A stretch of 63,987 nucleotides of DNA, filler included, from Folioceros fuciformis (lineage: Eukaryota), in NCBI GenBank assembly GCA_049999805.1. It is 21 parts of 21 records of this genome, joined end to end, with 100 filler letters (N's around TTAATTAATTAA, not from the genome) between each part and the next. Parts side by side here need not be neighbours in the genome. Positions count along the whole stretch, not along the records: positions 12,607 to 15,618 come from JBNGIO010006794.1; 20 more parts are not named here. One strand, written 5' to 3'. The translations under genes and the position numbers were made by a program. The notes under the pieces were generated by a model. That model was not told the DNA's origin. It did not search any database and saw only the letters and a program-made list of their open reading frames with translations. Shown here one piece after another: positions 1 through 63,987 of the stretch (its first letter is position 1; each line of letters opens with the position of its first letter).

Positions 1-653
1 GCCATGAAAATAGGAGGGAAAGGAGGGACGCGAGGGAAGTGAGGGGGAATAAGAGAAGGGATGGGTGCGACAGCTGGTTCATCAGGCGGCGGGGCTGGTG
101 GTGTTGAAATGGAAAGTGGGGGAAGAGGAAGACTTGCAGGAGGGATCTCGGGGATGGATGGAAGGGTTGGGGCAAGGGATGGATCAGGTGGAAGATCTGG
201 AACCCGGATCGGTATCCGAGGATACAGATCGGATGGCTCGGAAACAACGGACAGTCTTCGTTTCGAAGACACCAGGGATGAACTCACCACACTTGCTCCA
301 TAGCGGGGATGAACGAAAGCATCCACAGACTCCTCTGGGCGGATCATCACGTCGTGGTTTGGACGTCTTCCATTGTCGGGAACGCCTCGGGACACGCCAT
401 CACCTGGCGTGGAAAAGTGTCTTCGAGTTAGCAAGGCTCTCGTAGAACTGAAAGACTCTCTGACGAAGAGCGACGAGTATTGGGGTAGAATGCAGTTACC
501 TGTATGCAAAGGTTCACGGTCATGCGAGAACGCCCAGTGTCCAGCTGAGCTCCCATCAGTTGCTGCCAACACCATTACCGCCGTCAACAGTGCTGTTAGA
601 AATGCTCTTGGCGCATCCACTCGGAGTGTGTGCGCGCCTGCCATGGTGGTCAT
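1..653 (-). CDS. 5' part of a secreted/membrane proline-rich protein (class I formin- or HRGP-like N-terminus), truncated at window edge
   Basis: Manual translation from ATG at 653: MTTMAGAHTLRVDAPRAFLTALLTAVMVLAATDGSSA (signal-peptide-like). A GT-AG intron follows at about 404-499, then ...SSKRRLSVVSEPSDLYPRIPIRVPDLPPDPSLAPTLPSIPEIPPASLPLPPLSISTPPAPPP..., open to position 1. Family assignment is inference. Confidence 0.55.
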   Translation of the reverse strand, partial: MTTMAGAHTLRVDAPRAFLTALLTAVMVLAATDGSSAGHWAFSHDREPLHTGNCILPQYSSLFVRESFSSTRALLTRRHFSTPGDGVSRGVPDNGRRPNHDVMIRPEESVDAFVHPRYGASVVSSSLVSSKRRLSVVSEPSDLYPRIPIRVPDLPPDPSLAPTLPSIPEIPPASLPLPPLSISTPPAPPPDEPAVAPIPSLIPPHFPRVPPFPPIFM

Positions 654-1490
654 GGTGACCTGGTGTGAGAGCAGGATTTTCACTGTTGCCACCCTCGGGT
701 GGTAGACTTGTCCAAGGTAGACAGTCCCATCTTTCAGTGCTCTACAAGGCGCCGGTGACCTTTTCTTTCCTAGATGCCATGACTTCCGGACTACAACTTG
801 ACAGAAGCAAGCTCGACGGTGCAAGTGGAGCTGGAAAAGCCAACTTTTTATACGTCAGCAGAAGAAACGAGGAGAACGGAGGTGCCTTCCTTCGTCACGG
901 GGCTGAAGGCAACCAACTCAGAACCTAATCTCCTGACACGAACTGAGATGTGGGTGGCCGTTTGGACATCGTGTGAATCAGGCAAACGCACTTCTGCTCA
1001 TGACCATCAAATACAGCCGATCCGGAAAACGATCAATGTAACTCTCCCCTTCCTAAACTCTGGTGTGTAATAACTCTGCAACTGAATGCTGTGGGAACAT
1101 TAAGCCTAATCTAGCGGATTACAATCTACAGTTCCCGGACGAACTAGACACCTAAGGCGCAATCACATGGGTTGTGTCCACAGCTTGAGGTCGATGCCGA
1201 ATGATCAGAGCCGAGTTTTAGCTCCCTTGCCTCTGACTCCCTCGTGGGGCATGGCCCATATGGGATTGTACAACAGATAGCGCATTCGGAGCCAAAGACA
1301 CTCTAGGTTTGTCTCCAGATGCCTGCACAAGTGCATAAGAGTAAGTCACACACGAGCCTCTATCTGCTGGAACTGCCCCCCAGTTCTTAACCTCTCCTGG
1401 CAACGGTAAATATCGAACGTTCAGCCAGCAAAGGAAAAATCGGAGAACTTTGATAGAGTGTAATATCTCAGCACAGTAGTTGTAAACGGG

Positions 1491-4400
1491 TCACTGGCGG
1501 AAAAGATTGAGTACCCTTGCGACAAGTTCTTGGTAAGCACCCTCAAGGCAACGTTTCAAGTCAGCATACGATGCGATGAGCATGGATCGCTCATCCCTAC
1601 TCAACAAGATCAGCCTCTCGGACACACCTGCATCCAACTGGTTTGCCAAACAGATTTCCATGTTGAGATTGATGCGCAGCCCTTACCAAGAAGAGAACAT
1701 TCATGTCAAAACAAATGCAGGACTCCACCTTGTTCAAGGTCTCAATCACATGTCCCCAGTCAAGAACAGGTGTACCTTCATCCGTCACCTGCACAATGCT
1801 AGAGTTAAAACTATCCAACACAAAAAGAATGATTGGAACAAAAAGCATCGGCGACATCTAGTGTCCAAGCATTTTGTCCGCCAGCTGAGCCCTCGGCACA
1901 GCGTGTCTAACCGAGGCGTTTACCAGAGACCTCACCTGGTGGAAAACGAAGTCACGGAACAGCTTCAGCAAATATCGATCCCCTAATTCTGACCAATTTG
2001 GATCCATGTCACTGTCAGGACGTTCATTCATCATTCCCAGCTTTATCAAAATGCGCAGCAGCCTCCCATTCTCAGTCTCCTTGCTGAGCTCTGTCATCAG
2101 TTCGTCGTTCTGTATGTGCAGTTGTTCAATCTGCTAGAACATGTCCCAGAACAGAAAAAGGCATGTCGACGTATCAATACAGGAACTGCTACAGGCTGCA
2201 CTACAACCACACACACCGGGAACTGACCTCACTATATGTCCGCTCAGCCAAAGCTCCATAAAATTGATGAATGCTAACCGCTTCCGACTTTTCTAGGGAA
2301 GCTGCCAGAAGCCCCTGAGTGAGTCTTACAAGCTCTTGAGAATAGTGTGCTGCCATGAAGTCCAGCGAAAAATTCACAGCTGATCCACAGGCCAAAGACA
2401 GAATGAGCCGCCCAAAGGCTACAAGGTCTTCTCTCTGGAAAATTTGGCAGAACTACCATGTCAAAAAATCGTGACGATAGTAGAGAACAGAACAGTGAAC
2501 TCCCAGCAAGACCTAATTCGCAAAAGTGACAAATGCTTAAGCCAGTCAAATCCATATCACCTGCATCACATGAAGTTCATCAACTGCATCGCCGATAAGG
2601 ACATCTAAAATGCCGATACCATTGACCCGTAGACGACCTTTGCTTGGAATCAGAATTTTTGATGGTTGCAAAAGTCCAGGTCGGAAGTAAAGCCCAGCAG
2701 CATGTACTGCCCGGATAACAGTAGCTATTTGCAACATGTAGCTCCAAATTTGGTCTTCACTAACCTGCCACAACTTTCTTCAATCTCTCTATAACCTGGG
2801 TCAAGGACCATGCTTACATAAAAGAGATCCCAACGAGTTTCCTTTCATCTTACCATTAAGTGAACCACTCCTCCAGGTTGTTCCTGGTGGAAATACAAAG
2901 CTTCCAGGGTGACCGCACCAGGGTAATAGTCATGCACAAAAAAAAGTGCTGTTGAATCTTCCACCTCTCGGCTGACAAATGCTTCACGGAAGGCTACAAT
3001 GTGTGGGTGCCGTAATAAAGGTGCCCACCTTTCCACAGTCTCTGCAGCTGCTGTGATGAGCTCAGCAGTTGGAATGACCTGCATCGCAGGTGTCTCATTC
3101 AACTACGATCCTTGAAAACCCACCCCTCTTGGTGTCCACATCTCGTACATGAGCGAGAGTGCAAATATTTGCTAGCTATTTCAAGTTAAGTCATCGAGAC
3201 ACACACGAAGATGTAGTGCATACAGTAGGCTCCCATGGTGCTCTTTAAGCTGAGGATCAAATGTGAAGTATAAACAAACAAATAGCATACTCATGTGTTT
3301 CGACTCATTCACCATCAGTAGCTAAGTACTGCTAACCTGGCGGCTGTCGATTCTCCTGATGGCATATGCTTGGCCATCAGACGAGGAAACTCCCTTGAAA
3401 ATCATTGTCCGTACTCCAAAGGAGGAGCTTGGACTTTCATCCTCCCTGTTCATGTCTTCCAAGGGGTATAGAGAATGAAAACGCTGCACCATTTCAGGAA
3501 GATCTACAAGATCTTGCTCTGGATCCAGCTGAGTGTTATCAACATCGAAATACAGTCAGCATACCAGACAAGTACATCATAGCCAGGCTGAGCTGGGGAC
3601 ATACAACGAGATGGGACAACAATATTTATCCTTTACCTGCTGAAGCATGAGACGCCCTTGCAAGACACAATAAAAGGGTACTTGCAGATCTGTAAAGGGA
3701 CCTCAATCACGACACATTAAACTCTGAAAGCCTCGACCTCTACTGACAGCGGCTTTAGGCATTCATCATTCTGTCCATACTGACAAGATGAGACATCTGG
3801 TTGTTTCTGATCTGTTGGGCACAATGTCTTTTGGAACATCTGGGACGACTTCAGAGTTCCCCAGTTTTGGACTCGTGACAGGAGGACGTCATGACTGACC
3901 CCTAGCTAGCCCAGGTAAGTAGACGAGACCAATCAGTGGTTATCTGACCTGTGCATGGATGAGTGCATGCCGCCGGCGAAGTTCCTCCCTTAAGTTCTCC
4001 GGCAAGAATTTGGATCCCAGCTGTGCACGTCCAACAGGAGAATGACCTCTAGCCACTCGTCCCTCTGCTCGAACTCCTGACCCACTAAATGGCCCTGATG
4101 ATGCTACATGATGAACGCTACTGATACCTTGCCCTGGACCAAGAAAATAAGTCGCTCCACCATGTGTAGCAGCAGCAACTGTAGTGAGATTTGCTACAGG
4201 AGACATTGACCGAAAGTATCCAGATGGTAACCGGGCAGCAGACGAGGCTCCCTGCGGTGTTTGTGGCCTCTGCTGTAGGATTTGTATCTGCTGATGGTGT
4301 GAGAGTTTCTGTAGTTGACGATGTTGTTGCTTCAGGCCAGGTTGTGTCTGCGGTGATGCTGGTATTTGTTGAGGATGTTGATGTTGATGCTGGGAATGCA

Positions 4401-6753
4401 ATTGCGGTTGCTGATGCTGCAGAATGGATTGATCATTGAGAGACTGAAGTTGCTGGTCTAGCTCTGAAGTTGAGACAGTACGGTCCATCTGTTGAGATTC
4501 TCCCGAGAACATGCTCCTTCCATCATTTGCAGGACCACCATCAGCAGGTGCACTAGCCGAAGCAGGCTTCTCCTGTGTTTGTCCAAATTGATGCTGACCA
4601 TCCAATTTCTGAGGGGACCTCAAAGAAAAGGGGGGAGGCAGCTTAGATTGCTGCTGAAGGTGAGCATGATGCTGCATATTAATCTTCTGGAACTGGTGCA
4701 GCTGCTGTTGCTGTTGGTGAGATCTCATTGACTGTGACTGCGCACTTGGCCCAAAACTCAGTTGGGAGGCAAAACCGTTTCCCATTTGCAATCCACCAAT
4801 GCCATCACCCACAATGCCCATATTTGCAAGCGTCTCCTGAGATGGCAGCAGCGGCAGCCCACCATTCCCTGTTCTAGACAAGGGGATAACAAAGGAAGGA
4901 TTCGGAGGAGACATAGCTGTCATACCAAGGGCAGGGTCATCTCCATCAGGGAGGCGGAATGGTGCCATTCCTATGGGCGCATCCAAGTTAACATACGGGC
5001 TGCTTAATCCATTTCCAGACATTCCACGAGCAGCTGCAAACATGTGAGCGGTAGCTTGTTGCTGAATTTGCTGCTGGAGTTGAGAAAGCTGCTGACGAAT
5101 CTGTAGCTGCTGTGTTGGCCCAGAGACATGCGGATGCCCCATGGGAAGGGGACGTGTCCCTCCTCCATTGAAACCCAAGACTGTACCCATGGGAGCAGGA
5201 AATCCACCAGCCCCTCCCAGTTGCTGTTGTTTTGCCTTTGGAACGTAAGGAGCTGCACCAGCAGCTGACGCCACTGCTGCTGGTACATATGGTGCGGCAT
5301 TAGCATTTCCAATGCTTGAGCTAGCACTGGAACCTCCATTGACAGATGCAGAACTCACAGAGGAGTTGGTCGGTTGTGCATTCAATCTTGCAGGAAGACT
5401 GGCAGGACTGCTTAGGCTTGGCACAGGGCTACTTGCTGAGCTGTCACTCTCTATTTCCGAAGTTCGTTGCGGTGAAATCTGAGCAGCAGCTGAAGATGGC
5501 TCAACAGAAGGGGAACTAGTAGCTATAGGAGTTCCATTTTGAGACTGAGGGCCAGAGCCTGTGCTGGGCACAGAAATAAAAGGAGCCTGAGGATTAACAC
5601 TGTTCAGCAGCTTTCCTCCACCAGGAGTGACTCCTCCCCAGGCTGATAGAGCAGCTCTTTGTGCTGCAGCAACAGCTGCTGGTACAAATGCAGGAGCTGA
5701 AACGGGGAGCCCCTTATTCCGAATACCTGCCACAGCTGGTATCCAATACAGAGAGAAAGCCTGAGAAATCACGGAACAAAGCTGAGCCGGGAGCTGGAGT
5801 GCACAGCCAGACAGCCTACTACCACCTGTGCGTTTAAGATCAGCATAGCACAACTTGATACTCAAAGCCTCTAACAAGCTGAAAGACTTAATTAAAATGT
5901 TTTTGGCAACATGTCTGCACTCCTAACACATCCAGTTTTCTGTCAAACGTCAACATACCAAAGGAAGATAGAAACCCATATGACCTGTGCACATCTAGCA
6001 GCGGTTTAAGTTCAAAGCCACTCACGGGCTGTTCCAGGAGCACCACTTGCCCGACTGGCAGAAGCAGTCCAGGTATTGGCTGTGGTTGAGCTTGAAATAC
6101 CAGAGACTGTTGATGCAGGAGGTCTTTTGGTCCCCAAACAAGAGAATAGAAACATGTCAGAAAGAAACACAGCTGATAATTTCCCATTTGAGGTGCCTTC
6201 TCATGTTCATCCACGTCATTGCAGTGTGAAGACTGCGTAGAACTTCTTGTTCAGTGTCCGCAGATCGGTCCCTAATAGCTAACATGCACTTCATCTTTCA
6301 AATTGCACTGCTGGAATGCATGCTGCTCCATACAACAGAAGGTGATGCATTGCCGGCCCAGGTCTCATGAAAGCCATACAAACAATTTCGAAGTTGTGTA
6401 GAACTGTTTATCAAATTCCATTCTATCCACTACTGCTAGCCAGATGACAGCAAAAATCACCCGAAACTTACCCTGAGCGTGTCACACCAGCAATATCATG
6501 ATTATATTCGCATCCCTTGTCCTCATTCTGCATGGCATGAAAGCCAGATGATCATGTACCAACCACGCAACGAAATGACAGCACAAATCTTGCTGTGGAA
6601 GTAAGTGCTGATACGCAATCAAAAAATGAAGGGAGCACATGTTGCGGTCTAACATGGCAAGAAGAACTAGAGAGAAAGCAACAGTATCCACAGATCTCAC
6701 CTTACAGTACCCTGTCAGCAAGAGCTCTTTGCATGCCTTCTCTCGTTTTGGCA
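1491..6753 (-). CDS. PAN3: PAN3, regulatory subunit of the PAN2-PAN3 deadenylase (multi-exon; start exon unresolved, candidate ATG near 7412)
   Basis: Spliced CCCH finger [21 protein letters not shown] (exons 6701-6753 and about 6472-6527), PAM2-like [10 protein letters not shown] and a Q/S-rich low-complexity region. Pseudokinase: FHSLYPLE...[54 protein letters not shown]-terminal knob: [72 protein letters not shown]. Stop at 1491. Confidence 0.95.
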
Positions 6754-8859
6754 CTGCATGGAGAGAAAGCACAACACAACTGAGCCGATACTCCCATGGA
6801 GCTCAGAAGTCAAGAATGTAGAATGCTGTACAAGCTCTCTCAAATACTGCCCAACGGCCAACAGGACTGACATCCGATAAACCGATACACATGTTCAAAC
6901 AACGTCTTGAATCAAGCAACGTGGCTGCTGTCTTCTTGCCCGCCAGATTTACAGGGAGCTTCAAGTGAGATCGTTAACCTGCTCTGCCTGACGTGGCACG
7001 ATCAACAACATTGTGCGCAAAATTGCATTGATCACCGAAGAAACAGGTGCCGGATGTTGCCCAATACCGACAAGTGACGTTGCTGTACCACACAATACCA
7101 CAAAGGGGACGAGAATCCTCAGACATACTGTGGGCAAACGAGCAACAACTCCTCCACCCATTTTCACACCACTTCCTTCATGAACAAGTCTGACACGATG
7201 ACCATTACGGCAGACTGCTCCCACCTGCTTGAAAGCGTGAAAGCCATCCTGATTCCAATTTGGGGCATGTAACGAACAACAATGCACGCAATGACTGCAA
7301 TGACTGTGACAAATTACAAATAGGCATTCACACAAGCCGACCAGTCCCACACGGATGCTGGTGAATTCAAGGAGGCCAACCTCGCGGGAAGCTTCTGATG
7401 GGGACCGCTCATTGCAGCAGTCGATGGAGGGCTGATAAAAAGTTCTCATGCCGCGCTTCTGGGTCAGTCATACACGGTCCACAGCACCACGTCAATGGCG
7501 GCACCCAATTGGCCACGAGTCAGTCCCCAAGCCCCTGCCACCACAGACAGCATAAGAGCGGCTGCTGCTATCTAATTAGGCGATCACGACGAGCTGGCTG
7601 GCCGTGAGCCGCGACAGGAACGAGAGCAATGGGATACACCTCCGACGCTCAGCGTGTGCGTGTGCTTGTTGTGTTGGCTCTTGGTGTATGGCTTGCTGCT
7701 GGCTCCGCAGCAGACACAGACGATGGTCCGGCAGAGAAAGGGGCCCGCAGACTGCAGCAGTGAGAGATGCGAGCACACAGTTGCATTTGGATTGCTACGC
7801 AGTCTCAGGCCTAAAGAGTCTCCCACACGTTTTACTCCTTCCAGTAATTTTTCAACAACGTTACAGCCCTAATATGTCACACCTCCCCCTCCCCTATTGG
7901 CGCTCGTACGTTCATCTTAGATACTTGGAACAGGCTACTCCACACATGCTTGGTCAAAATGCGCCGCTGCCCGCAACACGTCTTGTTGTTGACACTGTAA
8001 CGCATGCACCATAATTTGTGGATGACTTCATACAGATTTAAAACACAAACATATTTACATTTTATCTAATATTAAGTTTCTTTTCCAGTTTTGTTAATTC
8101 CTAGTTTGTTCTACAAATTCATTAATGCATGCCTGTAGAATATGGCTAACATGCCAAAGCAACTGCGGCAGTCCGTATATTTTTCTAGGATATGATATTG
8201 AGATTAAATTGGAGAAGTGACAACCAGATCATACAAGGTGAGTTGAGACCTCGTAATTAGAAACAACTCCATTTAGATTTTCTTTCATTTAGTTGATGTA
8301 ATCCATGTATGCACAAAAGATTTTCATTCAACTATATTATGAGTTCCTCTTGCTTCCAAGTTTCTATTGATTTGAGTGTTAGGATCAGAGATCTTGCAAT
8401 AACTTGAATGAGTTTGCTTGCATGTGATGTCAAAATTCATATCACTTCAACCAACAAAATGTAGATCACCAACCATGCTTAAAAAGTTAGATGAAAATAT
8501 AAAAACACAAAAAGAAAAATAAGCGCATTGAACTAAATTGGTCTCGGCACTTAGTATACGAGCACAAGTTGACACATCAAACCCTTGACTTGGCTTCTTT
8601 TATTGGTCCCCAGATGTTCAAAGTGGCTTCACACGCACAAGCGGTAGCTAGCCATCAGGCCATAAGCCATGACAGTCTACAGGATGCTCAATAACAAGAA
8701 TCTTTGAAATGGCCTAGGGGCTACGCCTCTTACACATTGCCCAAAGGCAATTGCCTTGCCAAGGTTGTAGAACCTGTAGGACTAACGCAAGCACCAACCA
8801 CTCCCCATCTCACACTTGTTCTCTAGTTTATAATAGTTTTGGGACTAGTATTGGTGCAG

Positions 8860-9620
8860 TGGTGCGCTACGATGGAGTGGAGTGGTGCGCTACGGTGGAT
8901 CAGAGTGGTGTGCTCTAGTGGAGCGGTATGGTGTGGAATAGGGAGAGGTGTGGACGTAGAATAGAGCAGTGTGGTGTGAAGCAAGGGAGAGGTTTGGGCA
9001 TAGAGTAGGGGGATGCTCAGAGATGGGCATAGGAGTGTTGTAGAGCATGAGCTCTGGAGAATGAGCAATATGACGATATGTTGCAGGAGCAATATAAAAC
9101 GATAGTATGAGTGGTGTAGGGGTGTACAAATGGTATAGCAGATGAAAATGGTATACAAGCATGGTCGAGCAAGCAATTAAGGTTAAGGGTTTAGCGGAAT
9201 AGCAAAGCAAAATAAGATTAAAGCTTAGCCACATGGTAGAGCCAAATGAGATTAGGGTTTAACAGCATGGCGAAGAAGAATGGGTTTAGCGTTAAGCGGC
9301 ATGGTGGAGGAGAATGGGTTCAGGGTTTAACGGCATGGTGAGGTAGAATGGGTTTAGGGTTTAGCAGAATGGTTAAGCAGAATGGGTTTAGCATTTAACA
9401 GCATGGTGGAGCAAAATGGCTTAGGGTTTTATTCATGGAGCAAATAGGTTTAGGGTTTAGTGCCATGGCATAGCAGAATAAGTTTAGGGTTTAGTGGCAT
9501 AATGGAGAAAAATAGGTTTAGGGTTTTCTCAACATCGTGGAGCAAAATGGGTATAGGGTTGAGCAACATAGCGGAGCATAAGGGCATAGAGTGGAGCATA
9601 TGGAGAGCATCATAGGGTTA
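8860..9620. repeat. Compound degenerate minisatellite: G-rich ~22-bp units, then about 12 copies of a 34-bp unit containing plant telomere-like GGGTTTAGGGTTTA
   Basis: Units such as gcatggtggaggagaatgggttcagggtttaacg and gcatggtgaggtagaatgggtttagggtttagca recur at about 9160-9575. gtggtgcgctacg repeats occur at 8860-8895. Confidence 0.8.
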
Positions 9621-10029
9621 CATATTACAACGAGGACTACAACTGTTTAGTTTTGATCGTTTTATACAACTTTCTACATGCTTCTATTATATGGCGTGTG
9701 ACACCCAACCTTTACCTATCAAGGACACCCCTTGCCCAGTGTGTTCTCAACTTTGTTCCGGGGTCAAGGAGGTGAAATGCCATATTGGTCATTGTAGACG
9801 AAAAAATGCTTAGAAATCCCCTTGCCAAGTGCGAGACTTGGTGGTTTTTTGTTTTTTTTTTGGTAAGATGGATGCAAAAGCGGCTCAAGTTGGGAGTAGG
9901 CCAAGGTATTTATGCTCAAGACCTCCTTGGGTCTTGAAGTTTTAAGGTAAGTACAGGGTTGACCAATAACTGGTTTGTGGATCAGGTTGGGGAGGGTGCT
10001 ACTCCGTCCTTGGGTCTCAATGTTTGAAT

Positions 10030-10129
10030 NNNNNNNNNNNNNNNNNNNNNNNNNNNNNNNNNNNNNNNNNNNNTTAATTAATTAANNNNNNNNNNNNNNN
10101 NNNNNNNNNNNNNNNNNNNNNNNNNNNNN
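10030..10129. other. Artificial contig spacer N44-TTAATTAATTAA-N44 (first of 20)
   Basis: Identical 100-bp linker with stops in all six frames. It also starts at 12507, 15619, 17140, 20557, 21914, 23443, 28669, 32779, 36926, 38538, 44295, 46191, 47439, 49830, 52464, 57171, 58364, 60209 and 62054. Confidence 0.99.
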
Positions 10130-10146
10130 GGAGGGGACAGAGGAGG

Positions 10147-10596
10147 ATGAGGTTTCCGTGGCGGCTGAACCTTGGGCTTGGAGCCAGCGTGGACACGGAG
10201 AAAGGGATGTTGGAGCCCCGGTTGCGGGTGCGGGGAGATCATGTGGCGCTGCATCTACTGCCGGACCCTGTGCTGGAATTTCGGGGAAAGTGGCCGGTGC
10301 TCAACACGCAGCTGGCCGTGGATGTGCGATACCGGGTGCCGCTGCAAGGGTTGCACCGGTTCTGGGAAGATTCCGGGGCCAGGCTCATGGTGAATCTGTT
10401 TAATCCACTGGGGACAGGAGTCCACCTTACTCCAGGGGGATTGGAGTTCGATGAGCATGTCGTGCAGGTAGGGAAGTACACCACGATTAGGGTGGCAGCT
10501 TCTGTAGATTTCCCCCGCCAGTTTCCTCTTTCCGAAGGGGAACAGCCTGTGAAGGTCCGGATCAACCGGCTAGAACTCAAAACGAGGGTACTGTAG
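10147..10596 (+). CDS. Uncharacterised beta-strand-rich protein (possibly 5'-truncated by the gap)
   Basis: 149-aa uninterrupted ORF with protein-like composition and alternating hydrophobic/polar strands (LNLGLGASVD, PRLRVR, LAVDVRYRVP, TIRVAASVDFP, VKVRINRLELKT). Confidence 0.65.
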   Translation: MRFPWRLNLGLGASVDTEKGMLEPRLRVRGDHVALHLLPDPVLEFRGKWPVLNTQLAVDVRYRVPLQGLHRFWEDSGARLMVNLFNPLGTGVHLTPGGLEFDEHVVQVGKYTTIRVAASVDFPRQFPLSEGEQPVKVRINRLELKTRVL

Positions 10597-11135
10597 AGTA
10601 TTGGAATGGTGGGGTTTTGTGGACCCGGGGAGAGCATCTGCGCACACGCTTTCTGTGCTTCCCAGCAGCCGTCAAAAAGACAAATTGGATGACACGGGGT
10701 TCGCTGTTCACGAAATGGAATTGGCGTGGTGAGTGGTAGGTGCAAGGAACGACGGCAATCGTTCGACAGAGCAGCTAAAAGTAGGCAACAACCTCGACTG
10801 CGCCGAAACCGTACTGGATTTGACCGCATTTCAGTGGGTCGTTTGAAACAGCCCTTACGCCTTCCTTCTTCCAGGAGGAAGGAGGTTGGGTACGGTCTGA
10901 TTGGATCGAATCCGTCATATCATAATGGTCCTCCATGATGGTCATTGATGTTTTTTTCTGTTTTGACCCTTCCAGCAGTAAGAGACAAGATGTAGTGGAT
11001 TATCCGTGTGTCTTGGCTTGCCTTGTGCGAGGTGATGGTAGGAGTGCTCGTCTTGCGAACAACCTTCTCCACGCGCCAGTGATGTTCTGAGAAGATTCCC
11101 ACCGGTTGAGTGTCGATTGCGCAGTGCCGGTAGGC

Positions 11136-12506
11136 TCAGATCACGGCTTCATCCATCTCTGGTGATCTGTGTAGCTGCGACGAAGCAGCAGTGGTGGAGC
11201 TAGCGTCGTCCTGTAGGGCCTGCAGGGTAGAGTATATTACGGCGAAGCGTGTCCCAGTGAAGCAGAACAGGAGACTGCTACTTGTAGCGTGCTCAACATC
11301 CATACCTCCCCGTTTATCATGGCTGATGGTGGGTTGGAGTTACGTGGTTGACGCAAGGCTCTTGCCAGTACCCTCCTGATTCTCCTCTGTCGACGAACTC
11401 GCCAGCATTCCAGTATAAGACGAAGAATTGTCGTTACACCCAAGAAGATCAAGACCCCTGCAACATTGGACGGACCTCAGTAAATAAAGGGCAAGTCATG
11501 TGCCTTGGTTCTGGTCCATTTTCAAACTCTAATAATCCAGTATTTCACATGTGATTCACGACATGCTTGATGAAAGGTTTCACCCAGTGTTTTGCCACAA
11601 GGATTGACGTACAAGATGTACCTATGATGATATTCACAGGAAGAGCAGAAGCCCCAAGAAATACGGAGATTAGTACGTCAAAGAGCAGTCCGCTGACGAG
11701 GATCGCCAGGGCCACCCAGAGCGGCTGAAGTCGACACTGTGCATCACAATCAGGAGCAGAACAGCTTTGCTTGACATGAAGATTGTGATACAAACGAAAC
11801 AGAGTTGCAGAAACAGGACTGTGAACTAGCTGGCGGCAAGGAAACACAATTCATACCCTGTTTGGAGCTTGTCCATCTAACCTCCACACCCAGAATTGCT
11901 GCAGCACAGACAAGAAGACAAATCTTCTGATCAGATATGACTACGTAACTGTAACGAGCTCACGAGATTTCTGAACAACAGTGCTGCTGCCCACTTACTC
12001 CTGGTTGGGTCATCGGAGGAAGGACGTTCAGGCAGATCTCCCTAAAGAGAAAAACAGGGCATGAGTCTGAGAGGGAAGGACATACGAAACAGACGTTTAG
12101 GGAAGATGAGAATGTCGGCAACTTTACATGCATATCTCGCAGTCGTTGCTGCCCCTTCTGGCAAACCATGTGTCTATGCATGGCCGATGGGCTACAGCCA
12201 ATCCACCCCGACACGCACATCCCAATTGAATTAGCGGCTCTTGACTTGTAAGGTGACAGATCCTGCCAACAAGCTTAGCAGTCATGAGAGACCCACTCCA
12301 CCATTCCATCCCATCCATCCCCAGCTCCCACAGTCATATCTCACCTGCAGATGTCCTCGCCGCTGGAGCTCCGGGGAATGACGGACCCCGTGCCCGTCTC
12401 GCCCTCCTCCTCCCTCCCATCCACATTTCCCGCATCCGAGGCGTTGGAATTATGCAATTCCGACCCCCTCTCCTCCACGTCTTTCCCCTCCAGTACCACA
12501 GTTGTC
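11136..12506 (-). CDS. RING-CH (RINGv/MARCH-type) membrane E3 ubiquitin ligase, 5'-truncated
   Basis: Spliced C4HC3 RING-CH: CR|ICH...LGCACRGGLAVAHRPCIDTWFARRGSNDCEIC. Then exon QFWVWRLDGQAPNR (11857-11898) and two TM helices PLWVALAILVSGLLFDVLISVFLGASALPVNIIIG|VLIFLGVTTILRLILECW. Canonical GT-AG introns; stop at 11136. Confidence 0.9.
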
Positions 12507-12606
12507 NNNNNNNNNNNNNNNNNNNNNNNNNNNNNNNNNNNNNNNNNNNNTTAATTAATTAANNNNNNNNNNNNNNNNNNNNNNNNNNNNNNNNNNNNNN
12601 NNNNNN

Positions 12607-13723
12607 GGAGGCCGGCGAGACGGAGACGGGGTCCGGCATTCCCCGGAGCTCCAGCGGCGAGGACATCTGCAGGTGAGATATGGCTGTGGGAGCTGGGAGC
12701 TGGGGATGGATGAGATGGAATGGTGGAGTAGGTCTCTCATGGCTGCTAAGCTGGTTGGCAGGATCTGTCACTTTAGAAGTCAAGAGCCGCTAATTCAATT
12801 GGGAATTTCGTGTCGGGGTGCATTGGCTGTAGCCCATCGGCCATGCATAGACACATGGGTTGCCAGAAGGGTCAGCAACCAGTGCGATATATGCATGTAA
12901 CGTTGCCGACATCCTCATCTTCCCCTAACGTCTGTTTCGTATGTCCTTCCCTCTCAGACTCATGCCCTGTTTTCTCTTTAGGGAGATTCGCCGGAACGTC
13001 CTTCCTGAGTGTTTCCAACTAGGAGTAAGTTTGAGTTTCCTTGCCGCCAGCTAGTTCACAGTCCTGTTTCTGCAACTCTGTTTCGTTTGTATCACAATCT
13101 TCATGTCAAGCAAGGCTGATCTGCTCCTGATTGTGATGCACAGTGTCTAGTTCATCCGCTCTGGATGGGCGTGACGACCGTCGGCAGCAGCATGCTCCAT
13201 GACGAACTAATGGACGTATATGTTCGGGCTTCTGGTTTTCCTCGGATGATCATTTCAGTAATACTTCGTACGTCAATGCTTGTGGCAAAATACAGCGTGA
13301 AGCCTTTCATCAAGCATGCCGTGAATCACATGTGAATTACTGGATTATCACAGTTTGGAAAGGGACCAAAAGCAGGGCACATGACTTGCCCTTTATTTAC
13401 TGCGGTCCGTCCAATGTTGCAGGGGCCTTGATTGTCTTGGGTATAGCCACAAGTCTTCATCTTTTATTGGAATGCTGGCGAGCTCGTCGAAGTGTCGTAC
13501 GTGCACGAACTACGCAAATCCAACCCACACCATCAGCCATGATAAACGGGGAGGTATGGATGTTGAGCGCGCTACAAGTAGCAGTCTCCTGTTCTTCTTC
13601 ACTGGGACATGCTTCACCGTAATATACTGTACCCTACAGGCTCTACAGGACGACGGTAGCTCCACCACTGCTGCTTCATCGCAGCTACACAGATCACGAG
13701 AGATGGATGTAGCCATGATCTGA
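12607..13723 (+). CDS. Diverged paralog of the RING-CH gene (third RING Cys lost, one exon deleted, TM exon remodelled); gene or young pseudogene
   Basis: Reverse-complement homolog of about 11055-12410 including introns. Exons at <12607-12672, 12762-12896, 12982-13024, 13144-13258/13267, about 13423-13553 and about 13640-13723. No in-frame stop is seen if the GTACGT donor at 13268 is used. Confidence 0.75.
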
Positions 13724-14609
13724 GCCTACCGGCACTGTGCAATTGACACTCAACCGTTGGGAATCTTCTCAGGACATCACTGGCGCGTGGAGAAGGTTGT
13801 TCGCAAAACGGGCAGTCAGACCTCGGCAAAGCCCCGTTTTCTTAACAACTTTGCCCCGAAACCTTGGAATAAAAGGGGCAGTTTTCAAAGAAAATGGCTT
13901 TGAGCCTCCAGGTGAACTGAAAACAGTGGCGCCCAGGAATCCTAGTTTTCTTTAGAAAAATGGCTTTTAGATTTTTTTTCCTAAGAAAAAACTGATTTTC
14001 TGCTCTATGTACTAGATAATATTTTTTTTGATGTATTATATTGTATATTAAAAACTTAAGAATGTTAATACGAATCATAAATCAAATAACATAAACTTTT
14101 AATAAGGAACAACTTTCAACAAGATTCAAAGTATTCATAATATATACTCATACATAATAAAACCTTCTTTTGCATATATGCTCAACTTTCTCCACTATGA
14201 ATTAGGGTTCCAGAGAGAGGAGTATGGATAACGATGATGCTTGAGTAAGTAACATTGCTTGAAATTCCATGGTCAATGCTCATGTGTAGTGTTTGTCCTC
14301 CCTCCCAAAACGTGCAATGAAGAACATGTAATTTGGACTTTGCATATATGTCTTAGCTTGAAGTGTATTTTGCTTGGGAAATCCTCTCTTTTGGTATTGG
14401 AAGTATGAAGCATTCAATGAGGTTCACTTTTGTGAAACAAAGTAGCAGGCGAAAGAAGGGGGCTAGCACAACTTGCTAAATTCTAGCTTAAATGTCACTC
14501 TATCACGATGAGATACAAATAATAAATTTCTAAATTAAAGTTACTGAATCCAACTACTGAATTCTAGCCAAGGATTTAAACATTGAAGACTCTTTGTTCC
14601 AACTTGCTC

Positions 14610-15257
14610 TTAGGGGTACAAGGGAATCCATCTCCAAGTAATAGGCATGTTTCGCAAATCTACAACCAATATCTTACATTCAAATGTGTCTAGCATGATA
14701 TATACTTGGTCCTGGCCAGCCACTATCTTAATTTTGTCACAACATGTGATGAATTTTTTACCAGTTGTCCTCCAAGGTAGGTCATCATCATATACATACA
14801 AGGGGCTGAGTATGCTAGCAGGCAAAGAGGCCACCTTCCTCCACGCCATCTTTGCAAAATTCAATTCCCATATTCGAATGTCCAACATATCCTTGTTTGG
14901 ACTTTGAAAAAGACACCTAAGTAATACTAAGCATAATAGTCGCTCTCGCACAACGATGGGTCCATAGCAAGAATGGAGGTACGATAAGGGCCGTAATAGT
15001 TCATCCCTTGGGTAGGACTCATTGAATTGGCTCCACCTATTTTGCTCCAAATCATAGGTCACTACACTTGCACCAGCGGTTATGTTGTACAGAATGTTTC
15101 CTACAAACACTCCTTGGTACGTTGGGATGTTTGCCATCTTACTTTCCCAAAACCAAAAGTTCGAAGTGCATATGGTCAGGTTCCACTTCTTGAGTGCGAA
15201 ATCAAAGACAAAAGTTCGTATGGGGTCTGACAAAGTCTTGCATGTGTCCTTCACCAC
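14610..15257 (-). pseudogene. C-terminal beta-propeller/FBA-like part of an F-box protein, interrupted at its 5' side by a retrotransposon poly(A) end
   Basis: TFVFDFALKKW, GVFVGNILYNI, VVTYDLEQNRWS, IRIWELNFAKMAWRKVASLP, ILVVDL...WRWIP are typical of plant F-box/kelch-like C-termini. The ORF begins immediately after an A12 tract. Confidence 0.7.
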
Positions 15258-15618
15258 TTTTTTTTTTTTGAAAAAGAGATGGAAAGTCCAATCTACTCCA
15301 AAGATTGGAGAAACAACCCCATTAGGGCAAAAGGCAAAAAGTGGTACTCTCCCCTGCGAATATCATTTTCAAAAACTACCTACTGCTCCCAAAATGTCAT
15401 GATGTGGAATAACAAAAGGCCTACCTACCACCGGTGCCAAAGAAGTCGCTTGACCTGCGCTTGTTGCTGTTCTAAAAACTGCATTGGCCAATGCTCGTTG
15501 CAAAACAATGGATATACGTTGTCGAAAGAAGGCCACCACAGAGGAAAGAGGGAGAACACCATTCCTATTGCTCTAATAAACCTTGGCGCACTCCTTGATA
15601 AACCTTGACAAGTCCTTG
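15258..15618 (-). mobile_element. 3' end of a CRE-clade (RLE-type) non-LTR retrotransposon with poly(A) tail
   Basis: Minus strand encodes ...VVAFFRQRISIVLQRALANAVFR..., resembling the C-terminal QRLSxxxQRxxA motif after the RLE of CRE elements. A 3' UTR and A12 (T12 at 15258-15269) follow. Confidence 0.75.
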
Positions 15619-15718
15619 NNNNNNNNNNNNNNNNNNNNNNNNNNNNNNNNNNNNNNNNNNNNTTAATTAATTAANNNNNNNNNNNNNNNNNNNNNNNNNN
15701 NNNNNNNNNNNNNNNNNN

Positions 15719-17139
15719 GCCCACCAACTGACCTCCTCACACACACCTAGCCAAAACCCATTGGCAAAGGCAAAAAACAAATACCTCCAAGAAGCAGCCA
15801 AGGCCATACTTTATTAATCTAGTTTATCCAAGCCATATTGGGCAGATGTAGCACAAATTGCAACATATGTGCAAAACCGCTTGCCCACCTCTTCTTTCAT
15901 AGGAGCTACCCCATATGAGCGGTGGATAGGTCATAAACCATCCATTTCACATCTGAAAATATTTGGCAGTCGTGTGTATATGCACATCCCAAAGACCCAA
16001 CAGAGGAAGCTGGATTACCAAGCCCATGCTATGACCTTCATTGGATATACTGAGGGTATCAAAGGGTATAAGGTATATGATCCTAGCTCTGGCCATGTCA
16101 CTCACACCTGTGTTGGTATATTTGATGAAAATAGCTTATTGGTTGTGGCTTGTGCTAGAGAGGGGGGCCGAAAGGATGCGATGACTGACTCTTAGGTTAT
16201 TGAACTCCATAGCGATAGTGACTCTGAACTTGAGCAAATAATTCCATGTGTGAGTCAACCACAAGCAACTCTACCACAATCCCCAAGCCATACCTCAACT
16301 CCAAGCTTAAATCCACCACCACAAGTTGACACTGATGCTGGTGATGCATTTGAGGCCAATGCAAGTGAGGGTGAAGCTGATACCAATGTGCTAACACAGC
16401 CTGAACCTGGTCAGCTTGCTACGCTTAGGAGGTCAGTGAGACACCACACAAGCTCTCCCTTGGAATGGAGTCAAGTGCCGCTTGCCATGGAAGGGCACAT
16501 ACAGCCAAATGCAAATACGAATGTCATGTTGGCTCAAATACTCATAGTAGCCCAAGACCTAGGTGAACTAGCATCCTACAAAGAAGCCATCAACTCATTG
16601 GAGAAGGAGCAGTGGCAGGCAGCAATCAAATTAGAGTATGATTCTCTCATTGAGAACGAGACGTGGGAATTAGTTGATCTACCTCATGGAAGGAGGCCGA
16701 TTTCAAACAAATGGGTGTTCAAAAGGAAACTCAACCTTGATGGCAGTACATCTAGGTTCAAAGCTAGACTAGTGGTGTGTGGATTCTCCCAGAGAGAAGG
16801 GATAGACTACAATGAGACCTTCTCCCCCATTGTGCGTGCGTCATCATTAAGGACACTCATGGCCATCGCTGCCCAGGAAGGTTACCACATCCACCAGATG
16901 GATGTACAGACGGCTTTCCTTAATGGCCTCCTTGAAGAAGAGGTATACATGATGCAGCCTGAAGGTTACATTGATGCCAAGCACCCAAGCAAGGTTTGTA
17001 GGCTGAAGAAAATGCAGTATGGCCTCAAGCAATCGAATCGTGGGTGGAACTTTGTGGTTGCACAAATATCTTGTAAGGAGAGGGTTTAAGCAATTAGATG
17101 CTGATGGCAGTGTCTATGTATATAAGAAGAAAGGGCAGA
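15719..17139 (+). mobile_element. Ty1/Copia pol remnant (integrase C-terminus plus reverse transcriptase), degenerate
   Basis: TPYERWIGHKPSISHLKIFG, FIGYTEGIKGYKVYDP, EYDSLIENETWELVDLP, KWVFKRK, RFKARLVVCGFSQREGIDYNETFSP, HQMDVQTAFLNG and YGLKQ, with internal stops. Confidence 0.95.
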
Positions 17140-17239
17140 NNNNNNNNNNNNNNNNNNNNNNNNNNNNNNNNNNNNNNNNNNNNTTAATTAATTAANNNNN
17201 NNNNNNNNNNNNNNNNNNNNNNNNNNNNNNNNNNNNNNN

Positions 17240-19760
17240 CCATGCTCGCTTCAGCCTGCACTACGCGGAGGTAGCCACCCTCGTGGCCCTCATCTCCTAC
17301 GACCAGGACGATATCAGCCGCGCAACAGCGCTCTTGAACGAGACGGAAGTGCTGGCGGTGCAGCAGGCGCAGAAATGGAAGAGCCACAGCAACCTGCGCA
17401 AAGTGAACGAAGCCGTGACCAATATCAAGAAGTGGGCCATCGGCAACACCAAGAAGATGGGCCAGGCCATCGGCCAGGCTCTGCCTCTCCAGATCCCGCT
17501 CCCCCGTCCGGGAGGCGGCTCCGGCTCCGGTTCTGCATCCTCGCCTTCCGTCGTCGGTCCTAACCTTCCCTCAAACCCTAGCCCTAACGCTAACCCTAGC
17601 CCTAGCAGCACCGCCGCTGCCGTGTCTTCGTCGGAGGAGGCAGAGGAGGAGGCGACGGAAGATGTGCCTCACAGCAAGGAGGACCTGAAATGGATCCACC
17701 GCTCCCGCAGGGCGCGCCTCTGGGCCCTTCTCTTTCAGGCGGAATGTTACCTCATGAACTCGCTGCTGCAGATCGTGGGAGCCGGCGAGAGCTGGAGCGC
17801 CATGTTGAAGTTAGGGTACAGCCTGCAGCGCACCTGGAGCATTTACAGGCACTGCCAGGCCAAGCTACGGCAACTGTTCAAGCAATGGGTAGAGCTGGAA
17901 GGCTCCTTCGGGCTGCCCCCGGCAGCCATGGCGGCGGCAACGGCAGCAGCAACAGCAGCTGCTGCCGCAGCGCAAGCCGCGGGAGGAGCAGCAGGAGTCG
18001 GCACTGGCAGCAGCCGCAGTAGTAGTATCCAGGACGTGGCCGTGTCTGGACGCGTCTTGGAACACTCTGTCTCGCTTCCTCCCAGGCCGCCCCCGGCCTA
18101 CGAGGAGTGCAGCAAGCCGCTCAAGTGGAACCAGAAGGCGGACGCGGCCCCCGGGGCGGAGACCGGCGTGTCCTCGCCCTCTGCGGCGACCGGGCCCGCG
18201 GACGAGCTGGAGGTGCTGGACCCGGGGAAGGGCGTGAGAGAGGACCGGGAGCTGAGCCGGCTGCGGATGGGAGTGGAATTTGGGGCGGGGGCCTTCAACC
18301 TCCTGGTGTCCCTCATCCCCTCCACGTACCAGAAGGCGGTGGAGGTTATGGGCGCGCCGGCCGACCGGGCGCGGGGGCTGTCGCTTTTGCAAAAGGTGGC
18401 GCGGTCGCAGCACCCCCGGGCGCCGCTCGCTTCGCTCTTCCTTCTCCACTACCACACCGTGGTGATGGGTCTGTTCCCCTACGCGCCGGAGCACAGCAGG
18501 AGCGCGGAAGCTACCCTTGCGGCGTTGCCGCCTTCTCTGGCCCAAGCCACGCTCTTCAAGGTGATGCGCTCCCGCCTCTGCCGCTACGAGGGCGCCGTCT
18601 CCAGGGCAGTGGAAGCGATGGGGCCTTTGCCATCTCCCGGTAGCAGTGAGAACTGGCTGGAAGAGCAGGGAATCAGTCGCCGGCTCCGGCATGCTCTACT
18701 GGAAGAGCTGGGATGGTGTCTGCTCCTGCAAGGGGATTTCCGCAAAGCGGCAGACTGTTTCCGACAGCTCTTCCAGGACACGGTCTGGTTCAAGCCCATG
18801 TATGCTTACCTACAAGCAGCGTGCATGTGGGATGCGGAGGATCCGCAGCTGCGGGACGAGGCGGCCGGGCTGTTGCGTGACATCCCGATGCTGGCTTCAG
18901 CCAAGAAGCTGGCGCTGGAGCCGGTGGAGCAGCTCGGGGTGGGTGTGGCAGGCGCATTCGTGGGTTCTAACCAGGCGCCCCTCTTCCCCGCCCTGGAGGT
19001 GGCCGCGTTCTACAACGGGTTTCAGCAGATGGAGAAGCCGGCTCTGGAGCGGCACCGGCAGAATGTGGAAGACTGTCTCAGGTCCAGCCGGCTCGGGAAG
19101 CGGGGATCCGATTTCGTGGACGAGTTCAAGATGAATGCCCTGGACCAGGTGGTGGGCGTCGTGTCTGCCAGGCCTGCCGATTATCCTGAGGCTAGCAGCG
19201 GCAGCGGCATGGCCAGCAGCACGGGTGCTGCTGCTTCTGCTCCTCCGTCACAATTCGAGCACAAGTGGTCTAAGGTGAGCAAGCTCAGCTGCAGGTACTT
19301 GCTGGCGTTGTGCCAACTGAACTTGGGGGAGAAGCAGGCCGCCGTGGACAACTTCCGGTATGTTGTCGCAGCCACGGACGTTGTGCCGGGCAACGTGGTG
19401 CCCTACAGCTGCTACGAGCTCGGGTCTCTGATGCTCCAGGCTGATCACAAGTCGGAGGAGGGGTTCGAGCTGCTGGATCGGGTGAGCTCTTACCCTCCCC
19501 ATGAATTTCAAAGCCGCCTCAAGTTCATCATCACTGAAACCATCAAGATGTATGGGGGGACTTTGCCCGAGCCCAAGCCTGAACCTGTCGATCCTGACTC
19601 CCCACCTGGCGGCCCCGGCCTGGACCCCAAGAAGGGCAACATCTTTTCTAAAGCTGCCGTCAACCTTGGCAATCTGGGAAATTTGGGAAATCTGGGCAAC
19701 ATCAGCAATAGTCTGGCAAACATGAACCCATTCAGTAAGAAGGCAGGTGGTGACGCTTGA
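17240..19760 (+). CDS. Iml2/TTC39-family (DUF3808) TPR protein, intronless over the visible part, 5'-truncated
   Basis: Open frame from the gap (HARFSLHYAEVATLVALISYDQDDISRA). Motifs AECYLMNSLLQI...ESWSAMLKLGYSLQRTWSIYRHC, GVEFGAGAFNLLVSLIP...KAVEVMGAPADRARGLSLL, RAPLASLFLLHYH, W..PMYAYLQAAC and VPYSCYELG match my recollection of TTC39/Iml2. Confidence 0.85.
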
Positions 19761-21098
19761 AAACGAACACATACTCCCTGAATAGTGACACCCAGTTGTT
19801 GGAAAACTTATCACAAATTATCATGGTAAGGCATGAGAGAGGCATTCCCTGACGACCACTTCGCCACACCAAAAACGTAGCTTCCAACAGTCTTCACATC
19901 AGAACATTGGCACCAGAAAGGGCGAGCTTGCAACCTCACAACAAGCAACGGCCAGCTTTCAGGATGTGTCCGTCGGATACCATTTCAAGAGGCGCTGATC
20001 AGAACATCCAGCCCAACCTGCTGGTGTGCAGTGCCAGATGGTTCGTACTTGGTGCGACTTGGTCTTCCGGGTCCTGCAGCATTCCTATCCCGGTATTGGC
20101 ACAACTTGGGCCACCGGCGAAGGCAGAGTTTATTCCAAAAGATGTTGAAACCTCGACTACCTTTTCGGTTTGGTGGGCTTACATAAGGTTCAGATTGTGC
20201 TCTCGGAACAAACCCTGCATAGCATTTACAACCAGCTTACAGGCCTTGCTGCCAGTGCCAAGGTATATTGCAAACAGGCATTCGTGTGCCTCCTCCTCGT
20301 CCTCACTTAGGAGACAGATTAAGTCAAGAACAGCATCCTCCACTCATCGTCACACAATTGAGCTTGCTGCGTCTTATTGGTATTGCACATGGCATACCAA
20401 AGGGCACATTCTCTCACTATATATTTTTTAATGTTTTCCCATGGCGTAGCTATCCAAATATTCTCTTTTGATGTCTATATTTTTTTCTCTCATTTTTTAA
20501 CGACCAAATTGGACTCTACACCCAGAGGAAAAAAAAACATCATAACTCTTCGTTTTNNNNNNNNNNNNNNNNNNNNNNNNNNNNNNNNNNNNNNNNNNNN
20601 TTAATTAATTAANNNNNNNNNNNNNNNNNNNNNNNNNNNNNNNNNNNNNNNNNNNNAGCTCTTCCTCCGCTCCAGCATTCTCCCTGGCCTCTCGATGTTC
20701 ACAAATTCCAATTTCCTTGGGGTATTTTCCTTCACCCGCCCACCCTCTAATAATAATTTATTAAATCAAACCTGGGCTGCAACCGGGGTCCATATAACAT
20801 GCACCTTTTCATCCACCCTGTATAAAATCGTTCATACTACATCCTCTGTCATTGTAAACAGATTCCTTTCCTTCCATCAAAACCCAAGACACTCGTTCAC
20901 AATCCCGGGTCCTCATTTCCATGAGAGTCGTTTAACACTTCCATCCTACAGCACAGTACCAAGAAGCAAAGCAAACACATAATTTATGGCTTTCATATGC
21001 TATGTCAAGTACAAACATAGGGCAACTGTATTTCAAATTGGGACTCATGACAAAAGAACTAAATGAAGATTAGGGTGCATGGATTCGAAGCCATGACT

Positions 21099-21212
21099 CA
21101 ATAGTACACAAAGACAACACTCCAAATGGGTTCCTTTGTCTTTGCCTTTGTGATCCAATAGTACACAAAGACAACACTCCAAATGGGTGCCTTTGCCTTT
21201 GTCTTTGTGAAT
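21099..21212. repeat. 57-bp tandem duplication in an AT-rich, unassigned contig
   Basis: caatagtacacaaagacaacactccaaatggg... occurs twice head-to-tail. Confidence 0.85.
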
Positions 21213-22013
21213 CACTTCCTGGGATAGGAAGAGCGTAATCTAAATGGGTTTCTTTGTGAACGCATGTTCCTTTACTTTGGGCACCTTTGTGGGAATTTAT
21301 ATAGCCCAAAAGTACAAAGTAATACCTGATCTCAAAACTTTTGTTGACGCTGGAGTTGTGATGATAGTTGAGCATGTGGAAAGGGAATATCGCAAGCTCC
21401 ATAGAATAGAGGGAGATTAAAGGACCCAACCTTAGACCTTTAGAGAGACAAGTGTTATAGTATTCGTGGGAACTTGAACTAACACTAATGCTTTGATCTT
21501 GCGATAAGGTGGATTCCTTCCTTTGATAGTGTGCAATTAATGCTTCTCAAGTGCAAGGCATCTACATTCCTCTATTTAGCCTTCCCATAAAGCCCTATAT
21601 TGGTGTACAAAAATCGTGTATGACATCCCATTTATCATCAATATTCAATCCTCAAGGCCACTAGCCCCCTTTTATCTAGGTCCTCTAATGAGTTTTCTTC
21701 TATTGGATTCCTTTCCCACATCTTGGTGCAAATGAAACTGCCCATCTTGCCATATTCAACATGCCTCCATTCTTTTCTTGAAAAGTAGGTATCTTTCACA
21801 TAGTTTCATGAATGTTGCATCATAATTTTAGGGTTCATATCTACAATCATCTTTGTTTCCTCAGTATTGTCCCTACTATTGAGTTGTGCTGTGAATATAA
21901 ATGATCATGGTTTNNNNNNNNNNNNNNNNNNNNNNNNNNNNNNNNNNNNNNNNNNNNTTAATTAATTAANNNNNNNNNNNNNNNNNNNNNNNNNNNNNNN
22001 NNNNNNNNNNNNN

Positions 22014-22930
22014 CTCCTGAATATTGAAGGTAGGCAGTGATGCTTGAAGAGGACCAAACCCTACGTTTAGACAGCTTAACCCTCAACCCCACCTTTGAGA
22101 ACTTCGAGGAGAAGAAATCAAATGCTGCTTTGACTTTTACTTCTGGCCCAAGAATATGAGTGTCATCAAGCACGAAGGGGAAAAGGCATTCCCACAATGC
22201 CAAGGCAGCATAAGATAATGCTCAAAAATTTGCCGTTGCAAAAAACAACACCCCCCACCAGACCCCCTCGCCTTGTGCTTGTTGCTAAATAAAAAACTCG
22301 AAACTCCTTAATGGTCAAGCCGTGTTGGTTGTAGAGATTGGATGGCGAGCTATAGAAGGAGCGAACAAAAGGAATGAGACAAGTCAATTGACCTCCTGAA
22401 CTCTTGAGCTCCGAGAAGATGGCAACCCTAGAGAAGGTGTTGAAAGCATTCTCAATATCAACTTGCAAAGCTACTTAGTAAGGATGCAACTCAAGGGCTC
22501 TCAAGATGCCAAGGGCAACAAATTCACACCCACCTGGGCTAGCAATCCTAAATTGGTGGGGTGCAAGATGCCCTTAGAAGTGCTTCTAAAGTTGAATTGA
22601 GATATCATACTTTGGTTGATGAGGCATAGAAACATGTCCCCCACGACAATAGGACGCACTTATGAGGTGGGATTTTCCAACACTACCAGCTTACAAGCCG
22701 CCAAAGCCTAAGAGATTTGATTGGGAACTTTGGCCCTAGCCATAGCAGCCACTAAAGCCCAAGAGATTTGATAGGGAACTTCAGCTCTAGCCATAGTAGT
22801 CACAAGTGTAAAAAGCTATGAAAAGCCACTTGAAGGATCATTAGGAGAAAAATAATCATGAAAATGGTCATAAACTATGACAGGCAAACCTCTTGAAGAA
22901 AGCTGTGGCTTAGTAGATAGTGCATGACAA
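22014..22930 (-). mobile_element. CRE-clade non-LTR retrotransposon reverse transcriptase, degenerate
   Basis: Minus-strand fragments VRPIVVGD, LAPHQF...PGGCE, QVDIENAFNTFSR, LIPFVRSFY, LDDTHILGP and VGLRVKLSK are the RT signature of CRE elements. Stops and frameshifts are present, plus a ~51-bp internal tandem duplication at about 22700-22800. Confidence 0.85.
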
Positions 22931-23757
22931 AAAAAAACCCTATCCAAAGAAAAGGCTCCTCAACCGTGTAGTTGAGAAGATCTTACACAACACTACATTA
23001 CATATAAAACAAGGTCTGATCAAAACAATCTGATTTCGCTATTTCAGGCTTTGCCGGATTTGGACATTTGAAATTCGTGTCATGTATCCACATTTATGTG
23101 CATTTATTTTTGGCGATACATAAATGTGTAGAAAAAAATGTCTCGCGTAATAGCGCACACATCTTGTATTGTGTCAATATATGCGGATTTGCCGGTGTCC
23201 ATAAATACAAATCCATGACTGAATGTAGTAATCGGGCGGCTATCACCTCATTTGAGTTTTGTCCCATTTCATGTTTAGTCTTTAGTGTTTGATTTATTTG
23301 TTTTCCTATTTGGGCTATTTCACGCAAATCATCACACTTGCATATCTGCTTTTCTTTTCAATCAATTGTAGCGTGACAGTGCACCGGTCAACCAGCGCAC
23401 TCTATGATAGGGGTGCGCCGGTCTACTAGTGCACGAGCATGANNNNNNNNNNNNNNNNNNNNNNNNNNNNNNNNNNNNNNNNNNNNTTAATTAATTAANN
23501 NNNNNNNNNNNNNNNNNNNNNNNNNNNNNNNNNNNNNNNNNNGGGAAGGGAAGGGAAGGGGGGTGTGTGTATGGGGAGGATTGCAGGTTGTGGTTGGGAC
23601 TTGTGTCGTGGAGAGGAGAGGTAAGGAGGGGAGAGCAGGAGGATTATGGTGGAATGCTGGAGTCGGGCTCTTGGTGGGTTTATTTTGCGCGGGCGGGGAG
23701 GGTGGAACGGAGGATAGCTGGGTAGGAGCAGCAGTAGGAGGACGACGATCTGTGGGA

Positions 23758-26700
23758 ATGGGTTTGGATATGGCGAGCGCCGAGGTGGACAGGGAGAGTG
23801 CCGGTGGGCAGGATGAGGTGGCGGGGAAGAAGAACGGGCGGTTGATTTTGGTGGGCATGAAGCTCAGCCCGGAATGTCGAGAGCTGCTCACGTGGTCGCT
23901 TGCCAAGCTCGCGATGCCGGGGGACAGAGTTCGGGCGGTGCATGTTGCGCTCTCCCCGTCCTCTCGCATGAGCAAGTCGGACGTGGAGGTGCACAAATTT
24001 CAGCTCGCCAGCACGTTTTGTAGTGTGCTCTCGGTGTATGAGGGGCTCTGTAGCATGAGGCAGGTGAGTTGGCGTGTTGGTTGGTTGCTGGCTTGTGTCT
24101 TTTGCGGCCGGGAGGTCGAGGAGACGGAGTTGGGGCTGCTGCGGCGCTGGATGACGGATGTTCTGTTGCGCGCAGGTTGATTTGCAGGTCAGGATTGTGA
24201 ATGGGATTAAGGTTAGGAGGGCCTTGATTGAAGAAGTCAGGTCGCAGGATGGCTCCATTTTGGTGTTGGGAGCTAGCAGGCATCCTGGGATTGGGTAAGT
24301 ATTGGCGGCGTTGGCTGCGGGATTGGATTTGGCCTTGCGGCGGCGTGGTTTGTTGTGGTGTCGCTGGTTTCCTTACGGTTGTGTGATGCTGCAGGCAGGA
24401 TTCGTTGGGAAAGTACTGCCTGAACCGCCTGCCTTCTACGTGGTCCGTGATCGTGGTGGAGAGGGGGAGAGTCATTTTTGAGAGGAAGGGCAAGCTACCA
24501 ATTCCGCCAGGTAATGCGAGGGGAAGGAAAGATGGTTCGTATGCTTCTCATGCCGCGGAGGTGTCGGGTGGAGAACAATAACTGACGGGACTCTCTGTGC
24601 TGTCTTGGCGCTTGGTTTCATGCAGGCGGTGGCAATTCTTGTAGCAAACCCGGCGTGATGAATGCGTTGCAGAGGAGTTTCAAGCGTGTGAGCAGCAAAA
24701 CCGCTTTTTCTCTTTCTGCTAGCATGGAGAAATCCAGGACAGTGATTGGGGCTGAGTTGAGGAAAGACCGGGTTTCAGATTCTTCTCCTGAGTCTGAGAG
24801 CCCTCGGGCGGAATCAACCAACTCCTTCTCCTCTGCTTCTGCTTCTGGTGGTTGTCGGAGTGATTCATTTTCAGGTTCTTTCATGGGCTCTGACGGCCCC
24901 CACTCGCCAGTCAGTGTTCTCCGATCACCTAGGGAAGCGCCGTTTGAGACATTCAGGTTGTCACTGTCGAGGAAGAGGGTTGATGCAGCATTCTACTCCC
25001 GTTCTTTTCCTGCTCAACACATCACCACCAGGAAGGCAGGGGATTCTGGAGCCAGCACTGTCAGGCATTCGCTGGAGGCTATCGATTTCGAGGAGCAGGC
25101 AGAAGGTGTAGAAGAAAATGTTCAGGATGCCGATCAAGCATGGGCTCCGCGCAGGTCTGGCAACTCAACAGATCCACCCAGGTTTTGCTTCTCACCATCT
25201 CGGGATCGAGCACTTTGTCCAACTGATGCTGCTGCTGCCCACGAGGAGTCGGGGCAAGAGGGTGGTGCTGAAGGGGAGGCAGGGGAGAGGGACGACTTCC
25301 AGATTGGCTGGCCTCTGCGCCATCGAGATCTATCTTCTCGGACTTGGGCTACACCCCAAGAAGCAGCAAGGAGCTTGTCAGTAGTTAGGTGGGCTCTGAA
25401 CCTGCCTTCCCGGTCGAGGATGGTTCTGCATGCACCGAAGGATGCTTCGCAGCTTCAAGCTGGATTTGTTAAAATTGAACCTGCGCGGCACAGCGTGTCC
25501 TCCGTTCCTGCTCCCAACCGTTCTTTCGCTGACTTGAGGTCCGCGAAGGGCTTCCGATCTCTGGGTGATTCGGGGACTCTACTGTCCGAGGAGCTTGTGC
25601 ATGTCAGGAGACAGAAGTTATGTTCGATGTCCTCGTTCACTCAGACTTTGGAAAGCCTGTGCAAGGACAAGAGATGCAAGCCGTTTACTTATGCAGAGTT
25701 GGAGCTCGCAACAGACCAATTCTCAGAGGGTATGACATTTGACGATGTGCTTTTTGACATGTCGGCTGCTTCAATTGAGAATTCTCCCGAGAGAGTCTGA
25801 ATGGAAGGCAACAAACAGGCAGGAAGTTGATGTATGCTCACCATGGTTTCTATGCATGGCTTTCAGGTAACGTGGTCGGGAAGGGAGGATGTAGTCGGGT
25901 GTTTAAGGGTGAGCTCTCAGATGGTTCGACAGTAGCTGTGAAGAGCTTCCTCCAAGAAAGAGCAGATGCTCTGAAAGAGCTTCTCACTGAAGTCGAGATA
26001 ATCACCGCATTAAGTCATCCACGGATAGTATCTCTTCTTGGATACGCTGTCGATGGCGAGAATCTGTGTCTGGTGTACAACTATCTGGCTGGTGGAAATC
26101 TGGAAGACAATCTGCACGGTTAGATTTCAAAGCCAAACTGGACTTCCAAGTCAAATTGATGTCTTTGTGTCAAAGTCTTGTCTTCTTTGTTAATGTACGC
26201 TCCTGTTGTCTGACTGAGCTTTGTTTTGCAGGAACCAAAAGCAGAGGAGTATTAGAGTGGACCGTTCGCCATAAAGTTGCAGTTGGGGTGGCTGAAGGCC
26301 TCAGCTATCTGCATGAGGGTTGTCGAAGACGTGTGTTTCACAGAGATATCAAGGCCTCAAATATCCTCTTGTCCGCAGACTTTGAGCCACTGGTTAGTAC
26401 CTGGTTTGGGGTGTTGGATTGGTGAAGATAAAAGCGCAGTGATTTATGCCACTGAACAAGCGTGAAGGTCCACTGACTCTGATTTTCTGCTATTCAGGTT
26501 TCAGATTTTGGCCTTGCCAAGTGGGCACCAGAGGACGCCACTCACATTGACTGCGGTGACGTTGTCGGCACATTCGGGTGCGTGTCCGTCCCCACCTGAC
26601 CTGTGAAATAGTCGGAGGGAAAGTTTTGTCTTTTTTGGGAAGATGTTTCCGCTGCTGGGAAACCCACGAAAGTGTTTTTGGCAGGTACCTTGCCCCAGAA

Positions 26701-27580
26701 TATTTTATGTATGGCCGCGTTGATGACAAGACAGACGTCTACTCATTCGGCGTTGTGCTTTTGGAGCTGATAACGGGGCAGCCGCCGATCGATCCTTCAA
26801 GGCCTAAAGGACGGGAAAATATTGTTAGCTGGGTGAGTTGTCTTCCCTTTGCTTTTCAAAGTTATGGCCCACTGTTCATGCAAGACGTGGTGGTACATTT
26901 CCCAGCTGGGCATAAGACTCGTAGGGATGTGGGTCTTGCCCTGAATGCTCCCTGTGACCATGACCGTCCCGGATGTCATGCTTCCCAAATTTGCAGCCTG
27001 GAGTCGATTAATGCTGCTCAGATACTACTGTTGTGATCTGTCAGCCACAAGAGTGTAACGTTGGCCATAACCGCTGTGAAACAGGCCCAGCCTTTACTCG
27101 ATGACGTTGATCTGGACAAGTTGGTTGATCCTCAGCTAGAAGGGAGATATGATAGCAAACAACTGTCATTGATGGTCTTCGCTGCAAGCCTATGTGTCCG
27201 CCAGTCTGCCCCGTATCGACCAAAGATCAGCCGGGTAAGTGTGCGAAACATACAAGAATCCTGTCGCAAGCAATCTAAGGCATGTGCCCATGTCTAACGT
27301 CCGACCTTCCCTCCCTCTGCAGATTTTGAGAATTCTGTCTGGCGACACCGAGGATTTGACGGTTTGGCTAAACCGGGAAAACCGCAGGCCGTCCCCTGAA
27401 ATGGACGACGAGTTCTCAAAGCTCGATCACGGGAAACGTGATATGCAAATTCACATGGCTTTGGCTATGCTTGGAGTGGACGACAACGATGATGCTGTAA
27501 GTGAGGACCTTGCACCTACCAACAAGAGCCTGGAGGAGTATATGAGTGGCCGCTACAGCCGGTCGTCCAGTTTCGACTGA
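23758..27580 (+). CDS. Receptor-like cytoplasmic kinase, RLCK-VI type with N-terminal USP (adenine-nucleotide alpha-hydrolase-like) domain
   Basis: N-terminal ILVGMKLSPECRELLTWSLAKLAMPGDRVRAVHV, GWPL and SLSVVRWALNLPSR. Kinase GKGGCSRVFKG, HRDIKASNILL, SDFGLAKW, GTFG|YLAPEYFMYGRVDDKTDVYSFGVVLLEL. C-terminal HMALAMLGVDD...SLEEYMSGRYSRSSSFD*. Confidence 0.93.
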
Positions 27581-28989
27581 AGGTCAGCCAGCAAGCCAGC
27601 TTCCACTGACGACATTCTGTTGATTCTTAGCGCACTCCTGCTCAATACGCCGGCCCAAGATCCTTGCCTCCTTGTTCCAGCTGCGACTTGTACCATTACA
27701 CTGACCTATTCTTCCCTGTCACATCCCCTGTGCCCGAAACCTCGTTCTCTGGAAATCCTGCAGACGAGCCGCATTTTTTTTGTCTCCCTTGCCGTCCCAG
27801 CCAGGACATTCCCATCCACGGATGAAGCAGCAGTGCAGCGGCCAGAGCTTCCATTGTGTGCCGCTCTTGACAGTCTTGCTAACTTTCCTCTTGTCAGCGG
27901 CCATTCCTGGAGCGTCCCTCGGCTTCCTTGTCCGGGAAGATAAGCGGCGTCCCTTGGCCCGGGAGAGAAGCCATGACCATCCTCCCGCGTCGTGGCAGTG
28001 ACGATGGCCAACTAAATTATCCTTGCTGGTATTGTATGGAGTACAGAAATATAACTGGTTGAATGTGGACCTGGTAGGTCTTTCTTACACACACCCGTTA
28101 AGTAAATCAAGCCGGATTTGTAGACATGCAACGCGGGGTTACAGATATTTACTACAGCTTTTCTCGCACGGTTATGGGATGTGGTACTCTAGAGGAGGGT
28201 GCGCAGGCCGTGGGCTGGGACTTGTGTCCTTTCTGCAACGGTGGGGCATGGATGATTGAAGTAGGAGTGGAGGAAGAGGCTTGTAATGCTCTGAAGAAAA
28301 TAGCATCGTGTTAGGACTTAATTTCAATTGAGTCTTATCAAAATAATATTATATCGTGGGCTAGCTTGCAACGGATATTTGAACTACGTGGGATATTCGA
28401 ACTACGTGTGTGGTGTCTGGCAACAAATGTCTTAACAGACTTTAAGCCATCTTGTCTTGGTACTAGCATTTCGTCCCTCAACTTTAAGATATTTTATTTT
28501 AGTGCTAGCATAATGATGTCTTTCCAAGCAAGTAGCTAGGTGTCTCATACAAACTATAGATTTTTACATTCAAGACTTCATTTTAATTTAATATTTTAGT
28601 ATTTAAAATTATAGAAGATAATAAATCGAGTATTTTCATACTATGAGAATGAAAACACTAGATTACAANNNNNNNNNNNNNNNNNNNNNNNNNNNNNNNN
28701 NNNNNNNNNNNNTTAATTAATTAANNNNNNNNNNNNNNNNNNNNNNNNNNNNNNNNNNNNNNNNNNNNTGAACTGAAGAAGAAGCTGAACTGGTTGTTTC
28801 CGAGCAATTTGGTATCCGTGCAGAGATTTGAACTAGCCACAATGTTCGAAGTGCAAAAATGAACAGGTCCCCAAAGGACTGCTTTCGTGAGAGAGTCACA
28901 GCACGTCAGCCATTCTGTTTCCCAACTCGAATGGGTCTGAGGAAGGTTGCGCTGGCCAAAGAGCACCGAGCTCGGAACTTAAGAGCACA

Positions 28990-30395
28990 AACTGCTTGTT
29001 TAGGGAGAAGGAGGTGGCAGATGACTAGCCAGGAAGCTTGTTGTCAAGGAGAGGGCCAGCATCGGCTTGTGAAAGCAGTCTCTCATTGGGCTAACTTTCC
29101 AGCAACAATAATCAGTTATGAGAATTTCAGGGGCAGTGGAATCACGCACCTCGTGCTGTAGATACCGGGGATATTACTTGGTCTTGATTTGGCAGCAGCA
29201 GCACGTCGACTGGGTACCTCGTTGCCGAGACCGGCAAAGCCATCAGTGTCCCCACTGCCCACATGGCAGCAAGACTGCACTAGCCCAACTGTAGCAGAAA
29301 CGAGTGATGTTAGCTGCAGTGCTCAGGAACGGTACCTTTAAGTTTAAGCCAGATTCGGAGACCAGCCACCTTGAGCTCTTGGTAGACGGGCAGGACGCAA
29401 CTTGCTCCTTCGAGGTATTGGGCGTCACTGGTTCCCTGTTCACGACATTGTAAACTCCAGAGGTGGATTATATATATGTTGTCAACGCCCCGGTTGGGTC
29501 AGAATGGTGATACCAACAAGGAGCTTTAGGGTGACCCTGCAAATGGCTCACGGATCGTTGACATTGCCCGTTGCATTGGCATGCATGGCGTGCTGGACAT
29601 CAGGTCTGCTCAAGTCGGCGGTTCCGAAATGGTTCTTGCATGGATCATAGCCTCCTAAGGGGAAACCAGCAGTGACAGACTAGCCATGGCCCGGATTAGC
29701 AGATTTGAAGAAAATGGCCGGTTGCTTGGACTAGGACTCCTGAGGTGGCTTGATAGTACTTACCTGGTTGAGCAATTCGGAGAACGAGCGTGTAGTTTGT
29801 GCATCCGGGAGACTGGAGGCGAAGCTCGAGCTTGGGCCGAGCCTGAGGTCGATGGCAGACTTATGGGAAAGTATATGCCATCTACGTCCAGGTTGCCGAA
29901 TTCTGTTCCGAAAAACTGCTTTACGACGGCAAAGCAAGCGGGCTGGGCTGTTTCGGAGGTGAAATTGCAGTTTGCTTGAGCGGAAGAACAGGTTTCATCC
30001 AACATAAGGGCATGAATGTTTCCAGTCACTGGATTGTCCACCTGCAGGCACAGGTATACCCTCTTGTTACCTCTTGTGCCATAAACTGTTTCCGAGTCCG
30101 AATTTGCTAACACCACGTAGCAGTAGGCCCTTAAGATTGATGCTTGGGTTAGAACTATTTTGGTATTGTTCATACTTCTGCTTGGCAAGCTGAGGAACTT
30201 TGTGTCCTAGGTATCCAGTGGTTTCCAGTTAGAAAAGGCTTACAATTACAACACCAATGTTAAGAATGTTCAACGTGCTACAATGTAATATTGCACCAGT
30301 CTACCTGCATAGTTAATTTCTGCCATGTAGAAATCTGGGTGCTTGTACTGAGGATGTATTTCAAACCAGTTCCAGATGGACCACGCACAATCAGC
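28990..30395 (-). pseudogene. Serine carboxypeptidase-like (SCPL clade II) pseudogene
   Basis: Exons NWFEIHPQYKHPDFYMAEINYAG|HKVPQLA...INLKGLL, VDNPVT...CNFT...EFGNLD..IYFP, GYDPC...RPDVQHAMHAN, VLPVYQELKVAGLRIW and SGDTD...VSATRY. The catalytic GESYAG is altered to EINYAG; stops and frameshifts are present. Confidence 0.85.
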
Positions 30396-30455
30396 CTACA
30401 CGCATACACAAAGAATCTCAAGCTGCCATGGTGTGACATTGAGGGGGCCACTCAC

Positions 30456-31240
30456 CAACTTTGAGTATCTCTTATCGTGAATTCGAGCTGTTCGAGAAGC
30501 AAAAGCCGACGGCTGCAGGAGAGTCCAGTAACAGGACATTCACCACTACAATTCGAGCTACCCGATAGCAGCCTTTAAAGCTGGAGAACATGGAATTCGA
30601 GAGGGCCCAGACGACGATAGGGCTCTTCGAACACTCGATAGCCACTTGAGGAGATCCTGGGCCTGCTTCGCAAAAACGATAATCAATTATCCAATTTTCC
30701 CGAGCAGAGTCATTGACATGCCGCAGTAGTATTTGTGGAGTGTTGCCTTCCGCAATGCTTGCTCTTTGTTCTTGGAGCAGCAGCAGTATGTATTTCGAAC
30801 AACGTAGCTGTTTGAACGCTGGTGTGCAGCTTACGCACGGCGAGGCTGTAACGGATCTGGTCAAGCAGCTGATGGTCGATCAGGGGAATGGAGTCAAAAA
30901 GTTTGGGGACGTGCAAGGCAGTGCGGACAACCATGCCAAGCGGATTCTTCGCAGCACGGTTTCTCCTTGCCTTGCGGACGATGAGAATGCGATGGCGGAC
31001 AACTATGCCAAGCGGATTATTGGCAGCACAATTTCCCCTTCCCTTACCTGCGATGAGAATGCGATGGCGGAGGCAAATAAGCGAAAGCTGGTACTGGAGA
31101 GAGTCCAGGGATGCTCTCAGTTTTGCGGATTTGTTTAAGAGATCAGTGTCGCAAAGTTTTGCTGGTGCTACAGATGATTCGCTGGGCGGTTCTCCATCTT
31201 CTGCAAGCAATTCCTTAGGATCAGAGCCGTGAAACTGCGC
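30456..31240 (-). other. Unassigned exon-like segments with an internal 72-bp tandem duplication (30923-31066)
   Basis: Plausible splice sites join ...DLLKWLSSVRRAL...AAIG|RRLLLLEQLEFTIRD. No family recognised. Confidence 0.3.
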
Positions 31241-33180
31241 AAACCAGAGGACGGCTGTCCCATTCACCCCCAAGTGTGTATGGGCACCCGCAGCCTATGG
31301 AGGCCTACCAGCTCTGCACAAGTCACCTGCACCACAAGGCAAGGAAGAAGGCTGCCAATGGAGCACCCGACGCCCTTCCTGCCACTAGGTTTTCACCACC
31401 CAGCAGTAGTATGACAAGTAAATGACGGTTACGCCGCCAAGGTTCCCAGGGTAATTCGAACCCTCGTCCGCCGTTTGTTTGAGGTAGGCTCGCTTTTCAA
31501 GCGATCCAGAAATAGATCCCATGGACTTCAGGCGGTGGATCATGAGAGGCCGGATGCTACCTACCTCGAGCCGAGAGGCTCCCGGCCTTCTGAATCGCGT
31601 AGCCCTGGTCGGAGGGGTGTAGGGTCTCGCGCGGCGGGGAGGTAGAGGTCTTTCGCATCGCGGAGCCCGGGCCGGGGGTAGGGGTTCGCGCAGGCTTGCA
31701 GCCTCTGTCTCCCCCTGCAATGGAAACCGAGCCCGCGCGATTCCCCCGCATCGTGGAGCCGTTCGTTCTTGTCTGATTCAACCTACCTAGGGCCATAGCT
31801 AGGATTTGAGGCCGCTATATTCTCTGGCAAGCTTGTTCTCCTGTCCTCTTGATCCAGGGGAGTCGACGGCGACCCTAACTTTGTGAAGAATTGCACACCA
31901 GAGAATGCCGCGGATCGACAGCTCGCCTCCTTCGTGAGTTGACGACTGCAGTGCGCAGTCGTCAACTCCTGCGCCAACAAGCTGCACTGCAGTCGTCAAC
32001 TCCTGCGCCAACAAGCTTCGACGGAGGGTACGGCTGTATCTTAATATTCAACATTCGTGTGCTTCATGCAACCATGTACAGATACGTTGGCTTTGCTTGC
32101 AGGGAAGCACCACACACACAGATCTAAGAGCAAAGGGGAGAAATTGGCTTGTTTCAATCCCCATCCACATTTTATCCACACTGACACTTCACTCCATTCC
32201 CTAGGCAAAGATATAGATTGGCGTTGGTCATTGTTGCTCAGTGTCAAACAGAAATCAGACTAAACCAGGCACCTTGGACTAGAGGTTGTTCAAGTGGATT
32301 TGAGTCTTCTTGCAAGACCTTGAGCAAAAGAGCAATATTGTACCTGTACTCGTGCTGCGATCGAAGAGCAAGATTGCGACCTGTAAGCTTTTGTTCTGAC
32401 GAAAGAAGCGGAAGTCTCGTCTTCGAGGGGATGTAGGAGCAAAGGCAAACCCACAGCGCGGTGTGGTGTCAATTCCTCTCAAACGAGGGACCGTTGGGGG
32501 ACACTAGATTGAACACCAGCGTGCACTGCAGCGGGTATTGGGTCCATAAAATGGAGCACTTACAACTGGAGTCATGTCGAGGCAGCTTGGTCTGTTCGTT
32601 ACTGTCAGGTATCCTCGATGGCAAAGCTCTTCCAGTCATAGGGGCGGCGCTGCCACCTTTCAAACTGGCCAGTGCAGGTGTACCTGGTGGGGGAGATATG
32701 TGAGTGGTCCTTGCCTACATAAGCAGATGCTTTAGCCTAGGATACATGAACGACGCTGAGCACCAACAAGCGAAACCANNNNNNNNNNNNNNNNNNNNNN
32801 NNNNNNNNNNNNNNNNNNNNNNTTAATTAATTAANNNNNNNNNNNNNNNNNNNNNNNNNNNNNNNNNNNNNNNNNNNNAACGGCAAGAAGGGTAAGCATC
32901 TGCTGCAAATAGTGCCCATGGCGTGAAGCCCCGAGGAACACCAATTTTCCTGGGCCGCGATCGTTCAATGCCGACGGGACGCCAGGGCCGTGGCCGTGTG
33001 TGGCTACCAAGATAGACTTGCTATTCTATGCGCCAGTTGCTCAGGGCTGTTGGAACTCGACACTTGTCCGAGCAACCTGAAAGATGGTGCAGTTACATTT
33101 TCCTACTGCCCTTGCTGGAATGTTTATTTGCTAGACCTGATGGAAAGAAGAAAACCGTGCTGTGACCATCCTGTCGGAGC

Positions 33181-36650
<3,470 letters not shown>

Positions 36651-38637
36651 AACTTGTCTGCATGGTCTAAAAGATTGCGACAAATGAGGCAAATTTCCAA
36701 GATGGTGCCCACAATTCCTCCAGGTTCGTCAACTTCACAATCTGACTCGGAAATGAACGGTCAGCGCTCCAGGTTATGGTGCTCAGGTTTCTGCAAAACA
36801 CGATCCCAGCGAGAGACATTACCCACCTGGCACCATGAATCGATTCCCAACCATAAAAAAGGGGCTACTATGGCACCACAGTACAAGATTCTCAAGGTTG
36901 TCAAGGTGAAAAGTGACAAGCACTGNNNNNNNNNNNNNNNNNNNNNNNNNNNNNNNNNNNNNNNNNNNNTTAATTAATTAANNNNNNNNNNNNNNNNNNN
37001 NNNNNNNNNNNNNNNNNNNNNNNNNACCCGACTACTGGTAGTCTCGTGGACTACGTGACTACCGGTAGCCCCCTCGACTACCGTTCCCTTGGTTCGGCTA
37101 CTGGTAGCCCCGTCGGCTCGGCCCTTACTTTGGCCTACCTGAATGTTCTCAAGGACTCGAGGGTCAGGGAGGCACTCGCTGCTTCCTCCTTCCTCCTTGT
37201 CCCATTCTCCAGTACACCCCCAAACCCCGAAGCCCAAGGTGGACTTTGGGTATAAACACCCTGGTCTTACTTGCTTACTAAGCCGATTCGCCTGTCCCTT
37301 CACAAAAAGAATCACAACCTGCTCATTCCGTCGCTCAAAATGGGGATTCCAAAAGTTTTTTTCGTTCACAACTCTCGAAGTCTGTTCCTATGCGTGTCGC
37401 TGATCAAATGAGTTCACGCCTATAAACCTAATGGTTCAATCTATTGGTTTTCGAGCCATAGTCAAGGGCACAGGTGCGCCCAAGGGTCGGGTAGGGGTCA
37501 TCTAATGTTCTAGCCGGAGGGGAGTAGAAAGGGAAAAGAGGAGGGACAGGGAGAAGCAAGCGATAATAAATAGGTAGTGAACAGATATGAAATGGTGTGA
37601 ACCTCCAAAGTTTGGGGTAGTGGTTTGTTTTGATTGAAAAATGATTAATAATCATATGGTTTGGTTTTATTTTTCTACTTATTTTCTCTAATTTTTCCTT
37701 GTGCTAATTAAGTTAATTGACCAGTAAATAATTGGTTTGGTTATTAGAGTGGGTATAGGTTTGGTCCCAGACCTGGAAAAAGTTAAGGTCTGGTACCAAA
37801 CCATGGGGTCGGGAAAGTTTGAATTTAGGTTTGGTGATTGGTTTAATATTAATTAAAGGTAATATTATTAAATATTTAAATAATATTAAATAATGGAATA
37901 ATCAGATAATTGTTTGAACCTAGAAGGGAATATGTCAAGTGGTCTGGTTGACAAGGTTGCACTATTGACTAAAGGGCCATGAGAGCCATGCCCTAGCTAG
38001 GGCAGGACTGCGGCTGCTTCGATCCCTATTCCTCTCCCTCCCTTCCTCCCTTCTCCCACATTCTTCTTCCCCGCCTCTTTTACCCCTTCCTTCTCAATCT
38101 CTTTGTCTCGTCCCTCCCTTGGATCCAAGCTGTAGGCAGAAGGATCCATCCCCGAGAGTTGGGATTGAACGTGCTGTCTGAGTGAGGAAGCAAGGAGCAG
38201 CATGCCGTCCAGGGGACCAGGCTGCAAACTTGAAGGGATCCACTTACCGCCGCGATGTAGGAAGCCAGCCGCTGCGGGATTTGGCCAAGCTGATGGGATT
38301 GGGGTGCGCACTGCGGATTTCAAGAGCCCAAGCTGCTAATGAGCTAGGTGCGCTGTAGGCTGTAGACCGGGGGAAGTGCGCCGCAGAGATCTTCAGGCCG
38401 GATTATAGAAGATCGGGACGTCTTGCCCCGACGATTCCAGCCTCCTGTCCGCCTGCTAGCACCGTCCCCAACCCCGCTACCATTCTGCCTTGCTCCCTGA
38501 TGTTGTCCTGCTTTCCCATCGCTGCGCCGCCATCGCTNNNNNNNNNNNNNNNNNNNNNNNNNNNNNNNNNNNNNNNNNNNNTTAATTAATTAANNNNNNN
38601 NNNNNNNNNNNNNNNNNNNNNNNNNNNNNNNNNNNNN

Positions 38638-38843
38638 CATAATGAAGTACGGGCTGTATCCATAATGAAGTACGGGCTGTATCCTAGGGCAAATGTGAAG
38701 TCCGGCCTAGACTAGTCCCTCCGGATTCGGGTTCAAGCGAACCCAGCCTTCAACGGCCAAGCCACGTAGCTTGGTGTCAGCCTTCGTCTCGAACAAGATC
38801 GTAACGACCTTCGTCTCGAACAAGATCGTAACGACCGTCGTCT
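38638..38843. repeat. Two short tandem duplications (23 bp x2; 27 bp x~2.4)
   Basis: cataatgaagtacgggctgtatc x2 at 38638; ccttcgtctcgaacaagatcgtaacga x2 plus a partial copy at about 38781. Confidence 0.85.
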
Positions 38844-39192
38844 CTCACACATCGCTAACCCAAGCTGCCAATGCCCCTCACCGGACCACATACACTCGAT
38901 GAATAACGAACGCACAAAATCACTTAAACTAACGGCTCTAATGAACGACTTCCCCTCTGCTTGCAGACCTTCAGCATTCACCAAGGCCCCCACTATTTCT
39001 ACCAAGCCTTCCACTACTTCTACTAGGGCTCCTCACTTGAAATGGACACTTCATCCTACAAGCTTGAGCGTCTGTATACACTATGTGTGGGCCCGTTCCG
39101 GCCACCAGTATGGAATACCATAGGTCATGAACGAACTACTACTATACAGCGTGAACTACATCAGCCCCCAGTTTGAAGGCTCAGCCACCGCA

Positions 39193-41301
39193 CTAGCTGC
39201 TCATGTGGTCCTTCTTCCGTTTCGTGCAAAACCGGAAAGCCAGCTTTGGAAAAGTATTCCTCTGCTTATAACTCAGAGAACAAAACGAGTTCACCCACTG
39301 CACGGACGATTCAAACCTGTCGATTACCCTATCCTCTCGGATTGCACGACTCCACGGGACCGCACGCCTGTCAAAGGCCAGGCTCCGCCAAGGAGACAGG
39401 TAGCTCATTAAACCCTGCTTGAACCAGCCATCCACTGCATACGAAAGCGAGATTCGGTGTGCTACTGGTCGTGAATACCAGTCAGGGTAGTAGAAGTTGA
39501 GGAACTCCTCAAGGCAGGACTGCGGATCCCCCAGTGAGCACTTAAACTCTTTCACTCGCTTCATCAAGTCTGCGAAAGTTGCAGAATGTGGCTGCACAAC
39601 CATCACTCTAGAAGAGAAGCTGTCAGGAGGAAGCAAGCTCGGGGTCGCTGCAAAAGCCCTGTACTCTAAGAGGCCGTGGCAGTTGTCTGCAGCAAGCGAG
39701 TAGGGATCCATATACACCAGTTTGTCGAATCTAGTTTGATTCCATATATGCAACACAGTGAAGGCCTTCCACACATTTTGCGCCTGCTCCTGCTCCCCAT
39801 CATCTACTATGGGATCCACTATTCGAACTTTAGTAAATAGGCCCTTGAAAGGAGCCCAATATTCCCTTGATACTGAACGCAGCACCAAAAGGATTAGTGG
39901 TCGCTCAATTTGCGCCGCCTTGTGCTGTAGGTTGTATGAATAGGCAAAAACACCTGCAGCCAAAACATCCTCTTCGCTTGTAGCCACAGTGATAAAAGCC
40001 TCTCGCACAGACGACTCCCACTTGGGAGCAGGAGGGTATATTGCTTTCGTGGATGGAACGATTGTATTACCCAAATGCCTATCCTGCACCGTATACGCCT
40101 TTACCTCTTCTGGTGGATAGTCGATGGGCACCGTGAACCGCTTCCAACCATTCGCTTGAAGAAGCTGCTTTGTTCTTTGCCAGGTGGAAGCCCAAACATT
40201 AGTGGCAGCTTGAGAAGGTTTCCCATGTTCGACGGTTACCCCATCCATCCAAGGTTTGAACCAGGGATTGGCAAAATGCACAATCTTGATGGGGCCGAAG
40301 AAACACTTGGGAGCATTCAGATCAAACCAGGCGGGAGGGTGGTAGTAATCGGGGAAAAATAGCACCGAATTGTATCCCGCTGGTAACCTATGCTCATAAG
40401 GAAGGCTGTACCAGTCACTAAAGTAGGCATTCAGAAACCCCTGGTCACCGCCGTTGTAAGAAGACAAGTGGTCCAGCTGGTTTATCATGTCTCTGAAAAC
40501 AGCATCAGACGGCTCAAGCAACATAACACCTGAGTTGAATTTCGTCGCGGCATACACATCCGGCGCCATGGCTGGAGTGGGGTAAGAAAATAGGTGGTCC
40601 AAGTTGACAAGAGGAAGCACATCTACATCCAGATACAGCACTTTGGAGTAGTTGGTCAATTTCCATGCCAAAAGCTTGTTGAAGCCCTTGCTCTCGTACC
40701 TGTTCTCAACCTCATCAGCTATAGTAACCTTGGTGAAATGAAGTGGTAGACGGTCATCCGAGGTGCACTCAGCCGAAGTCAGAATTAGGACCAAATCAGC
40801 CTTGCAGCCTGCAAACCGAAGGTTCTGAGCAAGCACCAGAGCTGGTTCAACGAGAGAACATGAGGTGATGACGACCACGTATGCGGACCTGCTTTCCAGC
40901 AGGCTCAAATCAGTGCCACCCTCGAAGGCATTCAAAACAGATCTGCTGAGCCCTGCTGAACCACTCCTGCCCATTAGGGCTCCTAATTCATCATCCTCTG
41001 TCAACCTCCGCCTGGACACATCGTCCCATCTGTGCACACTACCCCGAATGGAGGCAGGAGATTTGCCGCCGAACTGTTTGGAGAAGGTCGACAACCCATC
41101 TACATCCATTTGGTCCACAAGCTGAAGAGAGCTGGCTGGGATGATAGACGCACGGAGAAGAGGAGTATTCGCATAATGGAACGCACGAAGCTGAAGATAC
41201 ATAGTAGCGCACAGCCAGAACAAGATACAGTACTTGATGAATGAGAAAGGTAGCTCCGGAACTCTGCTGTTGCGCGCCCTGTACGCCTCGATAAAGTCCA
41301 T
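39193..41301 (-). CDS. Type II membrane glycosyltransferase with two tandem GT8 (glycogenin/PGSIP-like) domains, intronless
   Basis: Likely start MDFIEAY and TM FIKYCILFWLCATMYL. Domain 1: FNKLLAW...YLDVD, FNSGVMLLEPS, GGDQGFLNAYF, HFANPWFKPW. Domain 2: FTVLHIW...FDKLVYMDPY, FSSRVMVVQP, EFLNFYYPDW. Confidence 0.9.
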   Translation of the reverse strand: MDFIEAYRARNSRVPELPFSFIKYCILFWLCATMYLQLRAFHYANTPLLRASIIPASSLQLVDQMDVDGLSTFSKQFGGKSPASIRGSVHRWDDVSRRRLTEDDELGALMGRSGSAGLSRSVLNAFEGGTDLSLLESRSAYVVVITSCSLVEPALVLAQNLRFAGCKADLVLILTSAECTSDDRLPLHFTKVTIADEVENRYESKGFNKLLAWKLTNYSKVLYLDVDVLPLVNLDHLFSYPTPAMAPDVYAATKFNSGVMLLEPSDAVFRDMINQLDHLSSYNGGDQGFLNAYFSDWYSLPYEHRLPAGYNSVLFFPDYYHPPAWFDLNAPKCFFGPIKIVHFANPWFKPWMDGVTVEHGKPSQAATNVWASTWQRTKQLLQANGWKRFTVPIDYPPEEVKAYTVQDRHLGNTIVPSTKAIYPPAPKWESSVREAFITVATSEEDVLAAGVFAYSYNLQHKAAQIERPLILLVLRSVSREYWAPFKGLFTKVRIVDPIVDDGEQEQAQNVWKAFTVLHIWNQTRFDKLVYMDPYSLAADNCHGLLEYRAFAATPSLLPPDSFSSRVMVVQPHSATFADLMKRVKEFKCSLGDPQSCLEEFLNFYYPDWYSRPVAHRISLSYAVDGWFKQGLMSYLSPWRSLAFDRRAVPWSRAIREDRVIDRFESSVQWVNSFCSLSYKQRNTFPKLAFRFCTKRKKDHMSS

Positions 41302-41928
41302 AACGACGGGAAAAGAGCTTCCTGGGAACAACCCACAACACAATTGGTGAGGACAAGGAGGCAGAAATTATATGTAGAAAGCTGCAGCATCCACAATAAG
41401 ACGAGCAAGCCCGCGCATACCAGGTGCCTGAGAACTAGAGCGGGCTAATGGGCCGCATTGACCCCATAGACTGAGCCCCCGTAAACCCACAGAGGAGAAA
41501 CTCCTCTCACGACAATCGACAGCATCCGCAGCTCCCGTTCCCGACCTCCCGAGTTGGTGCGATGTTGCCAGTGGTGCCACCGGCGTCCAGCTACCGCGCA
41601 CCAGCAAGCGAAAAAGTAGCAATAGAGTGTGATTGACAGGTCTACACAGTCATGCCCGTATAACCAAGGACATTGTCGAGGTCAAGTCCCACGCTGTCCC
41701 CGCTCTTCAGCGCAAATATGAGCTCGTTGTACGGGGAATTGCTTGGAAACAGATAAATCGAACGCTACAGCTGGCTCCTGACATTAGGTAACGAATTATA
41801 TTACGTATCGTCAATATTATCTGGCGTAAAAGTGTGGACATAACTCAGCATGACCTTACATTCGTTGAGCACAGACATGCTGCCTGCGCTTTGAGGAGCG
41901 AGAGAGGAAGAGAGGGGGGTATCCCGGA

Positions 41929-43926
41929 ATGGAGTCTTCTAGCCTCATGCTCCTGCTGGTCAACCTGGCGGCTATCATGGAGCGCGCTGACGAGGCGCTG
42001 TTGCCCGCCGTTTACGATCAAGTGACTCCTGCCGCATTTAACTCGCGGAAGACTTGTTTTGCGGGGATACGTGCATCTTATGTTGCTGCTCCTTTTCCTG
42101 GATGAGTGTCTTGTGAAGTGTGTAAATTCGGTATTGGTCAATATTTGGTTGTTGACGGACTGCTGCAGCGGCCGATGGCAGTTGAATCTCTCAGTTGTTT
42201 GTCTAGGTTGGGCAGGCATTTGGCGTGAGCCCCTCAGCTCTGGGCTCGTTGACGTTCATTAGAGCACTGGTCCAGGCTCTTGCCTCCCCTTTGGCAGCGT
42301 ACTTAGCACTGTCGCACAACAGGGTGAATATCATCGCGGCTGGAGCATTGGCCTGGGCTGTGGCCACTGCGGCCCTGGGTCTCTGCAACTCCTTCTGGCA
42401 GGTACTTGTCTGTAGCGGAAATAATTTTGTTCGGATGGACGTTTACGACCTGTTGCTTGGGTATGTGAGCTATGACTCCTGTCCAACCCGCCTTTCTCTG
42501 CAGAGATTGCCTGCTCGTCTCAGTGAGCTATCAATAATTTTCTTGAAAACATCCTCTGACCAGGCATCTTGTGGCGGGTGTTTCAAAACCCCGCATGTTG
42601 CTTTAAGATTCACAAGGTGCCGGTACCTGTCTTTATCACCTTGGAGACTGCAACCTTTGTCTGCGTATGTGTGCATCATTTTCACGATGGATATGATCCT
42701 TGGCTTGAACAGGCAGCGATAGTGAAAGCTTTCAATGGCATTGGTCTTGCTATTGTAATCCCAGCAATACAGTCCATTGTTGCCGATATCTACGCGGAAA
42801 ATGAGCGAGGTTTTGGATTTGGGTGGCTGCATGCCGCGGGACAGCTGGGTAACTTGCTTGGAGGCGTCTTTGCAACGCTGCTTGCAGGTAGAATGGTGCT
42901 GGGCATAGCAGGTTGGAGGTTTGTTTTCCTCTTCGTTGCGTTGCTCAGCCTGATGCTTGGACTGGCGATTTGTCATATCGGCCGGGAGTTTGTAACACCA
43001 TCACCTGTCCGACCTATCAGGTGCGTAAGCGACTCTCAATCCTATGTTGGGTGTCTCGCCCACTTCTACTGACGCTGGCAGTTTCGCGCTTTGAACTAAG
43101 CTGGTCAATTAGGCCTTGCTAAAGCTCCTGTCTTGTGTCCCTTTCTGTCAGTGGTGAGGGAGAGGCACTGCTTCCCGACAGAGCTTATTCGAAGTTAGAG
43201 TTGAAGGAGTTATGGAAGGGCACATTAATGGTACTGAGAGTTCCTACGTTCCAAGTTATCGTCGGCCAAGGAGTTGTTGGACAGGTTCCTTGGAATGCCA
43301 TGGCATTCTTCACTCTTTGGCTGGAACTGTTGGGGTTTGGTCATGGTTCGGCTGCTCTTCTGGTTGCTCTTTTGTCGATAGGCAATATGTTCGGGTCCGT
43401 GTTTGGAGGCTGGCTGGGAGATTTATCTTCACGCATAGCCCCAAACTCGGGCCGTATCTTTTGCTCACAGTTCAGTGCCGGGTCTGGCATCCCCTTGTCT
43501 GCCTTGTTGCTGCTTGTTGTGCCCCAGCGAGTCGATTACGGTTGGCTCTATGGCCTCATTCTTTTCTCCATGGGTTTCTTCATGTCCTGGAACTCACCAG
43601 CCACTAACTGGCCCATATTTGCTGAAATAGTCCCCGCCCATCTGCACACCACTGTGTATGCTTTTGACTTGACCATAGAGAAGTCCATTGGAGCAGCTGG
43701 GACACCACTAGTGGGTCTTTTTGCGGAGCGGCTTTTTGGATATGATGTTGACGAGTCCTCGTTCGCTTCAGACTTGGGCAATGCCCGGGCTCTTGCAAAA
43801 GGGCTATTTGCCATGATCTCATTTCCCTTCCTCCTTGTCATTCTTGGGGTCAATTTTTTGTATTTCACATATCCCAAGGACAGAGAGAATGCAAAAAGTA
43901 ATAGTCAGAACGAGGTTTTTGAATGA
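41929..43926 (+). CDS. Major facilitator superfamily transporter (plant spinster-like MFS_1)
   Basis: MESSSLMLLLVNLAAIMERADEALLPAVY|, LGSLTFIRALVQAL, AFNGIGLAIVIPAIQSIVAD, GWRFVF, PTFQVIVGQG...PW, WNSPATNWPIFAEIVP, YFTYPKDRENA. Four exons. Confidence 0.93.
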
Positions 43927-44394
43927 GCCTCACTAACTGTTGCTGTGGTTATTCGCTTCTGTTAGGTAGGCCAATCTTATTTCACTTATGTATGCTTGTG
44001 AAGCTTGGAATTCAGTCCCTGCAATACGCACGAGGGCTAGGCCTAAACATCGCGATGGCTAGGCCTAAATATCGGTTCGCCAGGGTACGGCTGGCGAATC
44101 GAAATGCCATGACATGGGCATGGCCTTCCTCTTCCCTGCCCTTCTCTCTCACACCCGTGCCAATCTGCGATCGGGCCACCAGGGGCAGGGGAACTAACTC
44201 AAGTTCCAGTCATCCTGAGTACTGCGGCGTTTAAACAATGCGACGATACAAAGTTGAACGAGCTTAGAGAGGAGCGTTGAGACGAGAGGAGGAGNNNNNN
44301 NNNNNNNNNNNNNNNNNNNNNNNNNNNNNNNNNNNNNNTTAATTAATTAANNNNNNNNNNNNNNNNNNNNNNNNNNNNNNNNNNNNNNNNNNNN

Positions 44395-45683
44395 ATCCCA
44401 AAATCCTCCTCACCACGTCTAGGGATCCTAGTAGTACGCTCACCCAATTCGTGAAGGTATGCATTTGAGAGAAGGTTTGTTTCTGTGACTGGCTATGGGG
44501 AAACAGTCCTGTGTTAGGGTTCCAACGGCGGCGTTCTTATGCGGTGTAGGAGCTGAAGATAGTGTTACCAAATGCACAGAGGATGAACCGCGGAGGTCAA
44601 GTAAGTTTCAAACTTCGCCATTCCTATGGTCTGTCTCGTCCCCGAATGATGGGGTCTGTCATCAGTCGTCCTGACCTCGGAAGTCGTCTAGGTGGTTTCA
44701 GAAATTGTCAAGGCGTGCAGAGCAAATGACTTCACGGATATTGTGATGGTTCATGAGCATCGAGGGAACCCTGATGGCCTTGTTATCTGTCACTTGCCTT
44801 ATGGCCCAACAGCTTATTTTGGCCTCATGAATGTGGTGAGTAGCAACTTCGCTTGTGGCTGGTCCCGTGGAGCCTTGTAGATGTGAAGGTGAAGCATGCA
44901 ATTTCCGCAACCATGACATACTTTTGTATCCAATTTTGTGCAGGTGACAAGGCATGAGAGGAGTAAAACTGAATCTCTGGGCACAGTTTCAGAAGCTTAT
45001 CCCCATCTAATACTTGAGAACTTCAAAACTAAGGTAGACATGCTACTTTGCGTTAAAACACTTTCTCTGAATCCTTGTCCACCAAAATCTCGGGCCTTTC
45101 TTCTGGTTACAGTGCCTAATTTTTCCTTCATGGAGCCTGATTAGTTCCTACTGCTTTCGTACCACGTTGGTGTTAGGGCTTTGCGTCTAATGTGTGGTGG
45201 GAATGTTGGCAGCTAGGGCAGAGGACAGCAACAATTCTCAAGCATCTTTTCCCAGTACCGAAGCCAGATTCCAAGAGAACGATTTCGTTCATCAACAACT
45301 CTGATGACATCTCTTTCAGGTGAGACCAATTTCAGAAAATGCAGAGTGCGTTAGCATCCTGTGGTGAGCTTAGTGTGTGTAGACTTATCTTAGCTTCTTT
45401 ATCGCTATTTTCTCAGGCACCATGTTTTTGAAAAGTTTGGTGGGAAGCTTCAAGAGTTGAAGGAAGTTGGACCCCGTTTCGATCTCCGGCTGTACCAGGT
45501 CTGTGTTTCTAAAGTTTGTCTTAATGAAGCCATGTTCTCGACTGAAATGTCCTATTGGCTCACGCACGGTGAACGCCGGCGTTGGTGCAGATCAAGCGAG
45601 GCACGATGGATCAGGCGGAGGCTCAAAATGAGTGGGTGATTCGACCGTACATGAACTCTGCTATTCGGAAAACTGTACTATAG
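44395..45683 (+). CDS. IMP4: U3 snoRNP protein IMP4 (Brix domain), 5'-truncated
   Basis: PKILLTTSRDPSS...QFVK|ELK...RMNRG, VHEHRGNPDGLVICHLPYGPTAYFGL, EAYPHLI, KHLFPVPK, ISF|RHH, EVGPRFDLRLYQ|IKRGT, EWVIRPYMNSA. Confidence 0.95.
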
Positions 45684-47388
45684 ACGTTTAATCAGGAAGG
45701 CACCATTTGTTTGCACATTCTGTAGGCATGGCCATTTTCCTCATGCTTTCCGCATCCGATGACTTTTACATCATAGAAAGGCATCGCTCATTGGGGATAG
45801 CTTGCTTAGCATGAGAGATACATAGCTGAATCTTGGGAAGGTCGCTCCATGCTTTCTTCATAGCTATCTCCTGCTCTCTGTATTTGTCACTGAGGATGCA
45901 AAATAGTCTGATTCCAACAGCACGTAATGAAGCATATAATAAATCTAGCCAGACTCTCCTGATATTACGTGATTGTATTGATTACTGAAGTGACCTCGTA
46001 TCTGACCACAACTGGTTTCACCATAGGCCCAACAACACATAACTCTTACCGGTGACCCAGGACCCCCCCTTGATTGACATGCACATAGAAAATCTCGAAT
46101 CGACCTCAGGACGTCTCGAAAGTTGATTCAGTAATCATCTCCTTGATGTTAGAAGCATCCCCATGCTTCCAAGGAAGGCATTGTGTATGANNNNNNNNNN
46201 NNNNNNNNNNNNNNNNNNNNNNNNNNNNNNNNNNTTAATTAATTAANNNNNNNNNNNNNNNNNNNNNNNNNNNNNNNNNNNNNNNNNNNNCTCCCCTGCA
46301 CATCCGGGTTACTTATCCCACCCATCACATTATGCTGCCTCATCTACTCCACTCCAACACTAAGTGCTCTAAATCACTCTCCTCAGCACGCGCCATCTCG
46401 TGAGATCTCGGCGCCGCACTCTGCACTTTGCATTCTGGCGGCAGAACATTCTAGGGTTGGGTCATATGCTTGAAGGCGCTTCTGTCCTCTTGTCAAGCGA
46501 TCCCAATCAAATCTCACTCTAGCCATGATGATGCGTGCGACATTGATTATGACTACTCCTCCACAAGGTTCTGTGTCTGCGCGGCCTGCAATGCCTTTAC
46601 TCTGGGCCGTCTGTTCCTCCATCGTCTATGTAACGTAGTCGTAGTAGTGGCGGCAGCCAGCCAGCCAGCTCATAGTCATTACTTCTAAGGACGTACGATG
46701 CAACCTAAGGACACACGGCAGAAACAGAAAGGAACAGGGCACAGCGCAAGAGAGCACCAAAGTGCGGATAGGATGAGATGAAAGGTATAAAGGAAGAAAG
46801 GAAGGACAGACGAAACAGAAGTGAAGACTTGTTCAAACAAAACTTTGAACGACTCTCTCGATTGACTGTGCTTCTGGGGAGTACTAATGCTTGGTGGTGA
46901 AAATGTGGAGGTGTTAGAGTTCCTTGGGTACATTAGGAGGTAAGGGTGAGATGAGGTTTGCTTGTTTTGGATGAGACTTGCTTGGTTAGATGGATGCTAG
47001 AATTAGAGGACCTTTGGTGAATGTAGGTGGAAGGGAAGGGTCAGGGGTCAGGGGTCAGGGGTGGCGTCCCGGGAAGTAAGCATTTGGGTTGCGGTTCCCT
47101 ATTTTTATGGGGTGCCTCGAGAGTTTCGATACCTACCCAGGTGCCATGCTTTTTTTTCCCCTCTCCTCGACTAGAGCAGCCACGACAAAGTAACAGACAG
47201 CTTTACTCTCGAAAGCAGCAGCTTGGCCAACAAACAGGGCCGTGGACCCGCCAGCGGCCACCTTTGGCCCGGGTTAAGTTGAGCTTGGAGCTAGCGGGGA
47301 CTTGGGTTGAGTGAAGTTAGCGACGGACACCAGCACCGGGAACCGGAACCGGAGTCTGGAGGTTTCACGCCCTTTATTGTGTCCCTCC

Positions 47389-47426
47389 GCCTGGCCTGGC
47401 CTGGCCTGGACTGGACTGGCCTGGCC
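47389..47426. repeat. Pentanucleotide microsatellite (CCTGG/ACTGG)n
   Basis: gcctggcctggcctggcctggactggactggcctggcc. Confidence 0.85.
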
Positions 47427-48889
47427 GCGCCACCGCCANNNNNNNNNNNNNNNNNNNNNNNNNNNNNNNNNNNNNNNNNNNNTTAATTAATTAANNNNNN
47501 NNNNNNNNNNNNNNNNNNNNNNNNNNNNNNNNNNNNNNGACAGGAGGTTCAGGCAAGCGAGCGCACGTAGTGTTCCAAGGGTGCAGGTGCAGATGGTGGA
47601 TGCTCCGTAATCGGAAACTGGGAATGAATCGGGAGGGGAGACCTCACCGAGTGGAAGACGAGCTCCCCAGCTATTCCTGTGACGGTTGCGTGGGTTGGAA
47701 AAGGTGCTAGAGGCCAAATCTGCGAGTTCGGAGTGGAAGCGGATAACCCTTCCCTTAGCTTTTGGTGACCCACCACCTCTTCAAACTTCAGAGAGAAGAT
47801 AAGGCCCAAACGGGGCGCATTGGTGAGAGAAGGCGAAAGTCGTGAGTGGATTAAAGATTGAGAGTGTGTTGAGGGTTGTGTGTTTGGAAGCCAGCGGGTG
47901 GTCTGAGCGGCCACCACTGGGAGAGCTGCGGGTGGATGCAGAACGTGGTTGTGATGATGACTGGAGGAAGAAGTTGTGAAACTAAACGATTGGATTGACT
48001 GTGTGTGAGTGGCAGTGAGTTGAGAGTGTAGCTGAGGAACTGAAAAATTGGAGTGGTGAGAGTGAGCGGCGCAGGGGTGTAACCGTGACTGACTAGCGAG
48101 TAAATAGAGCAAGAGGGTGACAAGAACTAGATGTGTTTATGTGCCGTGACAAATTGTTGTGAGGTGAAGAGAAGTTCACTGGTGTCAATGTTATTGAAGT
48201 ACAGGGACGTACGAGCGGATGTGAGAGGTCAGGTCCGGAGGATGCGAGTCGAACGCGGTAGTGGAGGGGAGCATGCTGACTGATTAAGGACCGGGTAGGT
48301 AGGTGAAGGTTCGTGTCTCCCTATGTGTGTGTGCGTGTGTGTGCGTGGGCGTAAGCTGAGCGCCTTAGATCTCTGAGAGGGGCAGTGAGTGGATGTGAGC
48401 GGATGGAGGGGTGCGTGTTGCGAGGAAAGGGTGATTGCCAATAAGAGGGAAGAGAGAGGTCTGCGATGGATCTCGATCGTCAAGAGGCATGAGCCGGAAA
48501 AGTAAGTTGTGGGATAAGTAGGAAGAGGGAGTGGAGAGAGAAAGAGGCGTGGGTCCAGGGGAAGAAGAGAGAGGGTGTGTGGACCCCACCAGGATAGCCG
48601 GTCGGGCGACGGAAGTAGTCAATAATAGTGGTAGCCGTCAGGGCGACAGAGTAGCGAGGTGGTAGCAAGGTGGCCGGGTATGTGGTAGTAGTAACCGTGC
48701 GAGCCTGACCTGGGGTAGTAGCTGACTTTGTGAGACAACCTGCGTTATTTAACACAAATCATTCCCTTGGGATCGAATCCCAGTGCTATAACGACAAAGA
48801 GGGTTTGTGTGGACCTTGCAGCACCCCTGGGTGCAATATTTTCCCCCACACCTAATATTCCTGAAGGGCCGTGTTGCGCTTGGTGGTTG

Positions 48890-49300
48890 AGGTGAGGGGG
48901 ACGAATCCACCGACTGCGGAGTGGAAGAAGGGCGCGCCCGCTTCCCTTATCCCCTGACTCCCCAACCGCTTTTCAAATACAGAGGTAAGGAGTGAGACGA
49001 GGTGTGAGTTGAGTGTGTGTTGGAGTCAAAGGAGGGAGATGAATCCGCTGATCACGGAGTGAAGGGAGATCATGTCCTTCCCTTATTTCCCAGCTGTTGA
49101 CTGCAACCTAGAGCTGATGAGGGTATAAATGAGTGAGTAAGATATGAGCAAGTGAGAAGGAGAGAAGAGATCAAGTGAGCGTGTGTGTCAAGATGTGAAG
49201 GTGAGAGACCGCGGTTACTGCAAGGAGGGAGGCGAATCCGCTGACTACGGGGAGGAAGGGGTGTCTCTCCTTTCCTTACTTCCCGAACTATTGACCGCGA
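48890..49300. repeat. Three dispersed ~70-bp related modules in a strand-biased non-coding contig (possibly retroelement UTR)
   Basis: gaatccRcYgaYYRcgg...gaaggg...ccttat/ccttac at about 48904, 49041 and 49234. Confidence 0.65.
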
Positions 49301-49929
49301 ATGAGCGTGCTGTGAATGTTGAGTATCCGAGAGTGTGTTGAGGCTGTGACGGAATCATTGAGGAATCGCTGAAGGAGTTTGACATGTGAAGTATGTGGTG
49401 CGAGAGACTGTTGGAAGACTGCTTGAGGAATCATGGATGTTGCGGAAAATGCGAGTGAGCTGTAAGGAGTGACTGTAGGTTGGAATCGGGTATGTGTGAA
49501 AGTGCTGTGTGGTTGGGGGCATGAGGTGTACATGCCTGCGGAACCGGACTGTCTAAGTGTGAACTGTGGAGTGATAAGTAATCCCAACTAGCTACTCTGG
49601 AGAATCGGGTAGAAACCCCCAAGTAGAAACCCACAATGATACCAGAAACAACATGTGTTAGCCAGAATGTAGAGGTGGGACCCACCAAGATGGTGGAACC
49701 TACTATCGATTGTGGAGACCCCTACCGGTCGCAGAGGAGCCAGTAGTTGTAGAGACCCCTACCTCGGTGGAGGAATGAGGCCTGGAGCCATAGAGTTAAG
49801 TTTGTGGTAGCTAGGCCACCTAAGGGGTANNNNNNNNNNNNNNNNNNNNNNNNNNNNNNNNNNNNNNNNNNNNTTAATTAATTAANNNNNNNNNNNNNNN
49901 NNNNNNNNNNNNNNNNNNNNNNNNNNNNN

Positions 49930-50045
49930 GCCTTGGTAGTAGCGCCTCCGCCTCCGAACATTGCTGTGGCCCCTCCAAATCCCAAGATCAAGATCATCAT
50001 GAGGAAAACAAACTTCAACACCATACACATCTTCACAAGAGCCAT
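49930..50045 (-). CDS. N-terminus of a possible secreted protein, truncated by the gap
   Basis: MALVKMCMVLKFVFLMMILILGFGGATAMFGGGG...: a hydrophobic signal-peptide-like start running into the spacer. Confidence 0.35.
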
Positions 50046-50328
50046 AGTAGCAAGAGAGAAAGCCCAAGAACCAAGGATGTAGTACCACAAAGAGACGTGG
50101 AAAGCAAGCAAGTGTAGAACTACTAACCTCACCCCACATATATAGGCCTTGAAGACCATTCATTTTCGATACTGTATGACAAAGTTCTCGACGGCTCTTA
50201 ATTATCATATATTATTATCCACTGAAAGATTTTAAAAATATCCTATTTCTTTCTTAAGATATATTTTGCACTTTGTTTCCATGTTCTCAAGCATGTAATC
50301 ATCTTTGATAAAGATTATTTTGTATTAT

Positions 50329-50580
50329 TGAAAAAGGGATAGAAAATCGCATCTACTCCAAAGTTAAGGAGGAATGACCTAGGCAGGGCCCTAAGGAGTA
50401 TTACTAGCTTCGAACATCATTCTTAAAACTACACATTGCTCCCAAAATGTTGTAATGCGGAATATGAAAAAGGCATACCTACCACTAGTGCCGAAGAAGA
50501 TGTCGGTTGTGTGCACTTATTGTTGTTTTAAAAACCGCATTAGCCAATGCTGTTTGGAAAGCAATGGATATGCCTTTGCC
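50329..50580 (-). mobile_element. Second, 5'-truncated and older copy of the CRE 3' end
   Basis: Aligns by eye to 15270-15530 (atctactccaaag, tgctcccaaaatgt, tacctaccac, gcattRgccaatgc, caatggata) and ends at the same point as the poly(A)-bearing copy. Confidence 0.8.
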
Positions 50581-50599
50581 CTACCCATGTAGGAGCTAA

Positions 50600-51840
50600 A
50601 GAAGGAGCCTCCCTTACCACCCGCCAAGGGGAAGAAAGGAGCAAGAGGAATTGACCCATAGGTCCTTTGGGTGGCGGGGCTTGTATCCACTAGGGAGTTG
50701 TGGGACTTTTGATCAGGGGCCACAGAGGAAGTTATTAACCTTTTGTGGATGGACATGTGGCACTAGGGCTATGCCCACTGGGGGCTCATCAAGGAGTGTT
50801 ACCAGTAGCTGTAACTTACTCATGAGGAGATCACTACCCTCCTACCGGGATAGCTAGGAACGTTGGCTGTGTAAAAGCCATTATACATTGTGTACATGGC
50901 TTTTATAGCCTTAGTGTGAAGAGGTGTGTCTCTTAGATCTAGACTAACTATGACTATAAGTGTAAATGGGAACTTATTCTAGCACCTTCCAAGTCAGGAT
51001 GTGAAGACCCATCCAAGGGGATGGACTATCCGACTCATCCAAAAAGTGTATGGACTCCCTGAAGATGAAGTGGGTGGAGCTTGCATGCTGAACAAGGGGT
51101 AAGAGGGAAGAAGACCCCATCTTTGGAGGTGCCTGGATGCGAAGACCCAAAATGGGTGGACGACAAATAAACTCATAGACCCCAAGTGGAAAATCTTCAC
51201 TAAGATTGTGCTGGCCCTGACCTGCTGTCAAAGGATGACCTACTTCTCCAACTCCTTCTTGCATTTTATGTGGAAGGTTAAGTAAGGCACTCGACCGAAT
51301 CGGGGGATTATCATGTTCGGGGCCTACAAACACCACCAAGACAAGATGTTGCATCCAAACCAACAAGACAATGTAGGTCATTCACACACTCACCTCAACA
51401 CCTATTTGGTGCACTGTGTGGCGCCCATGGGCTCCCGACAGCCAAGGAGGAGGAAGAAGGACGACAAGCCTTTAGATGTCGTGCCCTTGGGAGAGAGGAC
51501 CGAAGGGTCTGTCCAGCAGGTGGATGACCAAGCTGGGTTAGGGATCTCCTTGTCCCAGCCAAAGGAAGGGCAAATGAAAGATGACCTACAACTGGCTGGA
51601 GGGAAGGAAGAGGGTCTAGACAAAGTAGTTGGGGTGAATCCGGGGAATTGTTGTTGGGAGAGCCATAAGAGTCCATAAGAGTCTGAGCTCGGGTCCATAA
51701 GAGTCTGAGCTTGGGTCCATAAGAGTTCAGATTGAGGCCTAATGTCCACTATGGGATTTAAGTTTATAAGCTCGATCATAGGATTTTGGTTGTTGAGCCT
51801 CACGTTCCTGATATTCTCCACTGAGATACTTTTCTGGCGT
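50600..51840 (-). mobile_element. Probable decayed retroelement (LINE ORF1-like) with a 22-bp tandem repeat at about 51660-51730
   Basis: Broken minus-strand ORFs without diagnostic motifs; gtccataagagtctgagctYgg repeats. Assignment is weak. Confidence 0.25.
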
Positions 51841-53583
51841 TGATGAAAGAAAAAGAAAAGAGTAGGAAAAAAAAATTAAGGGAGCCCCATCTGTCCTCTA
51901 ACTTTTGCCATACCCACACGATGGCGTTTGTTTTGAGGGACTTTTTCAGATTGTTGAGAGTAGTGTTGGTGTTCATATGGAAACGAGAAGTATGTAGAAA
52001 ACCAGGAATGTATAAAACGGAGAGCTCTAACCTAACCAAAGAGTGGCAAGAACCGAACCGAACCGAGGAACTCACTGCGAAAACTTTGCGCTCGCGTTCC
52101 ACATAGATGTCGATTACCGTAATGTGGCAGCGACAGTGGATGGCAGCTGAGCGCAGAGTGGGAGCATCCGCGAGCCATTTTCATTACTGGCAACAAAGAC
52201 CTTGCAACACGAGTCGGTAATCAGGGCCAGGAGTTTTCCTCAAGGCGCAAGCAGGCGGAGCGGAATCGGAGAATTCATTCCAGGATTGGCGGGGCTTGCT
52301 TGCGCAGCCTCCCCGGGTGCCGATGAGCGGGATAGGAGCCCGGGATGTCGAGCCGGCAGCCAGACACCAGCCCAGCCTTCAGCGCTGCGATCTGTGGTGA
52401 AATGGGCTGCGGGAGAGGCGGGGACGGGAGCAGGAGGAGCAGCAGGAACCAAGGGAGGAGCTTNNNNNNNNNNNNNNNNNNNNNNNNNNNNNNNNNNNNN
52501 NNNNNNNTTAATTAATTAANNNNNNNNNNNNNNNNNNNNNNNNNNNNNNNNNNNNNNNNNNNNGGGGGTCAGGGGCGACCTGGCTTCGTCTTAAAGCGGC
52601 GCTGGGACGAGGGGGATGAAGGCGCGAGGAGGGTGGTAAGGGTGTGGCGAGCGCAGCACCTGCTGCTGTGGGTGGCCACTTCCTTCCGGATCCCTGCCGC
52701 GCGGCCTTTGCTGTGGATTTTTCCTTAGGTTTCTTTCTGTTGTGACTGTTGAAGGGTTTGTTCCCCCCTTGTCTAAAGACCTCCAAAGTCTCTATGGTTG
52801 TGACTCGTCTTAGAGAAGCTTCTCCCGCGTCTTGGATGTTTTCACTTGAGCCGGGGGGATTGGATCTTTGCAGAGATGGCGGCTAATGTGCAGTCTACGC
52901 GGGTCTGCTGACACACTTTTTCTTTCCCCGAGAGACCATAACGCTGTGAGTTTCTCTGTGTCGAGAGTGTGTGCTGCTCACCCGCCTTGTGTACTTGATG
53001 CCCTCTTCCACGGAGTGGCACCGGGAGACTTGCTTTTTTGGCTGAGTTCCTAGGATTTTAGGCTTTATTCCATATTTTTGTTCCCGTGTAGTCTGTGACA
53101 TTCTGGGCTCTTTTTGCCCTGTAAATTGTCATAAATTCATCTTTGTAGAACCTAATTTTTTTTTCCACTCGAACAACATTGACATCAATCATGTGCCTTG
53201 GCAAGTCTCTCTCCTCTCTTGTTTCTGCCGTTTCTTACCATGCCATGGTCCGGTATGCTTGGTTGGGTATGTATCCCCCGTCTCCTGCTTGTCTCTACGG
53301 TTCACCGCATTTCGTAACTTGTGGTCCCTTCCTTCCCTTTCCTCGGCTCACTGCAAGAGTATATCGCCCGACCTTCCTTTTGTGGTGTGGGTGGTGACGT
53401 CTCTTGGATATGGCGTGTAAGGCTTTAGAGGCCCTTATCTTGGAACCTACTCAAAAGTGGTACGTGGTGTGTCTCTGGCCTTCCTGCCCCTCCCCATCCT
53501 CCTGGTCCTGGTACTGGGCGGATTAGGTCGGCGATCCCAGATCCCAGGCCAAGGTATGTCCACGAGAGGTGGTGACGGGCACT

Positions 53584-53587
<4 letters not shown>

Positions 53588-53616
<29 letters not shown>
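53588..53616. repeat. (CT)n microsatellite
   Basis: About 14 CT units, followed by a short (GT)n. Confidence 0.95.
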
Positions 53617-53619
<3 letters not shown>

Positions 53620-56600
53620 CGTACTGTGCTTGTGTGTGTGTGTAATTTTGCTGGTGCTCGTGTTTGTGTCATTGGCTGCATGAGCGAAGCAAGATATCCT
53701 GGCCTAATTCCTCAAGCACCAGGATTAGCTGTGTAATTCCGTCGAAGAATACGGGATAATGTAGCGGACGGACAAACCTAGGTGAGTGTAGCGATCGATG
53801 CACATGATGTGCATGTTGGGGAATCGGGCGGGCCCTGGAATGGTATGGTAGGACCAGCCTTGTGTGGGACCTGGCCAGCTGAACCGCCAACATAGCCTCG
53901 CCAGCTGCAGAGCCCCAGGAATATGTATATGTGGTGCAAATGGGCTGCCGCGAGACCCTTTGATTCAGGTGGATGTGCTACGCTCATGGCATGATGCAGG
54001 CACACTCGGGCTCGGAGCGGAAAGATTCTTCCTTGGCCACCCGGAGACACGACAAAACCGGGCTCTCAATACCATTCTCAAATGCAGTGCGTTCGAAGCC
54101 TTGCCGGCTACCCCCCTTTTTGGCCGAAAGGGCTGAAACCCTTTACATACGGACTTGGAGCAATGGCATGGAAGAAGTGTGGAGTCTCTTATCCCGCACC
54201 GTCCCAACCTGGTTCCACGAAACTGCGACGCAGCATACAAAGCTGTAGGGTAAGCTGTACAGTACATAGTATAGTCATAGAGTACATGCATGTTCGTATG
54301 TACGCCGCCAGGCCCAGTAGCTTGTAAAGCTTTGGTGCAGAAATGGTGGCCACAAAGCCTGACATGCACAGGCTCTTCAAGCAGCAGCTCAGCATGGAAG
54401 GGGGTCTTGATGACAGGACCAGCTGGTGCACAGACGTGCATCAATTCAATACGTGGAGAGGAGGAATAGAAGAACCGAGGTTGTGTCCTGCACCTTGGGT
54501 TCCGGAAGCGTGAGGCACTCACATATCCAAGAAGAGTGGAAGGCTCAATTGATGAAGCAGCATCAGCTGTTGACCTCTCAACAGACATGCACACTGTAAA
54601 GCTTCCAGAGCAGAAAATTATGAGCGAGCATCGATGTTGATCATCGTGGCTGCAGTAAAACTACAGCAGAGTCTGACCAACTTGACACTACTGAAGCGAC
54701 CACGCATCTATTCCGTGTCACATAAAATAAGAGTTGCACGCTTCTGTCGTGCGGCTAGCAGTTACTTCGGTGGCAATCCCTAGGATGCCGGTGCCTCATC
54801 GGGATCCTTGAACAGGCTGCTCACCAGCAGGGATCCTTGAGCCTCCGACCTCCAAAAGCCACATCCAGGATTGCACAACCGTCAATCGTGTCATGAGTAA
54901 GCGATTCCAATGAGGAGGCCGCGACACCTGAATATGAAGCCTTGCTTGCTACCTGTGAAGAAGGACGTGCATCATAAGCAGTGTGGCGCACGCTCCAGCC
55001 TTTGAAATGGAATTCCTGGCCACTGCAATCCGGTATCATCAGCAACTGTCCTGTCCTCCGGTAAACCCTCCTCTCCACTCATGACACACTGGAACTTGGG
55101 AGGAAACCGACGGCGCAGGGAGAGGGCAATGACGCAAATCTGTATTAGAGCAGGCAAGCATTCCTACACCGGTAACCGATCCGCACGAGAGAAACCAGGC
55201 AAGAGATCCGGCGACAATCGCTCCAGCAACGCGCAATACCTATGTACCTGCCTCATGACGAGTCGGGAGGAGACGGAGAGCGGAAGCGGCGGGGAGAAGT
55301 CTCATCACAGGCAACAATACGCGTCTCATTCGCCCGTTCTCAGACGCGGATTGAAAATGATAGGGGCCGTATTAAAATACCGTGAACGAGGCAAAAGGAC
55401 GAGGCGTGGAACGCACAACTGCAAAATAACATTGCTGCAACGGGCGGGACAGTGGGCACCCTGGCTTAGGCCTCCATTTAAAACTGTTGCCATAGCACTC
55501 GGCCTGGGTGTACGGCTAGGCCTGCCGCTTGCTTCCCTTGACCCATATGTCGTCGCTAGCGGAGGGCGTGGCGGGAGGAGTTTTTCAGTTGTCGGCGTCA
55601 TGTCTTGAGCTCGTTCGGCGCCATGGCCGGTGCTGCTGCATTGATCTGCCATTGCCAAGCGGCTTCCGTTGCTGCTACTGCGGCGCTCCGGTGTCTGTGT
55701 CTACCATTGATGGAGGTAGGCACGGAGGCTGGGCGTGCGCGTGGGGAGATTGGCAAATCTGGTCGCTGCTTTTGAACTTTTCCTTCGTACAGCTCCAATG
55801 CCCTCTCAATTGCCCCTGGTGTTCTAGAACCGGGAATTGGCCCTGTTGGGTTGTGGTGGATTGATCTTTTGAGCGCTGTTCCTCTTTTTTTCTTTCTTCA
55901 GGAATGTGCCGAGGGAGGATGACGGTGAGTCTTCAACCTGACTTCCTGTAGCGGCCTGGAGCTTGCTTGCCCTCCTCCCGGCGTTTCGTTACAGCAGTAA
56001 CTTAGCTGCGGGCCCCCGCAGGCGGGAGGTAAGCCTGTGCAATTAGGTGGGTTTGGAACGCGTTTGCTTTTCTTTTTGCTTCTGGCAGTAAAGCTTATGC
56101 GGTGGGATTGGAGGTTAAGATGACTAGAATTGTAAGTTCACTAAGGAGAGTGGCGAGGGACAGGTTGTGTGCACATTGGGATGGACCATGGAGGAATTGA
56201 GGATGCCATGTTTCCCGTGGTTTGAGAACCCCTATTAGCAGAGCCGGACTGCATGGAGGACGGAGCCGGCTCAGCGCTTCACAGCGCTGGTATCTGCATC
56301 GACCAAAGGGGTCGCAAATGCTTACAACCGTGGCGAGTCGAACTGCTCCCTGGATTGAGGCACACTGGATGAGATTTTTACGGTGCCCTGGACGTCCACA
56401 CTTGCAAGGGTTTTGTGTTGTTTGGTAATGTCTTCTCAGCAAGGAACACTTTAGTTCTGTCCTTGTGCAAAGCCATGGCATGCTGGGGTGCGCTTACGGT
56501 TTAATTAACTCAAATGCAGCAGGTGTGAAGAATGGGGCTGCAGGTGTGGCACAGGCTTGCAATGCACTATTTATTGGCCTTTTTGTCCTTACTTATTCCA

Positions 56601-56666
56601 GCGTTCCTGGAGCTCCTCCGCTGCTTCAGCTGCTGATATGACGCTGTGTCGCTGAGCAACCCCGCC

Positions 56667-57170
56667 ATGGCTGGAAGCCAGGTTACCTTAACTAATTTCC
56701 CTGAGGACTTGTCTGCATTTGAGTTGGCAGAGTTCCTGCGGGACAGGGTTGGTGTAGTGTGGAGGTGCAAAGTGAAAAGGACAAGCGTCCCAGCCCATGC
56801 TTTCATGCAGTTTGTTTCCAATGAGATCGAAAGGCAAGCGAAGAAGGAGCGCCTGACCAGGTGCTGTCCCCACGCGTTTGTCCATTTTGCGTGCTCGGAG
56901 GTTGCCAAGGAGGCCTGTCATCTTGCAAAGAACAAGTACTTGGTAATTCGAGAGAGGGCTCTCATTGCAAGGCCGTGGGGGTCGAACATTTGGTCCAAAC
57001 CAAGGGTGAGAACTAAAGGAGAGCGGGTTTTGCAAGTCCAAGGTGCCGTGGTGGAGCTTGGATTTTTGGAAGACAGTACTCATGTTTTCTCTGTGTCCTG
57101 GAGACTGCCCACAGACCAGGTCATCTTTGAGGTGGATCCGTTTAACAGGCATCTCAGGTTCGTCTGGACC
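56667..57170 (+). CDS. RDR6: RNA-dependent RNA polymerase 6, N-terminal RRM-like region, truncated by the gap
   Basis: QVTLTNF...LAEFL...VGVVWRCKVK, PHAFVHFA, VELGFL...FSVSWR and FEVDPF follow the Arabidopsis RDR6 N-terminus (GIVWRCRLK, PHAFVHFA, FFVSWR, FLVDPF). Confidence 0.88.
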
Positions 57171-57270
57171 NNNNNNNNNNNNNNNNNNNNNNNNNNNNNN
57201 NNNNNNNNNNNNNNTTAATTAATTAANNNNNNNNNNNNNNNNNNNNNNNNNNNNNNNNNNNNNNNNNNNN

Positions 57271-58363
57271 GGCGGAGGCGGTGGGGGTAGCGATAATTCC
57301 GTTTGATATACGGGCTGAAACTCCGGTATTTGAGAAGATGGGCTCGGTGCTAGACGCCTTGGTGCTGCGTTTGACAGTGCTGATTCTTCCTTGTATGGCG
57401 CTTGAATCTGGGGCGGTGGTGGTGGTAGAAATGACATTTTTTGATCCCCCTTCAATGATTGTGACTGTAATGAATCCTGATCCTTCAGGGGTGGCTGTTG
57501 GAGCGGCGGTGCAGGATGTTCAGACTGTTGTGAACTCAGATTGGGCAGAGTCCAATTGTACCGCAAGGGAAAGACCAGTGCCATGAAAAAAAGAATTCTG
57601 AGCTTGGGTGTCAGGGGCAACCATGGATCTATGTGAAACATTAACTTCATATGTTCCTTCAAAGCAAGCATTCTCCTTACGTTTGATAGGCCTTCGAAGT
57701 CTTTTATCGAGCCTTTTTGCTTTATCTATGAACTGATCTGCTCCATCTATTGTGTGAAAGGCGTTGTCGACACGGTCAAAGTCCTTTCTTAGGGTTGGCT
57801 TCTTGGAGTGTTGGTGCGCATTTGAATGCAATTGTGAACAGTCCTGCGTCACCATGGACCAGCCTTGGTTTTCGATGCCGCTATTAGTAGTGTCATGGAG
57901 ATCTCGCACCATTTGGATGATAGAGGAACCATGAAGAGTTGCTTTTTGTGCATGTGATACTTGTCGGGATGATGGGTTTCCGCGTCGAAAGACCTCAGTT
58001 ATAGGAACGATCTGAAGCTGCAAATTTGCGATTGATTCATCAAGGACTGTTAGAGAAGTGAAAGAGCTGGTATCGACAAGAGTCAGTGTTGAAAGGTTCA
58101 AATATAGTTGGATGTTCATACCGGGAAGATACCCAATCCCAGGATAGAGCCTTTCGCATATTCTCTAATTGTGTTTGGATGTTTGACATATGGGATCTTG
58201 ATTCATCCACTACTAAAACATGCTCAAATTCCAGTCTTTCAAGCATTTGGAGCATGGATAAATCTTCGTTTTCATGATTGAGACCATCTTCACTTTGCTT
58301 TAGTGCCTGGTGGAACTCTTCCCGCCAATGATGAAGTTTCGAAGAAGTAGTTCGTAAACGTGT
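57271..58363 (-). mobile_element. Degenerate coding-like segment, possibly a retroelement gag remnant
   Basis: Chain of frameshifted minus-strand ORFs ending in Pro-rich tracts; no diagnostic motif. Confidence 0.25.
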
Positions 58364-58463
58364 NNNNNNNNNNNNNNNNNNNNNNNNNNNNNNNNNNNNN
58401 NNNNNNNTTAATTAATTAANNNNNNNNNNNNNNNNNNNNNNNNNNNNNNNNNNNNNNNNNNNN

Positions 58464-60208
58464 AGAATGACTCAGAAAACTTGTTTGTCATGCAGCATAT
58501 GCTTAACTCTATGTCTGCTAATGGATCCAACAATGGTGAGATTGTGTGGTATGTGGACTCAGGAGCTTTGAACCACATGACATGCCATGGGGAGTGGTTC
58601 AAAGAAATGCAAGTGCTTGACAAACCTGGATATGTAGAAACTGGAGATGACACAACACATGCAATTGTGCATACAGGAACTGTACCTCTGAAGATGCAGG
58701 ATGGCAAAGTGAAGTGCCTGGTAGATGTTCTTCACGTACCCAACATCACAAAGAACTTGGTGTCAGTTGGGCAGATGGTTGAGCAAGGATTGCAGGTTAG
58801 ATTTACACCTGCAGGACTCTTTGTTGAAGAGTGCAAGAAAGGCGGTCGCCTGATTGCTCAAGGACAGAAGGTTGGACGGATGTTCACCTTGAACGTGGAG
58901 GTTCCTAAGCTGAAGTCAGCCATGTTTGCGAAGGGTACAAGGGTAGTGACAGACCTAGAGATGTGGCACAAACGCATTGGACATGTAAATGTGCAGAAGT
59001 TGAAGTCCATGCAGCATCAGAAGGTTGTCACAGGCATACCCAAGCTTACAGAAAATGGACTGCAAGGTATATGTGAAGCATGTCAACTTGGGAAACAACC
59101 TAGGAATGCGTTCCCCCATGACAAACATGTCAGCAGATATGTGTTGGATGTTGTGCATTCAGATGTATGGGGTCCTACACAGACTGCATCAATCGGAGGC
59201 TGCAAGTACTATGTGACCTTCATTGACGACCACACAAGGAAGGTGTGGGTCTATTTCATGAAAGAAAAAAGTGAAGTGATCACTCATTTTCATACTTTCA
59301 AGGCGATGGTTGAGAAGCAGACAGGTAGGCACATCAAATGCCTAAGATCTGATGGAGGGGGAGAGTACTTCTCCAGAGAGTTCAGCAAATTCTTATCAGA
59401 ACAGGGCATTCAACGGCAGTACTCATGTCGTTATACGCCACAACAAAATGGAGTTGCAGAGCGCAAGAACAGGCACATAGCAGAAGTGGCGAGAGCATTG
59501 ATGACAGAGAAGAAGATGCCTCACTACTATTGGGCTGAAGCTGTAAGCACAGCAGTGTACATCATGAACAGAACTTCCACAGCAGCGGTGCACAGTGTAA
59601 CACCGGAGGAGAAGTTCACAGGGAAGAAACCTGACTTGTCACACTTAAAGGTATTTGGTTGCATTGCTTATGTCCATATTCCGGATGAGTTGCGGACTAA
59701 GCTCGATCCAAAAGCAGAAAAGTGTGTCTTCATTGGGTATTCTGTTACACAGAAAGGATACAGGTGCTACAATCCCAGTATACGGACTATGAGAATAAGC
59801 AGAGACGTAGTCTTTGATGAAATGGGTAGCTGGTACTTTGAAGTACAAGGAAGTAGTGTAGCTGATGTGCTTGAAACTGAGGTAACAAGCAATGCAGGTC
59901 AACAATCACAAGTGTTGAGTGGACCGCAAGCGTCATCAAACTCGACAAATGTTTAGAATCCATGGAGTGGCAGGTTGCGAGGTAGTGTGAGTCCTACGAG
60001 CTCCACAGCTGTGTCTCGCAAAGGGAAGGAAAAAGTCCAGGATTCAAAGATACCAGACCTAAGTGCAGGTGCGGATGATTCAAGCGACTCTGAGCAGAGC
60101 TTGGATGAGGAATTCGGTGTACCGAAAATCGAAACACCTGGTGCAAAAGAGGTTCAATCAACCCCTGGAAGTGGTTCAATCCCACGGAGATCTGGAAGGC
60201 AGAAGGTT
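58464..60208 (+). mobile_element. Ty1/Copia pol fragment (protease, GAG-pre-integrase, integrase), copy 1, premature stop at 59954-59956
   Basis: WYVDSGA..HM, WHKRIGH, CEAC, VHSDVWGP, FIDD, LRSDGGGEY, PQQNGVAERKNR, KGYRCY. Confidence 0.97.
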
Positions 60209-60308
60209 NNNNNNNNNNNNNNNNNNNNNNNNNNNNNNNNNNNNNNNNNNNNTTAATTAATTAANNNNNNNNNNNNNNNNNNNNNNNNNNNNNNNNNNNN
60301 NNNNNNNN

Positions 60309-62053
60309 AGAATGACTCAGAAAACTTGTTTGTCATGCAGCATATGCTTAACTCTGTGTCTGCTAATGGATCCAACAATGGTGAGATTGTGTGGTATGTG
60401 GACTCAGGAGCTTTGAACCACATGACATGCCATGGGGAGTGGTTCAAAGAAATGCAAGTGCTTGACAAACCTGGATATGTAGAAACTGGAGACGACACAA
60501 CACATGCAATTGTGCATACAGGAACTGTACCTCTGAAGATGCAGGATGGCAAAGTGAAGTGCCTGGTAGATGTTCTTCACGTACCCAACATCACAAAGAA
60601 CTTGGTGTCAGTTGGGCAGATGGTTGAGCAAGGACTGCAGGTTAGATTTACACCTGCAGGACTCTTTGTTGAAGAGTGCAAGAAAGGCGGTCGCCTGATT
60701 GCTCAAGGACAGAAGGTTGGACGGATGTTCACCTTGAACGTGGAGGTTCCTAAGCTGAAGTCAGCCATGTTTGCGAAGGGTACAAGGGTAGTGACAGACC
60801 TAGAGATGTGGCACAAACGCATTGGACATGTAAATGTGCAGAAGTTGAAGTCCATGCAGCATCAGAAGGTTGTCACAGGCATACCCAAGCTTACAGAAAA
60901 TGGACTGCAAGGTATATGTGAAGCATGTCAACTTGGGAAACAACCTAGGAATGCGTTCCCCCATGACAAACATGTCAGCAGATATGTGTTGGATGTTGTG
61001 CATTCAGATGTATGGGGTCCTACACAGACTGCATCAATCGGAGGCTGCAAGTACTATGTGACCTTCATTGACGACCACACAAGGAAGGTGTGGGTCTATT
61101 TCATGAAAGAAAAAAGTGAAGTGATCACTCATTTTCATACTTTCAAGGCGATGGTTGAGAAGCAGACAGGTAGGCACATCAAATGCCTAAGATCTGATGG
61201 AGGGGGAGAGTACTTCTCCAGAGAGTTCAGCAAATTCTTATCAGAACAGGGCATTCAACGGCAGTACTCATGTCGTTATACGCCACAACAAAATGGAGTT
61301 GCAGAGCGCAAGAACAGGCACATAGCAGAAGTGGCGAGAGCCTTGATGACAGAGAAGAAGATGCCTCACTACTATTGGGCTGAAGCTGTAAGCACAGCAG
61401 TGTACATCATGAACAGAACTTCCACAGCAGCGGTGCACAGTGTAACACCGGAGGAGAAGTTCACAGGGAAGAAACCTGACTTGTCACACTTAAAGGTATT
61501 TGGTTGCATTGCTTATGTCCATATTCCGGATGAGTTGCGGACTAAGCTCGATCCAAAAGCAGAAAAGTGTGTCTTCATTGGGTATTCTGTTACACAGAAA
61601 GGATACAGGTGCTACAATCCCAGTATACGGACTATGAGAATAAGCAGAGACGTAGTCTTTGATGAAATGGGTAGCTGGTACTTTGAAGTACAAGGAAGTA
61701 GTGTAGCTGATGTGCTTGAAACTGAGGTAACAAGCAATGCAGGTCAACAATCACAAGTGTTGAGTGGACCGCAAGCGTCATCAAACTCGACAAATGTTCA
61801 GAATCCATGGAGTGGCAGGTTGCGAGGTAGTGTGAGTCCTACGAGCTCCACAGCTGTGTCTCGCAAAGGGAAGGAAAAAGTCCAGGATTCAAAGATACCA
61901 GACCTAAGTGCAGGTGCGGATGATTCAAGCGACTCTGAGCAGAGCTTGGATGAGGAATTCGGTGTACCGAAAATCGAAACACCTGGTGCAAAAGAGGTTC
62001 AATCAGCCCCTGGAAGTGGTTCAATCCCACGGAGATCTGGAAGGCAGAAGGTT
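60309..62053 (+). mobile_element. Ty1/Copia pol fragment, copy 2, uninterrupted frame
   Basis: Same 1745-bp interval as 58464-60208, with 6 differences found by eye. Confidence 0.97.
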
Positions 62054-62153
62054 NNNNNNNNNNNNNNNNNNNNNNNNNNNNNNNNNNNNNNNNNNNNTTA
62101 ATTAATTAANNNNNNNNNNNNNNNNNNNNNNNNNNNNNNNNNNNNNNNNNNNN

Positions 62154-62460
62154 TAAGCGCTGAAGCTTTTTTGGGGCTACGATATTTGTCGTTCTCGCAG
62201 TCCCTGCTGCTAAAGAGATACAAGAAGAAGAACAAGAAGAGAACGAAAGAAAGACAGCAAGGTGGAAGCCGGGAATGGTGCTACCGAAGTTGCCCTTGCC
62301 CCAGAATCCAACAGAATCCAACAGCAAGGCAGCAGCTTCGAGTAAGAAGTCCAAGAAGGCCAGAAAGGAAGAGGCAAAGGTAGAGGAGCCAGTGGAAGCA
62401 CCTCCACCTCCGGCAGAAGAACCGGCGAAGAAAAGAAAGACGAAGAAAACAGAGGCATAG
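62154..62460 (+). CDS. 3' end of a Lys/Glu-rich low-complexity ORF of unknown identity
   Basis: ...KEIQEEEQEENERK...SSKKSKKARKEEAKVEEPVEAPPPPAEEPAKKRKTKKTEA*. Confidence 0.35.
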
Positions 62461-62739
62461 TCTGCTGCGAAATGCAAAACACTGATATTATGTACAGGTT
62501 TTCCGTTTCCAGCCCACTGACTGTCCCGGCCCAGATCTGAATCTGTGTATTGCAGTTGATCTGTGAGGTCATGGATAAGCTATCCATCGCCTAGTGGCTC
62601 GAGGGCCCCTTAATTTTGTTAGACTGAGGCCGTGTATGAAATCTCCATAACTGCGCAATTTCTCGTCGGCGTTCTCTCCAAACTGGTGTCGCTGAGCTGT
62701 GAGAGGAACAAGCGAGACAACAGACTCTCACGAGCCAGA

Positions 62740-63310
62740 CTGTGTGCATCTTGTGAGCAGAGTCCCTGGGATATGGCGGGAGTACCACTAGAGATTGGAA
62801 AATGATGCACAATCGTTTCCCCCTTGGCAACCTACATACAGTACATACTAAATCTCTGCGTGGGACCAGGTCTTTGTCACCTGGTAGTGCGTGTGCGCAT
62901 CTTGTGAGCAGAGTCCCAATGGGATATGGCCAAAGTTATGACTTACCATCTCAGATTCGAAAATCGTGCACAATGGGTTTCCCCGAGGAGACCTACATAC
63001 AGTACATCCAGTACATCCAGTACAGTACATACCCGATCTCTGCGTGGCACGAGGTGAGTGCCCCGGAGGAAGCTCCACGGCATGCCACAACGGGGCACGT
63101 GTACGGGCTCGACTGTTATAAAATTGTTGTCATGCGGGGACAGTTGCTTCCTGGTCCGAACATCCATATATAGCAGAAATCCAGTCTGTTAAGTGAAGTG
63201 TGCATCGTCTAAAACGAGTCCTAGTGGGATATGGGCCGAATGCTCCAGCCATTCCAACATCCGAAGTCTCCCCGTGGGACCAGGTGTATTGTTCCGGAGC
63301 CGGAGGAAGC
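62740..63310. repeat. Degenerate modular tandem repeat (about 150-230-bp period)
   Basis: gtgYgcatc...gagtcc...gggatatgg at 62741, 62893 and 63198. tctYYgtggSacSaggt at 62854, 63037 and 63267. acctacatacagtacat at 62830 and 62991. Confidence 0.75.
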
Positions 63311-63987
63311 TATACAGAGTGTCACAACGGAGCACGCGACTGTTTTAAAATTTTCGTCAAGCGGGACACTTGCGCAGCGATGGTCGCTTCCCTGAGCCAC
63401 GACTCTTGCTTGAGAATGCTGCGCCTGTCCCTCAATCTGCCGAGAAACATCCCCCATTACCCCATGGTCTTTGGATGTACTGTACGCTGCTGGCGGGCAG
63501 ATTGGTTCGGTATCCTGATGGTGGGCGGTAATGGGTGTGGGATGATTTATCCTGCACAGAATAATGAGGGATGAATCCGGCTCGGAGGATGGGCAGGAGC
63601 GTGTATTGGCGATGAATTCAAGTCATGCTGAGAGGTTGAGGAATAGTGAAGGCTACACGCGGGGGGAGAAGACTTATATATACGGAGGCAGAGTGCATGA
63701 AACCTCCAGTGCCACGGCCAAGCACAGAGGCCCGGCTGGAGCGATCGATGATCGGCAGGCGTCAGGTGCAGGTGGAGACGAAGGAGTCACGCGTGGGTAG
63801 TTTGAGTTCTGATTCAGTGGATCGAGGAATGAAGTTGGATTTCGATCACGAGACCAGGGCCAAGGAATCTGGGATGGGGAGTATCGGCGGCAGGATGAGA
63901 AGCAGCAGCGCAAGTAGACCCTCTGTGGGAGGCAAGGGAGTGGTTGTGATCGCTGCCATGGTGTTGCAATACTTGCCTCGGATTTCA

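Follow-up and report, generated by a model that had tools for sequence, protein, structure and literature searches.

A Diverged Copy of a Plant RING-CH Membrane Ligase Gene in Folioceros fuciformis with Amino-Acid Change in Excess of Silent and Intronic Change

The Question Raised by the Locus

How does a copy of a conserved ligase gene come to differ from its counterpart far more in its exons than in the introns between them, with most of the exonic difference altering the protein? The question arose from DNA of Folioceros fuciformis (GCA_049999805.1), in which a sequence-only reading had found a duplicated RING-CH E3 ligase gene and had proposed strong positive selection or an exon-focused diversification as the cause. 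The whole stretch that was analysed, hereafter the window, is 63,987 nucleotides long and consists of 21 small contigs in a chain with 20 identical spacers between them. One copy, which we call A, lies on the minus strand (gene at 11136-12506) of the contig at 10130-12506, and the other, B, on the plus strand (gene at 12607-13723) of the contig at 12607-15618 (JBNGIO010006794.1). These contigs are short (2.4 kb for A and 3.0 kb for B), and in both copies exon 1 is broken by the contig end, so that neither gene includes its 5' part. The artificial spacer at 12507-12606, which parts two unrelated contigs, consists of two runs of 44 N around a 12-nt linker with stops in all frames. Because the copies are on separate contigs with such a spacer in between, their adjacency and inversion are uninformative on their arrangement in the genome. 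Read as a local inverted pair, the duplicate was thus not borne out, and the inverted repeats (I1-I5) that a repeat search placed around the gap were likewise rejected as signs of a duplication, being a product of the concatenation.

Two Copies of One Gene

The copies were aligned globally with MAFFT, using the reverse complement of 10901-12506 for A and 12607-13900 for B. In a six-exon model the frame is open in A and in B, and stops interrupt the two remaining forward frames of either spliced sequence. The pair represents one plant RING-CH (RINGv) ligase gene with two C-terminal helices, present in two real copies; all features of A are on the minus strand and all those of B on the plus strand. 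Exon 1 of B (12607-12672), its 5' end cut by the contig start, carries the first RING cysteine and is homologous to 12345-12410 of A, whose contig extends 96 nt further in the 5' direction, to 12506. Exon 2 (12762-12896 in B, 12128-12262 in A) encodes the RINGv domain; its peptide matches Pfam PF12906, for which the curated cut-off is 21.6 bits, at 44.2 bits in A and 36.5 bits in B, in both cases over profile positions 3-47 of 47. Exon 3 lies at 12982-13024 in B and, by the gene model and codon counts, at 11999-12041 in A. The intron that follows it contains a stretch of 143 nt in A only, the corresponding site in B being 13030-13031, and within this stretch is a 42-nt in-frame microexon, 3b (11857-11898), flanked by AG and GT.

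Exon 4 of A (11622-11736) encodes a first transmembrane helix (TM1) of ancestral type, and that of B (13144-13267) what was formerly TM1. Exon 5 (13423-13553 in B, 11306-11457 in A) encodes TM2 and a basic stretch, with a net deletion of 21 nt in B relative to A, and exon 6, placed by the gene model in both, ends with a TGA stop in B (13640-13723) and with the stop codon in A (11136-11219). Downstream, the flank of B at 13724-13822 can still be aligned to A. Near 13822 a repeated element starts and the homology is lost; summed contig depths at 13819-13919 were 121.7 and 89.3.

Copy B in Other Runs

Were B an accident of assembly, there would be little to explain, and the first matter was its reality. 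Logan contigs of four coded runs were aligned to the contig of B, A being seen only through contigs of A type. X1 and X2 are DNA runs of one sample and X3 comes from another study; that X3 is RNA is a guess made in the run index and is supported by its spliced contigs. As X1 and X2 may derive from the assembly's own sample, independent support for B rests on X3. In X1 and in X2, positions 13084-13557, which include exon 4, intron 4 and exon 5, are matched without a difference by one contig of 474 nt, at depths of 13.4 and 10.3, respectively, and each run also has a 495-nt A-type contig with the same ends, at depths of 15.4 and 7.18. The contigs of X3 match B with 0 mismatches in exons 4 (record 17), 5 (record 20) and 6 (record 22), and they join B across GT..AG introns at 12896>12982, 13024>13144, 13267>13423 and 13551>13638 (cut +2). 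The last letters of B's exon 1 are found on a loose end at 12758. The B-type letters of the RING exon, including a codon changed from Cys to Ile, account for 56.9 of a summed depth of 105.1 in X3 and for 4.65 of 11.9 in X2. A-type exon 5 is covered by contigs of X1, X2 and X3, and an A-type transcript is also present in X3 (record 19, depth 89.7).

Copy B is genuine, transcribed and spliced at every intron. The variant bases, whose lack of support by reads would have undone the earlier proposal, are backed by contigs of X1, X2 and X3, and the copy is not silent. Two absences were not counted as evidence: no B-type contig for 12653-12973 was among the X1 contigs listed, and exons 3-4 of A could not be aligned on B at 80% likeness. 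That B is a low-quality or chimeric small contig, a suspicion invited by the presence of both copies on short contigs within a concatenated window, is scarcely credible in the face of identical contigs in three runs, one of them from another study, together with correctly spliced forms. For exons 2-6 of B, the matching and spliced contigs refute it.

The X3 contigs also corrected the model at one point. Exon 4 of B had been placed at 13144-13258; its start stands, but its end, by the spliced joint, is 13267. The donor GT of A's exon 4 (after 11622) is destroyed in B and a GT 9 nt downstream is used, the last 9 nt of the exon being exonic in B only. Use of the upstream donor by A is consistent with the homologues, which pass directly from the end of TM1 to TM2, and with the length of record 19. 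Between exons 2 and 5 this record has 197 unplaced letters, against an expected 200 (exon 3, the microexon and a 115-nt exon 4) less 3 letters at the joint, a length that fits inclusion of microexon 3b in the A-type transcript.

The paired contigs also bear on the choice between paralogues and alleles. In MHC class I and II genes, recombination homogenises introns and the selected exon sites remain distinct, and A and B could be alleles under balancing selection with just such a history. Their contigs have the same ends and similar depths in X1 (13.4 and 15.4 for B and A) and in X2 (10.3 and 7.18), and the two assembly contigs stand next to each other in contig order and are both broken at one and the same region of exon 1, which suggests two branches of one assembly fork. 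Set against this, the homology stops abruptly about 100 nt past the stop codon, where B enters a repeat, both forms also occur in a run of another study, and B looks disabled rather than alternative. We regard balanced alleles as distinctly unlikely, and a paralogue as the likelier identity of B than a divergent allele. Depth itself was tried as a guide and cannot decide, the values in X1 being 15.4-16.5 for A, 11.8-13.4 for B and 8.17 for the unique flank of B.

Where the Copies Differ

The contrast between exons and introns proved to be regional. Mismatches in exons 1, 2 and 6 (5/66, 7.6%; 11/135, 8.1%; and 6/81, 7.4%) are like those of introns, and it is exons 3, 4 and 5 (11/43, 25.6%; 37/124, 29.8%; and 26/129, 20.2%) that bear out the statement that exons diverge far more. 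Similarly, the intron preceding the TM exon is, as had been noticed, nearly unchanged, with 3 mismatches in 119 aligned bases (2.5%), but such conservation does not extend throughout: introns 1, 2, 4 and 5 differ at 5/82 (6.1%), 4/85 (4.7%), 15/155 (9.7%) and 6/86 (7.0%) positions, which gives the introns a range of 2.5-9.7% and a mean of 6.7%, and the 3' flank differs at 9/102 (8.8%). Overall, 96 of 578 exonic sites differ versus 42 of 629 in the introns and 3' flank (p 3.9e-8), and for exon 4 versus its two flanking introns the figures are 37/124 and 18/274 (Fisher p 2.7e-9). The fast zone takes in the 9 nt that belong to an exon in B alone, six of which differ, and then falls to 9.7%; since it ends with those 9 nt, the pattern follows B's own mature transcript.

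At the level of codons, the counts made by hand in the sequence-only reading were reproduced. In the TM exon (13144-13258 versus 11622-11736) 25 of 38 codons differ, 24 of them with a change of residue and none with a stop, the differences falling 14/12/5 on the three codon positions, and all nine of the differing codons among the 44 of the RING exon are non-synonymous, including the one that turns a zinc-ligand Cys into Ile. By the NG86 method, dN is 0.47 and dS 0.053 in the TM exon, 0.276 and 0.037 in exons 2-4 (96 codons, p 2.7e-5), and 0.202 and 0.073 over the 166 unambiguously aligned codons (ratio 2.8, p 0.0013), estimates that come from two sequences only, by an approximate method and, for the exons singled out, from exons chosen because they looked odd. 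The ratio is thus distinguishable from 1, as had been predicted, within limits: it is about 1.0 in the TM2 part of exon 5, an exon whose synonymous divergence is also raised (dS 0.19-0.37), and 0.64 in exon 6, so that the signal is confined to a region and the last two exons stand at 1 or less. Non-synonymous sites of exon 4 differ at 34/91, versus 42/629 in the introns (p 6e-14), and the synonymous sites of exons 2-4 (4/72) do not differ from those introns (p 1.0). The signature resembling selection, with non-synonymous change above both synonymous and intronic change, therefore held (p 2.7e-5 and p 6e-14), and a pattern of this kind is not what neutral decay produces.

Two further comparisons were made with random expectation. 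Third codon positions are spared in exons 2-4, with 10 of 58 differences where 19.3 are expected (p 0.0028), and when exons 2-4 of A were mutated at random, codons with only a synonymous change were as few as observed in 0.075% of 20,000 trials. The open frame of B is weak evidence, random mutation leaving no stop in 19% of trials for exons 2-4 and in 48% for exon 4.

A rival reading is the neutral drift of an expressed pseudogene. The deficit of synonymous and intronic change would then be due to chance, to complex mutations and to ascertainment, the pair being the oddest out of very many windows. Exon 3 offers an example of what such a mutation might look like, with mismatches at all five positions of 13010-13014 and at seven positions of 13007-13014, a run that resembles a single complex event; the ratios of 1 or less in exons 5-6 and the non-significance of the open frame point the same way. 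Decay, however, predicts equal divergence of exons and introns, and exon 4 stands at 30% between introns of 2.5% and 9.7% (p 2.7e-9). Divergence in exons 3-5 exceeds that of the intervening introns three- to tenfold, third positions are spared, and adjacent changes in exon 4 are not above expectation (8 mismatch pairs versus 8.1). Neutral drift explains the loss of features in B, considered below, and the asymmetry between A and B, and we think it unlikely as the account of the whole.

The adjacent pairs also led to rejection of multinucleotide mutation as the cause of the exon-4 pattern. The exons have 36 transitions and 60 transversions, and the introns 23 and 19; all 12 types of change are present in the exons, and mutagenesis specific to the base A or to another single base (DGR-like or deaminase-like) was rejected on that account.

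There remained processes that would bring old differences into exons or remove them from introns. Gene conversion could have replaced exons 3-5 of B with those of a distant paralogue, or of its cDNA, the donor being homologous in the exons only and the introns left A-like. The limits of high divergence would then be exon limits, as they are, and the raised synonymous divergence of exon 5 would be expected. A distant donor, though, brings saturated synonymous differences, and dS in exons 2-4 is 0.037. No other match to B's exons was found in the window, and neither an inversion nor an alternative donor for exons 2-5 of B is present within it. We consider conversion very improbable. The same low dS tells against homogenised introns between old copies or old alleles, a possibility that it contradicts: within the diverged exons it is like that of introns, and silent sites linked to balanced ones should have been carried along with them.

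By its silent sites and introns, the split of A and B corresponds to about 7% divergence. In exons 2-4, 39 of the 96 residues are replaced at a silent divergence of about 4%, and, if selection is the cause, we know of few steeper contrasts between protein and silent rates for a plant membrane E3 ligase of housekeeping type.

Homologues and the Direction of Change

Which of the copies had changed was asked of homologues. A HMMER search with the RING exon of A returned 353 proteins at E <= 0.001, the best with 61-68% identity over that exon, and a word-index search with the same exon against longer proteins gave no candidate. The eight matches that were looked up are angiosperm proteins (e.g., KAK3010973.1, XP_073001897.1, XP_020580116.1 and KAF9600913.1), named at source as “RING-CH-type domain-containing protein”, “uncharacterized protein” or “hypothetical protein”. 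Their layout is a RINGv domain, a short linker, an optional W-rich cassette, a near-invariant TM1 and, last, TM2. The product of microexon 3b aligns with the W-rich cassette of most of them, and the annotated isoforms of a Typha protein (designated X1 and X2 at source, like two of our runs) differ by the very cassette that B is without. On that precedent, B without the cassette resembles a short isoform found in nature, and the loss is not necessarily disabling.

As an outgroup we used eight full-length homologues from 14 fetched of 150 listed, having set aside sequences that were cut short or scrambled beyond the RING; at 61-68% identity over the RING exon they are distant, and the polarity that they give is at the protein level only. 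The two copies differ at 67 sites. At 26 of these the outgroup majority (>=60%) agrees with A, at one with B (binomial 4e-7) and at 18 with neither, and the outgroup is variable at 18 and absent at four. Of the 38 residues of the TM1 exon, 28 in A and 10 in B agree with the consensus of the eight. On this comparison, A appears to keep the ancestral, deeply conserved sequence, nearly all of the excess change is placed on the B lineage, and the change would have cost B features that have been conserved in both this genome and flowering plants. These figures also tell against the overwriting of B from a distant paralogue, as exon 4 of B is less consensus-like than that of A and a donor would need the same unexplained history.

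A is like the angiosperm two-TM proteins in the order of its parts and in TM1, and B is unlike them in TM1, in its missing third zinc ligand and in the reduced hydrophobicity of TM1; the C-terminal tail of both copies is longer than theirs and unrelated to it. Animal MARCH and viral K3/K5-type ligases also have a RING-CH domain followed by TM helices, through which they choose their substrates. The comparison with the copies here covered the shared Pfam domain, and the plant proteins form a separate group. For a plant protein with biochemistry, one report describes the rose protein RhRED as having an N-terminal C4HC3 RING, two C-terminal TM domains and E3 ubiquitin-ligase activity with an ER E2, an activity that requires the RINGv domain (PMC12214528). 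By that description its architecture is like that of A. On evolution or selection in the plant RING-CH family, no paper was among the matches listed, the match sets being far larger.

Predicted Features of the Two Proteins

The zinc ligands of a RING-CH domain are eight residues in the order C4HC3. In A the set is complete: exon 1 supplies the first Cys, and the others are intact in exon 2. In B the third is Ile, by a change of TGT to ATT at 12805-12807, with no Cys beside it, and the set is incomplete; the damage to the RING that had been described thus amounts to the loss of one ligand of eight, and B would be catalytically weak or dead.

For the helices, the usual Kyte-Doolittle threshold for a transmembrane segment is about 1.6. 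The best 19-residue means are 2.55 for TM1 and 1.63 for TM2 of A, and 1.10 and 1.48 for those of B, in agreement with the observation that the first segment had become less hydrophobic in B. By the usual threshold, and as judged from hydropathy means and not a dedicated predictor, A would have both helices, and B would be without TM1 and borderline for TM2.

A directed loss of hydrophobicity was not distinguishable from random amino-acid-changing mutation (p 0.375 for hydropathy; p 0.09 for BLOSUM62 scores). Such random-like replacements fit a regime in which any change is good, or a stepwise escape, better than directed remodelling, and they limit what can be claimed of a new function for B. 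They are equally a point for neutral drift, as is the loss in B of the zinc ligand, the cassette exon, the donor site and the conserved TM1 together: replacements at invariant residues, random in kind, have the look of a decaying gene.

What May Have Shaped Copy B

Artefact, decay, conversion, a mutator and homogenisation are each contradicted by some part of the evidence, which leaves selection on the part of B that runs from the RING to TM1. The explanation that we favour, with about an even chance of being right, is that B is a young paralogue or divergent allele in which the ancestral constraints of the ligase were lost and which was selected for amino-acid change. B would have arisen as a young second copy of a conserved RING-CH ligase gene. 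On its lineage the ancestral constraints would then have lapsed, as the third zinc ligand became Ile, the 42-nt cassette exon was deleted, the exon-4 donor was destroyed and replaced by the GT 9 nt downstream, and the first helix became too weakly hydrophobic to span a membrane. Exons 2-4 would meanwhile have gathered amino-acid-changing substitutions at several times the silent rate. B may thus have ceased to be a membrane-anchored ligase, after which selection would have favoured amino-acid change as such, either as diversifying selection or as an escape from interference with the A-type protein. Selection as the cause of the pattern, and translation of B, are both inferred.

A stronger version would have B as a translated functional derivative in a conflict, its opponent being either the A-type protein or a pathogen effector directed at the A-type ligase, such that almost any amino-acid change in the region from the RING to TM1 would be favoured. 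It draws on the way in which the fast zone tracks the spliced exon limits of B and leaves silent sites untouched, and we hold it to be possible, if rather unlikely. Were it true, the gene would be a plant E3-ligase counterpart of the hyper-evolving genes of venom and immunity.

The sequence-only reading had also suggested that B might be a decoy and perhaps one member of a diversifying family. A decoy role is pure inference. A wider family found no backing, only A-type and B-type sequences being seen among the longest pieces listed for exons 4-5 at 80% likeness.

The favoured explanation makes this a known kind of event, the acceleration of a young gene copy, in a new and unusually steep case in a plant RING-CH membrane ligase. 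Studies of conotoxins, trappins and snake venom genes (PMC6062510, PMC3862624 and PMC2831891) describe accelerated exons and conserved introns, with non-synonymous change above synonymous and intronic change between young duplicates, as is seen between A and B. Those proteins are secreted and form large, expanding families in an obvious arms race, whereas A and B are one pair of membrane E3 ligase genes, and the faster of them, B, has given up catalytic and membrane features that are otherwise conserved. If selection was at work, then a conserved ligase has spawned a relative that was remodelled fast and is probably inactive, a candidate regulator, decoy or partner in conflict; if B is a pseudogene with an odd substitution pattern, little follows from it.

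One lesson is independent of these readings, namely, that windows of concatenated contigs can make unlinked copies resemble local inverted duplications. As to the window at large, its Ty1/copia fragments and a TTTAGGG-like minisatellite, together with the angiosperm origin of the best homologues, give the genome a plant-like look, and an Rfam scan over the whole length of the window gave 0 matches.

Further contigs of run X3

Evidence for a possible second product of the RING-CH ligase genes came from X3, a run of another study for which the label RNA is a guess supported by its spliced contigs. In one of these X3 contigs, aligned to the contig carrying copy B, the donor of exon 1 was joined to an AG located 24 nt before the start of exon 3, leaving out the RING exon (joint 12672>12958, reported as 12669>12955, the cut being moved by +3). 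The contig had a depth of 96.5, with just 27 letters on the shorter side of the joint, and by our own count the reading frame was kept across it. The contig may stem from copy A or from copy B, and such a joint would give rise to a RING-less isoform. A further X3 contig (record 18) ran unspliced through intron 4 (13239-13452) at a depth of 57 and with 0 mismatches, which reflects retention of the intron or else the presence of DNA in the library.

Base changes in run X4

Run X4, made from the same sample as the DNA run X1, differed from the contig of copy B at 200 places, with 76 C>T and 112 G>A changes and almost nothing else, and most C positions in 12872-13162 were read as T. The pattern is as a bisulfite-converted library would produce.

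Repeats flanking copy B

The homology between copies A and B stops within 13819-13919, where summed contig depth climbed to 121.7 and 89.3, versus about 28 and 17 within the gene. The 3' UTR of copy B is adjoined by a moderately repeated element, which may be the mark of the duplication boundary or of an insertion. At the end of the same contig (15233-15618) summed contig depth revealed a very high-copy repeat, reaching 5300-8600 in X1 versus about 8 for the adjoining unique sequence, and rearranged joints were numerous in it.

Other features of the window

The window is a chain of 21 short contigs, each about 1.1-10 kb, separated by identical, artificial 100-nt N/stop-linker spacers (at 10030, 12507, 15619 and 17 further sites), and any feature spanning one is not genomic. 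Its GC-richest part (0.613 at 18001-20000) holds an ORF matching Iml2/TTC39 (17283-19760, + strand; PF10300, 161.5 bits) and uninterrupted for 825 codons, and an ORF of 716 codons at 39193-41343 (- strand) weakly matched glycosyltransferase family 8 (30.2 bits). Domain matches in ORFs identified Ty1/copia-type fragments at 58481-59956, 60326-62101 and 16250-17089, all on the + strand. Two of these ORFs, with gag-pre-integrase, integrase core and SH3-like domains, lie on contigs that are adjacent in the window and share 99% identity over their first 300 nt, and one Ty1/copia-type ORF contains RVT_2. A minisatellite at 9177-9600 (period 34 nt, at least 8 copies, 60-76% identical to the reference copy) is based on motifs resembling the plant-type telomere repeat TTTAGGG.
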